From: an uncultured Succinivibrionaceae bacterium
Lineage (GTDB): Bacteria > Pseudomonadota > Gammaproteobacteria > Enterobacterales > Succinivibrionaceae
Assembly: GCA_900539665.1 (NCBI GenBank)
Contig: UQCV01000004.1
Location: 1,818 to 65,817, forward strand
Reading direction: 5' to 3'
DNA length: 64,000 nt
Shown here: positions 1 through 64,000 of the stretch, one piece after another
Numbering within the stretch: the stretch's first letter is position 1
How the letters are laid out: every line of letters starts with the position of its first letter
The notes under the pieces: generated by a model
The model's input: only the letters and a program-made list of their open reading frames with translations
Told to the model about the DNA's origin: nothing
Databases searched by the model: none
Made by a program: the position numbers and the translations under genes

Positions 1-1145
1 CTTTCTTCTCTGATGTTTTTATCCGGTTACTTAAATTCATCAGTGTCCCAATTATTGGAGTTACCATCTGCTTAACTATTGCTAAACTTGGCAGTGGGAC
101 TTCGCAAAAACGTTTGTGGCAAAAAACCTTCCTTTACACCATTTCCACCACCGTTTTAGCTGCTTTAACAGCAGCTGGTTTATATTTAATCTTAAAACCA
201 GAAAACGTTTCTCAAGTAGCAGAAGGCACTGATCCTGGGTTATCAGACTTTGGGGGATATCTCGATTACTTTGTGTCTATCATTCCTGATAATCCGCTCG
301 CTCCGCTAGTACAAGGTAAGGTTTTAAGTGTACTCCTTATTGCAATTGTAGTTGGGGTGGCAATTAGACATATTGCGGACAAATTACAATGCGAGACCGT
401 TATTAACTTCTTAGGTGGCTTACAGTCTATTATCTTCTTTATCATTAAGTGGGTAATCTTCTTCCTCCCATTGGGGATTTTTGGTTTTACCACCAATTGC
501 ATCCTCGATTTTGCTAATGGTGTGGCTTTAGGCGGACTTGGTACATACTTCACTATCGTTGTTGTAGCTAACGCAATTCAAGGTTTGATTGTGTTACCAC
601 TCTTCTTGATGGCTAAAGGCCTTAACCCTCTTAAGGCAGCTAAGGCTATGTTTAAAGCCCTGGCCGTGGCGTTCTTCTCTAAGTCTTCAGCAGGCACTTT
701 ACCTGTAACTATGAGTTGTGCTGAAAACAACTTAAAACTTAGTCCAAAAGTTTCAAGATTTGTGCTCCCAATCTGCACCACTATTAACATGAATGGTTGC
801 GCCGCATTCATTCTCACCACCGTGGTCTTCTTAATGCAAAACAATGGCGTCGAAGTAACTCCATTCCTACTCTTAACTTGGGTTGGTATTGCCACTATCG
901 CTGCTATTGGTAATGCCGGGGTCCCAATGGGATGCTACTTCATGTCAGCAAGCTTGCTTTCATCTATGAATGTACCAATTCAATTGCTTGGGATTATCCT
1001 TCCGTTCTATGCGGTACTCGACATGATTGAAACAGGGCTTAATGTATGGTCTGACTCTTGTGTTGCTAACATGGTAAATAAAGATTTAGCTAAAGAATTA
1101 GAAGCCGATGATAACAATGGCGAAGCTAATAAAGAAATAGCTTAA
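1..1145 (+). CDS. Dicarboxylate/amino acid:cation symporter (DAACS/GltP-type), 5'-partial; the reading frame is open from the window edge
   Basis: The frame is open from position 3. It encodes multiple TM helices and the SSAGTLP motif typical of the glutamate/dicarboxylate transporter family. The ORF track places the start at 114, but there is no stop upstream. Confidence 0.65.
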   Translation, partial: FFSDVFIRLLKFISVPIIGVTICLTIAKLGSGTSQKRLWQKTFLYTISTTVLAALTAAGLYLILKPENVSQVAEGTDPGLSDFGGYLDYFVSIIPDNPLAPLVQGKVLSVLLIAIVVGVAIRHIADKLQCETVINFLGGLQSIIFFIIKWVIFFLPLGIFGFTTNCILDFANGVALGGLGTYFTIVVVANAIQGLIVLPLFLMAKGLNPLKAAKAMFKALAVAFFSKSSAGTLPVTMSCAENNLKLSPKVSRFVLPICTTINMNGCAAFILTTVVFLMQNNGVEVTPFLLLTWVGIATIAAIGNAGVPMGCYFMSASLLSSMNVPIQLLGIILPFYAVLDMIETGLNVWSDSCVANMVNKDLAKELEADDNNGEANKEIA

Positions 1146-1169
1146 CTCTTAGACTTAGACCTAAATTTA

Positions 1170-1203
1170 GACACCTCCAACATTTGTTGGAGGTGTCTTT
1201 TTT
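1170..1203 (+). terminator. Rho-independent terminator after the transporter gene
   Basis: Hairpin GACACCTCCAACA-TTTG-TTGGAGGTGTC followed by a TTTTTT run. Confidence 0.8.
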
Positions 1204-1484
1204 GTTGAAATTACAACGAATAAAGACAAGTAAATCAAATCCTAATTCATGTTGGCATTTTGTTTTTTATTTTAAGTTAAGCCTTAGTCTTTAACAGTAA
1301 ATTTCACTCAGAAGAAGAGAAAACACAACTTCCTTCTAAACAAAATTTCCCCTAATTTACGAACAAAACCAGGTGCTTAGTAAAATCTTTTAATAAAATT
1401 TTCAGAAATGCAATCAAAGGCGAATTCTAATATTCTATCCTATACGCAAATAAGCCCAAGACCTCATTTCATGACTAGGCGGTG

Positions 1485-1493
1485 TGTTATAAT
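1485..1493 (+). promoter_or_regulatory. Extended -10 promoter element (TGtTATAAT) for the large secreted-protein gene
   Basis: TGTTATAAT lies about 45 nt upstream of the ATG. A 6-bp hairpin (AAACCA...TGGTTT) sits in the short leader. Confidence 0.4.
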
Positions 1494-1533
1494 CAAACCA
1501 TAATTGTGTGTGGTTTAAGTTGGGGATTTGTCT

Positions 1534-4500
1534 ATGAAAACTTCGAAAATAATTAAACTGTGTACTATTACAATCCTTGAAATAGCACTATTTCAACCAG
1601 CAGTAGCAAATTCTCCCATTCCAAATTATGCCGACGATAACGAAGACTGCATTAGAGCTCTGTACCAAATTACCACACAAGCGGAAAAAAGCTGTGGCGA
1701 CATCAGTGATAACGATATCAAAGTTTTACGATATGCTTGCTTTTGCGCCCCAATTCAAGGGAACGCACCTAGCGGACAATGCACTAATAGTGAGAATGAT
1801 GCTGAGCTAAATATTAACACCCAAGGCCATAAAGGTTTTTTTGAACTCAGTGCAAATGGGTGTTTTTCTGATCGATATATAGACAATGCTCCCCATTTCA
1901 ATATCACTCCTAATTTCTGTACTAACAAAATACACAATAATGATATTACCAAGCCTCTTGAAAATATAACGAATAATGCTTGGTTACATAAATCATCGTT
2001 TAAAGTTGTAGGTAGCGACAGAAAAACAGAAACTATCACCATGGATAGCTTGCGTGAACGCCTAATTAACATTATTAAAACAGACACTTCATGCAACAGA
2101 ATTATTGCTATAGACGACCAAACGTCTCTTAACGATCCTTCCCCATACAAGCTTTACGTTGCATTGAATGATGATTTAATTTTAAGTAAGGAAATTAAAC
2201 TAAGTAACTCTAATGAACCAGCAATTATTTTTGGAAAAAATATAACAATAAAGGGCAATGAAAGCCAAAAAAAATTAGCCCACATTCTCGCTTATGGCAC
2301 ACTTAATATTAATAATGGGGTGGAATTTTTCGGTGGGCTAAATGCCAATAAATTAAACTACACATTCACTAGCAATGACACAAGGCAAATAATTTTCACA
2401 TCTAAAGACCTGACTGGAGGGGAATGCCTTCACTGTTCAATGATTCAAAAGGCAGAAGCTAACGCTTTTCGCCTATCTCAAATAAGCAGACAAAACTCTT
2501 GTGAACAAATAATTCTGCAACTTGAAAAATGTACCTCTGGAAATTCTGAATGCACGCCTTACAAAGAAAATGGAGCCGTTGTAACCATAACCAAAAAAGA
2601 TGGAACAAGCACTACTAAAACCACTGATGAAAACGGGCGCATTAACTTAAGTAATAGCACTTTTTCCGCAAGTCTTGGAATAAATAACCAAGCTACCAAA
2701 GTATACTGTGACGCTACTACTAATACTTTAAGTGATAGCTGTACTTTTTCTGGAAATATTTGTACGGCCTCAATCAACGACGTTGGTGGGTATGTCGGTG
2801 AAACTTTACCTGTAGAAATTAAAATTCCAGGCGATGTTAAAGATTCATTCAAGGCTTCTAACGACAATACTGCAGATAGTACCGATACTGTTATAAAGGT
2901 TTACGCTAATGTAGCCACCACCCAAAATGTTTCTATAACTAATATTGATGGCACCAAGGTTTCAATCAACCTCCCTCCTAATGCGGGGACTACTACACCT
3001 ATAAACGGTGACATTGTTTTACCAAATGCAACTATCTCCTATAACGAACACTCAAAACAAACTATCATTAAGAGTACCTTAGTAGTAAATACTCTAGCGT
3101 TAGACCGCGAACCAAAAACCACTTATTTTAACTTCATCAAGCTTGAAGTCCAAAACAAAAATCCAGTCACCGGCGAAACGCCAGAAGAATTTATCTTCGA
3201 TTTTAGGCAAGAAACAACCAAACCTAAAATTAGAACTGCCCCCGTAGCCGTTTGTTTAAATGTCGACAACAAGACCCCTAGTAACTTATATCTTCTTGAA
3301 AGCGACCGCGCCTATGATTGGACTCAAAAAGCAGTTGGCTGCACCAATGAATTGTGTAAAGCTAACACTACCCCGGTTGACCAAAACATAATTGCAGATC
3401 AAAAGACCCTTAGTAAGTTTTGTGATGCGACCACAGATTTATTACCTCATGACGTTTACGACGACTGGCAACGTGAAGGCGCTTTGACCCCGTTATACAA
3501 AACTACCTTTGATGCGTGGTATCAAACTCCATCTGATGCCAATGTAATAACTCCTAGCAACCTAGCAACAGAAGATTCAACTCTTAAAAGCTCCTATGAA
3601 GCACTCAATATGTATATTGGCGACACAACCGAACGCTTAAAACTTGGTTTTACTGGCATCCACGGCTCTAGCGCCACCACCCCTAAAATAAGATTTACTA
3701 ACAATGGTTGGATTAGCGCTAGTACTTATAACCCCATTAACACCATTCCGGAACGAAAAACGTATTTTTATAGCCCAGTCTACACAGTGGTTCCGGTTTA
3801 TTTAACCCCAGGAAATGCTGACATCTTTAGTTATTACTCTTTAACGACAAGTGAAGATCTAACTAAGGTACCTGATGATTTGACCACCGTTGAAAACATA
3901 AATAAAAACAACTGCCCGCAGTACTATAATGAAAAACTTCTCTTACGCTTGAAGTTAAATGGCCGCAGTGCAACAGATAAAATCCTCACCAACATCCGAG
4001 GCTCTCTCGTTGACAACACCAAAAATGAAGTAGATTTTGTGGGCTTTAGTGTTCTACTTAAAGACGAACCAACCACCCCTACTTCAAGCTCCATTTCAAT
4101 GGCTCAAGAAAATGAGGCCAACTTTAGTAAGTTAAAGTCCCTAAAAAATTGGGACACCACAAAGGACGCTGATGGTTTTGTTTCTACCGCTTTTATGACT
4201 GCAGACAATAAATTCTCCTTATTAGGCACGCAAGAAGCAGATCCTAAGACCGTCTTTCTCGGGGTTTTAGGGCGCACCAAGATGTGTCTGGCGCCACAAG
4301 AAAAAGATGGTGCTTTCACCTGTAATTACGATGTATTTACCCGTAATGAAGTCGCAATCCCTGAAGAAGATACATTACAAAAAGGGTTCCTCGCCTCTGC
4401 GGTAAAAAACTACTATGGTTTGAGCGTAGTCCCTACAATTAGCAAGCTTGGAGACACGATAAACGGTCTTTCGACCCCGTGGAAAAACTACCACGTAACA

Positions 4501-5064
4501 TTTTTGCCTGTTAGCAAAGGCTCTGGCCCACTCCTTAAAAGTGTCGCCTTTGGGCGTTTAGTTTCTCTACCTGTAACAGGTAAGCAAGACACCTTATACC
4601 TACCGTTCACCATTCAATACTTGGACCAAAATGGTAATTGGAAGGTCCGTAAAGACCAGTGCACAACTTTAAATCTAGTCGATTACACTACACCAAATTT
4701 ACCACCAAACATGTTTTTCAAGACGGCAAAGAAAGATGGCGTACAAACTGATAAAAACGGGGTTATTAACCTAAAAGACGGAGAAGAGGTGCAATTAGGC
4801 TTTTGTACTAGCCATGACAAGAACTCTTGTAACGCAACTGCATTAGATGGGAACTTTGGGGCAGGTATACTTTGGCTTAAGGCCGAACACCAAAAAGGCA
4901 CCATTGATAAAGACTCCTACGGCCTTTTAGATCTCAAGTTTAATCCAGGAAGCAATGATAATAAGAACATTGATCATTTATTGGATAAAACAACCTCTCA
5001 AGGTGGGTTCTTGTTTAAGCAAGTTAAAAACAATCTTCGCATCATCAACGAAACAAGAGAGTAA
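1534..5064 (+). CDS. Large secreted protein of unknown function (1176 aa), N/T/S-rich, possibly a beta-helix or adhesin-like exoprotein
   Basis: ORF with a GGGGA RBS 8 nt upstream of ATG 1534 (the track start at 1528 is a TTG). It has an N-terminal signal peptide (…FQPAVA/NS) and a Cys-rich N-terminal segment. No recognisable catalytic motifs were seen. Confidence 0.6.
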   Translation: MKTSKIIKLCTITILEIALFQPAVANSPIPNYADDNEDCIRALYQITTQAEKSCGDISDNDIKVLRYACFCAPIQGNAPSGQCTNSENDAELNINTQGHKGFFELSANGCFSDRYIDNAPHFNITPNFCTNKIHNNDITKPLENITNNAWLHKSSFKVVGSDRKTETITMDSLRERLINIIKTDTSCNRIIAIDDQTSLNDPSPYKLYVALNDDLILSKEIKLSNSNEPAIIFGKNITIKGNESQKKLAHILAYGTLNINNGVEFFGGLNANKLNYTFTSNDTRQIIFTSKDLTGGECLHCSMIQKAEANAFRLSQISRQNSCEQIILQLEKCTSGNSECTPYKENGAVVTITKKDGTSTTKTTDENGRINLSNSTFSASLGINNQATKVYCDATTNTLSDSCTFSGNICTASINDVGGYVGETLPVEIKIPGDVKDSFKASNDNTADSTDTVIKVYANVATTQNVSITNIDGTKVSINLPPNAGTTTPINGDIVLPNATISYNEHSKQTIIKSTLVVNTLALDREPKTTYFNFIKLEVQNKNPVTGETPEEFIFDFRQETTKPKIRTAPVAVCLNVDNKTPSNLYLLESDRAYDWTQKAVGCTNELCKANTTPVDQNIIADQKTLSKFCDATTDLLPHDVYDDWQREGALTPLYKTTFDAWYQTPSDANVITPSNLATEDSTLKSSYEALNMYIGDTTERLKLGFTGIHGSSATTPKIRFTNNGWISASTYNPINTIPERKTYFYSPVYTVVPVYLTPGNADIFSYYSLTTSEDLTKVPDDLTTVENINKNNCPQYYNEKLLLRLKLNGRSATDKILTNIRGSLVDNTKNEVDFVGFSVLLKDEPTTPTSSSISMAQENEANFSKLKSLKNWDTTKDADGFVSTAFMTADNKFSLLGTQEADPKTVFLGVLGRTKMCLAPQEKDGAFTCNYDVFTRNEVAIPEEDTLQKGFLASAVKNYYGLSVVPTISKLGDTINGLSTPWKNYHVTFLPVSKGSGPLLKSVAFGRLVSLPVTGKQDTLYLPFTIQYLDQNGNWKVRKDQCTTLNLVDYTTPNLPPNMFFKTAKKDGVQTDKNGVINLKDGEEVQLGFCTSHDKNSCNATALDGNFGAGILWLKAEHQKGTIDKDSYGLLDLKFNPGSNDNKNIDHLLDKTTSQGGFLFKQVKNNLRIINETRE

Positions 5065-5107
5065 ATTTTTAAAGTTTAGTTCTCATTTCAATTTTAAATG
5101 AAGCTTT

Positions 5108-5147
5108 AGGCCCCTATTTTGGTCATATATAGGGGCCTAAATTTTTT
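5108..5147 (+). terminator. Rho-independent terminator
   Basis: AGGCCCCTAT...ATAGGGGCCT stem followed by TTTTTT. Confidence 0.75.
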
Positions 5148-5773
5148 CCTCACTCGCCATCCCGTTACCCAAATATAAATCATCATATAAACCATCAAAT
5201 TAATTTTGGTCCTCAAGTAGGCAAATTAAAAAATTGAGACAAAGTTAAGTTTATTTCTGGATATTTACGAGGGATAAGCTAGCCTAACTTAATGCGTAGC
5301 TCTTATAGATTCCGCCTCCAAATTAATACCCCTTCTACTCTTACTAGAAATTTTAATTGCGAATTAAAGCGTCTAGAGATAAGCGCCAAACGAACCCGCC
5401 CTTATTAAGAACATAAAGCATCCCTTAGTGCAGAGTGTAAAAGTCAACTTCATAATGTAGATTTTCGCCAATCTCAAAATGCTGTTTAACTTTAAAGAAG
5501 ATAACTTTCACCATCGATTACTAGCTTTAAATACTAGTAGCAATGTAGAGCCTTTATAAGTAAATCAGGAAGCAAGGACGGGAATAAACCCCAAAAGAAA
5601 AGGGTACGTACCTACGTATGTATCGATGAATGAAAATTAAAGAGCAAAAAAGGACCGCCAAATTACAAGAACATGGTTTTAGGCATTTAATTAGTAATAC
5701 TTAAGCTGAGCTTGAAAAAAGCCACGAAAGAAGAAAGTGCTCCCCCGCCTCCACGTCAAACAATTCATACACG

Positions 5774-5795
5774 AAAAAACCCTGCCGAGGCAAGG
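5774..5795 (-). terminator. Terminator for glgP (minus strand)
   Basis: Imperfect hairpin CCTTGCC-TCGG-CAGGG followed by a U6 run on the minus strand. Confidence 0.5.
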
Positions 5796-5851
5796 TTTTA
5801 AAATTAAAGCTTACTAAAAGCCGGAGTTTCCTCCAGGCTTTTACAGTAATA

Positions 5852-8389
5852 TTACTTAACGTCGCAAGCGTCGAGGTACCAAACGTCCTTCACGTAATCC
5901 ATGATTGAGCGGTCAGAGTTGAACTTGCCCATAGTGCATGAATTGATGATAACAGCCTTAGCCCACTGCTTCTTGTTCTTGTACATAGCGTCGATCTTAG
6001 CCTGAGCATCAGAGTAAGAAGCGAAGTCAGCAAGAGCGAGGTAAGTGTCACCACCATCGAGGAGCGCGCGCTTAATGCCAGCGAGTTCACCAGGACGGCC
6101 TGGAGTAAAGTAGTCGCTATCGAGCCAATCAAGGGCACCCTTGATTTCTTCGTTGCTGTTGTAGTAATCCCATGGGTTGTAACCCTGAGCCTTAATAGCC
6201 TTAACTTCGTCAACGTTGAGACCGAAGATAGCGTTGTTTTCTTTACCAGCTTCTTCAACGATTTCGATGTTAGCACCATCCATAGTACCAAGGGTAACAG
6301 CACCGTTCATGGCGAGCTTCATGTTACCAGTACCAGAAGCTTCGTAACCTGCAGTAGAAATCTGCTGAGATACGTCTGCAGCTGGGATGAGCTTTTCAGC
6401 AAGGCTTACACGGTAGTTAGGCATGAATACAACCTTGATCTTGCCACCAATGCGTGGATCGTTGTTGATGCGTTCGCCAACCTTATTGATAGCGTAGATG
6501 ATATCCTTTGCCATCTTATAGCCAGGAGCAGCCTTAGAACCGAAGATGAATACGTGCTTGCAAATGTCAAGATTTGGATTTGCAAGGAGACGACGGTAAA
6601 GAGCAAGGATGAACAAAAGGTTCAACTGCTGACGCTTGTATTCGTGGAGACGCTTGATCTGGATGTCGAAAATTGCATCTGCATCAACGTCAATACCAGT
6701 TTCCTGCTTAATTACCTTAACGAGCTTGAGCTTGTTAGCGTGCTTGATATCCATGAAACGCTTCTGGAATTTTGCATCATCAGCAAGTTTCTTTGCATCT
6801 CTGAGGTCATCAAGGTGGGTAGGCCATTCTGCGCCAACAACTTCAGTGTAGAGGTCAGCAAGAGCAGGGTTACAAGCAAGGAGCCAACGACGTGGAGTTA
6901 CACCGTTAGTTACGTTGCAGAACTTAGAAGGCCAAATCTTAGCGAATTCTGGGAAGAGGTCTTCACGAACGAGGTCAGAGTGAATCTTAGCTACGCCGTT
7001 AACCTTATGAGAACCAATTACACAGAGGTTGCCCATACGAACCTTGCGGCAATCGCCTTCTTCGATAAGAGAGAGCTTAGCCTTAATAAAATCGTTACCA
7101 GGGAAGGTCTGTTCGCATTCGCCTTCGAGGAATCTACGGTTGATTTCATAGATGATTTCGAGGTGACGTGGAAGAACCTTTTCAAAGAGGTATACAGGCC
7201 ACTTTTCAAGAGCTTCTGGAAGAAGAGTGTGGTTAGTGTATGAGAATACCTTGTAGCAGATACCCCATGCCTTTTCCCAATCCATGCCTTCTTCGTCAAC
7301 GAAGATACGCATAAGTTCAGGAATAGCGATAGTTGGGTGAGTATCGTTAAGCTGAATTGCAATCTTACTAGCAAATTCTGAGTAATCTACAACACCATTC
7401 TTGGTGTGAGCACGCTTGTAACGACGGAGGATATCCTTAAGTGAGCAAGCGCAGAAGAAGTACTGCTGAACGAGACGGAGGATCTTACCAGCTTCGGTAG
7501 AATCGTTAGGGTAAAGAACCTTAGAAATAGTTTCCGCCTGAGCCTTTTCGTTCTGAGCGTCAACGTAACCGCCAGCGTTAAATACGTCCCAATCAAAAGA
7601 TTCGGTAGCGCGTGATTCCCAAAGTCTGAGGATGTTTACAGTAGTGCCCTTGTAGCCAACTACTGGGATATCCCAAGGCACACCTTTGATAACCTGAGCT
7701 GGGTGCCATACTTTCTTAAGAGAACCATCTTCAGCGAAAGTGGTTTCTACGTAACCTGCAAGAGGAACTTCCTGGATTGATTCTGGACGGCAGATTTCCC
7801 ATGGGTTGCCGTATTCACGCCATGAATCAGGACGTTCGATCTGACGGCCATCACGGATTTCCTGACGGAAAAGACCGTTTTCGTAGTGGATACCGTAACC
7901 GATAGCAGGCATGTTAAGGGTTGCAAGAGAATCGATGAAGCAAGCAGCAAGACGACCAAGACCGCCGTTACCGAGAGCCATATCTGGTTCTTCTTCGCAA
8001 AGATCGGTAAGATCAAGATCCTTACCAAGTTCAGCACCAAGATCCTTTAACGCAGCGTCACAAACCTTGAAGAGGTTAAGGTTGTGAAGGTTGTTAGAGG
8101 TAAGACGACCCATAAGGAATTCTGCAGAGAGGTAATGCACTGCGCGAGTATCTTTCTTAGCGTGAGTCTGCTGAGTCTGAGTAAGACGTTCGTAAACGAG
8201 TTCATTTACTGCAGCACAGGTAGCCTTCCACCAAGCTTCCTTGCTAGCCTTGTTTTCGCTAGTGCCGAGAGTTGAGTGGAGGTGGTGAATGATCTTCTGC
8301 TTGAAAGTATTCTTGTCAATAGAAGCGAACTTAGCTGCTTCTTCAACAACAGGAGCTGAATTAGCTTCAACCTTTCTCTTAATTGCCAT
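5852..8389 (-). CDS. glgP: Alpha-glucan (glycogen/maltodextrin) phosphorylase
   Basis: 845 aa with the conserved phosphorylase N-terminus (…HYLSAEFLMGR…) and the PLP-site region. Codon usage is very strongly biased (cgt/ggt/ctt/aac), indicating high expression. It could be a malP-type enzyme. Confidence 0.85.
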   Translation of the reverse strand: MAIKRKVEANSAPVVEEAAKFASIDKNTFKQKIIHHLHSTLGTSENKASKEAWWKATCAAVNELVYERLTQTQQTHAKKDTRAVHYLSAEFLMGRLTSNNLHNLNLFKVCDAALKDLGAELGKDLDLTDLCEEEPDMALGNGGLGRLAACFIDSLATLNMPAIGYGIHYENGLFRQEIRDGRQIERPDSWREYGNPWEICRPESIQEVPLAGYVETTFAEDGSLKKVWHPAQVIKGVPWDIPVVGYKGTTVNILRLWESRATESFDWDVFNAGGYVDAQNEKAQAETISKVLYPNDSTEAGKILRLVQQYFFCACSLKDILRRYKRAHTKNGVVDYSEFASKIAIQLNDTHPTIAIPELMRIFVDEEGMDWEKAWGICYKVFSYTNHTLLPEALEKWPVYLFEKVLPRHLEIIYEINRRFLEGECEQTFPGNDFIKAKLSLIEEGDCRKVRMGNLCVIGSHKVNGVAKIHSDLVREDLFPEFAKIWPSKFCNVTNGVTPRRWLLACNPALADLYTEVVGAEWPTHLDDLRDAKKLADDAKFQKRFMDIKHANKLKLVKVIKQETGIDVDADAIFDIQIKRLHEYKRQQLNLLFILALYRRLLANPNLDICKHVFIFGSKAAPGYKMAKDIIYAINKVGERINNDPRIGGKIKVVFMPNYRVSLAEKLIPAADVSQQISTAGYEASGTGNMKLAMNGAVTLGTMDGANIEIVEEAGKENNAIFGLNVDEVKAIKAQGYNPWDYYNSNEEIKGALDWLDSDYFTPGRPGELAGIKRALLDGGDTYLALADFASYSDAQAKIDAMYKNKKQWAKAVIINSCTMGKFNSDRSIMDYVKDVWYLDACDVK

Positions 8390-8663
8390 ATTTTTTCCCT
8401 TGTTTCCCGAAAAAAGCTTCGGGTTGTTAACATAAACTGTTGTGCCATATGCGGCTGGCCAGTTTCACGAAATGTGTGACCGTCGCGTCATACATGCACC
8501 TGTACAAATAAGACAGGTAAATATTAGCTAAACATCACACTTTTTTTATTGATTTAGATCAATTTTACAAAAATAATAACGTTTTCAAGTATAAAAAAAC
8601 TATATCGGGCTTCATTTTCGTGATTTTTTACACAATCGTAACATTGAAAAAGCGGTGGTAAAT

Positions 8664-8683
8664 AATGTGATATTGATCACATT
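8664..8683. promoter_or_regulatory. CRP-like site aaTGTGAtattgaTCACAtt
   Basis: Perfect TGTGA-N6-TCACA palindrome about 280 bp upstream of the glgP start. Confidence 0.5.
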
Positions 8684-8748
8684 TGAGTTTTTACCTCCTC
8701 TTCTCACAAAACATCACTTTTTACTGACTCTAATTAATTTATTATTTT

Positions 8749-8764
8749 CGTGATCTATATCACA
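8749..8764. promoter_or_regulatory. Second CRP-like site cGTGAtctataTCACA
   Basis: GTGA-N6-TCACA. A third, weaker half-site pair lies at 8629-8644. Confidence 0.4.
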
Positions 8765-9199
8765 TATGATTAATTTATATTTTTATGAGTTTTTATTGTA
8801 TTTTTATATACGAACTCTAAGTCTTTCTTATGCCGGACTAAATGGCATAATCACATGCCGATTTTTCCACCTTTATTTACTCAGTAGGATTAAAACAACC
8901 GCCAAGTAATATACCCTCATTTGCCGTGTAATAATGTTATTAAGGTTACGCTTTAAAAAACAATAAAATCAATTTATCAAATTTTGCTTCTTTTAAATGT
9001 CCTGTAAAAAATATAGTTTCTTCTATCTAACTATCGCCCCTACCGTTCCCCCAAAAATTAAAAATAAAAACAAAAACACAATTCAAAGCCAGCCCCAAAA
9101 ACCCACCATTCAAAACCAACTCAACCTCATGAAAGGCAAAGCCATCGCTAAGTTGAGTTTCATATGCGATGGTAAAGTTACGTTTCTCCACCATGAGAT

Positions 9200-9226
9200 A
9201 AAAAAAAAACGGGCCCGAAGGTCCGT
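9200..9226 (-). terminator. Terminator for pgm, possibly bidirectional
   Basis: Hairpin ACGG(A/G)CC...GGCCCGT flanked by an A10 run on the plus strand (U10 on the minus strand). Confidence 0.6.
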
Positions 9227-9272
9227 TTTCAACTATTTATTTAAGCATGTGAACTTAAGCTTGGTTAAAATA

Positions 9273-10922
9273 TTAAACCCCAGCTTTAGCTAAAGCCGCA
9301 GATACGATTTCCTGCGCTTCTTTTTGAATCTGAGCTAAGTGTTCAGGGCTCTTAAAGCTTTCCATGTAAATCTTGTAGATTGATTCAGTGCCACTTGGAC
9401 GCGCAGCAAACCAACCGTTTTCAGTTACAACCTTAAGACCACCAATAGCGGCACCATTACCAGGAGCAGATGTTAACTTAGCAATAATTGGTTCACCAGC
9501 AAGTTCTGAAGCCTCAACGAGTGAAGGATCAAGCTTAGAGAGAACAGCCTTTTGCTGAGTATTAGCCGGAGCATCAACACGGTTATAAATTGGATCACCA
9601 AACTTAGCCTTGATTTCGTTATAAAGGATCTGAGGATCCTTACCTGTTACAGCCATAATTTCAGCTGCGAGCAAGCACATGATGATACCGTCTTTATCGG
9701 TAGTCCAAACAGTACCGTCTTTACGTAAGAATGAAGCACCCGCAGATTCTTCACCACCAAAGCCGTAAGCACCAGTAAAGAGACCATCAACAAACCACTT
9801 AAAGCCAACTGGAACTTCCTTAAGATCACGGCCAATGCTCTTAACTACACGGTCGATGATAGAAGAAGAAACCAAAGTCTTACCTACTGCCGCATCCTTT
9901 GACCAGCCTTCACGGTGAGTGAAGAGATACTGAATTGCAACTGCAAGATAATGGTTAGGGTTCATTAAACCACTCTTACAAACGATACCATGACGGTCAT
10001 AGTCAGGGTCATTTGCTACTGCGATATCAAACTTATCCTTAAGATTGATGAGGCTAGCCATAGCATAAGGGCTTGAGCAGTCCATACGAATCTTACCGTC
10101 ACGGTCAATAGTCATGAAACGGAAAGTAGGATCTACGTTGTAGTTTACAACTTCAATGTTAAGACCATAAGTCTTAGCGATAAGATCCCAATAGTAAACA
10201 CCTGAACCACCAAGTGGATCTACCCCAATCTTAATGCCAGCCTTCTTGATAGCTTCAACATCGATAATGTTGCAAAGATCATCAACGTATGGCTTACGCA
10301 TATCAACTTCAGCCACGTTTGCCATCTTAAGCGCAACAGCGATATCTACAGACTTAACATCCTTAAGACCATTTTCAAGAATTTCGTTAGCGCGGTTTTC
10401 TACCCACTTAGTGATGTTAGTATCAGCCGGACCACCGTTAGTTGGATTGTACTTAAAACCACCATCTGCTGGAGGATTGTGTGATGGAGTAATAACGATA
10501 CCATCAGCAAGATCAGAAGTACGCCCCTTGTTATAACCAAGAATAGTATGAGAAATTACAGGAGTTGGGGTGTAACCAAAATCCTTTTCAATGCGAACTT
10601 GACACCCGTTAGCTGCTAAAACTTCAATGGCAGTGTAAAGAGCTGGTTCAGAAAGACCATGAGTATCCATACCCACAAAGATTGCTCCAGTCACGCCTTC
10701 TTTCGCTCTGAATTCAGCAATAGCTTGGCTGATTGCCTTGATATGAGATTCAGTAAAAGCTGAAGTTAAAGAACTTCCACGGTGACCAGAAGTACCAAAA
10801 GCTACACGCTGTTCAGCTTTTGACATATCAGGTTTATTCAAATAATAAGCAGAAATAAGACGAGGGATGTTTTGGAGGTCTTCCAGTTTTGCAGGTTTGC
10901 CGGCATTTGGATGTAAAGCCAT
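9273..10922 (-). CDS. pgm: Phosphoglucomutase (alpha-D-glucose-1,6-bisphosphate-dependent)
   Basis: Contains the TSGHRGSS phosphoserine loop and aligns along its length with E. coli Pgm. The start was moved to M24 ([16 protein letters not shown]…), which has an AGGAAAAGGA RBS. The track start at 10991 adds 23 N-terminal residues. Confidence 0.85.
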
Positions 10923-11492
10923 ACTAGATCCTTTTCCTGTAATATTAGTACATGTTCTCTTTATACCAATAATTTCATTACGAAAGTGCATTAGACCAAA
11001 TTACGTCTTGCTCACAATCTCAATAAAACATTGACCTGTATGAAAGGAACAAAAGAAGAAAGTTATATTTTGATATCAAAGATAAATTGGGTTTTACTAA
11101 GCCCATCTAAATTCATACAGCATCTACCTAAGCCTATTCTCATAGGAACAAGTAGAAGTCTTATTGGGTATTTAATTACTGTTTCTAATTTAACACCCAA
11201 GCTATAAAAGCTCTAAATGTACTTAAACTTTAATTCTCTTCAACAAAATAGACCATGGTCACATTTTCATCGAATACCGCTAAAAATAGCACATAATCAT
11301 AACCGTCGCAAGAAGCGCAAGTGAGTTTTTTGTGAACTTAATCGCCCTATACTAGATTTAAAAAGCCACAAAAATAAGCCACTTGTTTTGGCCTTTAGAG
11401 AAATTCACGCTGTAAAATCCAAGTTGAACCGAACAAACATCAAGCAAAACTTATGCCAACCAAAAGCTCCTAACTAAAAGATAACATAAAAC

Positions 11493-12173
11493 CTAACGGC
11501 GGGCTGAAAGGCGTGCTTGTTTTTCCCACAAAGCCTCTTCTTCTTCGTGGACTTTCTTACGCTTTTCAGAAAGTTCAACTAATCGCCCTTCATCATCATC
11601 TTCTTCTAACACAAATTCCCCACCTTGAGCTTTAGGATAAAGAGCCGCAGCGCATTCTTCGAATGCGTAGCACACGCCAATCGCAACATGTTCATAGATC
11701 AACATGAAATCACGTTCTGAATTTTCCCCTTCCGGAATGTCTTCATCAATGCCTGCGATATCCATAATATCTCGTAGCATTTCTTGCAAATCGTTACTTA
11801 ATTTTGAATGCACCTTTTGTTTGCAAGAAAAACCAGTCACAAAAGAATGAGCAAATTCAGCTAAAGCATGGGCTCTATCTCTTATCGGGGTATCATCATC
11901 GGGAATTAAAATATCAGCCTTATCATTTTCCACAATATCAGTTACAACATCAGTTGCGATTTGCTTAATCCAAGCCACTGCGCTTCCTGGCAATGGTTCA
12001 CCATCATTCATAAGCTGTACTGCATACTCTAAAAAAGCCGGATCTTCCGCTTTTATCCCAGAGGCAATCATACCAACAACAAGACCATAGACATCAGATA
12101 CAGATGCATAAAGACCTGCTTCTTTTAAAATAGACTCGCCTTCAAGGTATTTGTTTTCGTTACTAACTGCCAT
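11493..12173 (-). CDS. ygfB: UPF0149 (YgfB/YecA-like) family protein with an acidic C-terminal tail
   Basis: Motifs hGLvvGMiasG and rAHALAeFAHSFvtGF parallel E. coli YgfB. There is no SEC-C motif. Confidence 0.5.
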   Translation of the reverse strand: MAVSNENKYLEGESILKEAGLYASVSDVYGLVVGMIASGIKAEDPAFLEYAVQLMNDGEPLPGSAVAWIKQIATDVVTDIVENDKADILIPDDDTPIRDRAHALAEFAHSFVTGFSCKQKVHSKLSNDLQEMLRDIMDIAGIDEDIPEGENSERDFMLIYEHVAIGVCYAFEECAAALYPKAQGGEFVLEEDDDEGRLVELSEKRKKVHEEEEALWEKQARLSARR

Positions 12174-12536
12174 AACGTATTCCTTAAATGATTAAACTCT
12201 AATAGACAATAAAAACAAAGTGAACTAGATCTTATGCATCTCGACAATTCCAACCTAAATTAGGAGGAAGGCTCTCACCTAATCAAACCTAAAATCAGTC
12301 CCTTCAATTTTAAGCAGGATTTAAAAAAAATTTCAAACAAAAAATACTTGCTTGTTGATAAATTTATCAAGATATAGCCTACCAATTTTCTTTAATAACC
12401 AAAACTCTATTAAATAGATTTAAACTCAAAACACCTTGCCTTAGCTTTAAAAATAACTGCTTAAATTTTACTCATCTTTACTTTGTAAAACTCGTGATCC
12501 ATATCATGTAGGATTCAATGCGTATTGCATGTTTGT

Positions 12537-12549
12537 TTGCATTTTGCAA
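12537..12549. promoter_or_regulatory. TTGCA-ttt-TGCAA palindrome (LuxO/NtrC-class enhancer-like site)
   Basis: Exact match to the TTGCA-N3-TGCAA pattern. Adjacent TTGCA repeats are at 12525 and 12563-12570 (TTTGCAAA). The site is about 250 bp upstream of the sigma54 promoter at 12794. Confidence 0.35.
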
Positions 12550-12793
12550 ATATTATTCTTAATTTGCAAATTAAACAAACTTTCCGAAATTAGTTTTCCC
12601 TTTAAAATTTTTAACACTTTTTATTTTATTTAAAAAACTCACTCCCCAAAACTCAATCAAAACCAAACTTTTTAGATTATCATCTTGTTTAATACCGTTT
12701 TTGCAGTATTTAATTCTTTGTTTTGCACGTTTTGGATTATTTATCCCGTTTTAACTTTTAGGTAAATAATTTTTAATAAAAATAATTCAAAAT

Positions 12794-12808
12794 TGGCACG
12801 GCTTTTGC
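12794..12808 (+). promoter_or_regulatory. Sigma54 (-24/-12) promoter TGGCACggcttTTGCT
   Basis: GG and GC are separated by exactly 10 nt and flanked by the consensus TGGCAC and TTGC. The predicted TSS is near 12820. Confidence 0.6.
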
Positions 12809-12819
12809 TACCATAATTG

Positions 12820-12900
12820 CGTAATCAGTTTATCCCGTGCTCTTTCATAGTAATATGAAAGATTTTGGACTTCAAAGTTTCTTTGAAGTCCTTCTTTTTT
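12820..12900 (+). ncRNA. Candidate sigma54-dependent small RNA (~80 nt, two hairpins)
   Basis: The sigma54 promoter is followed by the hairpin CTTTCATA-GTAA-TATGAAAG and then an intrinsic terminator. No protein-coding gene lies downstream on this strand before the suhB promoter. Confidence 0.4.
12868..12900 (+). terminator. Rho-independent terminator in the intergenic region
   Basis: GGACTTCAAAG-TTT-CTTTGAAGTCC (11-bp stem) followed by TTCTTTTTT. Confidence 0.75.
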
Positions 12901-13029
12901 CTGAATCTCATTTTTAATCCTTTTTATTTTTCCCTTTCTTTACTATTACTTCCTACCGTTATTCGTAAAGCTTAACCAAAAGTTTTGCGCATAAATTACA
13001 AAAATTTGAAGCTGCGCAAATTTTTGTTG

Positions 13030-13038
13030 TGATATAAT
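13030..13038 (+). promoter_or_regulatory. suhB promoter (extended -10, TGaTATAAT)
   Basis: Perfect TGnTATAAT about 140 nt upstream of the suhB ATG. Confidence 0.5.
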
Positions 13039-13136
13039 TGCGCCATATTCTGCTACGTTAGCAGAGTGGTGCCTTATCCTATAGCTCTCAACTTTACGTT
13101 GAAGTACGGATTTTTGTGTACACCAAGGCACCTGAA

Positions 13137-13149
13137 TGTTCTTTAACCC
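13137..13149 (+). promoter_or_regulatory. boxA-like element TGTTCTTTAACCC in the suhB 5' UTR
   Basis: Close to the boxA consensus TGCTCTTTAACA. The E. coli suhB leader is known to carry a boxA used for Nus-factor-dependent autoregulation. Confidence 0.4.
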
Positions 13150-13170
13150 AAACAGAAAATCAGGATTACT

Positions 13171-13995
13171 ATGCATCCAATGCTCACTATTGCAGTTCGT
13201 GCTGCCCGCGTTGCCGGAAATGTTATTTCATTAAATTTTGACGATTCAACCAACGTTTCAGTTCAGGAAAAGTCTAAGAACGATTTGGTTACCAACGTTG
13301 ATCGCGAATGTGAAAAACTCATCTGCGAAACCATCCTTAAGTCTTATCCTGATCACTGTGTTCGCGGTGAAGAATTTGGTATTGTTGGCAATACCGATTC
13401 TGATTTCGAATGGATCATCGACCCGCTCGATGGTACCACCAACTTCTTCAAAGGTATTCCACACGTTGCTGTTTCTATCGGTTTACGCATCAAAGGCGTA
13501 ACTACCGTAGGTGTTGTATTTGACCCAATTAGAAACGAACTCTTTACTGCTGCTCGCGGTGAAGGTGCTCAGCTTAACGGCAGACGTATCCGTGTTGGTG
13601 AAGCTCATAGCCTTGATGGCGCAATCATTGCTACCTCTTTCCCTCATAGAAAGAGAGGCTTCATGGAAGACTACAAAAAGATTTTATTCCGCATTTTCAA
13701 CAAGTGTGCAGACATCCGTCGCGCAGGCACCGCAAGCCTTGACCTCGCTTATGTAGCAGCTGGCCGTCTTGAAGGTTACTTTGAACTTTGCCTCTACCCA
13801 TGGGATTTTTGCGCTGGTGAACTTTTAGTTCGTGAAGCTGGCGGGATTGTAACCGACTTTGCTGGTGGCACTGACTACTACCAAAGTGGCAACATCGTGT
13901 GCGGCAACCCAGCTGTTCTTAAGTCATTGATTCGTGAAATCAACGCTGAACCACTTTCACAAGCCATCATCAGCCACAAGTGCCTCACCAAGTAA
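13171..13995 (+). CDS. suhB: Inositol monophosphatase / Nus-complex factor SuhB
   Basis: MHPMLTIAVRAARVAGN… with the DPLDGT and WDFAAGELLVREAGG motifs. It is nearly collinear with E. coli SuhB. Confidence 0.9.
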   Translation: MHPMLTIAVRAARVAGNVISLNFDDSTNVSVQEKSKNDLVTNVDRECEKLICETILKSYPDHCVRGEEFGIVGNTDSDFEWIIDPLDGTTNFFKGIPHVAVSIGLRIKGVTTVGVVFDPIRNELFTAARGEGAQLNGRRIRVGEAHSLDGAIIATSFPHRKRGFMEDYKKILFRIFNKCADIRRAGTASLDLAYVAAGRLEGYFELCLYPWDFCAGELLVREAGGIVTDFAGGTDYYQSGNIVCGNPAVLKSLIREINAEPLSQAIISHKCLTK

Positions 13996-14046
13996 GCCAA
14001 TTGCTTTGTAGGCCTTGTTTTACTCAAGGCTTCTAAAAAACTAAAA

Positions 14047-14082
14047 AAGAAAGACCATATTAAACTATGGTCCTTCTTTTTT
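14047..14082. terminator. Bidirectional intrinsic terminator between the convergent suhB and OLD genes
   Basis: Hairpin AAGACCAT...ATGGTCCTT flanked by A-rich and T-rich runs. Confidence 0.6.
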
Positions 14083-14173
14083 GTTGGGAAAGCTTTTTAA
14101 GTTTATTAAAAAGGATTTTTAAGCCATTTCATGTTATGAGCGAAAAATTTTAGAACGACTTAGCTATCCACAC

Positions 14174-15952
14174 CTACCAGTTATAACTTGAACTAGCCTC
14201 TTCTACTATACCCTTTAAAACATCGGCAATCACTTTTGGAATAATCTTAGGACCTCTGTGACTTGCATAATCAGCCACCGCAACCGCCATCCCAGGCTTA
14301 GTCCTTCTCTTTAAAGCGCGTTCAATGATTTTAGAGGGACCAATCCCTTCGGCATTACCATACCCAGATTCTGCCCGATAAACATTTTCAAAACCATTTT
14401 CGTAAAGATAATGCTCAATATCGACCGCCGGAAGCATGGTAACCTTATCAGGATTATCGCCAGCAGGTCCTGAAGTAGTGTATTTTTGCCCAGCCAAGTC
14501 ACCGTCTGCAAGTAAACGCCAACAAAGTCCTAGCTGCTGTGCTAACTTAATCAATGCCCCAGAACCACATTGAGCATATTCAACTAAACGGATCCCTGTG
14601 GCTAATAAATTAAGCCCCATAATATTAGCGAATTCATTTAACAGCCAAATTTCTGTTTCCCCTTCCACAAAAATCCAGCCCCTTGCATAAAGTGACATCG
14701 GGCGATTTATCCGAATATGAAAGGCAATCTTACGTAATTCATCACTAGAAAACTTCTTTTCATCAATGCAGTAACAACGAGTTTCAAACGGCATGGAATA
14801 CATGCGTCTGATATCACTTAAATTTACGGTCGAAAGAATATCACCTGAGTTTGTGGTGATAATTTGCTGCATTGGCAACATCGACACGACATTCCAAAAC
14901 CCAAACAATTCCACTGGATGTAGACGGCTATCGATATCTTCAAAAATTACAATCGGATGAGCGTGAATCTGTAAGCGTCGCCCTTGGCTTGCACTTAAAA
15001 GTGCTCCGGCAATCAACGCTAAAATAAAACCAGCTTTTTTCTTATCTGCTAGGCTCACTAAGTTTTGTAACGAAGCTAATGAACCATTAGGAATAGGACG
15101 AGACACTATGTCATGGAGCGATCTATTTTGCGGTTTTAGATATTTTACCTGTCCCCCTGAGGTAACTTGGAAGTAATGTTCTACTAATTGACGCATCGAA
15201 TCGATGGCACGGTCTATAAATTCCGGCGCTAAGTCCGCCCCTTCGCCTTTCATGACATTACGAAATAATCTTTTTAAAACGCCAGCCAACTTTTCAAAAT
15301 TATTGCGCCCATTTTTGCCCCCAAAACGACGCTTATCTTCTTCTAAGTCTAGACCAAGAGGAGGATTCATACGTTTTTCAGTTCGTACAATATCAGGTTC
15401 TGTAAAACCAGAGGTACGGCTATCACGCAACCTAAAAAGCGGGTTTAAAAGTAGCAGCATGCGCACCTGTAAGCTAGCATCCCCATCCATTAGACTTCCG
15501 GTTCTACTTCTAAACCCATGTATCGTTTGCACGGTACCGTCTTCTAAAAGATACCCTCGCACACAGTAAAAAATGCGGGTATACATATCTGAACATTGTT
15601 GCCAATATGGCTGTAGACGCCTGGAGTTTGAATTACTTAAAGCCGAACCAAAGGTTCTTTCCCTAAAGGTAAAAACCATAACTATGCTTTTCACCACATG
15701 GTCAGGATCCCCTTCTTGGTATCTATAAACCGGACCTTCACGATCTTCAAGACTACCAGGAATTACGGTACGAAAATCTGCCGTTTTAAACTGGTACGGA
15801 TGATCTCCACCCCCAAAAACGCTTAACAATGCTCGTAGGAGAGAACTTTTACCCCATGCATTTTCCCCGATAAGAACCGTACGATCCGTAAAATTAACGG
15901 CAAGTTTGGCTAGACCTCTGAATCCTGAAATCTCAGCTCTTTCTAAGATCAT
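14174..15952 (-). CDS. OLD-family ATP-dependent endonuclease (class 1, YbjD-like; ABC ATPase plus TOPRIM)
   Basis: Walker A GENAWGKSSLL, Walker B-like IVIFEDIDSRLHP, and C-terminal TOPRIM residues (FVEGETE, LADGDLAG). The start is ATG 15952 with a GGAGG RBS; the track start at 15979 is a TTG. Confidence 0.75.
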   Translation of the reverse strand: MILERAEISGFRGLAKLAVNFTDRTVLIGENAWGKSSLLRALLSVFGGGDHPYQFKTADFRTVIPGSLEDREGPVYRYQEGDPDHVVKSIVMVFTFRERTFGSALSNSNSRRLQPYWQQCSDMYTRIFYCVRGYLLEDGTVQTIHGFRSRTGSLMDGDASLQVRMLLLLNPLFRLRDSRTSGFTEPDIVRTEKRMNPPLGLDLEEDKRRFGGKNGRNNFEKLAGVLKRLFRNVMKGEGADLAPEFIDRAIDSMRQLVEHYFQVTSGGQVKYLKPQNRSLHDIVSRPIPNGSLASLQNLVSLADKKKAGFILALIAGALLSASQGRRLQIHAHPIVIFEDIDSRLHPVELFGFWNVVSMLPMQQIITTNSGDILSTVNLSDIRRMYSMPFETRCYCIDEKKFSSDELRKIAFHIRINRPMSLYARGWIFVEGETEIWLLNEFANIMGLNLLATGIRLVEYAQCGSGALIKLAQQLGLCWRLLADGDLAGQKYTTSGPAGDNPDKVTMLPAVDIEHYLYENGFENVYRAESGYGNAEGIGPSKIIERALKRRTKPGMAVAVADYASHRGPKIIPKVIADVLKGIVEEASSSYNW

Positions 15953-16340
15953 ACGCGCCTCCGTTGACAAAAGGGTCAATGAATCGTTCCTAAAGAAAAT
16001 CGTAGACCAATTTATGTTTTACATACTTAGCTAAAGTTCTAACCACTAAGGTCACTAGAACCACTAAACAACGAAAAGCACGAAGCCTAGTACTAGTAAT
16101 ATATACCTTAAATTGAGGCCTTAAATTAAGCTTATGTTTTGGTCGAGCCGTAAGCCCTTGTGGTCACCGTTTGCTAAACGTCTTAACGTCTTCTCCCAAA
16201 ACTCCAAAGGCTTTATATCAAAGCCTCTAAGTGTTTTAACTAGGAACCTAGTTAAAATATTATATCGGGGCCTTATGGTGAAAACAGTTAAGTTGAGGCA
16301 AAATTTTGTGACATTCCTTGATTAAAAAGTGACCTATCAC

Positions 16341-16447
16341 GTGAACTACTCACCACCTAAAGAGGTGGGAGCTTCGTAATTACTCATTAGAGTAATTCTA
16401 AAGAAGTTTGATAGCTATGCTATCCTTATTCTTACAGGTGTGTCCAC
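16341..16447 (+). repeat. Repeat family copy A, segment 1 (putative IS end; begins TGAACTAC…)
   Basis: About 95% identical to the reverse complement of 48005-48122. It contains three hairpins: CCACCTAAAGAGGTGG, AATTACTC-ATTA-GAGTAATT and GATAGC-TAT-GCTATC. Confidence 0.85.
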
Positions 16448-18167
16448 TTCACCTCTACTGTATAGGACTTCTAAGTCCACTACATTACTTTTTCTTAGTA
16501 TATTTAATGCTCCATTTACATCTGCATTAAGTATATAACCTTTTGAAGTTTGATAGAGCTTCAGCATCATATCATATATTTAAGCTCAAAAGAAGTAAGA
16601 GCAAAAAAACCAATTCATCTCCCACCTAAAGAGGAAGGAGTATTCTTGGAGATTTTAGATAAAAAATGTATCTAAATGAAATTTTTCGGACCAAGGACAT
16701 AATAATTTCGCAACAGCACATCCTTTTGAAGACTGACTATTAATTCAAGGCTTCCTTAATGCACCGAAACAGCAGTCAAATGTATGTCTGTCAATTCCTA
16801 GTGGATTTTTGGTTTTATCAGTTATAGCTTATTAATTTACAATTTAACCTTTAAATTTCAGCCGTAGATGTGATATGCTATGGTCAGCTTCGAGAAATGG
16901 AGGTACAAAATTTATGATTAAGCGCACAATGTATATGAACCGCATCCGTCCCTTCATCGGCTCGGATTTGATAAAGGTTATGACCGGTATTCGCCGTTGC
17001 GGGAAGTCGGTTATGTTGGAGCTGATTAAGCAGGAACTCACTGAGTCCGGTGTCAGCCCAGCTCAGTTTATCTCCATCAATTTTGAGGATATGAGCTATT
17101 CCCATCTGCAAACCGCTAAGGCTCTGAATGACGAGATCGTTAAGAAAGCTGCCGACATTGAAGGTAAAGCATATCTGTTCTTCGACGAGATTCAGGAGGT
17201 CAAGGACTGGGAAAAGTGCATAAACTCGCTGCGCGTCTCTTTGGATTGCGACATTTATATCACCGGATCAAATGCAAAGCTGCTGTCAGGTGAGCTTGCA
17301 ACTTATCTGGGAGGACGCTATGTTGAGTTTGTGATTTATCCTTTCTCCTTTGCAGAATTTTTGGAGCTGTACCACCTGACTGCTCCGGATGCGCCTATCC
17401 GGAAGTGTTTTCAGCAATATCTCCTGTCAGGCGGTATGCCATATCTCGCCAATATCCGATATGCAGATGCACCTTCTAAGCAGTACCTCCGCGATCTTTT
17501 CAACTCTGTTCAGCTAAAGGACATCGTGAAACGAAACAAAATCAGAGATGTGGATTTACTTGAGCGCATTATCACCTATGTAGTGGCGAATGTGGGCAAC
17601 ACCTTCTCCGCAACATCTCTTGCTAAGTTTCTCAAAAGTGAGCAACGTACCGTAGCACCGGAGACAATTCTGAACTACATCAAGTACTGCTGCGACGCTT
17701 ATCTGTTCTATCAGGTGAAGCGTGAGGACTTGCAGGGAAAACTGATTCTTGCATCTAACGAGAAATACTACATTGCAGATCACGGAATCCGAGAAGCTGT
17801 CTATGGCGGCAACACACGAGACCTCAACCAGATCCTTGAAAATATCGTCTATCTGGAACTGCTGCGCAGAGGCTATACGGTCACTGTTGGACGGACAGGA
17901 GATAAGGAGATTGACTTCGTATGTGACAATCGCGGTGAGAAGCTGTATGTTCAGGTTGCTTATCTGCTTGCTTCAGAAGAAACGATTGCCCGTGAGTTCG
18001 GAGCGTATGACCGCATCCGGGATAACTTCCCCAAATATGTCGTTTCTCTTGATGAATTTGATATGAGTCGAAACGGTATCAAACACCGAAACATCCGCGA
18101 TTTCCTCTTGATGGAGGAATGGAACTAAAGAGTTTGCCCGTCACAGTTTTGAAGGCGGTGACGAGCA
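16448..18167 (+). mobile_element. About 1.7-kb insertion splitting repeat copy A; carries a foreign AAA ATPase gene
   Basis: The sequence between segment 1 and segment 2 of copy A is absent from the contiguous copy B. GC is about 48% against about 40% for the host, and codon usage differs (CTG-rich). A fragment of a related repeat end lies at 16612-16640. Confidence 0.6.
16914..18128 (+). CDS. AAA+ ATPase of the AAA_14/DUF4143 type
   Basis: P-loop GIRRCGKSVML and a Walker B FFDEIQ. Start is ATG 16914 with a GGAGG RBS 10 nt upstream. The C-terminal region is DUF4143-like. Confidence 0.7.
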   Translation: MIKRTMYMNRIRPFIGSDLIKVMTGIRRCGKSVMLELIKQELTESGVSPAQFISINFEDMSYSHLQTAKALNDEIVKKAADIEGKAYLFFDEIQEVKDWEKCINSLRVSLDCDIYITGSNAKLLSGELATYLGGRYVEFVIYPFSFAEFLELYHLTAPDAPIRKCFQQYLLSGGMPYLANIRYADAPSKQYLRDLFNSVQLKDIVKRNKIRDVDLLERIITYVVANVGNTFSATSLAKFLKSEQRTVAPETILNYIKYCCDAYLFYQVKREDLQGKLILASNEKYYIADHGIREAVYGGNTRDLNQILENIVYLELLRRGYTVTVGRTGDKEIDFVCDNRGEKLYVQVAYLLASEETIAREFGAYDRIRDNFPKYVVSLDEFDMSRNGIKHRNIRDFLLMEEWN

Positions 18168-18310
18168 TCATTGTTATCCCTTGGTCTTACAATAATTGCA
18201 ACAAATGAATTACATAACTTTAACCACGTTTTAGGTTGCAATTATGAAAAATATCTACACTTATGAATACAAAATTAACCTTGTGAAATCCTTCCTTAAA
18301 TCGCAGTATG
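18168..18310 (+). repeat. Repeat copy A, segment 2; contains a 26-codon ORF (18244-18324) that looks like the N-terminus of an IS3-type OrfA
   Basis: About 90% identical to the reverse complement of 47870-48004. The ORF is MKNIYTYEYKINLVKSFLKSQYATAQ. Downstream, a frameshifted LNELEKEIIEQKR leucine-zipper-like stretch follows. Confidence 0.6.
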
Positions 18311-18581
18311 CTACAGCTCAATGAGCTTGAAAAAGAAATAATTGAGCAAAAAAGGACTTCTCGAAAAAGATCTGTTCAAAACAAATGAGCTAAATCAGAT
18401 CTTTTAAGTGGACTGGTACAGACGCACCAAACTTTAGGTTCAGCCAAATGTCACAAAATAAATTTCACCATATGCCTAGTGACTCATTTTTTTCATAGCA
18501 TCATGTATAATAGAACCATGTTTTCTTCAAATGTTTGGACCAAGAGCCACGACACATAGCCAACTAGGTTAGTTGACACCG

Positions 18582-18644
18582 ATGTTAATGTACATGTAAC
18601 AATGTTAATCTACATGTAGTTGCCACAAATAGTTGCCACAAACG
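18582..18644. repeat. Two tandem direct-repeat pairs (AATGTTAATsTACATGTA x2; TAGTTGCCACAAA x2)
   Basis: Seen directly in the sequence. A third pair, GTTACCATTARAAGAAGT x2, is at 18717-18755. All lie upstream of the ycbZ-like gene. Confidence 0.7.
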
Positions 18645-18783
18645 GATGCTAAAACCTACTTTAGTCTTTAGGCATTAAATTTTAAATACGCCGCTCCTAT
18701 TTCCCCAAACTAGCATTACCATTAAAAGAAGTGCGTTACCATTAGAAGAAGTATAGATATTAAAATCGGATCAAGGATTATAA

Positions 18784-20856
18784 GTGAAAGAATTAAAATA
18801 TACCGAACTTGAGCCTCAAATCGCAGCTTTCGCCACAAACGAAACCACAGGGACAACCAAAGTTACCCTTGCGACCTTCGAAAAAAGAGCACAAAGTGCC
18901 ATCACTGAACTTTTAAATACCGATAGTAGCAACCCTCTAATGCTCCTTTCTACCATTGATGGAGCCAATACTGAACAATGCATTCGCGATCTTTTAACTG
19001 GGATCACCATGCCTCATCGGGAGCTTTACGACCTTTGCTACGCCGAAAACCTAGATAATGCCTTAGCTCCTGTATGGCTCCACATTAAAAGTGGTACGTC
19101 CGCAGAATTTAGCGAACTCATGTCTGAGCTTTTTCAAAAAGTTAAGCTCAAGGTTGACGCCGAAAAACTCTTATTAAGAATCCTTAAAAAGCAAGGTGAC
19201 AACCCAAAGCTCGAAAATTACCTTTCAGACCTTAGTATTTATGTGGCCCAAGGACGAGAATTTACTCACCCCGTGCCTATGAATTTATTGGTACGTCACG
19301 ATGCAGATCGCACTCCAGTCATCTTTGGAACCGATATCACTTGGAAACGACTTTTTGGTGGGGTTAATTACTTAACTGAAAATGGTTCAACCTACTCTAA
19401 CCACCACTTACTTGAACCGGGTTTACTCCGTCAGGCCGACGGGGGCATTTTGGTGCTACGAGCTGAAGAATTAGTCCGTAATCCAATGCTTTGGTTTAAG
19501 CTTAAAAACGTCCTAAGCCGAGGCTTACTCGATTGGGACAGTCCATCAAGCGAATTAGTACCAGGAAGTGTTGTTCCATTCTTTAACCCTGAAGCAACTC
19601 CTATTAACGTTAAGGTTATCATCACTGCTAGTTATTATGATATCGCTGAACTTTATCATTATGATCCTACTTTTAACGATGCCATTTACCTAAGAACTGA
19701 CCTTAATTCTTACTTTGACTTAAAAGAACATACCCAAAACTTCTACCAATACCTTGATTACGTTGCTTCACGCAACAATCTTTTACCGTTTACTGAAGAC
19801 GCTAAACGTTTTTTAATTAGAGAAGCTTGTCGCTTAGCCGAAAGCCAGCTTGAGTTTGTCATCAATGAACACTGCCTCCTTAATGTAATGCGCGAAGCTT
19901 CTGGCTATGCGCGCCGTGCGGACCAAGCTGAAGTAACCCTCAAAGAAGTTCAAACCGCTAACCAAGCCAACTTCTTTAGATTAAGTAGCATGGTTGAAGA
20001 ATCTACTTCTTTTTATAAAAATAAGCAGATGCTGTTACAAACTGATGGTCAAGTAACAGGGCAAATCAACGGTCTTTCAGTCGTACAAACTCTCGGTGAA
20101 GATTTTGAATATGGGGAACCAATTCGCATCACCGCTACTATCCATAACGGTGGCGACGGGGATATTGCCGATATCGAACACAAGGCCGAACTTGCTGGAC
20201 AGATTCACACCAAAGCCATGATGATTATCAACGGCTTTTTAACTAATACTTTTGGGTATAATGAATCAATTCCAGTTAGTGCCAACTTAGTGTTTGAACA
20301 GTCATATAGCGAAATCGATGGTGACAGCGCATCTTTGACTGGACTTTGCGCGATTTTGTCCGCCATGGCTGGCAAACCAATCCACCAAACATTTGCTGTT
20401 ACCGGAGCCGTTGACCAATTCGGTAACGTACAACCTGTTGGCGGGGTTAATAAAAAGATCGAAGGCTACTATCGCATCTGTAAGATTCAAGGATTAAACG
20501 GACGTCAAGGCGTTATTATTCCTGAAAGTAACATTCAAGCTTTAACGCTTGACCAAGAAATCATCGATGCCGTAAAAGCCGGACAATTCCATGTTTGGGC
20601 CGTTAAAAACGTCAACGACGCGATCGAACTTCTAACCGGTATCCCTGGTGGCTTTCCAGATAAGACCCAAGAGGAAGCACCATCTCAATCTTCAGAAGAA
20701 GCTAAAGCGACGAAAAAAGAAGCTCAAGCCAACGACAAGGAAGATAGTGACAAGGAAACTTTATACGATATCATTGCCCTAAGCCTTGATAGTAATAACA
20801 GAATGCGCGAAGGATGCGGTTTATTAAGTCGCATTCTTGGATTCTTTGGACGTTAA
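18784..20856 (+). CDS. ycbZ: Lon-like protease homolog (YcbZ family)
   Basis: The C-terminal S16 domain (SYSEIDGDSASL…VTGAVDQFGNVQPVGGVNKKIEG) is collinear with E. coli YcbZ. The GTG start has an AAGGA RBS. There is a K/E/D-rich C-terminal tail. It lies next to fabA as in E. coli. Confidence 0.75.
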   Translation: MKELKYTELEPQIAAFATNETTGTTKVTLATFEKRAQSAITELLNTDSSNPLMLLSTIDGANTEQCIRDLLTGITMPHRELYDLCYAENLDNALAPVWLHIKSGTSAEFSELMSELFQKVKLKVDAEKLLLRILKKQGDNPKLENYLSDLSIYVAQGREFTHPVPMNLLVRHDADRTPVIFGTDITWKRLFGGVNYLTENGSTYSNHHLLEPGLLRQADGGILVLRAEELVRNPMLWFKLKNVLSRGLLDWDSPSSELVPGSVVPFFNPEATPINVKVIITASYYDIAELYHYDPTFNDAIYLRTDLNSYFDLKEHTQNFYQYLDYVASRNNLLPFTEDAKRFLIREACRLAESQLEFVINEHCLLNVMREASGYARRADQAEVTLKEVQTANQANFFRLSSMVEESTSFYKNKQMLLQTDGQVTGQINGLSVVQTLGEDFEYGEPIRITATIHNGGDGDIADIEHKAELAGQIHTKAMMIINGFLTNTFGYNESIPVSANLVFEQSYSEIDGDSASLTGLCAILSAMAGKPIHQTFAVTGAVDQFGNVQPVGGVNKKIEGYYRICKIQGLNGRQGVIIPESNIQALTLDQEIIDAVKAGQFHVWAVKNVNDAIELLTGIPGGFPDKTQEEAPSQSSEEAKATKKEAQANDKEDSDKETLYDIIALSLDSNNRMREGCGLLSRILGFFGR

Positions 20857-20950
20857 ACACTTCCAAAGATAGATTATGCATTACCCCTGTATTTGTTGTA
20901 CAATGCAGGTTAATTGGTTTTAAGAAAATACAAAGAAAAGGATTTTTCAG

Positions 20951-21490
20951 TTGGAAAACTCACCAGAAAAAAAGCTCTCACTCTGTGAACAAGGCCGTAA
21001 TTCATTTGACAGGGATGACCTGTTAGCATGTAGCCGCGGCGAGTTGTTTGGTCCAGGTAACAGTCAGCTTCCAGCACCAAACATGCTTATGATTGACCGT
21101 ATCGTTGAAATCAACGATCACGGCGGTGAACACGGTAAAGGTTTAATTGTCGCAGAAATGGATATCAATCCTGATTTGTGGTTCTTCAGTTGCCACTTCC
21201 CAGGCGATCCAGTTATGCCTGGCTGTCTTGGTCTTGACGCAATGTGGCAGCTTGTAGGCTTCTTCCTTGGTTGGAAGGGCGGCCCTGGTAAGGGACGTGC
21301 TCTTGGCGTTGGCGACGTTAAATTCACCGGCCAGGTGCTCCCTACTGCTCACAAGATCACCTACACCATCAATTTAAAGCGCGTTATTATGCGTAAACTT
21401 ATCATGGGTATTGGTGACGGTGTAGTCTCTGTAGATGGCACCCCAATCTACCACGCAACTGATCTTAAAGTTGGTTTATTTACTGACTAA
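20951..21490 (+). CDS. fabA: 3-hydroxydecanoyl-ACP dehydratase/isomerase
   Basis: [32 protein letters not shown]… is nearly identical to the E. coli FabA core. The TTG start has an AAAGGA RBS. Confidence 0.9.
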
Positions 21491-21549
21491 TTAGAAGTTG
21501 CTTCTTAAGCTAAGAGCTAAAAAGCTTTAAACTTAAGTCAAATTTAATC

Positions 21550-21584
21550 ATCGGGGAGCTCGCGATAGTTCCCCGATTGTTTTT
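21550..21584 (+). terminator. Rho-independent terminator after fabA
   Basis: ATCGGGGA...TCCCCGAT stem followed by TGTTTTT. Confidence 0.75.
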
Positions 21585-21683
21585 GGAGACGCTTTGGGCG
21601 TAAGTTCTTGGCAGCCTTAAATTTCGTACTCACTCAACTACTACCTTTAGTTTCCCTCGGCCTTCATAATTTAAGGATCGCTT

Positions 21684-22286
21684 ATGAATCTTGAAGAAGT
21701 CCACATAACGGACGCAACTTGCGTTGACGCCCAAGATATATTGGATCTATACACTCCCTATATTACTAATACCGCCATTACATTTGAAGAGCACGTGCCT
21801 CCCCTTGAAGAATTTAAAACTAGAATAGAGCACACTTGTCAAACCTACCCCTATCTCGTTTGTCGCCACCACCAAAAAATTATTGGCTACGCCTATGCAG
21901 GGCCATTAAAAACTAGAGATGCCTTTGCGCGTAGCGTTGAGCTTTCTATCTATTTAGACCCAAACCAAACCCACCAAGGACTCGGAAAAAAACTTTACAC
22001 CATGCTTTTTGAGCGCCTTAAAGCACAAAATATTGTTAGCGTCTACGCCGCTATTGCCGGAACCTCTCATCCTTCTCGCTACTTAGACGACAATAGCTTA
22101 AAATTTCATGCGCACTTAGGATTTAAGGAAACTGGGATTTTTCCTAATTGTGCAACTAAGTTTGGGGAATGGTTTGATTTAGTATGGATGTATAAAGATC
22201 TCACATCAAGAGCTAATACTACTGCCGATTCCAAGCTTTTTATCAGCCAAGCCGAACTTAAAAGGTCAGTAACCAAAAATTTTTAA
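21684..22286 (+). CDS. GNAT-family N-acetyltransferase (PAT/YncA-like)
   Basis: Acetyl-CoA-binding region QGLGKKLYTMLFERLKAQN and a length typical of the family. Confidence 0.6.
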   Translation: MNLEEVHITDATCVDAQDILDLYTPYITNTAITFEEHVPPLEEFKTRIEHTCQTYPYLVCRHHQKIIGYAYAGPLKTRDAFARSVELSIYLDPNQTHQGLGKKLYTMLFERLKAQNIVSVYAAIAGTSHPSRYLDDNSLKFHAHLGFKETGIFPNCATKFGEWFDLVWMYKDLTSRANTTADSKLFISQAELKRSVTKNF

Positions 22287-22475
22287 CTTACTCCTAAAAT
22301 GTGCTAGAGAATTTTGAGGGCTAAAGAATTATTGGGTGATAGAGCTTAGACTGAGACCAAGAGAAGAAAAAACTAATTCCGCCACTAAATTGCGCTATTT
22401 TTAGCCATTTAATCGGCCTAAAATTTGATTTGTAGCACTTTTTAAAAACTCTTTAATTAATCGTTAAAAAATTGT

Positions 22476-22504
22476 TTGCACGGTCAAGAATTTTGATCTA
22501 TCAT
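22476..22504 (+). promoter_or_regulatory. trp operon sigma70 promoter (TTGCAC-N17-TATCAT)
   Basis: Good -35 and -10 hexamers with 17-bp spacing, about 60 nt upstream of trpL. Confidence 0.55.
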
Positions 22505-22561
22505 TTTTTCAGCCTCCGAAGATGAGGATTAAGCAGCAAGTACTGCATCACAAGATTTTAG

Positions 22562-22609
22562 GAATAGTATCATGACTTCATTAACTCTTACTGCAAAGCG
22601 TTGGTGGCG
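22562..22609 (+). CDS. trpL: trp leader peptide MTSLTLTAKRWWRTR with tandem Trp codons
   Basis: AGGA RBS. The WWRT core is shared with E. coli TrpL (…KGWWRTS). Confidence 0.8.
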
Positions 22610-22666
22610 CACTCGATAATACGCGGGTGGGCTAAGTCATGTTTTAAAATTAGCTATTCAAAGAAA

Positions 22667-22693
22667 AGCCCGCACCTGCGGGCTTTTTTTTTA
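22667..22693 (+). terminator. trp attenuator terminator (3:4 hairpin)
   Basis: AGCCCGC-ACCT-GCGGGCT followed by T9. An upstream CGCGGGTGGGC can form the alternative antiterminator pairing. Confidence 0.8.
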
Positions 22694-22758
22694 AGCCCAT
22701 CCGGCAGGCTGCGGAAAAATTGGTACGTACCTAAGTACGAAATAAACGGAAAATTATT

Positions 22759-24321
22759 ATGGACGCATTAAAACAGCCAATCTACGCTGAAAGTGGTTAC
22801 ATCAAGGATCCACTCGCCCTTTTTTATGAAATGTCAGGCGACAATCCTAATACCATTCTCCTCGAATCACTTGAAATCCATACCAAAGCTGGCACCTTGA
22901 GCATGCTCGGGGTGAGTGCCGCTTTGCGTATTAGTTGTTTAGGTCACGAAGTAACTGTAAAAGCCTTAAATGCTAACGGGGCCGCAGCAGCTTCACAACT
23001 TTTAACTTTACTTCCAAAAGAAGTTAAAGTTACGACCCCAACTCCTGAATCCTTTGTCCTGACCTATCCAAAGGTTAATCAAGCCCAAGACGAAGACTCA
23101 CGCTTAAAGTCACTAACCGTATTTGATGCTTTAAGAACTGTTCTTAAACTTCAACCATATGCCGGTTCAAGCAAAAATCTTATGTTAAGCGGGGTCTTTG
23201 GGTATGATTTGATTTCTTCTGTTGAAGAATTACCAAATGTCACCATGGGTAAAAACACCTGCCCTGATTACTGCTTCTACCTCCTTGATACAGTAATCAA
23301 CATCGACCATAAGGCTCTTAAGTCTGACATTCGCGCTATCGCATTTAGTGCTTCTGAATACGATGCGCTAAAAGATAAAGTTCAGCGCACCAAAAAGAGA
23401 CTCGATGCCTATCATGAAGTAGATCGCCCAGCTGAAATCAACTTCACTAAAGAACATGTCTCAACAGACATTAACGACCGTGATTTCTGCGCTATTGTCG
23501 ATAAGCTAAAAGGCAATATTTTTAAAGGTGATATCTTCCAGGTCGTACCTTCAAGAACTTTCTCTATTCCTTGCCCTTCTACCATAAACGCTTATTACCG
23601 TTTAAAGAAAACCAATCCTTCCCCATACATGTTCTACATGCATGATGAAGACTTCATCATCTTTGGGGCCTCTCCTGAAAGTGCAGTTAAATACACTTCA
23701 GCCAACAATCAAGTTCAAATGTACCCAATTGCTGGGACTCGTGGGCGTGGCTTTAAAGCCGATGGTTCAATCGACCATGATCTCGACTCAAGAATTGAAC
23801 TTGAATTACGCCAAGATAAAAAAGAAAACGCTGAACACTTAATGCTTGTTGACTTAGCTCGTAATGATATTGCCCGAATCAGTGAACCAGGTAGTCGCTA
23901 CGTCGCTGACTTACTCAACGTTGACCGTTACAGTCACGTTATGCACCTCGTGTCACGCGTAACCGGTTCTTTAAGACCAGACTTAGACGCGCTTCATGCT
24001 TACCAAGCTTGCATGAACATGGGTACCTTAACCGGCGCCCCAAAAATTAGAGCCACCGAACTTATCAGAGAAACTGAAAAAACTCGCCGCGGTAGTTATG
24101 GCGGGGCTATCGGGGTTTTACGTGGTAATGGCGACATCGATACTTGTATCGTAATTCGCTCCGCATTTGTCAAAGATGGCATTGCTCACGTACAAGCAGG
24201 TTGTGGGGTTGTATATGACTCTGTACCAATGGATGAAGCAAACGAAACTAGAAAGAAGGCAGCAGCTGTGCTAAGTGCTATTGCCATCGCTCACGGTAAG
24301 TCTTTAAAGGAGGTCCTCTAA
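22759..24321 (+). CDS. trpE: Anthranilate synthase component I
   Basis: 520 aa with a chorismate-binding C-terminal domain. It is the first gene of the operon. Confidence 0.9.
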   Translation: MDALKQPIYAESGYIKDPLALFYEMSGDNPNTILLESLEIHTKAGTLSMLGVSAALRISCLGHEVTVKALNANGAAAASQLLTLLPKEVKVTTPTPESFVLTYPKVNQAQDEDSRLKSLTVFDALRTVLKLQPYAGSSKNLMLSGVFGYDLISSVEELPNVTMGKNTCPDYCFYLLDTVINIDHKALKSDIRAIAFSASEYDALKDKVQRTKKRLDAYHEVDRPAEINFTKEHVSTDINDRDFCAIVDKLKGNIFKGDIFQVVPSRTFSIPCPSTINAYYRLKKTNPSPYMFYMHDEDFIIFGASPESAVKYTSANNQVQMYPIAGTRGRGFKADGSIDHDLDSRIELELRQDKKENAEHLMLVDLARNDIARISEPGSRYVADLLNVDRYSHVMHLVSRVTGSLRPDLDALHAYQACMNMGTLTGAPKIRATELIRETEKTRRGSYGGAIGVLRGNGDIDTCIVIRSAFVKDGIAHVQAGCGVVYDSVPMDEANETRKKAAAVLSAIAIAHGKSLKEVL

Positions 24322-24322
24322 A

Positions 24323-25933
24323 ATGCGTCCAGTTTACTTGCTTGATAACTTTGACTCCTTTACTTACAACCTCGTGGATCAGTTCCGTGCTTTAGGGCAT
24401 GAAGTACGAGTTTTTCGTAACAGCGTTCCGGCAGAACACATCAAAGCGGAAATGGAAAAGTGCGCTGTAGAACCGGTATTAGTTTTATCTCCTGGCCCTG
24501 GTAATCCATCCGAAGCTGGTTGCCTTATCGACCTCATTCGCCTTTGCCGTGGTAAGTTCCCAATGATCGGGATCTGCCTTGGCCACCAAGCCATCTGCCA
24601 ATACTACGGGGCTGACATTGTACCAGCTAAAGAAATCATTCATGGTAAAACCTCCCTTATCACCCATAATGGTAAGTACATGTTTGATGGCTTCCGTAAT
24701 CCATTACCAGTAGCTAGATACCATTCATTAGTAGCCACCAACCTACCTCAATCATTAGAAGTAGTCGCGCAATGCGACGGTATGGCCATGGCAGTAGTCA
24801 ACCGTGAAGATCGCGTGGTTGGTTTTCAGTTCCATCCTGAATCTGTCATGTCTACCGACGGGGCTAAGCTTTTAGCAAAAACCATTGAATTCGTATCTAA
24901 GGAACGCGTCAATACCAAGGAACTCGTTGGTAAACTTTATCTTGGCCAAAAACTTACCCGTGATGAAACCATCAAGCTCTTCTCTAGTGTTTTTGAAGGT
25001 GACATGGACCCTATCATGCTTGGGGCTGTATTAACCTCACTTAAGCTTTCAGGGGAATCACCAGAAGAAATTGCCGGGGCTGCTAACGCTATGTTAGGCG
25101 CTGCTACTCCATTTGGGCGCTTAGGCGATTACGAAGTTGGCGAAATCGTAGGCACCGGTGGTGATGGTCAAAACACCATTAACATCTCTTCTATGAGTGC
25201 GATCGTCGCTTCAACCTTAGGTTTACATGTGGCAAAACACGGTAACCGTAGCGTCTCATCCCTCACTGGGGCTTCTGATATTTTGCGTGAACTTGGTGTG
25301 AATATCACCATGTCACCACGCCAATCTGCTTTATGCCTTGACCGCTTAGGGCTTACTTTCTTGTTTGCCCCTGTGTACCACAAAGGCATGCGTTACGCAG
25401 CTCCAGTGCGCGCTGCCATGGGCACCAGAACTATTTTCAATGTTTTAGGGCCTTTAACCAACCCTTGTCACCCCGACTATATGGTTCTTGGAGTTTACAC
25501 CAAAACTCTTATCCCAACCATGGTTGAAGTTTTAAAACAAAACGGTATGAAGCGCGCTTTAGTAGTTTATGGTGACGGCCTTGATGAAATTGCCCTTCAT
25601 GGTCCAACCGACTATGCCGAACTCCATAGCGATGGCACTATCACCACTGGGGTCTTCACTCCTGAAGATTTTGGTCTTACTCGCCACACCATTGCCGATA
25701 TCAAGGGAGGGGCCCCGGATGTAAACCGCGCCTTGACCGAAGAAATTTTACAAGGCCATGGTACTAGCGCCCAAAACGATTCCATTGCGGCGAACGCCGG
25801 GGCTTTGTTATACCTAGGTGGTAAAGCTAAAACCATCAAGGAAGGGGCGGCTATGGTTTTAGCCTGCTTGAAGTCAGGTGAGCCTTATAATCAACTTATG
25901 AACTTTGCAACTCTAAGTCATCAAGAAGGTTAA
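24323..25933 (+). CDS. trpD: Bifunctional anthranilate synthase component II / anthranilate phosphoribosyltransferase (TrpG-TrpD fusion)
   Basis: N-terminal GATase (…GICLGHQA…) plus C-terminal PRT, 536 aa as in enterobacterial TrpGD. Confidence 0.9.
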   Translation: MRPVYLLDNFDSFTYNLVDQFRALGHEVRVFRNSVPAEHIKAEMEKCAVEPVLVLSPGPGNPSEAGCLIDLIRLCRGKFPMIGICLGHQAICQYYGADIVPAKEIIHGKTSLITHNGKYMFDGFRNPLPVARYHSLVATNLPQSLEVVAQCDGMAMAVVNREDRVVGFQFHPESVMSTDGAKLLAKTIEFVSKERVNTKELVGKLYLGQKLTRDETIKLFSSVFEGDMDPIMLGAVLTSLKLSGESPEEIAGAANAMLGAATPFGRLGDYEVGEIVGTGGDGQNTINISSMSAIVASTLGLHVAKHGNRSVSSLTGASDILRELGVNITMSPRQSALCLDRLGLTFLFAPVYHKGMRYAAPVRAAMGTRTIFNVLGPLTNPCHPDYMVLGVYTKTLIPTMVEVLKQNGMKRALVVYGDGLDEIALHGPTDYAELHSDGTITTGVFTPEDFGLTRHTIADIKGGAPDVNRALTEEILQGHGTSAQNDSIAANAGALLYLGGKAKTIKEGAAMVLACLKSGEPYNQLMNFATLSHQEG

Positions 25934-25942
25934 GGAATTACT

Positions 25943-27427
25943 ATGTCGACGACCAAACCACGGACCGCTGCTAGCGATTTATGTCCAGAGCTTTTAGCGA
26001 ATCCACGCCTGCACACGAGCTCAATTAACGGCAATGTGCTCGCTACTATCTTAAACGCTAAAGTTGAATGGTTAGCCCGCAAGCAGCAAGAATTTCCGCT
26101 TGCGTCCTTTAAAGACACCTTGGCCCAGGCAGAACGTTCGTTTTATGACCATATGAGTAAAAGTGGCACGCGGTTTATTCTCGAATGTAAAAAAGCGTCC
26201 CCGTCCAAAGGACTTATTCGCCCTGAATTTGTGCCTGAAGACATCGCGCGAATTTACAATCAGTATGCCGCTGCTATTTCAGTTCTAGCCGATGAAAAGT
26301 TCTTCCAAGGGGATTACAGCTATATTGCGCGAGTCCACGCAGTAACTAGCGTACCGGTATTGTGTAAAGACTTTATCTTTGATCCATTCCAGATATATCT
26401 GGCCCGTAAGAACAACGCTGACGCCGTGCTTTTAATGCTTTCCGTGCTAACAGACGAAGCTTACCAAGAACTAAGCTCTTTAGCTCATAGTTTAGGCATG
26501 GGTGTTTTGACTGAAGCTTCAACAGCCTTAGAAATCGAACGCGCTATCACATTAGGCGCAAAGGTTATTGGAATCAATAACCGTAATCTCCGTGACTTAA
26601 CGGTTGATTTAAACCGCGTCAAAGAGTTAGCGCCATTAGTGCCAAGCGACCGCATTGTGATTAGTGAGTCCGGGATCTACACCCATGATCAAGTCTTAGA
26701 ACTTAAAAAGTTCGCCCGTGGCTTTTTAGTGGGTAGTTCCCTAACTCAAGAACCTAATATTGAGTTAGCTTGTCGCAAACTTATTTTAGGGCAAAATAAA
26801 GTTTGTGGCCTTACCCGCCTAGAGGACCTCAAAGCTGCTTGGGCACAGGGCGCCTGCATGACTGGGTTTATTTTTGCGCGCGCTTCAAAGCGTTATATTA
26901 CACCTGAAAACGCGCATGAATTAGCGACCCAAGCTCGTAAAGCTGGTTGCGCGCAAGACTTTTGTGGGGTCTTTTGCGATGAAGAACCAACTGAAGTAGC
27001 GCGCATCGCGACTTTAGTTCCACTTGAAGCTGTTCAGCTCCACGGCTCTGAGTCTCTTGAGTACATTAAAAACTTAAGAACGCTCTTACCTGCTAAGACC
27101 CGCATCTTTAAAGCTGTACCCGTGAGCACTAGCTTCCCGGAAGAGGAAGTACAAAAGTATCAAGCAGTAACCGATCTGGTGGTACTTGATACTAAAGTTG
27201 CAGATGCTTTTGGGGGCACGGGGCAGACGTTTGATTGGCACACAATCAAGGGCGATAAAAGTAAACTCCTCGTAGCAGGGGGCCTTAACCCAGATAATGT
27301 GGTTTTAGCACAAACTACCGCCATGTGCGTGGGACTTGACTTAAACAGCGGGCTTGAAGATGCACCAGGCTGCAAAAATCACGAACTTTTAAAGCGTGCC
27401 TTCGACCGCCTTAAAAATAACTGTTAA
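25943..27427 (+). CDS. trpC: Bifunctional indole-3-glycerol-phosphate synthase / PRA isomerase (TrpC-TrpF)
   Basis: Has IGPS and PRAI domains. It carries roughly 35 extra N-terminal residues relative to E. coli. ATG 25943 has an AAGGA RBS; an alternative internal GTG start is possible. Confidence 0.85.
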   Translation: MSTTKPRTAASDLCPELLANPRLHTSSINGNVLATILNAKVEWLARKQQEFPLASFKDTLAQAERSFYDHMSKSGTRFILECKKASPSKGLIRPEFVPEDIARIYNQYAAAISVLADEKFFQGDYSYIARVHAVTSVPVLCKDFIFDPFQIYLARKNNADAVLLMLSVLTDEAYQELSSLAHSLGMGVLTEASTALEIERAITLGAKVIGINNRNLRDLTVDLNRVKELAPLVPSDRIVISESGIYTHDQVLELKKFARGFLVGSSLTQEPNIELACRKLILGQNKVCGLTRLEDLKAAWAQGACMTGFIFARASKRYITPENAHELATQARKAGCAQDFCGVFCDEEPTEVARIATLVPLEAVQLHGSESLEYIKNLRTLLPAKTRIFKAVPVSTSFPEEEVQKYQAVTDLVVLDTKVADAFGGTGQTFDWHTIKGDKSKLLVAGGLNPDNVVLAQTTAMCVGLDLNSGLEDAPGCKNHELLKRAFDRLKNNC

Positions 27428-27486
27428 AATTTTATAATCTACGTCGGAACTAAATTCTCCGACGCTTACAACTAAGGATAGACGTA

Positions 27487-28689
27487 ATGTCAACTGAAAC
27501 CATACTTAACCCGTTTTTCGGGAATTTTGGCGGGATGTACGTTCCGCAAATCCTAGTTCCAGCTTTAAAACAGCTTGAACAGGCTTTTGTTAAATACCAT
27601 AACGATCCTGAGTTTAAAAAAGAACTCAACGACCTTCTTTACAACTACGCTGGGCGTCCAACTCCCCTTACCTTATGCCGTAACATCACTAAAGGCACCA
27701 AGACTAAGCTCTACTTAAAGCGTGAAGACTTAGTGCATGGCGGGGCTCATAAAACCAACCAGGTTTTAGGGCAAGCGCTTTTGGCTAAGAGAATGGGCAA
27801 GACTCGTATTATTGCGGAAACTGGCGCCGGTCAGCACGGGGTTGCAACCGCTATCGTTTGTGCCCTCCTTGGGTTTAAGTGCCGCATATACATGGGGGCC
27901 ACCGACGTTAAACGTCAAGAACCAAACGTATTTAGAATGCGTCTTATGGGCGCCGAAGTAGTACCTGTAACTACCGGTATCGGCACTTTAAAGGAAGCTT
28001 GTAACGAAGCGTTACGTGATTGGGCTGGGTCTTTTGAAGATACGCACTACATGTTAGGGACCGCAGCAGGTCCACACCCATTCCCAACTATCGTTCGTGA
28101 ATTCCAAAAGATTATCGGGATTGAAGCTAAAGAACAGTTTAAGACCTTCGAAAATGGCAACCTACCAGACATGGTAATTGCTGCTGTAGGCGGTGGCTCT
28201 AACGCAATTGGGATCTTCACCGATTTCGTTAAAGAAAAAGACGTGGAACTTATTGGGGTTGAACCTGCAGGTTACGGTATTGCAACTGGTAAACACGGGG
28301 CTCCGCTTGGCCACGGCAATCCAGGTATCTTCTTTGGCGCTCGTTCTTACAACATGCAAGACCACGATGGCCAAATCAAGGAATCTCATTCTATTTCTGC
28401 CGGTCTTGACTTCCCATCTGTAGGCCCTGAACACGCCTACTTAAAGGATATCGGTCGTGCGCGCTATGAATCAGTAACTGACGAAGAAGCTTTAAATGCG
28501 TTTAAGGAATTATCACTCCACGAAGGTATTATCCCGGCTCTTGAATCATCTCATGCTGTAGCCGAAGCCCTTAAGATCGCCCGGGCTAACCCTGAAAAGG
28601 AAATGACCATGGTAGTAAACCTCTCTGGTCGTGGCGATAAGGACATTTTTACCGTAGCTGACATCTTGAAAAAGCGGGGAGAATTCTAA
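27487..28689 (+). CDS. trpB: Tryptophan synthase beta chain
   Basis: PLP-lysine region [16 protein letters not shown]; 400 aa. Confidence 0.95.
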
Positions 28690-29504
28690 TGAGTCGTTAT
28701 ACTGAATTATTTGCCAACTTAAAGGCTAAAAACGAAGGCGCTTTTGTGCCATTTATGAACATTGGTGATCCAACCCAAGAAGACTCCGTAAAGATCATCA
28801 GCGCTCTCGTTGAAGGTGGGGCTGACGCCTTAGAACTTGGAATTCCATTTAGTGACCCAAGTGCTGACGGTCCCGTTATTCAGCGTTCTGATGTGCGCGC
28901 TTTAAATGCTGGTTCTACCACTGCCCGCGCTTTTGAAGTTATTAAACAAATCCGTGACAAGTACCCAAAGACTCCTATTGGTCTTTTAATGTACGTAAAC
29001 TTAGTTTATGCCCCTGGCATTGATAACTTCTTTGCTATGTGTGAAGCTAACGGGGTCGATTCTGTTTTGATTCCTGATATTCCAGTACAAATGATGGACG
29101 CTTGCCCAGAATGGAGAGAAGCCGCTGCTAAACATGGCATCGAACTTGTAATGATTTCGCCACCAAACGCCGATGACGAAACCATTAAGCGCATTGCTGA
29201 AATGAGCCAGGGCTACGTGTACCTTGTAAGTCGCGCTGGGGTAACTGGAACTGAACGCTTAGCTGGTCACCCAATGTCTCATTCTCTTAACCTGTTAAGA
29301 ACCAACAACGCTCCACCTTGCCTCTTAGGTTTTGGTATTAGCCGTCCTGAACAGGTTAAGCAAGCCATTGCTGACGGCGCTGACGGCGCAATTAGCGGTA
29401 GCGTGCTCGTAGAGCTAGTCGAAAAGCACCTCGATAACATTGACGAAGCTTGTCAGGCGCTTAAGGGCTACGTAGCTTCAATGAAGGCTGCTACTAAGAA
29501 GTAA
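28689..29504 (+). CDS. trpA: Tryptophan synthase alpha chain
   Basis: Overlaps the trpB stop (ATGA) and has the TIM-barrel alpha-subunit motifs; 271 aa. Confidence 0.9.
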   Translation: MSRYTELFANLKAKNEGAFVPFMNIGDPTQEDSVKIISALVEGGADALELGIPFSDPSADGPVIQRSDVRALNAGSTTARAFEVIKQIRDKYPKTPIGLLMYVNLVYAPGIDNFFAMCEANGVDSVLIPDIPVQMMDACPEWREAAAKHGIELVMISPPNADDETIKRIAEMSQGYVYLVSRAGVTGTERLAGHPMSHSLNLLRTNNAPPCLLGFGISRPEQVKQAIADGADGAISGSVLVELVEKHLDNIDEACQALKGYVASMKAATKK

Positions 29505-29562
29505 TTTTTTAGTTTAGGGCTTACCTTAAGCCCTAAACCTTAAAAAAAATTTATAACCCTAA

Positions 29563-29595
29563 ACGCCTCTTTTTACAGGAGGCGTTTTTATTTTT
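29563..29595 (+). terminator. trp operon terminator
   Basis: AACGCCTC...GAGGCGTT followed by TTTTATTTTT. A second 11-bp stem lies at 29513-29537. Confidence 0.75.
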
Positions 29596-30202
29596 AGCGT
29601 AAGCCCCAAAGCTACCACCTAAAGCAAAGGTTTTACTTACAAACCTTGAGCGTTCACGCTTATAGCTTCCACATATCCCCAAAAATCAACCCTTAAAATA
29701 ATTTAATTTTATATACCCACCTCATATTCGATAAATAACCACAGAACAAAAAGATCAGATGTGCTAAAATGTTTAAATTCCAAGCTTTTGGCGCTTAAAC
29801 ATCGCTATACAGTTGTACTAGTGATTTTAACTACCAAAAGCCACATGCTTTAAAGATTAGATGGTAGTCAAAATCTTGGCTTTAAACGCCATTTTTGCTT
29901 TTTAATTGGCAATTAGGACTAATTGTTCCGCTCTACCGAAGTGGTCTCCTTAAACCTCCTGCTCCCATCTCCTTTCTTTTAAGTAAGGTCTTTTAAGAAG
30001 GGTTAAGATGAAAGCGTAAGCTAAGGTGTAAGTTAAGGAAAAGTCAGCATGATAATCCCAAAGCTAGACTCTAGACCGCGAAGGTACATAAATCAAAAAA
30101 TCAGAGCAAGATACCTAAGCTAAATAAAATAATTAACACGTATCTAATCAATTGGTTCACACACGGAAAATAACTTATAACAAGCTCAATAGGTTTAACA
30201 CT

Positions 30203-31648
30203 ATGATTTGCAATGATTGCGGTAATGAGCTCGAACTCACGCAAGACCTAAAAGTATGTCCACATTGTGGGCGCCGCGTGGATTACGATTTCGCTAAATT
30301 TGTGGAACAAAAAAATGGGTACGCCATCAATGGTCGCACCTTAACCCTCTTCCATGTTTCAGGCTTAACCCCTGAAATCAGAGCCCGCATCGAAAACAAC
30401 GATCTAGACGAATTGATTCTGACTTATAACATCGTATGGAACCCAGAATTTCAATTCTCTAATTCTCCATTTTTTCGGTCAAAGCAAAAAAAGGTCACTT
30501 TTAAACTAACCATTGCCCCACAAGTAACTAAACTCAATTTCTTATTTGCTGCTTGTACCGAGCTTGAAGAAGCACCGTTTTTTGATACTAGCGATATCCA
30601 AGAAACTATGTATATGTTCTATGGCTGTCGTTCCTTAACCAAAGTCCCAAATTATAATGTACTCCGCGTAAAAAAGATGACCGGGATGTTCCAAGCTTGT
30701 AGCTCCCTAAGAGAAATCAGCTCTCTTACCTCAATGCAAGCTGTGGAAATGAGCGATTTGTTTGCAGATTGTGTCGCTCTTGAATCCGTTGATAAGTTTT
30801 ACACCCATTGCGCGGAAAATATTGCCCGCATGTTCCTTAATTGCTCTTTGCTTAAGAACATTCCTGACCTTATAACCATGCGCGTCAAAGATATGAGTGA
30901 AACTTTTAAGGGATGCTGTTCTTTAAAACAAATCAATAAGTTAGATTGTAAATCAGTCGTTAATATGGCTGATTGTTTTGCGGATTGCTCTTCCCTTACG
31001 AGTCTGCCTAATTTAAACACCAAAGTTGCCAAATCCTTAACCGGCCTCTTTAAAGGATGCTCATCTTTAGTTAAAGCGCCAACAATCGAAACTGATGCCA
31101 TTGACTTTCTCAATAACATCAGCGATATCTTTAGCGGGTGCCCACAGACTAATATCGTCATCGTTACTAGCGCCAATGAAGTTACCCCAGAGCTCAGACA
31201 AAAAGTCGCTACCGGAGCGCTAGATGAAATCATCATGGCTTGTAACCCTTCTGAAGCGGCGTCCCCTTTTAATCGCCAAAATGTCAGCGAATTTAAGTGT
31301 CAGATCGCTCTATTAGCCTTCGTCGATAGCACAGCTTATATGTTTTCCGATTGCGAAAACCTAACTATAGTGCCAAAGCTTAACACCGCTCATATTAGAG
31401 ACATGACTGGGATGTTCTTAAATTGTAAGAGCCTCACCGTGCCACCTATTTTGGATCTATCAAAAGCCGTTAACTTAAGCCAAATGTTTAAGAACTGCAT
31501 TCAATTGCAAGAAAAAATGGCCATCCCTAATGAGCTTAAAAAAACTTTGCATGAAAGCAAAGATACCTATGAAGGGATTCCGCAATTTACTGTAATTGGC
31601 AAAGGTGTTGGGATCATCAAAAACCTGCTCCATCGTAAAAGTGCTTAA
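30203..31648 (+). CDS. Zinc-ribbon plus BspA-like leucine-rich-repeat (DUF285/LRR_5-type) protein
   Basis: N-terminal CNDCG…CPHCGRR zinc ribbon. It then has at least ten repeats of about 24 aa of the form v.dMs.mF.gCsSL..ip.l.t. No signal peptide. The start is uncertain (ATG 30203 is used; the track has TTG 30152). Confidence 0.6.
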   Translation: MICNDCGNELELTQDLKVCPHCGRRVDYDFAKFVEQKNGYAINGRTLTLFHVSGLTPEIRARIENNDLDELILTYNIVWNPEFQFSNSPFFRSKQKKVTFKLTIAPQVTKLNFLFAACTELEEAPFFDTSDIQETMYMFYGCRSLTKVPNYNVLRVKKMTGMFQACSSLREISSLTSMQAVEMSDLFADCVALESVDKFYTHCAENIARMFLNCSLLKNIPDLITMRVKDMSETFKGCCSLKQINKLDCKSVVNMADCFADCSSLTSLPNLNTKVAKSLTGLFKGCSSLVKAPTIETDAIDFLNNISDIFSGCPQTNIVIVTSANEVTPELRQKVATGALDEIIMACNPSEAASPFNRQNVSEFKCQIALLAFVDSTAYMFSDCENLTIVPKLNTAHIRDMTGMFLNCKSLTVPPILDLSKAVNLSQMFKNCIQLQEKMAIPNELKKTLHESKDTYEGIPQFTVIGKGVGIIKNLLHRKSA

Positions 31649-31981
31649 AAAATTCTAAGTCTCAGCGTTAAAAGCTCTCGCTTGGCCTGTGGCTTTTAAC
31701 GCTTACCAAGTATGTTCCTTACTTTAGATAAAACTCTATATAAACACGTAAATACGTCTAGACTTAAGCCAAGTTTTGCGTAACAAAAGGAACGCACCTC
31801 CCCTCAAAAATTTGGGGTTTAATTTAAGCCCCACCATATTCTGCTGTGTTAGTTCGCAAAACACAGCCCCCAAATCAAAAATACGGACTTAAAACGGCAT
31901 TTGCTTTGTATAATATAGCTCTGAATAATAAAGTCCGAACTTAATCCTGTTCGGTTCAACGTAAAATTAAATCTAAAGGAT

Positions 31982-32578
31982 ATGTCAATGCCTCGCTTTA
32001 TCAAGTATTTGATAGCTATATGTTTGATAGCCCTAACAGGCTTTGTAGCGTCTCCTGCCGTGGCTGCTAAGGACACCTCTCCTAAGAGTGCAACCGCGCA
32101 AGTATCCACCGGCCCGGTAGTCACACAAGACATTCCCCGCGTAATTGAATATCGCTTCCGTGAAACCAACGCTAGAGTATCCGATTTAAAACTCCATATA
32201 TACCTAGGTCTCTTAGGGCTCTTCCTACTCAACGTCATTCTCTTTTTTTACTTTAAATGGAATGTGCAATCAATGCACATGTCGATCGACAACCTAAAAC
32301 GACGCCAGGATGATTTAATAAAGCTCCTACAGATGAATAACGGCAAGCTTAAACAAAACATCGACAAGCTTGAACGTTCGCTTTACGACCTCTCTGAAAT
32401 CCAAGTGCAAATCACTAAAAAAATGAAGAATCAAGACCCTGCTCAAGCGGCCACTCAAACGGCTAACCAGGCTCAAGCCACTCAAGCTCAAGCTAACCAG
32501 GCTCAAGCCACTCAAGTAGCCGCTAGTAATGCTCCTGCTAAGCCTGCGCCCGCTCCCCAAAAACAACCCACTAAATAA
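31982..32578 (+). CDS. Small exported/membrane-anchored coiled-coil protein with a Gln/Ala-rich C-terminal tail
   Basis: Signal-peptide-like N-terminus (…SPAVA/AK), one TM helix, a heptad-rich segment, and AQATQAQANQAQATQ repeats. Confidence 0.5.
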   Translation: MSMPRFIKYLIAICLIALTGFVASPAVAAKDTSPKSATAQVSTGPVVTQDIPRVIEYRFRETNARVSDLKLHIYLGLLGLFLLNVILFFYFKWNVQSMHMSIDNLKRRQDDLIKLLQMNNGKLKQNIDKLERSLYDLSEIQVQITKKMKNQDPAQAATQTANQAQATQAQANQAQATQVAASNAPAKPAPAPQKQPTK

Positions 32579-32720
32579 AGCAGCGAGAACTTGCAGTAGC
32601 TTAATTATGTAAGCTTAAATGAAATCTAAATTTAGCTAGAGCCTAAAAGTACTTAAAGTCTTGGCCTTGTTTAAAAAGTTTTGAGGCTAACTAGGAAAAT
32701 TTATTCTCTCTTTAAACATA

Positions 32721-32750
32721 AAAAACCAAGCTACTTAGACTTGGTTTTTT
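32721..32750. terminator. Bidirectional terminator shared by the small protein (+) and truB (-)
   Basis: AACCAAG...CTTGGTT stem flanked by A5 and T6. Confidence 0.65.
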
Positions 32751-32816
32751 ATGTTTCGAACTTGGGTTTTTATGTTTTGGTGTGATTGGATTTTATCCGC
32801 CTACACGATGCCCTAA

Positions 32817-33872
32817 CTACTCGTTAGTATCGTCGCTTGAGCTCACAAAGACATTGACCGCTTGATCGCAACTTTCCGCCTGAGTAAATTGGTCAGCCAT
32901 AAATTCAGCTCTGACCTGAGACACTAAGCGCTTAGGCACTAAACGGTCGTAGGTAATTTCGCCCACCCCGATAAATTCTGCTTGCGCTGCTGCTTCTTCC
33001 TTACCAATATAGATACGAATCGGCTGCGTGTCGGTTGTAAGCATATTAACAGGGCGAACCTTAATAACCTGGCCCCTTAAGATCTTATGCGCTTCAAATT
33101 CTTCCAAGTAGATAATCGGTAAATCAGATACCGCGGTATCCACAGGCAGTAATAAAGCATCAAGCGCACTAAAAGCTGTAAAACCATTACGATGAGCTTC
33201 TTCCGAAATGCGTTCGATATCCTCAAACGAAACCATACGGTCAGCAGGGTATGTAGAAACAGCAATACGGTCGAGTGCCTTAACGTAAGCCCCACAACCT
33301 AAATATTCGCCGAGATCGTCGATTAAACTTCTAATGTAGGTTCCTTTGCTACAATGAACCCGCATCCGGCCTTCAGCCTTATGAGCGTCGTACCCTAAGA
33401 GGGTAAATTCGTAAATCACGATATCACGAGCTTCACGTGGAACTGTAATCCCCTTACGTGCATACTCATATAGTGGACGCCCTTCATACTTTAAAGCAGA
33501 GTACATACTTGGTACTTGTTTCTGGGCGCCGGTAAATTTTTCCATCGCCTGAAGCAACATCACTTCATCGAATTTAACTGGAGCTTCTTTAATCACTTCC
33601 CCTTCGGCATCAGAAGTGGTGGTTCTGAAACCAAAATGCGCTGTTACTTCATAAGTTTTATCGGCATCTAAAAGGTATTGTGAAAACTTAGTTGCTTCCC
33701 CTAAACAAATTGGGAGCATCCCTGTGGCTAAAGGATCAAGGGCGCCAGTATGACCGGCCTTCTTAGCATGAAAAATCCCGCGAATGCGAATCATAGCATC
33801 ATTAGAGGTGATTCCAAGAGGCTTGTTTAAAAGGAGCACTCCATTCACATCGCGTTTGCTTCTTCGGGGCAT
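32817..33872 (-). CDS. truB: tRNA pseudouridine(55) synthase
   Basis: GHTGALDPLATGMLPICLGEATK catalytic region. It is about 35 aa longer at the C-terminus than E. coli TruB. Confidence 0.9.
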   Translation of the reverse strand: MPRRSKRDVNGVLLLNKPLGITSNDAMIRIRGIFHAKKAGHTGALDPLATGMLPICLGEATKFSQYLLDADKTYEVTAHFGFRTTTSDAEGEVIKEAPVKFDEVMLLQAMEKFTGAQKQVPSMYSALKYEGRPLYEYARKGITVPREARDIVIYEFTLLGYDAHKAEGRMRVHCSKGTYIRSLIDDLGEYLGCGAYVKALDRIAVSTYPADRMVSFEDIERISEEAHRNGFTAFSALDALLLPVDTAVSDLPIIYLEEFEAHKILRGQVIKVRPVNMLTTDTQPIRIYIGKEEAAAQAEFIGVGEITYDRLVPKRLVSQVRAEFMADQFTQAESCDQAVNVFVSSSDDTNE

Positions 33873-33908
33873 TTAATCTTATTCTCCGCTTTTATTGGCT
33901 TAAGATTT

Positions 33909-34322
33909 TTAATCTTGGTTTTGAGCAGAAGACTCTTGAGTCTTATGTTCTTCTTTCTTTAATTCTTCATCTTGACGAATAGTCTTAGTGATAAGAGCGC
34001 TTAAACGCATCCCTTCATCAAGAGATTCATCATGACAAAATCTAATTTCAGGTACGGCTCTTAATTTCATAGCCTTACCAATTTGGGTGCGGACAAAGCC
34101 CGCAGCATTGTTAAGAACCTTAATTGAGGTTTTAACATTTTCCGGATCGTTATCCCAAAATGTTACAAAAATTTTGGCATACATGAGGTCACCAGAGACA
34201 CGCACATCGCTTACGGTAGCCATTTTTACGCGTGGATCTTTTAATTCACGTTGTAAAATCACAGCTACTTCACGCTTCATCTGTTGCGCTACTCGGTCAG
34301 CTCTCGAAAATTCTTTTTGCAT
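33909..34322 (-). CDS. rbfA: Ribosome-binding factor A
   Basis: 137 aa, collinear with RbfA, with an acidic C-terminal tail. Confidence 0.85.
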
Positions 34323-34427
34323 ATTTTATCTTATATTGATTTATTAGCTTTTACATATACGGCAAGCCCCGGGGGCTTAGCTTTATGCTTTACCCAAGCC
34401 GGGACTCGCAATCATGAAGCTTAACTA

Positions 34428-36947
34428 TTATTCAAGAGTACGCTTCACTTCGATGTTTTCGAACACTTCGATCTGGTCGTTTACACGAACGTCTTGATAG
34501 TTCTTAACGCCACAACCACATTCAAAGCCTGCCTTAACTTCAGCTACGTCATCCTTGAAGCGACGTAATGAGTCAAGTTCACCTTCGAAGATAACTACGT
34601 TGTCGCGAAGTACACGGATCGGAGCAGAACGCTTGATCATGCCTTCAAGCACCATACAGCCGGCAATGAGACCGAACTTAGGATGTTTAAATACCTGACG
34701 TACTTCAGCCAAGCCAATGATTTGCTGCTTAACTTCAGAACCAAGTAAACCAGACATAGCTTGCTTAACTTCATCGATAAGGTCGTAAATTACGCTGTAG
34801 TAACGTACATCGATGTGTTCAGAGTCGATAACACGACGAGCAGAAGCATCAGCACGAACGTTAAAGCCTACTACGATTGCAGATGATGCAGAGGCCAAAG
34901 TAGCATCGGTTTCGGTAATCCCACCAACGCCTTCGTAAATGATGTTAACCTTAACTTCATCGGTAGAAAGCTTAAGGAGAGAATCACGAATAGCTTCTAC
35001 AGAACCCTGTACGTCAGCCTTAAGAACGATATTGAGTTCATGAGCTGCGCCGTCCTGGAACATAGTAGCCAACTGGCTCTTCTTCTGCTTAGCAATCTTA
35101 AGTTCACGATACTTACCTTGACGGTAGTTAGCAACTTCACGTGCCTTCTTTTCATCACGAACTACGGTTGCTTCGTCACCAGATACAGGCACCCCAGAAA
35201 GACCGAGGATTTCCACCGGAATAGAAGGACCTGCCGAAGTTACATTACGCCCAAGTTCGTCACGCATTGCACGAACCTTACCGTATTCAAGACCGCAAAG
35301 CACGATATCACCCACGTGGAGGGTACCTTGGTTAATGAGGATAGAAGCAACTGGACCACGACCCTTATCAAGACGAGCTTCGATTACGACGCCTGACGCC
35401 ATACCATCCTTAACCGCCTTAAGTTCAAGCACTTCAGCCTGTAAAAGGATTGCATCAAGTAAGTCATCAATCCCCACCCCAGTCTTAGCAGAAACCTTAA
35501 CGAACTGAGTATCACCACCCATGTCTTCAGACATGATGCCGTAACGCATGAGTTCGTTTACTACGCGAGTAGGATCAGCTGTTGGCTTATCGATCTTGTT
35601 GATTGCTACTACGATAGGTACATTACCAGCCTTAGCGTGCTGAATAGCTTCGATAGTCTGAGGCATTACCCCGTCATCTGCTGCTACTACGAGTACTACG
35701 ATATCGGTTGCCTTAGCCCCACGAGCACGCATAGCGGTAAACGCAGCATGGCCCGGAGTATCGAGGAAGGTAATCATACCGCCGTTCTTAGTTTTAACGT
35801 GATATGCACCGATGTGCTGGGTAATACCACCAGCTTCGCCTGAAGCAACCTTAGCCTTACGGATGTAGTCAAGCAAAGAGGTCTTACCATGGTCAACGTG
35901 ACCCATGATAGTTACAACTGGCGCACGTGGTTCAGCCTTAGCTGCCATATCACGGTCGTTGAGCACTGCTTCTTCAAGTTCATTTTCCTTACGGATAATA
36001 ACCTTGTGCCCCATTTCTTCAGCTACTAACTGAGCGGTTTCCTGGTCGATAACTTGGTTAATAGTAACCATATCACCGAGCTTCATGATAACCTTGATTA
36101 CTTCAGAAGCCTTTACAGCCATCTTTTGTGCGAGGTCAGAAACAGTGATAGTTTCGCCAATGACAACGTCACGCGCAACAGGAGCTACAGGCTTGTTAAA
36201 GCCGTGTTGCTGCTGGTTGAGCTTAGCTGCGTTACCCTTGAGCTTCTTATTGCCCTTTTGGTTACGACGACGTTCATCACGTTCTTCTTCTTCACGTGAT
36301 TTACCCTTCTTTGCCTGGGTAGCATTACGACGACGGCCACGGTTTTCTTCTTCACGTTCCTGTTCTTCTTCTGCTTCTTTTACGTAGCGAGAAGAGAATT
36401 CTTCGTCATAATCATTTTGGTGAGCCGCACGTTCAGCTTCTTCAGCTTCCCAACGCTTAGCATTTTCTTCCACCAAACGCTTAGCTTCTTCTTCCTGACG
36501 CTTAGTAGCTTCAATATTACGCGCTTGCGCTTCAGCTTCAGCCTTCTTACGGAATTCTTCACCTTCTTTTTCGTTGATGTTGTGCCTAGTAGCTTCTTTG
36601 ATAATCTTGTTACGGCTTTCAAATTCAGCCTTTTTAGCCTTAGCTTCAGCTCGTGCTTTTTCTTCAGCCTGTGACTTGGCCTTAGCTTCTGCTTCAGCCT
36701 TAGCCTTTTCTTCAGCTTTCTTTCTAGCTTCAGCCTGAGCTAATGCTTCAGCTTCGGCTTTAGCCTTAGCTTCTTGTTCTTTACGACGTTCGATATCTTC
36801 TCTATTTGGTTTAGTGAAGCTTCTCTTTTCGCGTACTTTTACTTCCACATCATCACCGCCATAGCTACGTAATGGTCTGGACTGACCGTTGCCGGTCTTG
36901 TTATTACGCTTTAAGGAAAGCTTTTTACTCTTATTATCATCTGACAT
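34428..36947 (-). CDS. infB: Translation initiation factor IF-2
   Basis: K/E/A-rich N-terminal region followed by the GTPase G-domain ([12 protein letters not shown]) and C-terminal domains; 839 aa. Confidence 0.95.
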
Positions 36948-37029
36948 TATTGTTTTTCCTAAATGGTTATTCTAAAAATAGTTCCGACCAAGAGCTTTAA
37001 GTGAGTTATTGATCGGAGCCTTCCTTAAA

Positions 37030-38577
37030 TTATTCAGCCTTTGGTTCTTCAGCTGCTTGTTCGTCCTTAAACCAAGTAGCATTACGTGCAGCCATAATTA
37101 AATCGCCAGCACGCTTTTCATCGAAACCAGGAATATCAACGAGGTCATCAGTTACACATTCAGCAAGTTCATCAAGAGTTGCTACTTCCTTGCTAGCGAG
37201 CGCGCGTACAGAGGCACTATCGAGACCAGGGAAGTTAAGAAGGTCGTCTGCCACCTTTCTCTTTGATGGAGTGCTGATATTCTGTAATGATTCAACCGCA
37301 ATGCTCTGAAGCTTTTCAACCAATTCTTCATCGATGCCATCGATGCTGTTGATGATTTCTTGTGGTTCAACATATGCGATTTCTTCTACAGATTCAAAGC
37401 CAGCATCAACTAAGGCTTGAGCAAAATCTTCATCCACGCTTAATACTTCAGCAAACATGCTGCTTAAACGGTTGTTCTTATCAGATTCACGCTTATCCAT
37501 ATCTTCAACGGTAAGTACGTTAATCTTCCAACCAACGAGCTGTGAAGCTAAACGTACATTCTGACCGTTAGTACCGATAGCAAGAGCGTACTTATCTTTT
37601 TCCACGCCGATTTCAACTACATTCTTTTCTTTATCGATGTAAACCTTACGTACTTCAGCCGGAGCCATAGCCGCAATTACATACTTAGAAAAATCTTCGT
37701 TGTAAGCAATCACGTCGATCTTTTCGTTGCAAAGTTCGTTGCGAACGTTATTTACACGTGCGCCCTTCATCCCGATACATGCCCCAACTGGGTCGATGCG
37801 ACGGTCTTTAGCACGAATAGCCACCTTAGCACGTAAACCTGGATCGCAAACTACGTTTACAATTTCAAGCTGACCTTCACCAATTTCAGGTACTTCGATA
37901 GTTAAAAGTTCCTTCAAGAAACCTGGGCTAGTACGGCTAACTTCAAGCTGTGCACCTTTGTTGGCCTCTTGTTTGATTGGTAAAAGCAAGCTACGTACAC
38001 GGTCTCCGTTGTGGAAGCTGTCACGTGGAAGCATATTATCACGGCGTAAAATAGCTTCTGCATTGTTGCCTAAATCAAGGAATACGGTATCACGAGTTAC
38101 ACGCTTAACGATACCAACCACAACCTTACCTACTTGATCACGGAACATGTCGATAAGCTGCTGACGTTCAGCTTCTTTAACTTTTTGCTGTAATACCTGC
38201 TTTACAGTCTGGGCAGTAATACGATCGAAAATTGAACCATGGCTGGTTTTAGTCTTAACGGTCTTTTCTGCATCGAGTAATTCTTCAACGTAATCACCAG
38301 CTACAATGTTAGGGTCATCAAGACGTGCAGCTTCGAGGGTAATTTCGCGTGATGGAAGATCAAGCTGACCTTCAGTGTCAACTACAAGCCAACGTCTAGT
38401 GATAGTGAAGTCACCAGTTTTTTGTTCAATGGAGCACTTGATATCTACATCCAAACCTTGAAACTTCTTTTTGGCTGCAGTTGCTAAAGCTACTTCAAGA
38501 GCTTCAAATACGGCTTGACGAGAGATTGCCTTTTCATTGGACATTGCTTCTACAATCTGTAAAATTTCTTTTGCCAT
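37030..38577 (-). CDS. nusA: Transcription termination/antitermination factor NusA
   Basis: S1/KH domains and the acidic C-terminal repeats; 515 aa. Confidence 0.95.
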   Translation of the reverse strand: MAKEILQIVEAMSNEKAISRQAVFEALEVALATAAKKKFQGLDVDIKCSIEQKTGDFTITRRWLVVDTEGQLDLPSREITLEAARLDDPNIVAGDYVEELLDAEKTVKTKTSHGSIFDRITAQTVKQVLQQKVKEAERQQLIDMFRDQVGKVVVGIVKRVTRDTVFLDLGNNAEAILRRDNMLPRDSFHNGDRVRSLLLPIKQEANKGAQLEVSRTSPGFLKELLTIEVPEIGEGQLEIVNVVCDPGLRAKVAIRAKDRRIDPVGACIGMKGARVNNVRNELCNEKIDVIAYNEDFSKYVIAAMAPAEVRKVYIDKEKNVVEIGVEKDKYALAIGTNGQNVRLASQLVGWKINVLTVEDMDKRESDKNNRLSSMFAEVLSVDEDFAQALVDAGFESVEEIAYVEPQEIINSIDGIDEELVEKLQSIAVESLQNISTPSKRKVADDLLNFPGLDSASVRALASKEVATLDELAECVTDDLVDIPGFDEKRAGDLIMAARNATWFKDEQAAEEPKAE

Positions 38578-38606
38578 TTACATTATTTCCCTGATAACTG
38601 CCAATA

Positions 38607-39062
38607 TTAAATAATCGGTACGAGTTGTGCCTTGCTTACGTTTGGATAAACGAGTTCAGCCACTTCCCCATCACACAAAAGGTGAAGCACATCGCCTTCA
38701 ACTTTTTGTAATACACCGCGGAAATGTCTGCGTCCACCAACAGGAATGCTTAAATCAATAACCATTTCACTGCCAACGTAGGCACATAACTGTTCAAACG
38801 TAAAGAGAATGCGATCGAGACCTGGAGATGACACTTCAAGTGTATAGGCGTTCTTGAAGAAGTCCTCTACGTCAAGTATGCCGTTAATCTGCTGAGTAAC
38901 ATCACCGCATTCATCAACATTAATGCCGCCTTCCTTGTCAACATAGATCTGAAGCAATGGATGGCGTGGATTCTTATTTACCTTAACACCCCAAAGCTTA
39001 ACCCCTAATTCTTCAAGAGCAGGAGTTATCGCCTGAGCAATCTTTTCTTCAATGGTCTGCAA
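38607..39062 (-). CDS. rimP: Ribosome maturation factor RimP
   Basis: 151 aa. The TTG start is preceded by GGAG. It sits in the conserved position upstream of nusA. Confidence 0.8.
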   Translation of the reverse strand: MQTIEEKIAQAITPALEELGVKLWGVKVNKNPRHPLLQIYVDKEGGINVDECGDVTQQINGILDVEDFFKNAYTLEVSSPGLDRILFTFEQLCAYVGSEMVIDLSIPVGGRRHFRGVLQKVEGDVLHLLCDGEVAELVYPNVSKAQLVPII

Positions 39063-39089
39063 ACCTTATCTCCGTATAAACGTATAATA

Positions 39090-39119
39090 AAAAAGCCCCG
39101 GACATTTCTGACCGGAGCT
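39090..39119 (-). terminator. Intrinsic terminator or attenuator-like hairpin immediately upstream of rimP
   Basis: On the minus strand, CUCCGG-N10-CCGGGG followed by U6. It lies just 5' of the rimP RBS. Confidence 0.45.
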
Positions 39120-39988
39120 CTCTCTGATCTAGATTTTAATTTGCGAGAGAAGAACAGCCTATCTGTATTTATTTTACAGATTGCGCCGTATTTCCAGGGT
39201 CAATCCCATGGACATTCCTCACAAATTTGCTTTATAAAAGCCACTTTATTTTTAAGTTTATTCTTTAAAACCAAAGCTTAGCTTTTATAAATGGTATCTT
39301 AAACACGAGAACTCAAGATTCTCTGTGTATTAAAATACGTCCACATTATGCGCTAAAAAAGTAGGATTAGTCAAGTAGAATTTATCACGCTCCAAGCACA
39401 CTTCACAAGTAAAATGAGCGTAAATTCAGTCATTGCAAAAGTTTCCTTTAGGACCAATACTTTAAAAGCGGCCTCAAAACAAAATTCAAAACCACCCCTC
39501 TCTCGAATGACTAAGCCAAAAAGAAGTCTCAATAAAACCATTAAACCTTAGTTTTTGCACCAAAATATCACCCCAAAACAATGCATCAAAGTCGACAATT
39601 CCCATTTACGAAGCAAAACATTATGCCTTTTCCTAGTTTTATAGTTCCTTCATTTGCTCATAAAATTTGATTTTAAAAAATATTATTCTTCTTTTTAAGT
39701 CTTAGCTCGTTTTTTATCCCTTAGTGGTTTTACTTTGGTTTTACGTAGCTATTATCTAAGGTTAATGTTTAATCTGTAAGATCATAGATTTAGGTCTAGC
39801 TACATAAACATAAGCTCCGAAGAGCCGTTCTTGTAGCTGGCGCCTCAAATGAGGCTACCCATCTAGCACCTAATGCAAGTAAGCACGGACTCAAGTAAGT
39901 TTTGGCCCAAGTAAAGTGGGTTTTCTAACTTGCTAGCTTTTATGGTTATCAAGCTTTTATACGCCAAATTAGACCTAACATATGTTGT

Positions 39989-40100
39989 AAAGTGACATCC
40001 TCCCCCACCTATAGAGGTGGGGGCTTCCCACCGATAAGATAGGTTCAGTTCTCGCTCAAGCACTCTAATGAGTACAGTATCAACGAGCTAACCCCGTGTG
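39989..40100. repeat. Degenerate copy C of the repeat family
   Basis: Shares GTGACAT, the CCCACCTATAGAGGTGGG hairpin, ATAAGATAG and ACTCTAATGAGTA with copies A and B. Confidence 0.6.
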
Positions 40101-40203
40101 TCCCACGGTTCTATGTTTTGAATTTATGCAGTTACTAACCGCATACCTTCATTTTTTATATTTATAGCATAATGTTTAGAAAGCTGTCAAGTAGATTTCG
40201 GCA

Positions 40204-40250
40204 ATTCATCTCACCACCTTAGAGGTGGGGGACTTCTTGCCGAGTTCTGT
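40204..40250. repeat. Degenerate copy D (end fragment) of the repeat family
   Basis: AATTCATCTCACCACCTTAGAGGTGGGGGACTTC resembles the copy A end and the fragment at 16612-16640. Confidence 0.55.
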
Positions 40251-40539
40251 TAAATTACTTCCTAAGTTTCTTCTATTTTTCCTTCTTCCTTATAAATAGT
40301 CTTTTATTACTTAGAATGCAGATTTGAAAGCAGTTTTTAAGACAAACATGGAAAAATGAAACCGACCTGGGATATGTTTTTTAGAGATATTAGTTTGGGT
40401 GGCATATAGCTTGCACTATTACTTAACAATTACATAAGTAGCGGACTTAAGCTTAGATAAAACTCGTTTAATAAAACTCATTTGATTAAAATTCGTTTAA
40501 ATATTTATGCTACCTTTCGCAGCATCAAAGGAGAACAAT

Positions 40540-40758
40540 ATGTCCAAAGGCACAGTTAAATGGTTTAACAACACCAAAGGTTTTGGCTTCATCTGCCCTG
40601 ATGATGGCGGTCAAGATGTGTTTGCACACTACTCAACTATTGATATGACTGGTTACAAAACTTTAAAACAGGGTCAGCCTGTTACTTATGAAACCGAAAA
40701 AGGTGAAAAAGGTTTTCATGCCATCAATGTTGTTCCGCTTCCAATGGTTAACGAATAA
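40540..40758 (+). CDS. cspA: Cold-shock protein (CspA family)
   Basis: MSKGTVKWFNNTKGFGFI… contains the RNP1/RNP2 motifs and has an AGGAG RBS. The track ORF starts 11 codons earlier. Confidence 0.9.
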   Translation: MSKGTVKWFNNTKGFGFICPDDGGQDVFAHYSTIDMTGYKTLKQGQPVTYETEKGEKGFHAINVVPLPMVNE

Positions 40759-40773
40759 AAAAACGACTTTCAT

Positions 40774-40797
40774 CCCACACGCAAGCGTGTGGGTTTT
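40774..40797 (+). terminator. cspA terminator
   Basis: CCCACACGC-AA-GCGTGTGGG followed by TTTT. Confidence 0.8.
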
Positions 40798-40877
40798 ACG
40801 TCGCAATTTATAACATCTGATGATTACTTATTGCTTTTTTTTTAAAATTGTTCCAACGTTAATATCGAATCACCCAC

Positions 40878-40935
40878 ACTTTAAAATCAAACCGTCCCGA
40901 CTTTAAAATCAAACCGACCAGATTTTAAAATGCCG
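40878..40935. repeat. Three phased direct repeats (ACTTTAAAATCAAACCG x2 and one variant) with a period of about 21-22 bp
   Basis: Seen directly in the sequence. Possible transcription-factor binding array. Confidence 0.6.
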
Positions 40936-41553
40936 TACTAAAAAGGCTTAAACCACCAACAATTTCACTTTTAGAATTTAACAATTGTACGTATTCCTTT
41001 TCCTCTAACAAAAACTTATAAAACAAGGATATAAGCATCATAATTTCACAAAAAAACATAGATCACATTTTATTAATAGATTTTTACATGTTTGTGAATA
41101 CCATAAAATAAAACTACCTTATTCTATAGTAGAATCAATGGAGTGTTGAGAATAAATTATGTTACACAAATGTGTGCATTAAACATTTAATTGAATATAG
41201 GGCTTAGTTTTTTTAATAATCACTTAGCCTTTAAGCTAGGCAAGGTTTTTCATCCTATGGCTTAAAACTATTTTCAAAGTCAGCACTAAACTAAAACACA
41301 TTAGACGTAAGAAAAAAACAGTAGTCCAGACAAGTTTTCATTTATTCATGACCGGAATCCTCGAAAACATTATTTGGAAAATTCTAAAAGAATTTAGGTA
41401 GGTAATAGCTAAAGCACCTACTTCTCTACCACTACTACAAATTAACTTCTATCGTGTATAGTGCTTGAGCGTCGACATCAATGCTTATTAACATACAATT
41501 AGAACAAGCCTTGACCTAAAGTAAAGGCCAACACAAGAATAAGAAGGATGCAC

Positions 41554-43167
41554 ATGAAAAGCATCGAACCCAAAACATCTCGTACCTCTTCAACCGATTC
41601 ATCAGAAAAATCCACTCAGGTAGATATTAAGCAAAAACTTTTAGAAAAAGATTTAGAAATTGAACGTTTGCAAAAACTACTCAGGAAAACTGAACAAGAA
41701 CGTACTCGCGAACGCAAATACTCTATCGGTTTCATCAGTCAAATGTTTAGAAACTATTGGGGGTATGATGACGACTTTAACTCTCAAATGAGTTCTGTCT
41801 TTGATAAAATTAATACTGAAACCCCTATAAATGAACAGATGGATACCGTGTTTGAACTCCAAAGTACTTTGCAAGTTCAAGCCAAAAAGATGAAGTTGTT
41901 TCATGGTAGCATCACTTCAGAACTCGGACGTTTAAAAGAAGCTATTGAACGTTTTCCAGTGCTTGTAGATAAATTGTCTCGCATGGGCATGTCTCTCGAG
42001 AATGCACAAAACGGAGCTAATATTGATCGCATCAGGAATAGCCTCAATATTGCCACCGAAGCCATTACTTATTTAGAAGAAAGTACTTTTACCACCGGCA
42101 AAACCCAAATTCCGGCCAAATATAAAAATGAGCTAGCCGGGATTATTTCCTCATTAAATTTACCATCACAAGAAAGCAAAAAAGACATTCAAAAGTGTTT
42201 TGAATTAATTAAGGATGGCGACGCTTATACCGATTTAGCAATTATTGTGATAAATCTTTTACGCACCATTACCAGAGCCTTTAACATTGAACGTGAAAGT
42301 TTCCTGGGCTTTTTAGAAGAGTTCTACGAAAACATTAACGTTATTCAAAACTCTATTTCAGATAACATCACGTTAGAACATAAAATCAATAAAAACACTA
42401 AAGATAGCAATAAACAAATTGATAGCACCATTAGCGCTATCAATACTTCACTTGATTTAGGTGACACTGATTTTAAAGAAATATCGTGCATGATTAAAGA
42501 ACGTTTACAGCATCTTGCGGAAATCGTTCGTGAACACAATAAGTACCTTAACATGCAGGATAAACTTCTTTTAGATCTAACTGAAATTGAAGCTCGCGTC
42601 AATAGCATCAGAAACAACGCGTCTAGCTTTAAAGAAGAACTGCAAGATATTTCTCGTAAGAGCAAGACCGACCCGCTTACCGGTTTATATAACCGTTTAA
42701 GTTTTGATAGCATTGTGGAAAAAGAATTATTGTCTTTTCACAGAGACGCTCAGCTTCAATGTGCGGTGCCATTTTACATTCTTCTAATTGATATCAATAA
42801 CTTTGGCGATACTAACCGTAAATACGGCGCCAACGTTGGGGATAAGATTCTACGTGTCGTCGCCCTAACTTTAAAACAAAATTTAAGAAGCGGCGATTTC
42901 TTAGCGCATCTTGAAGCCGACAAATATGCACTTATGATTCACGAAGCCCTCCCGGAAAATATTCACCGAGTCGCTTCAAAACTAATCAGTGCAATTAAAG
43001 GAATTCCGTTCCATTACAACACTGAAAAAGTTAATGTTTCCATCTCAATTTCCGCCCGTAAAATCACGGAAGAAACATCAGAAGTACAAACTTTACTTGA
43101 ACAACTTACTAACGACATGAAAACCCTAAGACGTAACCCTGATAATGCCCACTTCTCAATTGTGTAA
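41554..43167 (+). CDS. Coiled-coil protein with a C-terminal degenerate GGDEF domain (GGDEF replaced by EADKY, I-site RxxD retained)
   Basis: DINNFGDTNRKYGANVGDKIL…RSGDFLAHLEADKYALMI aligns with the GGDEF A-site and I-site. The N-terminal ~380 aa are predicted coiled-coil. Confidence 0.65.
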   Translation: MKSIEPKTSRTSSTDSSEKSTQVDIKQKLLEKDLEIERLQKLLRKTEQERTRERKYSIGFISQMFRNYWGYDDDFNSQMSSVFDKINTETPINEQMDTVFELQSTLQVQAKKMKLFHGSITSELGRLKEAIERFPVLVDKLSRMGMSLENAQNGANIDRIRNSLNIATEAITYLEESTFTTGKTQIPAKYKNELAGIISSLNLPSQESKKDIQKCFELIKDGDAYTDLAIIVINLLRTITRAFNIERESFLGFLEEFYENINVIQNSISDNITLEHKINKNTKDSNKQIDSTISAINTSLDLGDTDFKEISCMIKERLQHLAEIVREHNKYLNMQDKLLLDLTEIEARVNSIRNNASSFKEELQDISRKSKTDPLTGLYNRLSFDSIVEKELLSFHRDAQLQCAVPFYILLIDINNFGDTNRKYGANVGDKILRVVALTLKQNLRSGDFLAHLEADKYALMIHEALPENIHRVASKLISAIKGIPFHYNTEKVNVSISISARKITEETSEVQTLLEQLTNDMKTLRRNPDNAHFSIV

Positions 43168-43418
43168 GGCTTAAAAGGAGTAACTCTAAAACGTAACCAC
43201 GAAAGTTATTTCAGCTATAAATACATATTGCTTAAACTCATATGTAACTTAACTCATGTATTACCATGCATGGCTCTATAAACATTAAAATTTAAGCTTT
43301 AACCTCAAATATAAAGGAAAATTTTTACCCCAAAGACTATAAAAAAATCAAAATAACAAAACGACAACAATAAAGTAAAAGTAAAACAAAAATAACAATA
43401 AGATAAACCATTGCTTCC

Positions 43419-43435
43419 TGACGGCCTTGCCGTCA
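43419..43435 (+). promoter_or_regulatory. Hairpin TGACGGC-CTT-GCCGTCA abutting the ppnN Shine-Dalgarno sequence
   Basis: A 7-bp stem ends 4 nt before the AAGGAG RBS. It is preceded by an A/C-rich tract of about 60 nt. Confidence 0.35.
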
Positions 43436-43450
43436 TATAAGGAGTAACAA

Positions 43451-44830
43451 ATGATTTCTGTAGTTCAACCAACCGGCGCCATGTCTTTACTGTCTCAGCT
43501 TGAAGCGGAAAGTCTTTCCCGCTATTCTCAAGGTGATTTGTATGACTTATACCGTAATTGTTCTTTAGCTGTTTTAAATAGTGGCACCATCACTGATAAT
43601 TCATCTGAGCTTCTAGATAAATTTAGAGATTTTGAAATCAACGTCATTCGTAATGAACGTGGCGTTAAGCTTGAAATGATCAACCCGCCACAGTCAGCCT
43701 TCGTTGATGGCACCATCATTTCTTCTATCCAAAACAACCTTTGTTCCGTCCTTCGCGACATCGTTAAAATTGCAACCTATAAAATGCATCTTAAGGAAAA
43801 TTCAGCCAAAGGGGTTCCTTTAGCCAAATTCCGGACCAACGAAATTTTTAATATGCTCCGCCACGCTGAATCACTCCACTCAGGACAAGACCCTAATATC
43901 GTGGTTTGCTGGGGCGGGCATGCTATTAATAAGACGGAATATGACTATGCCTTTGCAGTAGGTCGTGAATTAGGGTTGCGTGAATTTGATATCTGTACTG
44001 GTTGTGGTCCAGGGGCCATGGAAGCTCCAATGGCTGGGGCAGTCGTAGGCTATGCGATGCAAAAATTCCGTCATGGTCGCTTTATTGGCTTAACCGAACC
44101 GTCGATTATTGCGGCCGAACCACCTAACCCATTTGTTAATGAATTGGTGATTCTGCACGATATCGAAAAGCGTCTAGAAGCGTTCGTACGCTTTGGTCAT
44201 ACCATGATTATTTTCCCAGGTGGCCCGGGGACGGCAGAAGAATTGCTCTATATTTTGGCGATCAAATTAAGACGCGAAAATAGACACGAGCCCCTACCTC
44301 TTATTTTAACTGCACCAAAAGAAAGTGCCGCTTACATAGAATCACTCGATAACTTCGTGGGTAATGTCCTTGGTGATAATGCACGTCGTCTCTACCGCAT
44401 TATTATCGACGATCCAATTGAAGTTGCGCGTGAAGCTCGTAAGAGTCTCGACATGGTCCGCGAACACCGCACTTTAAACAGCGATGCCTATTGCTTCAAT
44501 TGGTCTTTGGAAATTCCTGAAGAATTACAAGAACCATTTGAGGCTACCCATGAAAACATGGCTTCCTTAAATCTACACCGCAATCAAGAACCTTGTGAAT
44601 TAGCCGCTGCTTTACGCCGAGCCTTCTCTGGTATTGTTGCGGGTAACGTAAAAGAAGCCGGCATGAAACGCATCGCCGAAAAAGGTCCATTTATCATTAA
44701 GGGCGACCAAGACATTATGTCCGCCATGGATCAGTTGTTAACTGATTTTGTGGCGCAAAAGCGCTTCATGCTTTCACATGAAGAATACGTACCGTGCTAC
44801 AAAATTTCGGTAGATGAAGATCAATCGTAA
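43451..44830 (+). CDS. ppnN: Nucleotide 5'-monophosphate nucleosidase PpnN (LOG family, YgdH)
   Basis: Collinear with E. coli PpnN over 459 aa, including the PGGxGTxEE LOG motif (IFPGGPGTAEEL) and GCGPGAMEAPM. Confidence 0.85.
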   Translation: MISVVQPTGAMSLLSQLEAESLSRYSQGDLYDLYRNCSLAVLNSGTITDNSSELLDKFRDFEINVIRNERGVKLEMINPPQSAFVDGTIISSIQNNLCSVLRDIVKIATYKMHLKENSAKGVPLAKFRTNEIFNMLRHAESLHSGQDPNIVVCWGGHAINKTEYDYAFAVGRELGLREFDICTGCGPGAMEAPMAGAVVGYAMQKFRHGRFIGLTEPSIIAAEPPNPFVNELVILHDIEKRLEAFVRFGHTMIIFPGGPGTAEELLYILAIKLRRENRHEPLPLILTAPKESAAYIESLDNFVGNVLGDNARRLYRIIIDDPIEVAREARKSLDMVREHRTLNSDAYCFNWSLEIPEELQEPFEATHENMASLNLHRNQEPCELAAALRRAFSGIVAGNVKEAGMKRIAEKGPFIIKGDQDIMSAMDQLLTDFVAQKRFMLSHEEYVPCYKISVDEDQS

Positions 44831-44873
44831 AACCAAAATCTTAATGTAAGTTTTACGTTAGCTCTTTATGCTT

Positions 44874-44907
44874 CAAAGGCTCGGTACTACTGAGCCTTTG
44901 TGCTTTT
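44874..44907 (+). terminator. ppnN terminator
   Basis: CAAAGGCTC...GAGCCTTTG followed by a weak U tract. Confidence 0.55.
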
Positions 44908-45404
44908 AACAACTTATATTTAAAAACCACTATCTTCCACAAAAGGACCAAAACACGCTACTAAATAAATAATGCCCCGAATTTAATTCAAACAGTTCTT
45001 GTTTCAATTTGTAACAATTTTGCCATAATTTAGTGACAACTTTTTTGTATGATGACAGTAACAACCAAAATACCTACGAAAATCAATTTCCAAGTATTTA
45101 AGTCTAACTATAAAAAAACAAGTTCAATAGAGTTCAAAACTCGTACCCCAAAAAAGGCGGAGCTAACAATAGCCTTAAGCTGTAACAATTAGTAATAATT
45201 TGCCACTAGCTTTAAGAATTTACCCGCCTATAATAAGGATAAAGGATAAAGGATAAGAACAAGATTGGTTACAAGGTTTGTTAAAGGTTAACCCCCCAAG
45301 AACTAGAAAAATTTCTATTAACTTAACCCCGAGTAAACTAATTACAAACCTCAACTTGCGCTTTAACCAAATTAAAGCCCACACTAAGCCCCAAGGAGTA
45401 CATC

Positions 45405-45839
45405 ATGCGCAGCCTAATAGCAGTAGTTGCCACCACAGCCTTACTTAGCACTGGATGTGTAGTTGTTGATGATGACTATGATAGTGGCTACACCACCTAC
45501 TACGAACCAGCACCTAATACCGTCATAACTTATTCATCAAGAACCGTGGTGGTTCCGCCTCCACCGCCTCCACCACCTCCTCGTTATTACCATCCATATC
45601 GTCCGGGTTTTAGACCAGGACCACACTATAAACCTGATCATCGACCAGACTTTAGACCAGGACCAAGACCTGACCATCGACCTGACCATCGACCTGACCA
45701 TCGACCTGACCATCGACCTGACTTCAGACCGGGACCAAGACCTGACCATCGACCTGACTTCAGACCGGGACCAAGACCTGATAGCCGCCCAGATGGAAAC
45801 ATCAGACGCTTTGAACGTGGCCCACACTACGCCCGCTAA
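45405..45839 (+). CDS. Lipoprotein with poly-Pro and DHRPD/FRPGPRP repeats
   Basis: Signal peptide with a lipobox (LLSTGC). Contains P9 and tandem 12-nt (GACCATCGACCT, four copies) and 36-nt nucleotide repeats. Confidence 0.65.
   Translation: MRSLIAVVATTALLSTGCVVVDDDYDSGYTTYYEPAPNTVITYSSRTVVVPPPPPPPPPRYYHPYRPGFRPGPHYKPDHRPDFRPGPRPDHRPDHRPDHRPDHRPDFRPGPRPDHRPDFRPGPRPDSRPDGNIRRFERGPHYAR
45636..45779 (+). repeat. In-frame tandem repeat array (12-nt unit GACCATCGACCT within a 36-nt higher-order unit) inside the lipoprotein gene
   Basis: Seen directly in the sequence. Confidence 0.85.
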
Positions 45840-45859
45840 AAAATTTAAATAGCAATTTA

Positions 45860-45891
45860 CAAGTCCCATTAAATCTGGGACTTGTTTTTTT
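45860..45891 (+). terminator. Terminator after the lipoprotein gene
   Basis: CAAGTCCCA...TGGGACTTG followed by T7. Confidence 0.8.
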
Positions 45892-46376
45892 ATCACTCAC
45901 CACCAATTGCGCAGCGATTTTTATATTTTAAAGTGTTGGTTTAACCATAAATTTTTTAAACCTTACACATTTTTACGCACCATTTTTGCATTTTTATTCA
46001 TAACTTTTGTAATAAAACCACCTCAGCTTGCAAATATTATGGCGACACTCCCTCAACAAACCACATAACAACCACAAAAGCCCCACATTTTACTAGGCAA
46101 AACTTCCACAAATATCTGCAACTATCCAACACAGTGCAACGTTTGCACAATCAAAACACAATTTTCACCAAAATAGTTACCCAAAATTGCACAAAATCGC
46201 TTTTTTTCGTTTAAATTTATGTATAATTGAATTATTCACTTGAGCGCCTCCTTGGCCCTCAAAAGAACATCGCGTTTTAGCATCATTATGCAAAAGCGCA
46301 AATGCAGTCCGTTCTCCTTTTAGAGGCGGACGGATAGCAGCGGTTCAAACCCGGTAAACCGTATGAACAGCTGTAG

Positions 46377-47753
<1,377 letters not shown>

Positions 47754-47787
47754 TCTAAATAGATTATGTAACATCTAATCAATGAAG

Positions 47788-47820
47788 CCCCAGGGATTAT
47801 GTTCCCTGGGGTTTTGTTTT
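47788..47820 (+). terminator. gdhA terminator
   Basis: CCCCAGGGA...TCCCTGGGG followed by TTTTGTTTT. Confidence 0.8.
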
Positions 47821-47869
47821 GCATATATCGCGTGACTAAAGCGTTTAGCAAAGCCGGCAATGGAAAGTT

Positions 47870-48122
47870 CGTTGTCTGCTTGCTGCTATTTAAGGAAGGA
47901 TTTCACAAAGTTAATTTTGAATTCACCAGTGTAGATATTTTTCATAATTGCAACCTAAAACGTGGTTAAAGTCATGTAATTCATTTGTTGCAACTATTGT
48001 AAGACCTAGGGTGACATGGACACACCTGTGAGAATAAGGATAGCATAGCTATCAAACTTCTTTAGAATTACTCTAATGAGTAATTACGAAGCTCCCACCT
48101 CTTTAGGTGGTGAGTAGTTCAC
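47870..48122 (-). repeat. Repeat family copy B (contiguous; putative IS left end plus the first 19 codons of an IS3-like orfA)
   Basis: Its reverse complement matches 16341-16447 and 18168-18310 contiguously, with no insertion. It contains the ORF MKNIYTGEFKINFVKSFLK* at 47886-47945 on the minus strand. Confidence 0.8.
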
Positions 48123-48216
48123 TGAGCTAGGTAACTATAAAAATATAGGAACTTCAATATATAAGAACTTTAAGTTATAAAACCTTTTAGCTATGAATAT
48201 GACGCCCCACACAAAC

Positions 48217-49005
48217 CTAGAACACATTAGGACACGAGGTTCCTAAAATAGTACAACCTAAATTAAAGACCCTATTCATTGCGTCTTCAAAATGAATCCA
48301 AAAGCCTGATAACACCATCTTTAGGATAATCAAACCAGCTAACATACTTATCGCAAAGCCAAGGCTAAAGATATTAAGCTGAGGCGCCGCTCTTGTCATA
48401 ACCCCAAACGTAAAATTCACTAATAGCATTGCACAAATTGAGCTTATAGATAAACCTAACGCTATCACAAACATTAAACTCCCAAAACTGGCAATTTCAG
48501 TCCATGGAATATCTGGCATGGTGGCGCTTATCGGTAAAGCGAAAAAACTTAAGCGTAACATTCTTAAGAGCATTAAATGCCCATCTATGACTAAGAAGAG
48601 CAAAGTAGTCAATACGGTAAAAAATTGACCGACAACCGGCGTATTAGTTCCCGAGACCGGGTCCACAAGCGACGCAAAACCAAGACCGGTCTGCATTGCA
48701 ATTACCTGACCTGCCACCACAAAGATTTGGGCAATAAATTGAGTGATAAACCCTATAGTTATGCCAATTAAAAACTCGCGCCCTACCGTTAAAAACCCAG
48801 TCACACTAAACGGATCTAAAAATTTGGGGTGCGGTATAGTTTCACACATACACCAAGTTACAGCGACGGCTAAAGCTAAGCGCACCAAGACTGGTACACT
48901 CTGAGAACCTATGGTGAACATCGACATCAAACAAGCAGCAATGCGGATAAAAGGCCACATATAGACTGCTATGGCAGCGATGAGATAGCTTTCCGAAAAC
49001 TGCAC
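48217..49005 (-). CDS. fliR: Flagellar biosynthesis protein FliR
   Basis: 262 aa, 6-TM export apparatus component. Confidence 0.85.
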   Translation of the reverse strand: MQFSESYLIAAIAVYMWPFIRIAACLMSMFTIGSQSVPVLVRLALAVAVTWCMCETIPHPKFLDPFSVTGFLTVGREFLIGITIGFITQFIAQIFVVAGQVIAMQTGLGFASLVDPVSGTNTPVVGQFFTVLTTLLFLVIDGHLMLLRMLRLSFFALPISATMPDIPWTEIASFGSLMFVIALGLSISSICAMLLVNFTFGVMTRAAPQLNIFSLGFAISMLAGLIILKMVLSGFWIHFEDAMNRVFNLGCTILGTSCPNVF

Positions 49006-49019
49006 TTAGCGTTCCTCTC

Positions 49020-49289
49020 CTAGCCAAGTATTTGAGGAATAACCTCAATAATATGCTTAAAGAAGCTCATCAGTTTTTCAAGGCCCCAATGAGCGCCCAG
49101 ACCTAACGCAATAACTGTCACTAATAAACGTGGTAAGAATGACAAAGTCTGTTCATTAATGGAGGTAGCTGTCTGAAAAATCGCCACGATAAGACCTACC
49201 GCAAGCGATGGCAAAATAGCTACTGCGACCAATAAAGCCACTAACCCTAGGGCTTCACGTACAATGTCGACAAATACTTCTGGTTCCAT
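49020..49289 (-). CDS. fliQ: Flagellar biosynthesis protein FliQ
   Basis: 89 aa starting at MEPEVFVDIV…. The track ORF extends 23 codons upstream into fliP. Confidence 0.8.
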   Translation of the reverse strand: MEPEVFVDIVREALGLVALLVAVAILPSLAVGLIVAIFQTATSINEQTLSFLPRLLVTVIALGLGAHWGLEKLMSFFKHIIEVIPQILG

Positions 49290-49303
49290 CCGCCGCCTCC
49301 GCT

Positions 49304-50074
49304 TTACTGCGATCCGAGCCCAAAACTTGAAACCAACGTGCCCATAATAAGCCCCCACCCATCTACTAAGACAAAGAGCATTATTTTAAATGGCAACGAA
49401 ACAATCATAGGCGAGAGCATCATCATCCCCATCGCCATCAAGATACTTGCAACTACCAAGTCTATGACGAGAAATGGCAAGAACAGCATAAAGCCCATCT
49501 GAAACGCAGTTTTTAATTCACTCACCATAAAAGCTGGAATTAAAACTTTTAATGGGACTTTTTCAATTGCCACCGGTTTTTCCCCCGCAAATTCCATAAA
49601 AGTATTGATATCTTGCGGTCTAGTTTGTTCGCGCATAAACCGATGAATCGGAATTTGCGCGCGTTCAAACGCCACTTTGGAAGTGATTTGATTATTTAAA
49701 TATGGTTGAAGCGCCGTGTCGTTAATGTCATTTAAAACTGGACTCATAATATAAAATGACAAAAACAATGCCAACCCCACTAAAATCTGATTCGAAGGAG
49801 TGGTTTGCAAACCTAAAGCCTGACGCAAAATTGATAACACCACAATGATACGAGTAAAACTCGTCATCATAATAATGACCGCTGGCAAAAAACTCAAAAA
49901 GGTCATTATGGCTAAAACTTGCAAACTTAAGGAATAATCCGTCGTTCCATCATTATTAGCCGTGACGTGTACTGCATCGAGCATCAAACCTTGTTCCGCC
50001 CCTAAAGCGTTACCTGCCATAAGTAGCGTTCCAAGACCGAGCGAAAATTTTAATATACGGTTAACGTCCATCAT
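49304..50074 (-). CDS. fliP: Flagellar biosynthesis protein FliP
   Basis: 256 aa with a signal-peptide-like N-terminus and the conserved FliP TM core. Confidence 0.9.
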
Positions 50075-51009
50075 TGTGCATCCTGTGCATTGTTATCTTG
50101 TACTTTAGGTTCAGATTGGGAATTTTTGTTTTCACCAACAATTTTAGCGAGCAGATCTTTAAATCCCAATGACTTAGTTATATCTTGGCTTGAAGCCTTA
50201 GGTTCCGCTTTTGTGGCCCCACGTGCTGAGTTGTTTAAAGGTGTTGGTAGCTTATAAACTAAATTTACATTGTTTGGCGTTACCCCAATTAAAAGCTGTT
50301 CGTCCCCAACTTGCACTAAGACTAACTTCTCTTTAGTGCCTACAGCTAAAGCCGTCACCACCCCTAAGTTACCCCCACGCACGCCTGGAACTAAACGTAA
50401 ACGGCGTAAAAACCACGCTAATAAGAAGATAAGCCCTAAAACCCCAAAACTATAGAGAACAAACTTACCCATCGATATTGGTTCGGCGCCCCGATAATTA
50501 TGCGCTTTATTATGGTTTTCAAGGCCAAAATTTTCCGGGATGGAATTAGCATTAGTAGAATTAAGCTCTTCATTTTTACCAATTACGCGAGATGTAGCTT
50601 CCTCTATTGGTTCAACCTTAGATACAGAGTTAGGCTCAACTTGCTTAAGCTTAGAAGATGGTTCATTTAATAACGGAGCCTCGTTTAATGGCGAAGCTTC
50701 ATTTAATGATTTATTAGAAGTAACAGTTGAGTTGGCGGCTTGAGCAATCTTTGAATCAGGTTGCGGAGCCACAGATTTTGGCCCCGTAGTCTTGGTCCCA
50801 TCATGGTAAAGCGAATCCATCGCTACCTCTTTTGAGGTTGAATTTGGTGCGACCGCATTAGTCGTTGCCGCTTTGGTAGCTGGCTTACTTGGATATAAGA
50901 GCGAGTCAGATACGGACTCGGTTTGCGCCCAAGCCCCATTTACTCCTAATAAGGCCCCAAACAAACTCCAAAGCCCTAAGAAACCAAGCAATTTTTGGTG
51001 TATCGACAT
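50071..51009 (-). CDS. fliO: Flagellar protein FliO with a long low-complexity N-terminal extension
   Basis: The C-terminal TM segment and conserved region (…[21 protein letters not shown]…) match FliO. 312 aa. Good AAGGAG RBS. Confidence 0.7.
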
Positions 51010-51066
51010 CGTCGTTTAGCTCCTTTACCAAAAATGAAAAGCGGTTCTAAGCGAACCGCCTATCTA

Positions 51067-51480
51067 TTAATGAAGCTTTTTAATGCGTTCCGTTTGCGAA
51101 ATAACGTCTGTTAAACGAATCCCAAACTTATCGTTTACGACCACAACTTCACCGTGGGCAATAAGAGTCCCATTGACTAAAACGTCTAAAGGTTCACCCG
51201 CCACACGTTCAAGTTCTACCACCGAACCTTGGTTAAGCTGTAACAGATTGCGAATACTAATCTGCGCCCGACCTACTTCCATGGTAATTGTCACCGGAAT
51301 ATCCAAAATGGTATCTAAGCGCGCTTTCTCCTCACTACTTAACCCCCCACTTGGCTGAAATTCTTCTAAAGGCGCAGACTTAGCATCCTCGTCAGATAGC
51401 TGAACATTGCCGTTACCACTTTCTGCTTTTTTTTGTTCATCGAGCGCCTGGGCCCAAACATCTTCTACATCGTCACTCAT
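51067..51480 (-). CDS. fliN: Flagellar motor switch protein FliN
   Basis: C-terminal SpoA domain (…ELERVAGEPLDVLVNGTLIAHGEVVVV…). Confidence 0.9.
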   Translation of the reverse strand: MSDDVEDVWAQALDEQKKAESGNGNVQLSDEDAKSAPLEEFQPSGGLSSEEKARLDTILDIPVTITMEVGRAQISIRNLLQLNQGSVVELERVAGEPLDVLVNGTLIAHGEVVVVNDKFGIRLTDVISQTERIKKLH

Positions 51481-51678
51481 GTTCCGCTCCTAAATTTTTT
51501 CTAGGTTCACCGAAGCGCCCCATCAATAATTCCATCTTTATTTATTAGTCCAAAAGACTAACTAAAAATTCTTTATTTTTTCGTTTATTTATCGTCTTTA
51601 ATCTGTATCTTAAGTTACGTAGGCTTGGTTTAAATAAGCTTAGCTTGTCAGCACAAGTTACACTTATTTAAATTTGGC

Positions 51679-52743
51679 CTATTCTGTTGCATCAAGCACA
51701 TCATCATCATCGACTGGATTCTTATCCATTAACTTCCCGCGCCTAAAGAGCGACAGTTCGTTTTTCATTGATTCTGGACGTTTTAACTTTTCCGTAATCT
51801 TAATCGCAAGCTTATCCTTGGTACGCCCCATCTTCGCTCTAAAAGTAGGCAATTCTTCCACAAAAACCAAAGTTTCTTTTGGCATTTTTACCGGGATTAT
51901 CATGCCCGGCTTCAAATGTTCAATCTGGCGTAACGTGAGCTTAGTTTCTAGAAGTTGCACGCGCATGCCTACGTTTACATCCATAATTTCTTCACGTAAG
52001 GCCTTACTCCAACGCACATCCGCATCACCCTTATCGCTTTGCACCCCAGCATCAAGGAGTTCACGAATAGGTTCCACCATAGAATATGGTAGAGCCACGT
52101 GGAAGTCGCCCCCACCGCCATCAAGCTCGATATGGAATGAATTAATAACTACCACTTCTGTTGGGCTGACAATATTGGCCATGGCTGGGTTTACTTCACT
52201 GTCGAGGTATTCAAAATCGACATCCATTACCGGGGCCCAAGCTTCACGATAATCCTCAAAAATAATCTTGAGGAGCATTTGAATAATACGACGTTCCGTT
52301 GGAGTAAATTCACGCCCTTCAATCTTGGCATGATATTTACCATCCCCACCAAAGAAGTTTTCCACCAAAATAAAGACCAAACGCGCTTCCATAGTGATAA
52401 GCGCAGTCCCTTTTAACGGCCGAAAACGAACCATGTTTAAACTTGTAGGCACAAATAGAGTATGGACATATTCGCCAAACTTTAACATCTGGACGCCGTT
52501 GATTGAAACTTCAGCCGTACGGCGCATCATGTTAAAAAGACTAATACGTAAATGGCGGGCAAAACGTTCATTGACGAGTTCTAGGGTAGGCATGCGCCCA
52601 CGGACTATACGATCTTGAGCCGCAAAGTCAAAGCGTACAACCCCGGATTCCTTGCCATCGTCTTCACTAGGTTCATCTTCAGGAACTTCATCTACACCGT
52701 GCAGGAGGGCATCAATTTCGTCCTGGCTTAAAATATCACTCAC
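51679..52743 (-). CDS. fliM: Flagellar motor switch protein FliM
   Basis: 354 aa. N-terminal LSQDEIDALL CheY-P-binding motif. GTG start. Confidence 0.9.
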   Translation of the reverse strand: MSDILSQDEIDALLHGVDEVPEDEPSEDDGKESGVVRFDFAAQDRIVRGRMPTLELVNERFARHLRISLFNMMRRTAEVSINGVQMLKFGEYVHTLFVPTSLNMVRFRPLKGTALITMEARLVFILVENFFGGDGKYHAKIEGREFTPTERRIIQMLLKIIFEDYREAWAPVMDVDFEYLDSEVNPAMANIVSPTEVVVINSFHIELDGGGGDFHVALPYSMVEPIRELLDAGVQSDKGDADVRWSKALREEIMDVNVGMRVQLLETKLTLRQIEHLKPGMIIPVKMPKETLVFVEELPTFRAKMGRTKDKLAIKITEKLKRPESMKNELSLFRRGKLMDKNPVDDDDVLDATE

Positions 52744-52758
52744 GACCTGCTCCTTCCT

Positions 52759-53277
52759 TTACTGCATGACAAAGTTAGTAAATAGCACCTGATCTATTAC
52801 GGCACTACCGGTTTCATCACGCATTGCATTTTGCACATTTTCTAAACAAATTTTCTTAACCTGAGCGCGCCCATCCTTATCATTGTAGAGATTAGGATCG
52901 ATACTAGTAAAAGTTTCGTTGAGCACTGATTTGATTAAAAGGCTATTAATTTGAGCTAAAGAGATGTTTTGTTCATCAGAAACTACTACGGCCACATAAA
53001 CCTGTAACATACGTTCACGTGGCCTAGTGTTTAAAGAGACTACAAATGGTTGGTCAAACTTAATATAGTGTACAACCTTCGCCCCTGGCATCGCTTGGCC
53101 TGGTTTTGGTAAGGCTTGAGTGGCGACTGCTTCTTCTTCGCTACTACCACCTAAAAAGAAAGCCAAACCACCACCTACCAAAGCTAAAAACACTACAACT
53201 CCAGCGATGATAATAATTAGTTTTGTTTTTTTGCCGCTATTAGCGCCATCAAGCTTGAGCTCTTGTTGTTCTGCCAT
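52759..53277 (-). CDS. fliL: Flagellar basal-body protein FliL
   Basis: Single TM helix plus the FliL domain. Start is at the second ATG, which has a GAGG RBS. Confidence 0.75.
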   Translation of the reverse strand: MAEQQELKLDGANSGKKTKLIIIIAGVVVFLALVGGGLAFFLGGSSEEEAVATQALPKPGQAMPGAKVVHYIKFDQPFVVSLNTRPRERMLQVYVAVVVSDEQNISLAQINSLLIKSVLNETFTSIDPNLYNDKDGRAQVKKICLENVQNAMRDETGSAVIDQVLFTNFVMQ

Positions 53278-53410
53278 GAATCTTGCCTCTAAAAAACTTT
53301 GTCTCTTATGCCAAAACATGATTTTAGCTTAAAGCGTTGATTTTACCAAATATCAGCTCTGATTTTTGGCGGGTTCGGCAATATTTAACCCTTGCCGAAC
53401 CTTTTACCAA

Positions 53411-55402
53411 CTACATTCCAGCGATTTTTAAGCCTCTAAGAGTGGAATTTAAACTATTACCAAAACTGTTTTGCCCTTCACTAAAGATATTTAACCACGC
53501 TTCGTTAGCACTACTATCTTGGTTTCTTAAGCTATCTTGCCAAGATTGCTGTGCGCGGGCATAGCCCTTAGATTCATGTTCTTGGCGTTCCCCTTGGAAA
53601 TCATGGGTGCTTTCTACGCTTTCATCAACCAAGTCAACTCCAACTTGAGCCATATAATCTTTGAGTTTTGGTAAACTATCTCCTAAGAGCTCCTTAGCAG
53701 CGCGAGTGGTAGCGGTAAAGTTTACGGCAGCGCGATTTCCATCGTCCACACTTACCGAAATCTTTAAACGACCTAAATTATGCGGATAGAGCTCAAGCTC
53801 TACCTGACGCAAGTTACGAGCTGCCATCTTCATCACTTGCTGATGAATACGTTCAGCATTCCCATTTCGGTCTCCCCCTAAAAGTTCAACTCGACCAAAG
53901 ACTTCGCTACTCCCAGTTAAACTATTAGAAGTTAAGGTAGCTGAGTTTTCGGCCCCACTAAAGCCTGCATTAGCACTACTTCTATTAGTAGCAGCAGTCC
54001 CCGCTAAAACCTGTGCACGCTGCCGGTTATTACTCATAACCCCAGCAAAAGCTTCATTAGAACTTAAATCAGCCCCAGTGTTTAAAGTTTCAGCAGAAGT
54101 AAATTGAACTCCATTTTCCCCAAAGAAACCAGAAGCCCCATCACTATCAAAGAACCCCAATTCACTTGCTTCATGACTAGTTACATTTTCAAAAGCTTCA
54201 TCGCCTAACATAGAAGATAATTCAGCTTGTTCTTGAGCTTTCAAATCTTGAGTAGTTGTAGTTGAAGCTACATTTTGACGCTGTAAAATTGAGGTAATCA
54301 TGGAACTTGAACTTAACGGTTCGCTTATTGAAGTTCTAGCCGCTTGTTGCATCTTCACCATGAAGCTTAAGGTATCGCCAGCTTGAGCCTGTAATACGGC
54401 ATCCGCGGCATCACCACTTGAGGACACAACTTTAAGACCAGCTTTATGAGCTTCTTTTAAAGCGTCACGCGCTTCAACTGAAACTTCGGCCTTAACGTTT
54501 GCTGAAGTTGTAAGTGCATGTTTTTTAGAAGTTAGAATCTGACTTGGGTCTAACTTACCTTCTGTAGGCATAGTTGGGTCTTCACTAGTTAAAACTGCTA
54601 AATTTTCATTAGTCGCTGTTGCTTTCCCGTCTTGAGCGGAAAGTTTTTGCCACTTAGAGGCATCAGTTGCCACTTGAGCTTGAAGCGCTTGGTCTAAAGC
54701 TTCGCTTGAGACCTTAGTCCCAACTACAGTGTTAGCGTTGGTATGTGCGTATTCCTTGCCATTGGCAATAGTGTTTTGAGCAGAAGCTTCAACTTCAGCT
54801 TTTAAGCCCATCGCATCGATCTTGGCTTTAGATGATTCAGAAGATTCATTTTCCTGAACTACCGTAGCGTTAGTGTCCAAAGTTTCAGGTTCATCTGCGC
54901 CTAAATTATAATCAGCGTCGCTTAAGATCCACGCCCCGCTTTCATCAAGCTCAGAGGCACTTAGATCATATATATCGGTAACGGTTTTATTTTCATTATC
55001 AGCAAAAGTTGACGCTTGGTCCTTTACGGTTTCAGGATTAGACGCCACTACAGCAGAATCAGCTAAAGACGCACCTTCGGTGGTAGTAGCTTCACCTTCT
55101 ACCAAAGCCAATTCTTCGTCATTAGCTGCTTCCACTTGAGCTTTGGCTGTCACATTTTTGACAGTAGCATCTTGAGTTTCAACCTTAGCATGAGCTTTGT
55201 TTGACTCGACTCTTTTATCTTTTACAAGAGTTTTAGCTTTAGCAGTCGCATTATTCTCAGTGCGTCCGGCCACATCTTGCCGTTCCTTAGCCATAGCACT
55301 ACGAAAATCCGCTCCAGCCCCCAAATCTTCATTTTTAACAGAGCTCTTTAGTTCCATTGTGTCTAAGTTTGCTGGCGAAATCATATCAAGTGCAATCATC
55401 AT
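53411..55402 (-). CDS. fliK: Flagellar hook-length control protein FliK
   Basis: Low-complexity central region and a conserved C-terminal FliK domain. Start is ATG 55402 with an AGGAG RBS. Confidence 0.75.
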   Translation of the reverse strand: MMIALDMISPANLDTMELKSSVKNEDLGAGADFRSAMAKERQDVAGRTENNATAKAKTLVKDKRVESNKAHAKVETQDATVKNVTAKAQVEAANDEELALVEGEATTTEGASLADSAVVASNPETVKDQASTFADNENKTVTDIYDLSASELDESGAWILSDADYNLGADEPETLDTNATVVQENESSESSKAKIDAMGLKAEVEASAQNTIANGKEYAHTNANTVVGTKVSSEALDQALQAQVATDASKWQKLSAQDGKATATNENLAVLTSEDPTMPTEGKLDPSQILTSKKHALTTSANVKAEVSVEARDALKEAHKAGLKVVSSSGDAADAVLQAQAGDTLSFMVKMQQAARTSISEPLSSSSMITSILQRQNVASTTTTQDLKAQEQAELSSMLGDEAFENVTSHEASELGFFDSDGASGFFGENGVQFTSAETLNTGADLSSNEAFAGVMSNNRQRAQVLAGTAATNRSSANAGFSGAENSATLTSNSLTGSSEVFGRVELLGGDRNGNAERIHQQVMKMAARNLRQVELELYPHNLGRLKISVSVDDGNRAAVNFTATTRAAKELLGDSLPKLKDYMAQVGVDLVDESVESTHDFQGERQEHESKGYARAQQSWQDSLRNQDSSANEAWLNIFSEGQNSFGNSLNSTLRGLKIAGM

Positions 55403-55454
55403 TAAATCTCCTACGGTCAAAAAACCGTTATCCTGCCGTTATTGTCTACGATGA

Positions 55455-55470
55455 TGCAAATTATTTGCCA
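55455..55470 (-). promoter_or_regulatory. Sigma54 promoter (minus-strand TGGCAAataatTTGCA) upstream of fliK
   Basis: GG-N10-GC with near-consensus flanks. The predicted TSS is about 40 nt upstream of the fliK ATG. Confidence 0.6.
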
Positions 55471-55635
55471 ATTTGGTATTGCCGCTGTTTATAAACTTGT
55501 TTTCAGAAAAATATTTAACTTCGTTCACAATTTAAGACGCCAATAGCTTTGTTTTCTATCTTTGTTTTGGTCTCTGTTTTTCTTGTTTGGTAGTACTCTT
55601 GATTGCAGGCAAGATTACTAGTTTAGACTATTAGT

Positions 55636-56094
55636 TTAATAGTCTGCACTACTCGTTTGGCTTTTTTGAAAAAAACGATTCGTCGATAAATCATCACTTA
55701 GCTTTTGCTCTTGTTTAGCTAAGGCGGTAGCAGCTTCTAAGCGTCGCTTTTCCATCAACATTTCCACACCTTTACGTCTAGCTTCAGCATCTTTAAAGGC
55801 TTGAAGCCTCGTGGCAACTTCAGCTTTAATCTTTTGTAGACCCTTTAATTGCTCCGCTGAAATATTATCTAAGCGCCCAATAAACGCCGTGTAATGTTCA
55901 TAAGTACCATGCGATACGGGGCCACTCATGCCTTTATTAACTAAATCAGAGGAGTAGATCCCCCGAAACCTATCTAAAGCCGCAAGCTGTTGCTCAAAAT
56001 TTCGTTGCTGCGTTAAAGCGGCTAAGTAAAGAGAACGACTTTCGTCTTCAAGCTTCTTTAGTCGTTCGTAAAGTAATTCAAGCGCGCCAGCCAT
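55636..56094 (-). CDS. fliJ: Flagellar export chaperone FliJ
   Basis: 152 aa coiled-coil protein, positioned between fliI and fliK. Confidence 0.75.
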   Translation of the reverse strand: MAGALELLYERLKKLEDESRSLYLAALTQQRNFEQQLAALDRFRGIYSSDLVNKGMSGPVSHGTYEHYTAFIGRLDNISAEQLKGLQKIKAEVATRLQAFKDAEARRKGVEMLMEKRRLEAATALAKQEQKLSDDLSTNRFFQKSQTSSADY

Positions 56095-56158
56095 CTACAT
56101 TTAATTCCTAATTTTTTATGCCTATCACCATAAGCGCTTTAAAGTTTAAGATTTTATC

Positions 56159-57523
56159 TTAGCGCTTATTGCCCATAGGAGGCACTGCGCGACCTCCACC
56201 ACCCGCCATCACTTGAGCGAGGGCCTTAAGTTCAGCGACACATTGGTCATAGGGAATGACTTCTTTCATCTTTTGTTGTAAAAATTGGTCAATGACCGGT
56301 TTTAGTTTTATAGCCTGGTCAATACGTGGATCAGCCCCGGCTTGGTAAGCCCCTAAGGCTATCAAATCGCGATTTTGTTCGTAAAGGGAATATGTTTGCT
56401 TGACCGCTCGCGCCATGATTTGGTGTTCTTCCGAGGTAACCATCGCCATAACACGAGAAATAGACTTTTCAATATCAATCGCTGGATAATGCCCACTATC
56501 GGCTAGCGCACGAGATAAAACTATGTGCCCGTCAAGAATCGCACGTGCCGAGTCCGCAATCGGATCTTGTAAATCGTCCCCTTCAGTTAACACGGTAAAA
56601 AACGCCGTAATCGAACCTTGATTTTCCGCCCCGTTACCGGCGCGTTCAACTAAAGCCGGCAAGCGAGCAAATACAGAAGGCGGATAACCTTTAGTTGCCG
56701 GTGGCTCACCGATTGCTAACGCGATTTCACGTTGCGCCTGCGCATAACGCGTCAATGAATCCATAAGAAGTAGTACGTTTTTGCCTTGGTCTCTAAAGTA
56801 TTCTGCAATCGCTAATGAAGTTTCACAGCCCTTTAGGCGCATTAAAGGCGAAGCATCAGCTGGAGCTGCCACCACGACCGAACGTGCGCGTCCTTCCGGC
56901 CCTAAAATATCTTCAATAAACTCACGAACTTCACGTCCACGTTCCCCTATAAGCCCCACCACAGTTACATCTGCAGTCGAGCCGCGAGTCATCATCCCAA
57001 GAAGAACAGACTTACCAACCCCGGAACCGGCAAAAAGCCCCATACGTTGCCCTTGGCCTACAGTAATAATAGCATTGATGGCCCGCACCCCAACGTCCAT
57101 TGGTTCTTTAATTGGTTTACGAGCTAACGGATTCATCCGCCGAGGCACAAAACGTTGTCGCCTATCTCTAATCAATGGTCCCTGCCCATCGATAGGATTA
57201 CCAATCCCATCTATAACGCGCCCTAAGAGATGAGGCCCATAAGGAAAATCACTCTGACTACCAATAGGCGTTACTTTAGCCCCAGGCACCACTCCTTTTA
57301 ATTCTTCGGATGGCATCAAATAAAGCTTTTCCCCACTAAAACCCACAACCTCAGCTTCTAAGCTTCCATCGACGGTTTCAATGCGACAAATCGAGCCTAC
57401 CGCCGCTCGGCAGCCTACGGCCTCTAAAGTTAAACCAACGACTCGCACTAAACGGCCAGAGACCGCTGGAGTCTCCGGAGCTTCTGGAATAGCGCAGTTC
57501 ATCAAGCTTTCAATTACGCTCAT
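56159..57523 (-). CDS. fliI: Flagellum-specific ATP synthase FliI
   Basis: Walker A GSGVGKS and the F1-ATPase beta-like fold. Confidence 0.95.
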
Positions 57524-57528
57524 AGCTT

Positions 57529-58752
57529 TTAACCTCGTTTAGTCGAGATGCCACTTGCGGGTTCCACTTGGACTTGGTTATCCATAGCTGCATCTGGCAG
57601 ATTAGTTTGGGTCACTACGGCTTCTTCTTGAATGATAGCGTTTTTCGGATCATCTAGTTCATTTAAAGAGGTGGCAGAAGCGTCCGGCTCAACTTGAAAA
57701 GCTTGTTCCCCTGGAGTCTCTGAAGCATTGGTAGCGTCGTGCTCAAGCTCTTGGCTCAGACCATCATTTGGGGCCATGGTATATGAAGTCTCAGCCTTTT
57801 GAACATCGCCATTAGAAGCTATTGGTTCTAACGGTACATTATCATAAGCATGGTTTACCTCGTAACCCGAGTTTTGTGGCGCTAGCTCCACCTTATCACT
57901 ATTTAAGTTCATAAACTCTGCTAAGAACTTATCAATACGTTCCTCTAAACGAATATCAATACTACTCATCTGCGCGTCGGCTGCAATATCACCAGGTTTT
58001 AAGTTAGGATCAGGTAAGATTTTTAGCTCCGCCGTGCCGATGGTATCGGCAACTAAATGACAATCAGCAGGGTTTAATCTAAATGAAACGTTAGTTGAAG
58101 CGACCGGTAGCAACCGGCATACATCAGCAATAGCTTGTTCAAGATAGGCCGGGTTAACCTTAACTTCTTGTTTGATAAAGGCTCGCGCTAAACGCCCGGC
58201 AAGGTAAATAAGTTCGGAGGAAATTTCAGTATCTAGTTTACCAATGGGGTCCACTAGGTGATTAGCGTAGCGACAAAACCGCGCAGCTTCGCTTGCAATA
58301 ATTTCTTGACCGTTTTTTAAGCCTTCTGCTTGGCCAGCCGCAAAGCCATCGCGAGTCCCAGATACTACCCCAGCTTCATAGCCTTCCTTATGACCTTCAC
58401 TATAACCATGTTCCTTGCCTTCCGCAAAACCATCGTCATATGCAGCTTTACGAATGGCCTCAAGCTCTTCTAACGTAATAGCAGCTACTTTTTCTTCAGC
58501 AGGCGCAGGTCCCTCTTCTTTGGCTTTTAACCCTTCTTCATACCAATTGGCTTTCATGCCTAAGGCATTGGTTTCATTAGGATCGGGGGCATTACGAGAA
58601 TCTTCAACAAACTCCACGTCATATGGTTTAGCTTGACCTTGCTCATCATCAATGAGCTTTTGAGGCCTAAACTTTGGGGCGTCAGAACGTTCAGAATAGT
58701 AGTTGCTTGGCACTGAAGCTTCAGCTTGCTCTAAATCCTTAAAATTATTCAT
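57529..58752 (-). CDS. fliH: Flagellar assembly protein FliH, with N-terminal and C-terminal extensions
   Basis: The central FliH domain has about 100-aa N-terminal and 130-aa C-terminal low-complexity extensions; 407 aa. Confidence 0.7.
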
Positions 58753-58881
58753 AAGTCCCTCGTAAATACCAAAAGGCGGCGAGCCTTAGCACACCGCAAA
58801 ACGACAATTAAAACTGAGATCATACTTGAACTTTAAAACTAGGCCCCACGGGCTTAGCTTTAAAGCAATTAACTTTATGGT

Positions 58882-59925
58882 TTACACAAAGTTATCACCG
58901 CCACCTAGGCCTAACATAATTTCGCCACTATCAGCTAAACGACGGGCAATAGTAAGAATTTCTTTTTGAGCAGCTTCCACGTCACTAATACGCATTGGGC
59001 TCATAGTAGACAAGTCTTCACGTAACGTATCGGCGGCACGCTTAGACATATTCTTAAAGATTTTTTCTTTAAGATTATCATCCGCACCTTTAAGAGCTTT
59101 AGTCAACAAGTCACCAGATACTTCACGTAACAAGGTCTGAATACCACGGTCATCAACGTCGATAAGATTTTCAAAGACGAACATGAGGTCTTGAATCTGC
59201 TGACTCATTTCTTCATCGTTTTCACGAATAGCATCCATGAGCTGACCTTCAATATTGGTATCGAGATAGTTCATAATAGAAGCGGCTGCCTTAAGACCAC
59301 CCATCTTAGCTGCCTGAGTACTTGCAGAACCCGCAAATTGTTTTTCCATAATTTCGTTGAGTTCTTGTAAAGCGGCCGGTTGTACTTCTTCCAAATTCGC
59401 GATACGCATAATTAAATCAAGGCGCACAGGCTCTGGAAATTGACTTAAAATTTCCGCACTCTGTTCAGGTTCCAAATACGACAACACAATGGTTTGAATC
59501 TGCGGGTGTTCGTTCTGAATAATAGTCGCTACCTGACGTGCATCCATCCACTTTAAAGAGTCCAAACCACGCGCGCCCGAACCCATGATAATCTGTTCAA
59601 CTAAGTTACCAGCCTTGTCTTCACCTAAAGCGGCCACGAGTGCTTTACGCACAAAGTCTTCCGACCCCACCCCGATATTAGAATACTTCTGAATATCATT
59701 GATAAAGAGGCGCTGCACGGCGGTAACTTTTTCATTACTAAAGTCGCTCATAGAGGCCATCGCCATCCCCAAGCGTTGTACTTGCTTTGGCTCTAGGTGA
59801 CGAAATATTGACGCTGCGTCATCTTCGTTTAAGCTCAGCATCAACACCGCAGCCTTATCATAGCCTGACATTTCAGCTAAGAGTCTTAGTTGCTCCTCTG
59901 TAAGATCGTTTACTGCTTCACCCAT
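58882..59925 (-). CDS. fliG: Flagellar motor switch protein FliG
   Basis: 347 aa, conserved along its full length. Confidence 0.95.
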   Translation of the reverse strand: MGEAVNDLTEEQLRLLAEMSGYDKAAVLMLSLNEDDAASIFRHLEPKQVQRLGMAMASMSDFSNEKVTAVQRLFINDIQKYSNIGVGSEDFVRKALVAALGEDKAGNLVEQIIMGSGARGLDSLKWMDARQVATIIQNEHPQIQTIVLSYLEPEQSAEILSQFPEPVRLDLIMRIANLEEVQPAALQELNEIMEKQFAGSASTQAAKMGGLKAAASIMNYLDTNIEGQLMDAIRENDEEMSQQIQDLMFVFENLIDVDDRGIQTLLREVSGDLLTKALKGADDNLKEKIFKNMSKRAADTLREDLSTMSPMRISDVEAAQKEILTIARRLADSGEIMLGLGGGDNFV

Positions 59926-59927
59926 TT

Positions 59928-61682
59928 TTACTTAACCTCAGTTCCTGAAATCCAATCCTTCACTACTTGAGCTGCTAAATCAGGTTCATTCGATACCAAA
60001 GCACGCACGGCCTTGAGCAAATCTTCATCGCGATGTAAATCAGGAAGTACAATCTGCCCATTTTTAATATTGTAAAGTGAATCGTCCCCAGCGCTGTCGC
60101 CCGCTAACAAATTCAAATCATCATTACCTTCAAGTGCTACTGCTCCGTCGGCATCTTGTTCAGCCGAACCTTCTTGTTCTGGAGTACGTTTGTTAACTAA
60201 ACTCATGATCATTGGGCGCACCACAAAAATTATGAGCATCACAATGATAAGAGCACTAAACAAGATACGCGCGTACTTTTCAAAGTTTTCATTTTCGTAG
60301 AAAGGTACAGGTTCAGGTTCCCCAAAATCTTCGGTATAAAACGGTACCGTATGCACCGCTAAGGTATCACCGCGACTTTCGTCAACACCTAACCCTTTAT
60401 GCAATAGATCTGTAATGATCTCAAGTTCCTGTTCTGTTCTCGGGATTTTAGTCACATTACCAGAAGCATCCACGCCTTCTTTGTAATTAACCGCCACAGA
60501 AATACTTAAACGCTGAATGCCACCACTATGCTTACGTGCGTGGCTAATCGTGGTATCAACTTCATAATTACGGACCGCACTACGGCGTTCATTGCCTGAA
60601 GTGCTGCTAGTACTACTCCCAGCAACCCCTGTACTCCCTGCAGCTTGCTGTAATTCCTCGGGAATAGATGAATTAGCAGGTGGTTGATTAGAGACCGCCC
60701 CAGGCACCCCAACAGCTTTACGCCCTTGAGAATATTCTTCTGATACTTGTTCTGATCTAATAGTAGGTTTGTCGTTATAACGCTGGCTAGTGGTTTCTTC
60801 TGTTACCGGATCTAAAGCCACAGCTACCATTGGAGTGTAGTTACCAATCCCTAAAATCGGATTTAAGATCTCTTCAATCTTACGCTTATATGCCGCTTCT
60901 TTTTGGCTTTGTAATTCAGTGGTCCGGCGTAAAGCTTGCGAAGCTTCATCCATCGAACCGGAATTTAATAAACGCCCGTTTTGGTCAATTACAGTTACGC
61001 GAGTAGTTTCAAGGCCTTGCACGGAAGAAGCCACACTTTCCACAATAGAATCGACTTCACCAGGGCCTAAACTACCTGAACCACCAACTTTAATTGTTAC
61101 TGAAGCACTTGGCTTTTGTTCTTCACGAGAAAACACATTACGCTTAGGAATAGCGAGCAATACTTTAGCATCCACAATCTTACGATTATTCTTAAGCATA
61201 TTGGCAATTTGTTGTTCACGTGCGTACTTAAGACGTTCTTCTTCTTTGCGTGCGCTCACCCCAAAAGCAGAATCCCCGAGTAGAATTTCAGAGCCATCAC
61301 GAGGAGCAGAGCTAATGATGCCATCGACAGTCAAGCCTTCAACTACTTTATCGTATTCATCAGTGCTGACCGAAATAACGTTGCGACGACCATCTAAGAG
61401 CTCATTGTATTCATATGCGTATTGATGCTGCTTTAAATAAGCAATAACCGAATTAAGTTCTTTAGTATCATCATAAGAGCCTAATGGTCTAAGGACCGGG
61501 TCACGGGCCCAAAATATAAGGACTAACCCTAATACTAAAAAGATAGATAGGCAGAGAATAACGATAATAGAACGCATAACGTCCCCGTTCTTCAAAATGG
61601 AAAGCGGAGACTGTTTTTCTACTAGGACATCGCCACTGTCTGAGCCGTCACCATCAGAGACAACTAGTTCATTCTTGGCCAT
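59928..61682 (-). CDS. fliF: Flagellar MS-ring protein FliF
   Basis: 584 aa with two TM helices and a periplasmic ring-building domain. Confidence 0.95.
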   Translation of the reverse strand: MAKNELVVSDGDGSDSGDVLVEKQSPLSILKNGDVMRSIIVILCLSIFLVLGLVLIFWARDPVLRPLGSYDDTKELNSVIAYLKQHQYAYEYNELLDGRRNVISVSTDEYDKVVEGLTVDGIISSAPRDGSEILLGDSAFGVSARKEEERLKYAREQQIANMLKNNRKIVDAKVLLAIPKRNVFSREEQKPSASVTIKVGGSGSLGPGEVDSIVESVASSVQGLETTRVTVIDQNGRLLNSGSMDEASQALRRTTELQSQKEAAYKRKIEEILNPILGIGNYTPMVAVALDPVTEETTSQRYNDKPTIRSEQVSEEYSQGRKAVGVPGAVSNQPPANSSIPEELQQAAGSTGVAGSSTSSTSGNERRSAVRNYEVDTTISHARKHSGGIQRLSISVAVNYKEGVDASGNVTKIPRTEQELEIITDLLHKGLGVDESRGDTLAVHTVPFYTEDFGEPEPVPFYENENFEKYARILFSALIIVMLIIFVVRPMIMSLVNKRTPEQEGSAEQDADGAVALEGNDDLNLLAGDSAGDDSLYNIKNGQIVLPDLHRDEDLLKAVRALVSNEPDLAAQVVKDWISGTEVK

Positions 61683-61757
61683 AATTCTTTATCCTCTCAC
61701 GTAAGTTTTGCCCCAAAACCAAGGGGAACCTACTTGGTAAAAAGTCAAAATCTGACT

Positions 61758-62105
61758 TTAAATTTGCATTTGCATAATGGTCTTATATGTTTCGACCATT
61801 TTATTTCTCACTTGGATCGTAGCTTCCAAAGCCAAACCAGCCTTTTGGCCAGCAATCATAACTTCAGCTAAGCTAACGCTACGGTCACCTAATTCAAAAT
61901 TAGTCTTAAGGTTACTTGAGTTCACTTGAAGATCATTAACCCCTTCAACTGCAGACTTAAGCATTGCTGCAAAATCTGCCCCACCTGCGGATTGAACCTC
62001 GTTATTGGGCATCGCTCCGCTCATTACAGCGTTTGGACCTGCAGCCTGCATGCGCATTCTCGCCATCTGCATTAGCATATCATCAGCACCAATTGACATA
62101 TCCAT
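61758..62105 (-). CDS. fliE: Flagellar hook-basal body protein FliE
   Basis: C-terminus …IQVRNKMVETYKTIMQMQI. Start is ATG 62105 with a GGAGGG RBS. The track start at 62144 is a TTG. Confidence 0.8.
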   Translation of the reverse strand: MDMSIGADDMLMQMARMRMQAAGPNAVMSGAMPNNEVQSAGGADFAAMLKSAVEGVNDLQVNSSNLKTNFELGDRSVSLAEVMIAGQKAGLALEATIQVRNKMVETYKTIMQMQI

Positions 62106-62153
62106 TTTCAAACCCTCCGGTGGCGTCAAAAATATAACACTCAACCTAGACTT

Positions 62154-62169
62154 TGCAAAATGAATGCCA
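62154..62169 (-). promoter_or_regulatory. Sigma54 promoter (minus-strand TGGCAttcattTTGCA) for fliEFGHIJ
   Basis: Perfect GG-N10-GC spacing with TGGCA and TTGCA. It sits about 50 nt upstream of the fliE ATG. Confidence 0.7.
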
Positions 62170-62547
62170 ACTCGTACTTCGTTTAGGTTACGACTTTTTT
62201 CAAAACCAGAACATTAAAAGCTTAACGCTCAAACTTAAACTGCTTATTTAGGGTCAGGGAATTCTTTCAATTTTGTTTGAAAAAGTAAACTTGTACTAGC
62301 TTTAATAAACCTGTACTAGCTTTAAGTAGTTTTAAAGCCAAACCTTCTACGAAGTTAAGCTTTAAAAGTCCATACCACTTCTTCTGATAAGACTATTTAG
62401 TCAAGTAACTATAACACGAGAAACCGCTCGGACCACGCCCCCACTTACAAAAACGTTAAGTTGTACGAAATACAACGTTTTTCGAGGCGTAAATAATCGA
62501 GTAGGGATTTTACCACTCTAAAAAATGCCCATGCTAGGCACACAACA

Positions 62548-62575
62548 GAAAAAACCGCAGTTTTACTGCGGTTTT
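62548..62575 (-). terminator. tyrS terminator
   Basis: ACCGCAG-TTTTA-CTGCGGT followed by U7 on the minus strand. Confidence 0.75.
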
Positions 62576-62618
62576 CATAGCTTTAAATAAGCTAATACTT
62601 TTTCAAGCTAAAAAGATC

Positions 62619-63821
62619 TTAAGCTAAGGTTACACGGGCAAACTTACGCTTACCAACCTGCCATACGTAAGTACCAGCTTGGACTAATAATTTAGCGTCA
62701 GCAATTGCTTCGCCATCACACTTAACTGCGTTTTGCTTAATCATACGCATAGCATCAGAAGTTGAAGCCACTAAGCCTGCACTCTTAAGCATGTTTGCAA
62801 CTGGCATCCCCTGAGCCCCATCAAGACTTAAGGTAACTTCAGGCATGTCGTCTGGAATTGCATTCTTTGAGAAACGAGTTACAAAGTCATTGTATGCAGC
62901 TTCAGCCGCTTCAGCCCCATGGTAACGAGTGATAATTTCACGCGCTAATTCAACCTTCACGTCACGTGGATTAGTAGTACCAGCAGCAATACCGTCGCGG
63001 AATGCTTGAATTTCAACTAAGCTCTTAGCACTTAGAAGTTCATAGTAATTCCACATAAGATCATCGCTAATGCTCATGATCTTACCAAACATATCGTTTG
63101 GTGCATCGTGAACCCCGATGTAGTTGCCAGCAGACTTACTCATCTTCTTAACACCATCGAGACCAACCAATAAAGGCATCATAATCACAACTTGTGGTTC
63201 CATGCCTTCTTCTTTTTGCAATTCACGACCCATAAGAAGATTAAAACGTTGGTCACTACCACCAAGTTCGATGTCAGCTTTCATCGCTACAGAGTCATAC
63301 GCCTGGAGAAGCGGATAGATGAATTCGTGAATAGCGATAGAACGACCTTCGGAGAAACGCTTCTTAAAGTCATCACGTTCAAGCATACGGGCCACGGTCT
63401 GACGCGCTGCAAGCTTAATCATGCCTTCAGCCCCGAGCTTTGATAACCATTCTGAGTTATAAACGATCTTAGTCTTAGCCGGATCCAAAACCTTAAAAGC
63501 CTGTTCAGCGTAGGTCTTAGCATTTTCAATAATGCTTTCACGGGACAATGGTGGACGGGTAGCGTTTTTACCAGTAGGATCCCCAACGGCTGCGGTAAAG
63601 TCACCGATAAGAAGATTTACTTCATGGCCAAGATCCTGAAAAACTCTAAGCTTATTAAGAATAACAGTGTGCCCAAGGTGAATATCAGGAGCGGTTGGGT
63701 CCATCCCAAGTTTTACTCTAAGTGGACGACCAAGAGCAAGCTTAGCCTTAAGTTCTTCAAGAGGAATAACGGTTTCTGCACCGCGAGTAATCTCGGCCAG
63801 AGCCTCATCAATTGATACCAT
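62619..63821 (-). CDS. tyrS: Tyrosine--tRNA ligase (short form)
   Basis: HIGH motif (DIHLGH), KMSKS, and a C-terminal S4-like domain. Start is at M25, which has a GGAG RBS. Confidence 0.85.
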
Positions 63822-64000
63822 CAGATTCTCCAGTATATCTTTAAGAATGGTGTGATAATGCCAAAAACAAATAGAATCTCGTTTTATTGACACATCCGAG
63901 CTTTTGCCAATTCGTGCGTGATATGTAAGCCCGAATTAAGGCAAGTTAAATTTATTTCTATTGATTTTTGGTAAGTTGTAATAGCATTCCGTTTAAGTCA

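Follow-up and report, generated by a model that had tools for sequence, protein, structure and literature searches.

A predicted sigma-54-dependent small RNA gene with a Qrr-like control region in Succinivibrionaceae

Comparative analysis of the spacer upstream of suhB in an uncultured Succinivibrionaceae bacterium indicates that it holds a real, conserved and previously undescribed small RNA (sRNA) gene, whose control region resembles that of the qrr genes of Vibrio. Our preferred reading, to which we give a probability of roughly two in three, is that this is an independent gene for an ~80-nt trans-acting regulatory RNA of Succinivibrionaceae, operating by the mechanism proposed below. The decisive evidence for the gene is its conservation, as judged from aligned sequences, and not the statistics of motifs within the window, by which we mean the whole stretch of 64,000 nucleotides that was analysed.

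Succinivibrionaceae are a strictly anaerobic family of the gut and rumen. The SuhB protein encoded in the window shares 80% identity with SuhB of Succinivibrionaceae bacterium WG-1, and the window NusA matches, at 98% identity, a fragment in a MAG that bears the name Succinivibrionaceae bacterium. The organism turns up very often in assemblies, and the exact window SuhB sequence is recorded in 929 blocks of an assembly collection, many of them from human-gut studies. The gene-free spacer of interest (12174-13170, 997 bp) lies between a gene of the UPF0149 family (11493-12173, minus strand) and suhB (13171-13995, plus strand). Ahead of suhB, a TGATATAAT motif at 13030-13038 is followed by a boxA-like leader, and this arrangement could serve suhB; the earlier remark that suhB has a promoter of its own is plausible. 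Elsewhere in the window, a sigma-54 promoter-like site lies upstream of fliE, and sigma-54 is clearly used for flagellar genes. Another sigma-54-like site, ahead of pgm (11443-11458, minus strand), was absent from the corresponding loci of two related species (L001 and L081, described below) and was not counted as part of the system because it is confined to the window species.

Within the spacer, a sigma-54 promoter sequence, TGGCACGGCTTTTGCT, occupies 12794-12809 on the plus strand, with its GG at 12795-12796 and its GC at 12807-12808. The preliminary description of this DNA had reported a near-consensus promoter at 12794-12808; the promoter is present and is in fact a perfect match to TGGCAC-N5-TTGCW, with the match ending at 12809. 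It is the sole site without mismatch in the 64-kb window, where sites with at most one mismatch number nine and shuffled sequence would give 2.4. In the 300 bp preceding the promoter the A+T content is 76%, and no sigma-70-like promoter was found on the plus strand between 12100 and 13250.

Promoter geometry places the +1 at ~12820-12821, which gives a predicted sRNA of 81 nt (12820-12900, plus strand), whose start is estimated to within ~2 nt and which would end in the U-tract. The minimum free energy of this RNA is -24.2 kcal/mol, with z = -6.05 (RNAfold, 200 shuffles). It would begin with an unpaired 5′ end, (C)GUAAUCAGUUUAUCCCGUGC (12820-12840, plus strand, 21 nt), predicted to be single-stranded in most variants and a putative pairing seed. 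This would be followed by stem-loop 1 (12841-12862, plus strand), a U-rich linker, AUUUU, directly before the terminator, and the intrinsic terminator itself (12867-12900, plus strand; 11-bp stem 12867-12891, U-tract 12892-12900 (TTCTTTTTT)), which is the sole terminator-like site within 12100-13250. The ~80-nt transcript with two hairpins that had been proposed for this locus agrees with our prediction, with two adjustments of detail: the internal hairpin, given as 8 bp, is present and has 9 bp in the window species (RNAfold) and 6-9 bp elsewhere, and the terminator, correctly described as an 11-bp stem plus U-run, begins at 12867 rather than 12868. The statement that no ORF with an RBS lies between promoter and terminator also stands: an ATG within stem-loop 1 opens a 20-codon frame running through the terminator, which is lost in the other lineages, and no ORF within the predicted RNA is conserved across lineages. 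With an upstream site, a promoter, a short non-coding predicted transcript and a terminator, the unit has the composition of an enhancer-dependent stand-alone sRNA gene.

The combination of promoter, hairpin and terminator singled out in the preliminary description is kept in five to six Succinivibrionaceae lineages, in which we collected seven sequence variants. The lineages are the window species, WG-1 (locus L001), L081 (a Logan contig encoding a SuhB with 86% identity to that of the window), the L090/L093 pair and L096. A metagenome scan with the 19-nt RNA core, GTAATCAGTTTATCCCGTGC, returned 12 contigs; the complete unit is present in ten of them, and the other two, which lack the promoter, matched by chance. 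Extra contigs of two species were gathered by protein look-ups. The L090/L093 lineage is placed in Succinivibrionaceae by a protein of a named MAG, and L096 by its IS21 transposase, which falls in a cluster with a transposase of a Ruminobacter MAG. The genomic contexts of the unit number at least three: UPF0149-suhB, in three species; uvrB-radical SAM-sulfatase, in the L090-type loci, where the unit lies between a small radical-SAM gene adjoining uvrB and a sulfatase gene, an arrangement on which ten further contigs agree; and the neighbourhood of an IS21 element, which the unit adjoins in L096. No second copy of the core was detected in the window with up to three mismatches, and a profile search (nhmmer) across all collected sequences recovered no diverged copies.

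The UPF0149-suhB spacers of L001 and L081 are each ~1 kb, and a three-way alignment with the window spacer reveals only four matching islands, namely the palindrome TTTGCATTTTGCAAATA discussed below, the promoter, the RNA and a boxA-like GTTCTTTAAC before suhB. Across all lineages, TGGCACG-N4-TTGCW is intact and the spacer letters vary. The invariant block starts in every lineage at G12821, predicted transcript position 2, which lies 11-12 nt past the TTGCW (-12) element, and the 26 nt from this position (12821-12846, GTAATCAGTTTATCCCGTGCTCTTTC) are 100% identical in 7/7 sequence variants. The basal 6 bp of stem-loop 1, UCUUUC/GAAAGA, are present in all lineages; the stem-loop is nearly invariant, its sole change being U-A to U-G in L081, and its structure is neither backed nor opposed by covariation because its sequence hardly varies. 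The terminator behaves differently, its sequence being wholly different between lineages and its pairing kept, with both-side changes at 8/8 basal pairs. Terminator arms pair 8/8 within their own lineage and 2-6/8 across lineages with different terminator sequence; the arms of closely related pairs still match (window/L081, 7-8/8; L090/L093, 8/8). These pairs were counted on base-anchored stems because MAFFT with RNAalifold misaligned the terminators.

These comparisons bear directly on whether the motifs could have come together by chance in an AT-rich spacer that is never transcribed. The base composition ahead of the promoter would lend itself to such an accident, and a lone TTGCA-N3-TGCAA is statistically ordinary, but the unit is kept across lineages whose flanking DNA does not align, its terminator has undergone compensatory changes, and more than 20 metagenome contigs from two species carry the RNA unchanged; the comparative data effectively refute a chance origin. 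We consider it very probable that the locus is a real sigma-54-driven sRNA gene.

The same contexts argue about a second possibility, that the element is a cis-acting leader or attenuator in which the sigma-54 promoter drives suhB or another downstream gene and the terminator allows regulated read-through. A co-directional gene does lie downstream in every context, with suhB starting ~270 nt past the terminator and the sulfatase gene ~800 nt past it in L090-type loci. However, these downstream genes are unrelated (suhB, sulfatase, IS21 transposase), the strong terminator has no apparent conserved alternative pairing, the sequence between terminator and suhB is unconserved except for boxA in the three-way alignment, and the TGATATAAT motif can serve suhB. 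Moreover, suhB orthologues of close relatives occur without the element: L003 and L083-L087, with SuhB 65-75% identical, have a short UPF0149-suhB spacer that lacks the unit. A leader role is very improbable. Because the unit occurs in several contexts, because relatives lack it, and because the nearest plus-strand gene upstream ends at 5064, it is neither a suhB leader nor the terminator of an upstream gene, and its distribution indicates that it is autonomous, independent of neighbouring genes.

Upstream of the promoter, the palindrome TTGCATTTTGCAA, a 13-bp LuxO-type site of the form TTGCA-W3-TGCAA (12537-12549), lies within a putative upstream activating region (12525-12569) that also contains TTGCA/TGCAA half-sites at 12525-12529 and 12564-12569; neither has a strand. 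No other exact TTGCA-N3-TGCAA occurs in the window. Sites with at most one mismatch number three, against 4.2 expected, so that a single site is not unusual, but nowhere in the window are TTGCA/TGCAA 5-mers packed more densely than in the 60 bp around the palindrome, which hold six of them (background 2.5 per kb). The palindrome with flanking repeats noted earlier is where it had been placed, and it recurs in the other lineages: TTGCA-W3-TGCAA, exact or with one mismatch, is found 188-257 bp upstream of the promoter in every lineage, within clusters of TTGCA/TGCAA 188-276 bp upstream, and two to four half-sites flank each upstream site. TTGCATTTTGCAA is identical in the window, L001 and L081 and exact in reverse orientation (TTGCAAAATGCAA) in L093; the L090 site has one mismatch, and L096 has two copies with one mismatch each. 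In the three-way alignment, the palindrome region is the only conserved island in the ~250 bp before the promoter. No IHF consensus was found between the upstream site and the promoter.

The assignment of this palindrome to the class of LuxO-type sites is strengthened by published binding data. The LuxO upstream activating sequence has the consensus TTGCAWWWTGCAA (PMC10162802), to which 12537-12549 is an exact match, and ChIP-seq of LuxO in V. cholerae identified ttgcaaaatgcaa at qrr1 and ttgcattttgcaa at qrr3 (PMC10328515). TTGCATTTTGCAA equals the qrr3 site, and its reverse complement equals the qrr1 site (PMC10328515). The overall proposal made from the window, of a sigma-54-dependent sRNA with LuxO-type sites that is not a Qrr, gains support from the comparative evidence.

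In the mechanism that we infer from these elements, transcription would start ~12 nt downstream of the sigma-54 (-24/-12) promoter and would depend on sigma-54. An ATP-dependent enhancer-binding protein would be needed because a sigma-54 promoter cannot open alone and requires an enhancer-binding ATPase. This protein would bind TTGCA-W3-TGCAA and the half-sites ~200-260 bp upstream, the palindrome cluster being the likely activator site because it is the only conserved upstream element, and would reach the promoter by looping of the AT-rich intervening DNA. The activator would most likely be a LuxO-like response regulator under phosphorylation control, because the site is the LuxO recognition sequence, and any link to cell density would enter at this step. 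The RNA would end at the strong intrinsic terminator and would most likely pair with mRNAs via its 5′ end, in the manner of Hfq-dependent sRNAs.

The likeness to Vibrio lies in the control region and general build. In this unit as in the qrr genes, a sigma-54 -24/-12 promoter immediately precedes the RNA, and both have TTGCA-W3-TGCAA further upstream, with the same letters as the V. cholerae qrr1 and qrr3 sites. Both RNAs are short (~80-100 nt), end in an intrinsic terminator and contain a long, absolutely conserved stretch. They differ in that the RNA described here is predicted to have two hairpins and an unpaired 5′ end, whereas the Rfam Qrr consensus has three helices, the first of which is a 5′-terminal hairpin. 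The upstream site also lies 188-257 bp from the promoter here, as compared to ~76-105 bp in V. fluvialis qrr1, which has TTGCATTTTGCAA 76 bp upstream of TGGCAC and an imperfect copy 105 bp upstream. No luxO accompanies any copy of the present unit, whereas the V. fluvialis locus reads uvrB, qrr1 on the opposite strand, luxO and luxU. There is some proximity to uvrB in both systems, as the L090-type copy is two genes away from uvrB and Vibrio qrr1 is flanked by uvrB and luxO, but the L090-type sRNA is co-directional with uvrB and V. fluvialis qrr1 is on the opposite strand from it.

Membership of the Qrr family was assessed with the RF00378 covariance model (cmscan), which describes the conserved core GGUCACCUAGCCAACUGACGUUGUUAGUGAA and the stem-loops. 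As suggested in the preliminary description, the search also covered GlmY/GlmZ and CrcZ; Rfam models run over the whole window at the gathering threshold and over 12100-13250 at E<=10 gave no Qrr, GlmY/GlmZ or CrcZ match, and the only matches in the spacer were chance ones to eukaryotic miRNA and snoRNA models. As a positive control, V. fluvialis qrr1 scored 86.9 bits with RF00378, whose gathering score is 50. Membership was rejected, and the RNA falls outside the Qrr family, because the Qrr model finds V. fluvialis qrr1 but nothing here even at E<=10; the earlier impression that its sequence is unlike Vibrio Qrr was accurate. By these criteria the logic is that of Vibrio Qrr and the RNA is not a Qrr homologue. 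We regard it as a new sRNA family, as defined by sequence comparison, with Qrr-like input logic, an unrelated RNA sequence and no Rfam model.

Two other groups of sigma-54-dependent sRNAs offer partial parallels. GlmY and GlmZ of Enterobacterales share with this unit the use of sigma-54 promoters, there activated by GlrR (QseF), to drive stand-alone sRNA genes in Gammaproteobacteria; here, however, no Rfam match was obtained, and in none of the six lineages do the 400 bp upstream contain the GlrR motif TGTC-N10-GACA. GlmY and GlmZ are ~150-200 nt long with another fold, and GlmY works by protein sequestration. CrcZ/CrcY of Pseudomonas (CbrB) and NrsZ (NtrC) are alike in that a response regulator with sigma-54 turns on an sRNA, but again there was no Rfam match, and the CbrB (TGTTAC-N14-GTAACA) and NtrC motifs are absent upstream. 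CrcZ, a sponge RNA of ~400 nt, carries repeated A-rich motifs.

On this evidence, we lean slightly towards an activator with LuxO-like DNA specificity, as suggested by the site. The competing view is that the sRNA is genuinely sigma-54-dependent and that its activator is some other enhancer-binding protein of the NtrC family (FlrC/FleR-type, nitrogen-related or from another two-component system) whose half-sites would happen to contain TGCA, the likeness to the Qrr control region being coincidental. Several observations are consistent with this: our searches tied no LuxO-like gene to Succinivibrionaceae, sigma-54 is used for flagellar genes, as the fliE site attests, the distance between site and promoter is unlike that of Vibrio qrr genes, and the RNA sequence is unrelated to Qrr. 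Against this, agreement of the 13-bp site with the LuxO consensus is exact rather than loose and is seen in several lineages, with the site in either orientation, and GlrR-, CbrB- and NtrC-type motifs are absent upstream of the promoter in all six lineages. The palindrome is also not a generic flagellar enhancer, because the fliE promoter in the window lacks it. We therefore consider another activator fairly unlikely, and retain the LuxO-like regulator as the favoured candidate.

We searched for such a regulator with V. cholerae LuxO as query (the query matched a database entry at 99%) against protein collections at 90% and 50% identity. LuxO-like proteins are widespread, and their best NCBIfam match is the LuxO model, below its Vibrio-tuned cut-off. 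They exist outside Vibrionaceae, including in Aeromonas, of a neighbouring family (search from representative P0245): the Aeromonas protein shares 57% identity with V. cholerae LuxO, has LuxO as its best NCBIfam match, keeps the recognition helix SPSTIYRK, and has a helix-turn-helix nearly identical to that of LuxO. No sigma-54 promoter or palindrome lies near the Aeromonas locus. AT-rich LuxO-like representatives were considered as the activator and set aside: they come from rare, marine or unassignable organisms and have no nearby sigma-54 promoter or palindrome. By tblastn with LuxO, neither the window nor the collected Succinivibrionaceae loci encode an enhancer-binding protein, and we found no literature on a LuxO circuit or on sRNAs in Succinivibrionaceae.

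As to how the RNA would act, it opens with an invariant, unpaired 5′ end, continues with one hairpin and a U-rich linker, and closes with a U-tailed terminator. Such a layout makes base pairing the probable mode of action; pairing with mRNAs via the 5′ end is the most likely form because this layout is that of an Hfq-type base-pairing sRNA. Candidate targets were sought with RNAduplex at 43 window gene starts and at neighbours in related loci, a sample of only a few percent of a genome, and none was convincing or conserved across species; the best score, -16.1 kcal/mol, was inside the background tail. Instead of pairing with mRNA, a sigma-54-dependent RNA could sequester a protein, as CrcZ does with Hfq/Crc and GlmY with RapZ, and these sRNAs, which act as decoys, provide the precedent. 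The 26-nt identity, which exceeds the 7-12 nt that a seed needs, and the lack of an mRNA target among the scanned genes would both fit sequestration. Yet the RNA is short and carries a single copy of any motif, with no repeated A-rich or GGA motifs, its unpaired 5′ end and U-tailed terminator are typical of pairing sRNAs, and the pairing Qrr sRNAs too carry a very long invariant stretch. Sequestration is improbable, and we prefer mRNA pairing.

To our knowledge, Qrr-type control, in which a LuxO phosphorelay acts through sigma-54-dependent sRNAs, is regarded as a speciality of Vibrionaceae. What is seen here is a complete Qrr-type cis-regulatory signature ahead of another RNA, and the hosts are strict anaerobes from a family that is highly prevalent in metagenomes of the rumen and the human gut. 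Succinivibrionaceae are abundant in the rumen and in non-industrialised human guts; they are difficult to cultivate and are associated with low-methane fermentation. If confirmed, the gene would be a first entry point to post-transcriptional control in this family, which might also depend on cell density, would indicate that an enhancer and promoter module can persist while the RNA that it drives is swapped, and would give RNA databases, now without a model, a new family.

A broader proposal, which we put forward tentatively and consider possible though rather doubtful, is that Succinivibrionaceae run a Vibrio-like LuxO-like/sigma-54/sRNA phosphorelay in which the RNA was wholly exchanged, or diverged past recognition from an ancestral qrr locus linked to uvrB, with enhancer site and promoter logic kept and, possibly, two paralogous copies in each genome, at suhB and at uvrB. 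If true, this would extend Qrr-type integration of cell density or other signals beyond Vibrionaceae and define a new sRNA family. The uvrB-linked copies (L090 type) could be paralogues of the suhB-linked ones within a single species. The sample lists of suhB-linked and uvrB-linked loci do not overlap, which counts against paralogy. In its favour, a single MAG seems to contain near-identical markers for the two loci, the two locus types have the same GC content (0.39-0.40), and a 56-nt segment is common to both with 98% identity.

Between the sRNA terminator and suhB, the sole conserved element is a boxA-like sequence, GTTCTTTAACCC (window 13138-13149), positioned 22-33 nt ahead of the suhB start codon. 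It is kept across species, being present just 5' of suhB in the window, in a Logan contig encoding an 86% identical SuhB (L081), in Succinivibrionaceae bacterium WG-1 (L001) and in a further retrieved locus (L002). This element is similar to the E. coli boxA that serves autoregulation of suhB by SuhB and Nus factors. An extended -10-like motif, TGATATAAT, lies ~130 nt 5' of suhB (13030-13038), and the same 9-mer was also found in L081; it was missed by the consensus promoter scan, and plausibly represents a promoter belonging to suhB itself. Adjoining suhB on the minus strand is a gene encoding an OLD-family or PtuA-like ATPase (14174-15979), which is kept at the same position in both L081 and L083, the latter a relative lacking the sRNA at suhB. 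The L081 orthologue carries DUF2813, AAA_15 and OLD-TOPRIM domains, and this looks like a defence-type gene.

A second type of sRNA locus was identified, in which uvrB is followed by a small radical-SAM gene, the sRNA and a sulfatase (L090/L091/L099/L106-L115; for example, the sRNA at L091 7640-7742, minus strand). This arrangement recalls the Vibrio order uvrB-qrr1-luxO (L124), and the uvrB-linked sRNA may be a paralogue within the window's own species. A 56-nt segment in a window spacer (5436-5491) is 98% identical to L099 4134-4189, where it constitutes the 5'-terminal part of an ORF of 410 aa. The shared segment looks like the remnant of a gene or mobile element, and its occurrence in both contigs hints that they derive from closely related genomes. 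On contig L098 (1824-3977), the thrS and infC genes 3' of the sRNA belong to Muribaculaceae, with IF-3 exactly matching a Muribaculaceae sequence; as L098 is therefore probably a chimeric assembly, its genomic context was left out of the sRNA neighbourhood comparison. Additionally, a marine metagenome contig (L104, 7542-9521) carries a LuxU-like Hpt gene followed directly by a LuxO-like regulator gene, which indicates that LuxU-LuxO-type pairs exist outside Vibrionaceae.

Sigma-54-like sites were also located elsewhere in the window. One, TGGCATTCATTTTGCA (62154-62169, minus strand), is immediately 5' of fliE, which heads a flagellar cluster (fliE-F-G-H-I-J...fliP) at 48-62 kb. The TTGCA palindrome is absent from the region upstream of this site; a direct repeat, ttaaagctagtaca(g/a)gttta, found ~130 bp upstream of it (about 62285-62335), may serve as a flagellar enhancer site. 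Another, TGGCATAAGTTTTGCT (11443-11458, minus strand), is ~450 nt 5' of pgm, and is probably non-functional or species-specific, because it is confined to the window species (including contig L094) and missing from L001 and L081. A further one, TGGCATATAGCTTGCA (40400-40415, plus strand), is ~1.1 kb 5' of a gene (41548-43167) encoding a GGDEF diguanylate cyclase. Elsewhere in the window, an Rfam Trp_leader match of 47.7 bits (22596-22691, plus strand) precedes the trpE-G/D-C/F-B-A operon.

Follow-up and report, generated by a model that had tools for sequence, protein, structure and literature searches.

A foreign ATPase gene between remnants of two unrelated insertion sequences in a Succinivibrionaceae chromosome

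PATE-like elements, miniature members of the IS200/IS605 family with tnpB-only parents of the IS1341 type, have been described that keep omega-RNAs (PMC10055086). PDC-S01, a solitary gene combining AAA_14 and DUF4143 domains (COG1373), is a candidate defence gene only, one representative having given no protection against T4, T5 and T7 (bioRxiv 10.1101/2024.09.26.614923), and DUF4143 has been placed in the PD-(D/E)XK nuclease superfamily (PMC3424549). Members of the IS3 family are recognized by an orfA followed by an orfB with an rve domain, and composite transposons consist of a cargo gene bracketed by IS sequences. The locus analyzed here, locus A, invites comparison with all of these. It lies in a window of 64,000 nucleotides, the whole stretch of DNA that was analyzed, from an uncultured Succinivibrionaceae bacterium (GenBank assembly GCA_900539665.1, contig UQCV01000004.1), and occupies a gap of 2.8 kb between divergent host genes for an OLD-family nuclease and a Lon-like protease. 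The locus is ordinary mobile-element debris in which a foreign ATPase gene lies between the remnants of two unrelated insertion sequences, and its modules are further examples of already known kinds of element and gene. The gap between the two host genes is very probably a mosaic in which mobile DNA and horizontally acquired DNA are combined, and not a repeat broken up by an insertion. In left-to-right order the modules of locus A are P, U, T and X; parts of P and X adjoin again at a second site of the window, copy B, which lies between gdhA and fliR. The features are:

14174-15979, minus strand: OLD-family nuclease gene (DUF2813/YbjD-like, ABC ATPase and TOPRIM), a host gene outside the inserted block
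15980-16340, no strand: spacer, 36% GC, presumably contiguous with 16659-16812 before P inserted
16341-16658, minus strand: P, a complete miniature element of the IS200/IS605 family (PATE-like, 318 bp), comprising left end, internal deletion, tnpB tail and right end
16341-16371, minus strand: right-end terminus of P (GTGAAC on the plus strand, 16341-16346) and subterminal hairpin (16349-16371)
16415-16570, minus strand: 51-aa C-terminal TnpB ORF (...NADVNGALNILRK...TPVRIRIA, then stop), spanning 16453/16454
16619-16640, minus strand: left-end subterminal hairpin of P, with the same 13-nt core on the same strand as the right-end hairpin
16659-16812, no strand: U, 154 bp separating P from the cassette and opening with the presumed target motif of P (5 nt, ATAAA; TTTAT on the tnpB strand)
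16813-18177, plus strand: T, the foreign ATPase cassette, with upstream region, RBS GGAGG (16899-16903), CDS (16914-18128, 404 aa) and terminator-like hairpin (18136-18166)
18178-18306, plus strand: X, the initial 129 bp of an insertion sequence of the IS3 family, with left terminus CCCTTG/GTCTTACAAT... and the first 21 orfA codons
18307-18783, no strand: spacer upstream of the Lon-like gene
18784-20856, plus strand: Lon-like gene of the host (LonB-type AAA and Lon_C, Pfam), right border of the variable intergenic spot
47843-48011, minus strand: copy B, part 2, the initial 169 bp of X
48010-48122, plus strand: copy B, part 1, 113 nt of P up to its right end, with the last 12 tnpB codons, the hairpins and the terminus at 48122

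A sequence-only reading of this DNA had proposed that a single repeat of about 250 bp, intact at 47870-48122, was split at locus A by a recent 1.7-kb insertion bearing the foreign ATPase gene. The similarity behind this proposal was confirmed when the window was compared with itself by BLAST, in agreement with a separate repeat search: 16328-16453 matched 48136-48010 (94.5% identity, E=5e-51) and 18178-18306 matched 48011-47883 (93.8% identity, E=4e-52), both in inverted orientation. The identity of the two pieces, previously put at about 90-95%, is about 94% for each with its half of copy B (47883-48136), where the halves are contiguous with an overlap of only 2 nt, while at locus A a segment of 1,724 bp (16454-18177) lies between the pieces. 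Both this contiguity and the clearly foreign codon usage of the gene between the pieces are what a split repeat would be expected to show. However, the halves come from different families, the left from an IS200/IS605-type and the right from an IS3-family element, and the split-repeat interpretation is unsupported because the presumed repeat is not one element; its halves look contiguous in copy B because two multi-copy elements happen to lie near each other at both loci. Moreover, there is no junction at 16453/16454, where the left border of the insertion had been placed: P contains the left piece and runs on uninterrupted to 16658, the tnpB-tail frame reads across the point, and in every longer copy the left piece natively continues into what are here the first 205 bp of the presumed insert. 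The foreign cassette proper spans only 16813-18177. Of the insertion of foreign DNA into a pre-existing repeat, only the foreign nature of the ATPase gene stands, and a single repeat split in this way is highly improbable.

Copy B (47843-48122), in turn, is not the intact or empty state but a derived, truncated one, because the miniature element continues past 16453/16454 to 16658 in its longer copies. At copy B the exact terminus of X, a terminus of IS3 type that is found with at least 12 other neighbors, is joined with a CC overlap to an arbitrary point within the tnpB tail. Both elements are truncated there, 113 nt of P (97% identical to 16341-16453 and matched to the TnpB tail by tblastn) being fused to 169 nt of X, which extends about 40 bp further into orfA than at locus A. 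Copy B is therefore a fusion of two truncated fragments, one of P and one of X, and no empty site; its structure was the same in all 10 strains sampled and at L085, L086 and L098. Most likely, such a fusion would have originated from the insertion of X into P and a subsequent deletion.

The anatomy of P corresponds in most respects to that of PATE-like elements. Like these, P has a 3' coding remnant of tnpB, near-terminal imperfect palindromes on one strand with the right hairpin about 8-10 nt from the terminus, conserved termini with TTTAT at the left end and no target duplication, and a structured right end of about 230 nt that overlaps the end of tnpB; it is likewise multi-copy and has a full-length parent with the same ends. 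P differs from them in lying in a gammaproteobacterial (Succinivibrionaceae) chromosome, its closest relatives being found in Fusobacterium and Firmicutes, and in a parent TnpB clade whose tail, as read from fragments such as P0076, is without the usual CxxC zinc-finger cysteines. Common to the two subterminal hairpins (16349-16371 and 16619-16640) is the 13-nt core CCACCTAAAGAGG, a motif that occurs 7 times in the window when up to 2 mismatches are allowed versus 1.3 expected occurrences; exact-pattern scans for the hairpin gave 0 matches in genome_contigs and viral_contigs. The multi-hairpin fold of the right end scored z=-3.4, with 7 compensatory pairs among 53 in the hairpins of relatives, and the terminus with its hairpin (16341-16371) would form the 3' part of a presumed omega-RNA scaffold, which in such elements is specified by the structured right end. 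Locus A, copy B, L011 and the yqiA locus (L067), the flank of which is also carried by L006, a probable chimera (see below), have an identical right-end terminus, ...GAGTAGTTCAC. The relatives L051-L053 share this terminus, while L054 ends in ...GAGAGGTTCAC. A right-end terminus ...GTTCAC was found in 8 different contexts. The left end, CTAAAATCTCC..., was preceded by TTTAT in four, TTTAA in one and TTTTT in one of 6 contexts, and both termini of P are conserved across independent contexts, with no target-site duplication.

The coding remnant of P also identifies its family. The 51-aa ORF has 179 short homologues, some of them named transposase or carrying PF07282, and a profile built from these fragments matched the extreme C-termini of 410-430-aa proteins with OrfB_IS605 and Cas12f1-like_TNB domains; tblastn with the latter proteins retrieved the P tail at E=2e-14 to 2e-19. 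Likewise, P DNA searched with blastn matched annotated TnpB genes of Firmicutes plasmids at their 3' ends. This tnpB remnant, as found in non-autonomous IS200/IS605 elements, also means that the segment between the two pieces, described earlier as free of transposase, is so only in part, the minus strand from 16570 to 16415 encoding the C-terminal 51 aa of TnpB. A full-length element with the same ends, from which P is derived, was recovered as well: a parent-like element of about 1.46 kb in Fusobacterium (L051) has matching ends (left end 80%, right end 94% identical), and interrupted full-length tnpB genes are present in L054, which shares the ends of P, and in L055. The copies in L067, a free-standing one of 343 bp located between yqiA and pabA, and in L011, also free-standing, as well as the parent-like L051, are uninterrupted past the point equivalent to 16453. 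In summary, P is an internal-deletion derivative that has kept both end hairpins, the tnpB promoter region, the last ~50 tnpB codons and the structured right end. It would have been inserted by the single-strand peel-and-paste route of its family, adjoining a TTTAT motif and without target duplication, a step for which TnpA would have to be supplied in trans. A hypothetical omega-RNA transcribed from the minus strand of P and ending beyond 16341 would carry the guide GTGATAGGTCAC.... With respect to other structured elements, no Rfam family was found for P or X at the gathering or E<=10 thresholds, and an Rfam E-value scan of 16200-18800 for a group I intron or IStron returned no intron family. 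TnpB-derived miniature elements that are closest to Fusobacterium and Firmicutes copies thus exist in multiple copies in this proteobacterium.

X, the right-hand piece of the earlier reading, sits 11 bp past the terminator hairpin of the cassette and is truncated on its far side. It was identified solely through a scan of metagenome DNA, since its peptide matched no Pfam family and only 13 short ORFs in an index of 5.8 billion proteins; in viral_contigs X had 0 matches. The left terminus of X occurs in at least 12 different left-hand contexts (22 metagenomic contigs and other loci), and such a sharp terminus with many different flanks is shared with the IS3 family. Similarly, the long copies L088 and L089 continue into an OrfA of 209-215 aa, the ~210-aa length and coiled-coil C-terminus of which are again those of IS3 elements, and L088 extends further into an OrfB that matched the IS3 transposase model NF033516 (E=7.5e-47, 160.3 bits versus a cutoff of 160) and rve (E=1.4e-17). 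The arrangement of orfA followed by orfB with rve, which is typical of the family, was found for the long copy L088 only, and the match of this IS3 element at locus A is limited to 18178-18306. X also departs from described IS3 members, given that only 129 bp (locus A) and 169 bp (copy B) of it survive in the window and that the N-terminus of its OrfA matches no Pfam HTH model. Furthermore, IS3-family termini commonly start with TG, whereas that of X starts with CCCTAR. A TGT terminus, considered on the basis of three contexts, was rejected as twelve contexts place the terminus at CCCTAR/GTCTTAC. The first 43-49 nt of X also occur alone in three further contexts, and this stretch could therefore be something other than a simple IS terminus. 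An intact right end of X was not recovered, every copy examined being incomplete (truncated or cut by a contig end). Near the IS3 orfB remnant of L011, no right inverted repeat of X was found; the remnant is only 58% identical to the OrfB of L088 and thus belongs to a different IS3 member. Downstream of X, a peptide NELEKEIIEQK... at 18320-18380 had been considered as an OrfA remnant and found no support in tblastn and blastn searches with the real IS3 copy, and the same searches with the L088 element detected no further IS3 remnant in 18307-18783.

In the cassette T, the complete AAA_14/DUF4143 gene with a GGAGG RBS that had been described before was confirmed as an intact ORF. It starts with ATG at 16914, matches AAA_14 (E=1e-34) and DUF4143 (E=2e-18), contains intact Walker A (GIRRCGKS) and Walker B (LFFDE) motifs and is matched in full length by the PADLOC PDC-S01 model PDLC04787 (E=6e-167 over residues 1-401). 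T shares the domain architecture of PDC-S01 and its occurrence as a solitary gene, and differs in sitting in a proteobacterial chromosome with a codon usage of Clostridia type. The CTG-rich leucine codons noted earlier are indeed unlike those of the host, with CTG accounting for 45% of leucine codons versus 2.2% +/- 2.3% in 30 host ORFs (z=18), and GC3 is 53.8% compared with 38.3% +/- 4.6% in host ORFs (z=3.4). In contrast, the difference in GC content, given before as about 48% against about 40%, was overstated: the gene has 46.4% and the cassette 45.3% versus a host ORF mean of 43.8% +/- 2.9% (z=0.9 for the gene), and the visible contrast stems mostly from flanking non-coding DNA of 30-36% GC. 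The protein is 86-91% identical to thousands of proteins of Lachnospiraceae and other Clostridia, and the cassette DNA shows 82% identity to the Clostridia loci L021-24 over 16813-18128 and 76% to L013-20, also from Clostridia, over 16911-18180. Judged by its codon usage and relatives, T is a foreign, discrete cassette acquired from gut Clostridia. The genomic contexts of close relatives are of a defence or accessory kind, comprising Wadjet JetC/JetD with SocA (L021) and RhuM with a resolvase (L099), and the encoded protein would most likely act as an ATP-dependent accessory protein that senses or cleaves nucleic acids. A PDB sequence search with the ATPase returned no relatives, and megablast of the locus found nothing in plasmids and only a single unverified 'phage' contig, in which an ATPase homologue lies among accessory genes. 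To our knowledge, no anti-phage activity is known for the PDC-S01 family, the gene of which is very common and remains a candidate as regards defence. The cassette offers a clean example of the transfer of such a candidate-defence gene across phyla, from gut Clostridia into a human-gut Succinivibrionaceae chromosome.

The host genes on either side define the spot at which these modules accumulated. The OLD-family gene, correctly described before as lying directly beside the insert, is located 361 bp to the left; it matches Pfam DUF2813 (E=4e-83) and OLD-like_TOPRIM and gave partial GajA-like matches in PADLOC. A Gabija system was not found, as no GajB/UvrD-like helicase adjoins the OLD gene, its neighbors being an inositol monophosphatase gene and P. 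In 8 related genomes the OLD gene is the conserved divergent neighbor of the Lon-like gene. In related Succinivibrionaceae the interval between the two genes measures only 225-360 bp, and neither T, P nor X was found in this interval in related Succinivibrionaceae and Ruminobacter, which indicates insertion of the block as a whole at a variable spot. The spot that received the PDC-S01 gene varies in related species too. Within the gap, a 63-aa ORF (16134-16325) had no Pfam match, and U showed no similarity in any locus retrieved for comparison. The boundaries of P and the duplication-free insertion mode of IS200/IS605 elements suggest that the spacer 15980-16340 was once contiguous with 16659-16812. 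The inserted block is fixed in all sampled strains, and loci A and B have an identical structure in every one of them, so that nothing marks an insertion as recent. Since no sampled strain showed locus A or B in an empty, polymorphic or intermediate form, the order of events is inferred from the anatomy of the locus.

The arrangement of locus A, a cargo gene bracketed by IS-derived sequences, resembles that of a composite transposon. However, the flanks come from different IS families, P being complete and facing away from the cargo and X being a one-sided stub, and the locus has neither a matching pair of ends for one transposase nor a reliable second copy. A second copy had seemed to be provided by L006, in which an A-type P-U-T-X, 99.85% identical to locus A, is joined to a yqiA flank. 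Its use as proof of a mobile composite was withdrawn, since in long yqiA contigs P stands free, belongs to another variant and is not accompanied by the ATPase; copies of P are nearly the same over their first ~218 bp, and L006 is probably an assembly chimera formed through this identical P tail. The status of L006 bears on the possibility that an A-like composite P-U-T-X once lay between gdhA and fliR and was pared down to copy B by an IS3-mediated adjacent deletion, which reached from exactly the terminus of X into P and eliminated U, the ATPase and the remaining part of P. In this case the composite, or a larger element containing it, would itself be mobile. The order of P and X and their relative orientation do agree between A and B, one deletion endpoint is precisely an IS terminus, as expected for IS-promoted adjacent deletions, and L006 would place A-type P-U-T-X beside a different host gene. 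Apart from the probable chimerism of L006, however, the ATPase was found at B in no strain, the A and B copies differ by 3-7%, and the X fragment is longer in B than in A, so that the present-day locus A cannot be the parent. Such an origin of copy B appears unlikely.

Homologous recombination could also have produced the appearance of an insertion into a repeat, if incoming ATPase DNA flanked by P and X had recombined with a resident B-like junction at locus A and thereby restored the full P. Both elements are multi-copy and 93-99% identical between copies, and could thus serve as homology arms, and at the yqiA locus L071 and L074 have different sequences past P, perhaps as a result of recombination at copies of P. 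On the other hand, these arms would measure merely 110-170 bp or so, the suspect L006 is the only P-U-T-X donor outside this locus, close relatives of the ATPase in Clostridia are flanked by neither P nor X, and nothing points to the earlier B-like junction at locus A that this route demands. We consider this route highly improbable. A broader role could be imagined for X, alone or with P as portable homology, in capturing and trimming defence cassettes and shuttling them between gut phyla. At L011, a PDC-S01 paralogue (26% identical to T) together with a truncated hsdM abuts X, and P lies about 150 bp past the X remnant. The recurrent proximity of X and P to candidate-defence ATPases, seen at locus A and at L011, might then be no accident. 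If such capture took place, cassettes would have been shuttled from Clostridia and Fusobacterium to Succinivibrionaceae with P-U-T-X as the mobile unit, as L006, if real, would suggest; we regard this as very unlikely. The favored reading, a mosaic assembled from unrelated modules, has instead a mainly corrective value: where fragments of two unrelated insertion sequences adjoin, they can pass for an intact repeat, and a short metagenomic contig that crosses such repeats, like L006, can fake a second copy.

One observation speaks against the mosaic reading: P and X were found near each other at three loci (A, B and L011), a greater co-occurrence than two independent elements might be expected to show.

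Comparison of the window with itself bore out the geometry described in the sequence-only reading, in which two pieces at locus A, between the OLD-family and Lon-like genes, match adjoining halves of copy B in the gdhA-fliR spacer (47843-48122). Both matches are inverted, with 16328-16453 aligning to 48136-48010 (94.5% identity, E=5e-51) and 18178-18306 to 48011-47883 (93.8% identity, E=4e-52). At copy B the pieces adjoin with a 2-nt overlap, whereas at locus A they are separated by 1,724 bp (16454-18177). The further proposal that a repeat was split here by an insertion is not supported, since copy B consists of truncated IS fragments, while at locus A the supposed left junction lies within an intact module and is crossed by its ORF. 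The parts of the locus, a PATE-like IS200/IS605 derivative, an IS3 stub and a gene of the PADLOC candidate single-gene defence system PDC-S01, are all of known kinds:

16341-16658, P, miniature non-autonomous element
16659-16812, U, segment between P and T
16813-18177, T, ATPase cassette
18178-18306, X, end of an IS3-family element

P is complete and uninterrupted at locus A, and its 51-aa ORF (minus strand, 16570-16415, ending ...NADVNGALNILRK...TPVRIRIA*) has 179 short homologues, some of them named transposase or bearing a TNB domain of TnpB. When built into a profile, these fragments align with the far C-terminal ends of proteins of 410-430 aa that have OrfB_IS605 and Cas12f1-like_TNB domains. 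At the DNA level, P also matches TnpB genes annotated on Firmicutes plasmids, at their 3' ends. Locus A, copy B, the yqiA locus and the Hadza gut contig L011 all have the same outer end (...GAGTAGTTCAC). Relatives, Fusobacterium among them, keep this terminus too, and their hairpins show compensatory changes. In five of the six contexts compared, the inner end (CTAAAATCTCC...) is preceded by TTTAT or TTTAA; its hairpin shares a 13-nt core with the outer one. Long contigs of the same species carry a free-standing copy of 343 bp in the yqiA-pabA interval, and Fusobacterium carries an interrupted full-length tnpB as well as a parent-like element of ~1.46 kb with ends matching P. The tnpB tail, the conserved ends, the free copy and the parent-like element thus identify P as a complete miniature PATE-like element of the IS200/IS605 family, which may have arrived by TnpA-mediated single-strand transposition beside TTTAT. 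Such elements, often with the omega-RNA region kept, have been described (PMC10055086); no Rfam family matches P. A more diverged PATE-like IS200/IS605-type remnant was seen at 39992-40260, in the gene-poor 39.1-41.5 kb region, where GTGACATCCTCCCCCACCTATAGAGGTGGGGGCTTCC resembles the right end and hairpin of P and CATCTCACCACCTTAGAGGTGGGGGACTTC, in a second hairpin at ~40217-40250, its left-end hairpin.

A protein search with the small ORF of X returned only 13 short unannotated ORFs, and a metagenome DNA scan for X yielded 22 contigs. Across these contigs and the other loci compared, at least 12 different sequences adjoin the X terminus (CCCTAR/GTCTTACAAT..., boundary at the slash) on its left. 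Two long copies (L088 and L089) have at least 1.35 kb in common and encode an OrfA of 209-215 aa opening with the same peptide. In L088 an OrfB comes next, with an rve domain and a score that reaches the NCBIfam threshold for IS3 transposases. These comparisons establish what P and X are, where they are bounded and that both are multi-copy; the right end of X was sought and not recovered. In the window X spans only 129 bp at locus A, where it probably inserted 11 bp past the terminator of T and was truncated afterwards, and 169 bp at copy B, where host DNA near the gdhA terminator follows. In three further contexts (the L078, L079 and L077/L097 contig groups) the opening 43-49 nt of X (CCCTAR GTCTTACAATAGTTGCAACAAATGAATTACATGAC) stand alone, with unrelated host genes coming next; they may be solo IS ends, or else a short repeat that serves the IS3-type element as its target.

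In copy B the outer 113 nt of a P element meet X precisely at the terminus of X, overlapping by CC. The join falls within the tnpB-tail reading frame, and the spacer is constant (463 bp in 10/10 strains). Copy B is thus a nested, truncated pair of IS fragments and does not represent locus A in an unoccupied state. Such a pair would have arisen by insertion of X into a P copy and subsequent deletion. Derivation of the P/X join from an A-like ancestor through IS-promoted adjacent deletion is improbable.

The interval 16454-18177 contains a single intact ORF, which encodes AAA_14 and DUF4143 domains and whose probable start is the ATG at 16914, 10 nt past a GGAGG (404 aa). Its codon usage is strongly atypical for the host, CTG making up 45% of leucine codons compared to 2.2% +/- 2.3% across 30 ORFs of the host, with GC3 at 53.8% compared to 38.3% +/- 4.6%. 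Thousands of Clostridia proteins share 86-91% identity with its product, and similarity of T to Clostridia DNA begins at 16813 (82% identity) or 16911 (76%) and stops at 18128 or at 18180, just beyond a terminator-like hairpin and at the terminus of X. Codon usage and Clostridia homology both support the earlier claim that the gene is foreign, and T is a segment of foreign origin and discrete extent. The GC contrast advanced alongside codon usage was overstated, as the gene's GC content (46.4%) lies inside the range of host coding DNA (43.8% +/- 2.9%); the GC step at locus A mainly reflects coding DNA against AT-rich flanks. The Clostridia relatives are solitary genes in diverse surroundings, one adjoining Wadjet and SocA genes, and a homologue with 74.6% DNA identity lies among accessory genes on an unverified phage-collection contig. 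The ATPase matches PDC-S01 over its full length, as does an unrelated paralogue in L011 (26% identity). PDC-S01 is the commonest candidate-defence locus in rumen genomes (PMC13356809), and the sole representative assayed gave no protection (bioRxiv 10.1101/2024.09.26.614923). DUF4143 has been classed within the PD-(D/E)XK superfamily (PMC3424549), and no solved structure is related to the ATPase by sequence. The product might serve as an accessory or defence protein that is ATP-dependent and directed at nucleic acids.

Going by the cluster names of its FabA and Lon-like proteins, the window comes from an uncultured Succinivibrionaceae bacterium of human gut metagenomes. The OLD-family and Lon-like genes are conserved divergent neighbours in eight related Succinivibrionaceae/Ruminobacter genomes. 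In four of the eight the gap is only ~225-360 bp, compared to 2,804 bp in the window, and neither the ATPase nor any repeat piece is present; two relatives carry other inserts, indicating a variable spot:

L046:1650-6000, Succinivibrionaceae WG-1, PIN7-domain gene and unknown ORFs
L047:2811-6000, RUG065, two ORFs of 557 and 522 aa, no Pfam match for either

Given these short or differently filled spacers, the entire locus-A block is an insertion, exceeding the 1.7 kb originally proposed. Every contig with the identical Lon-like protein has the arrangement with the ATPase.

In one contig, L006, an A-type P-U-T-X block (99.85% identity) is attached to the yqiA flank. This was considered as a sign of a mobile composite and rejected, as the long yqiA contigs have another P variant and no ATPase. 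With copies of P nearly the same over their first ~218 bp, L006 is most likely an assembly chimera. Past P downstream of yqiA, contigs L067, L071 and L074, whose P variants differ in length, run into three regions (pabA, uvrA and the atp operon), either because P copies recombined or because of jumps in the assembly. A second mosaic, in which P and X have the opposite relative orientation to that in the window, occupies L011:2434-5309, from the same family; from left to right it comprises:

IS3 orfB remnant, minus strand
distant PDC-S01 paralogue, 435 aa
first ~35 codons of an hsdM-like gene, cut by the X terminus
X, about 240 bp
P copy, 434 bp, inserted after TTTAA

Elsewhere in the window, a small ORF upstream of gdhA (45405-45839) contains a 12-nt tandem repeat (GACCTGACCATC-like) of at least eight units at 45619-45798; since the ORF varies from 124 to 156 aa among strains, the number of repeat units is polymorphic. 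Between the UPF0149 and inositol monophosphatase genes, ~1 kb of intergenic DNA (12174-13170) is unusually AT-rich (26-29% GC). The sole Rfam family above its gathering threshold in the window is the tryptophan operon leader (RF00513, 47.7 bits), at 22596-22691 upstream of trpE.
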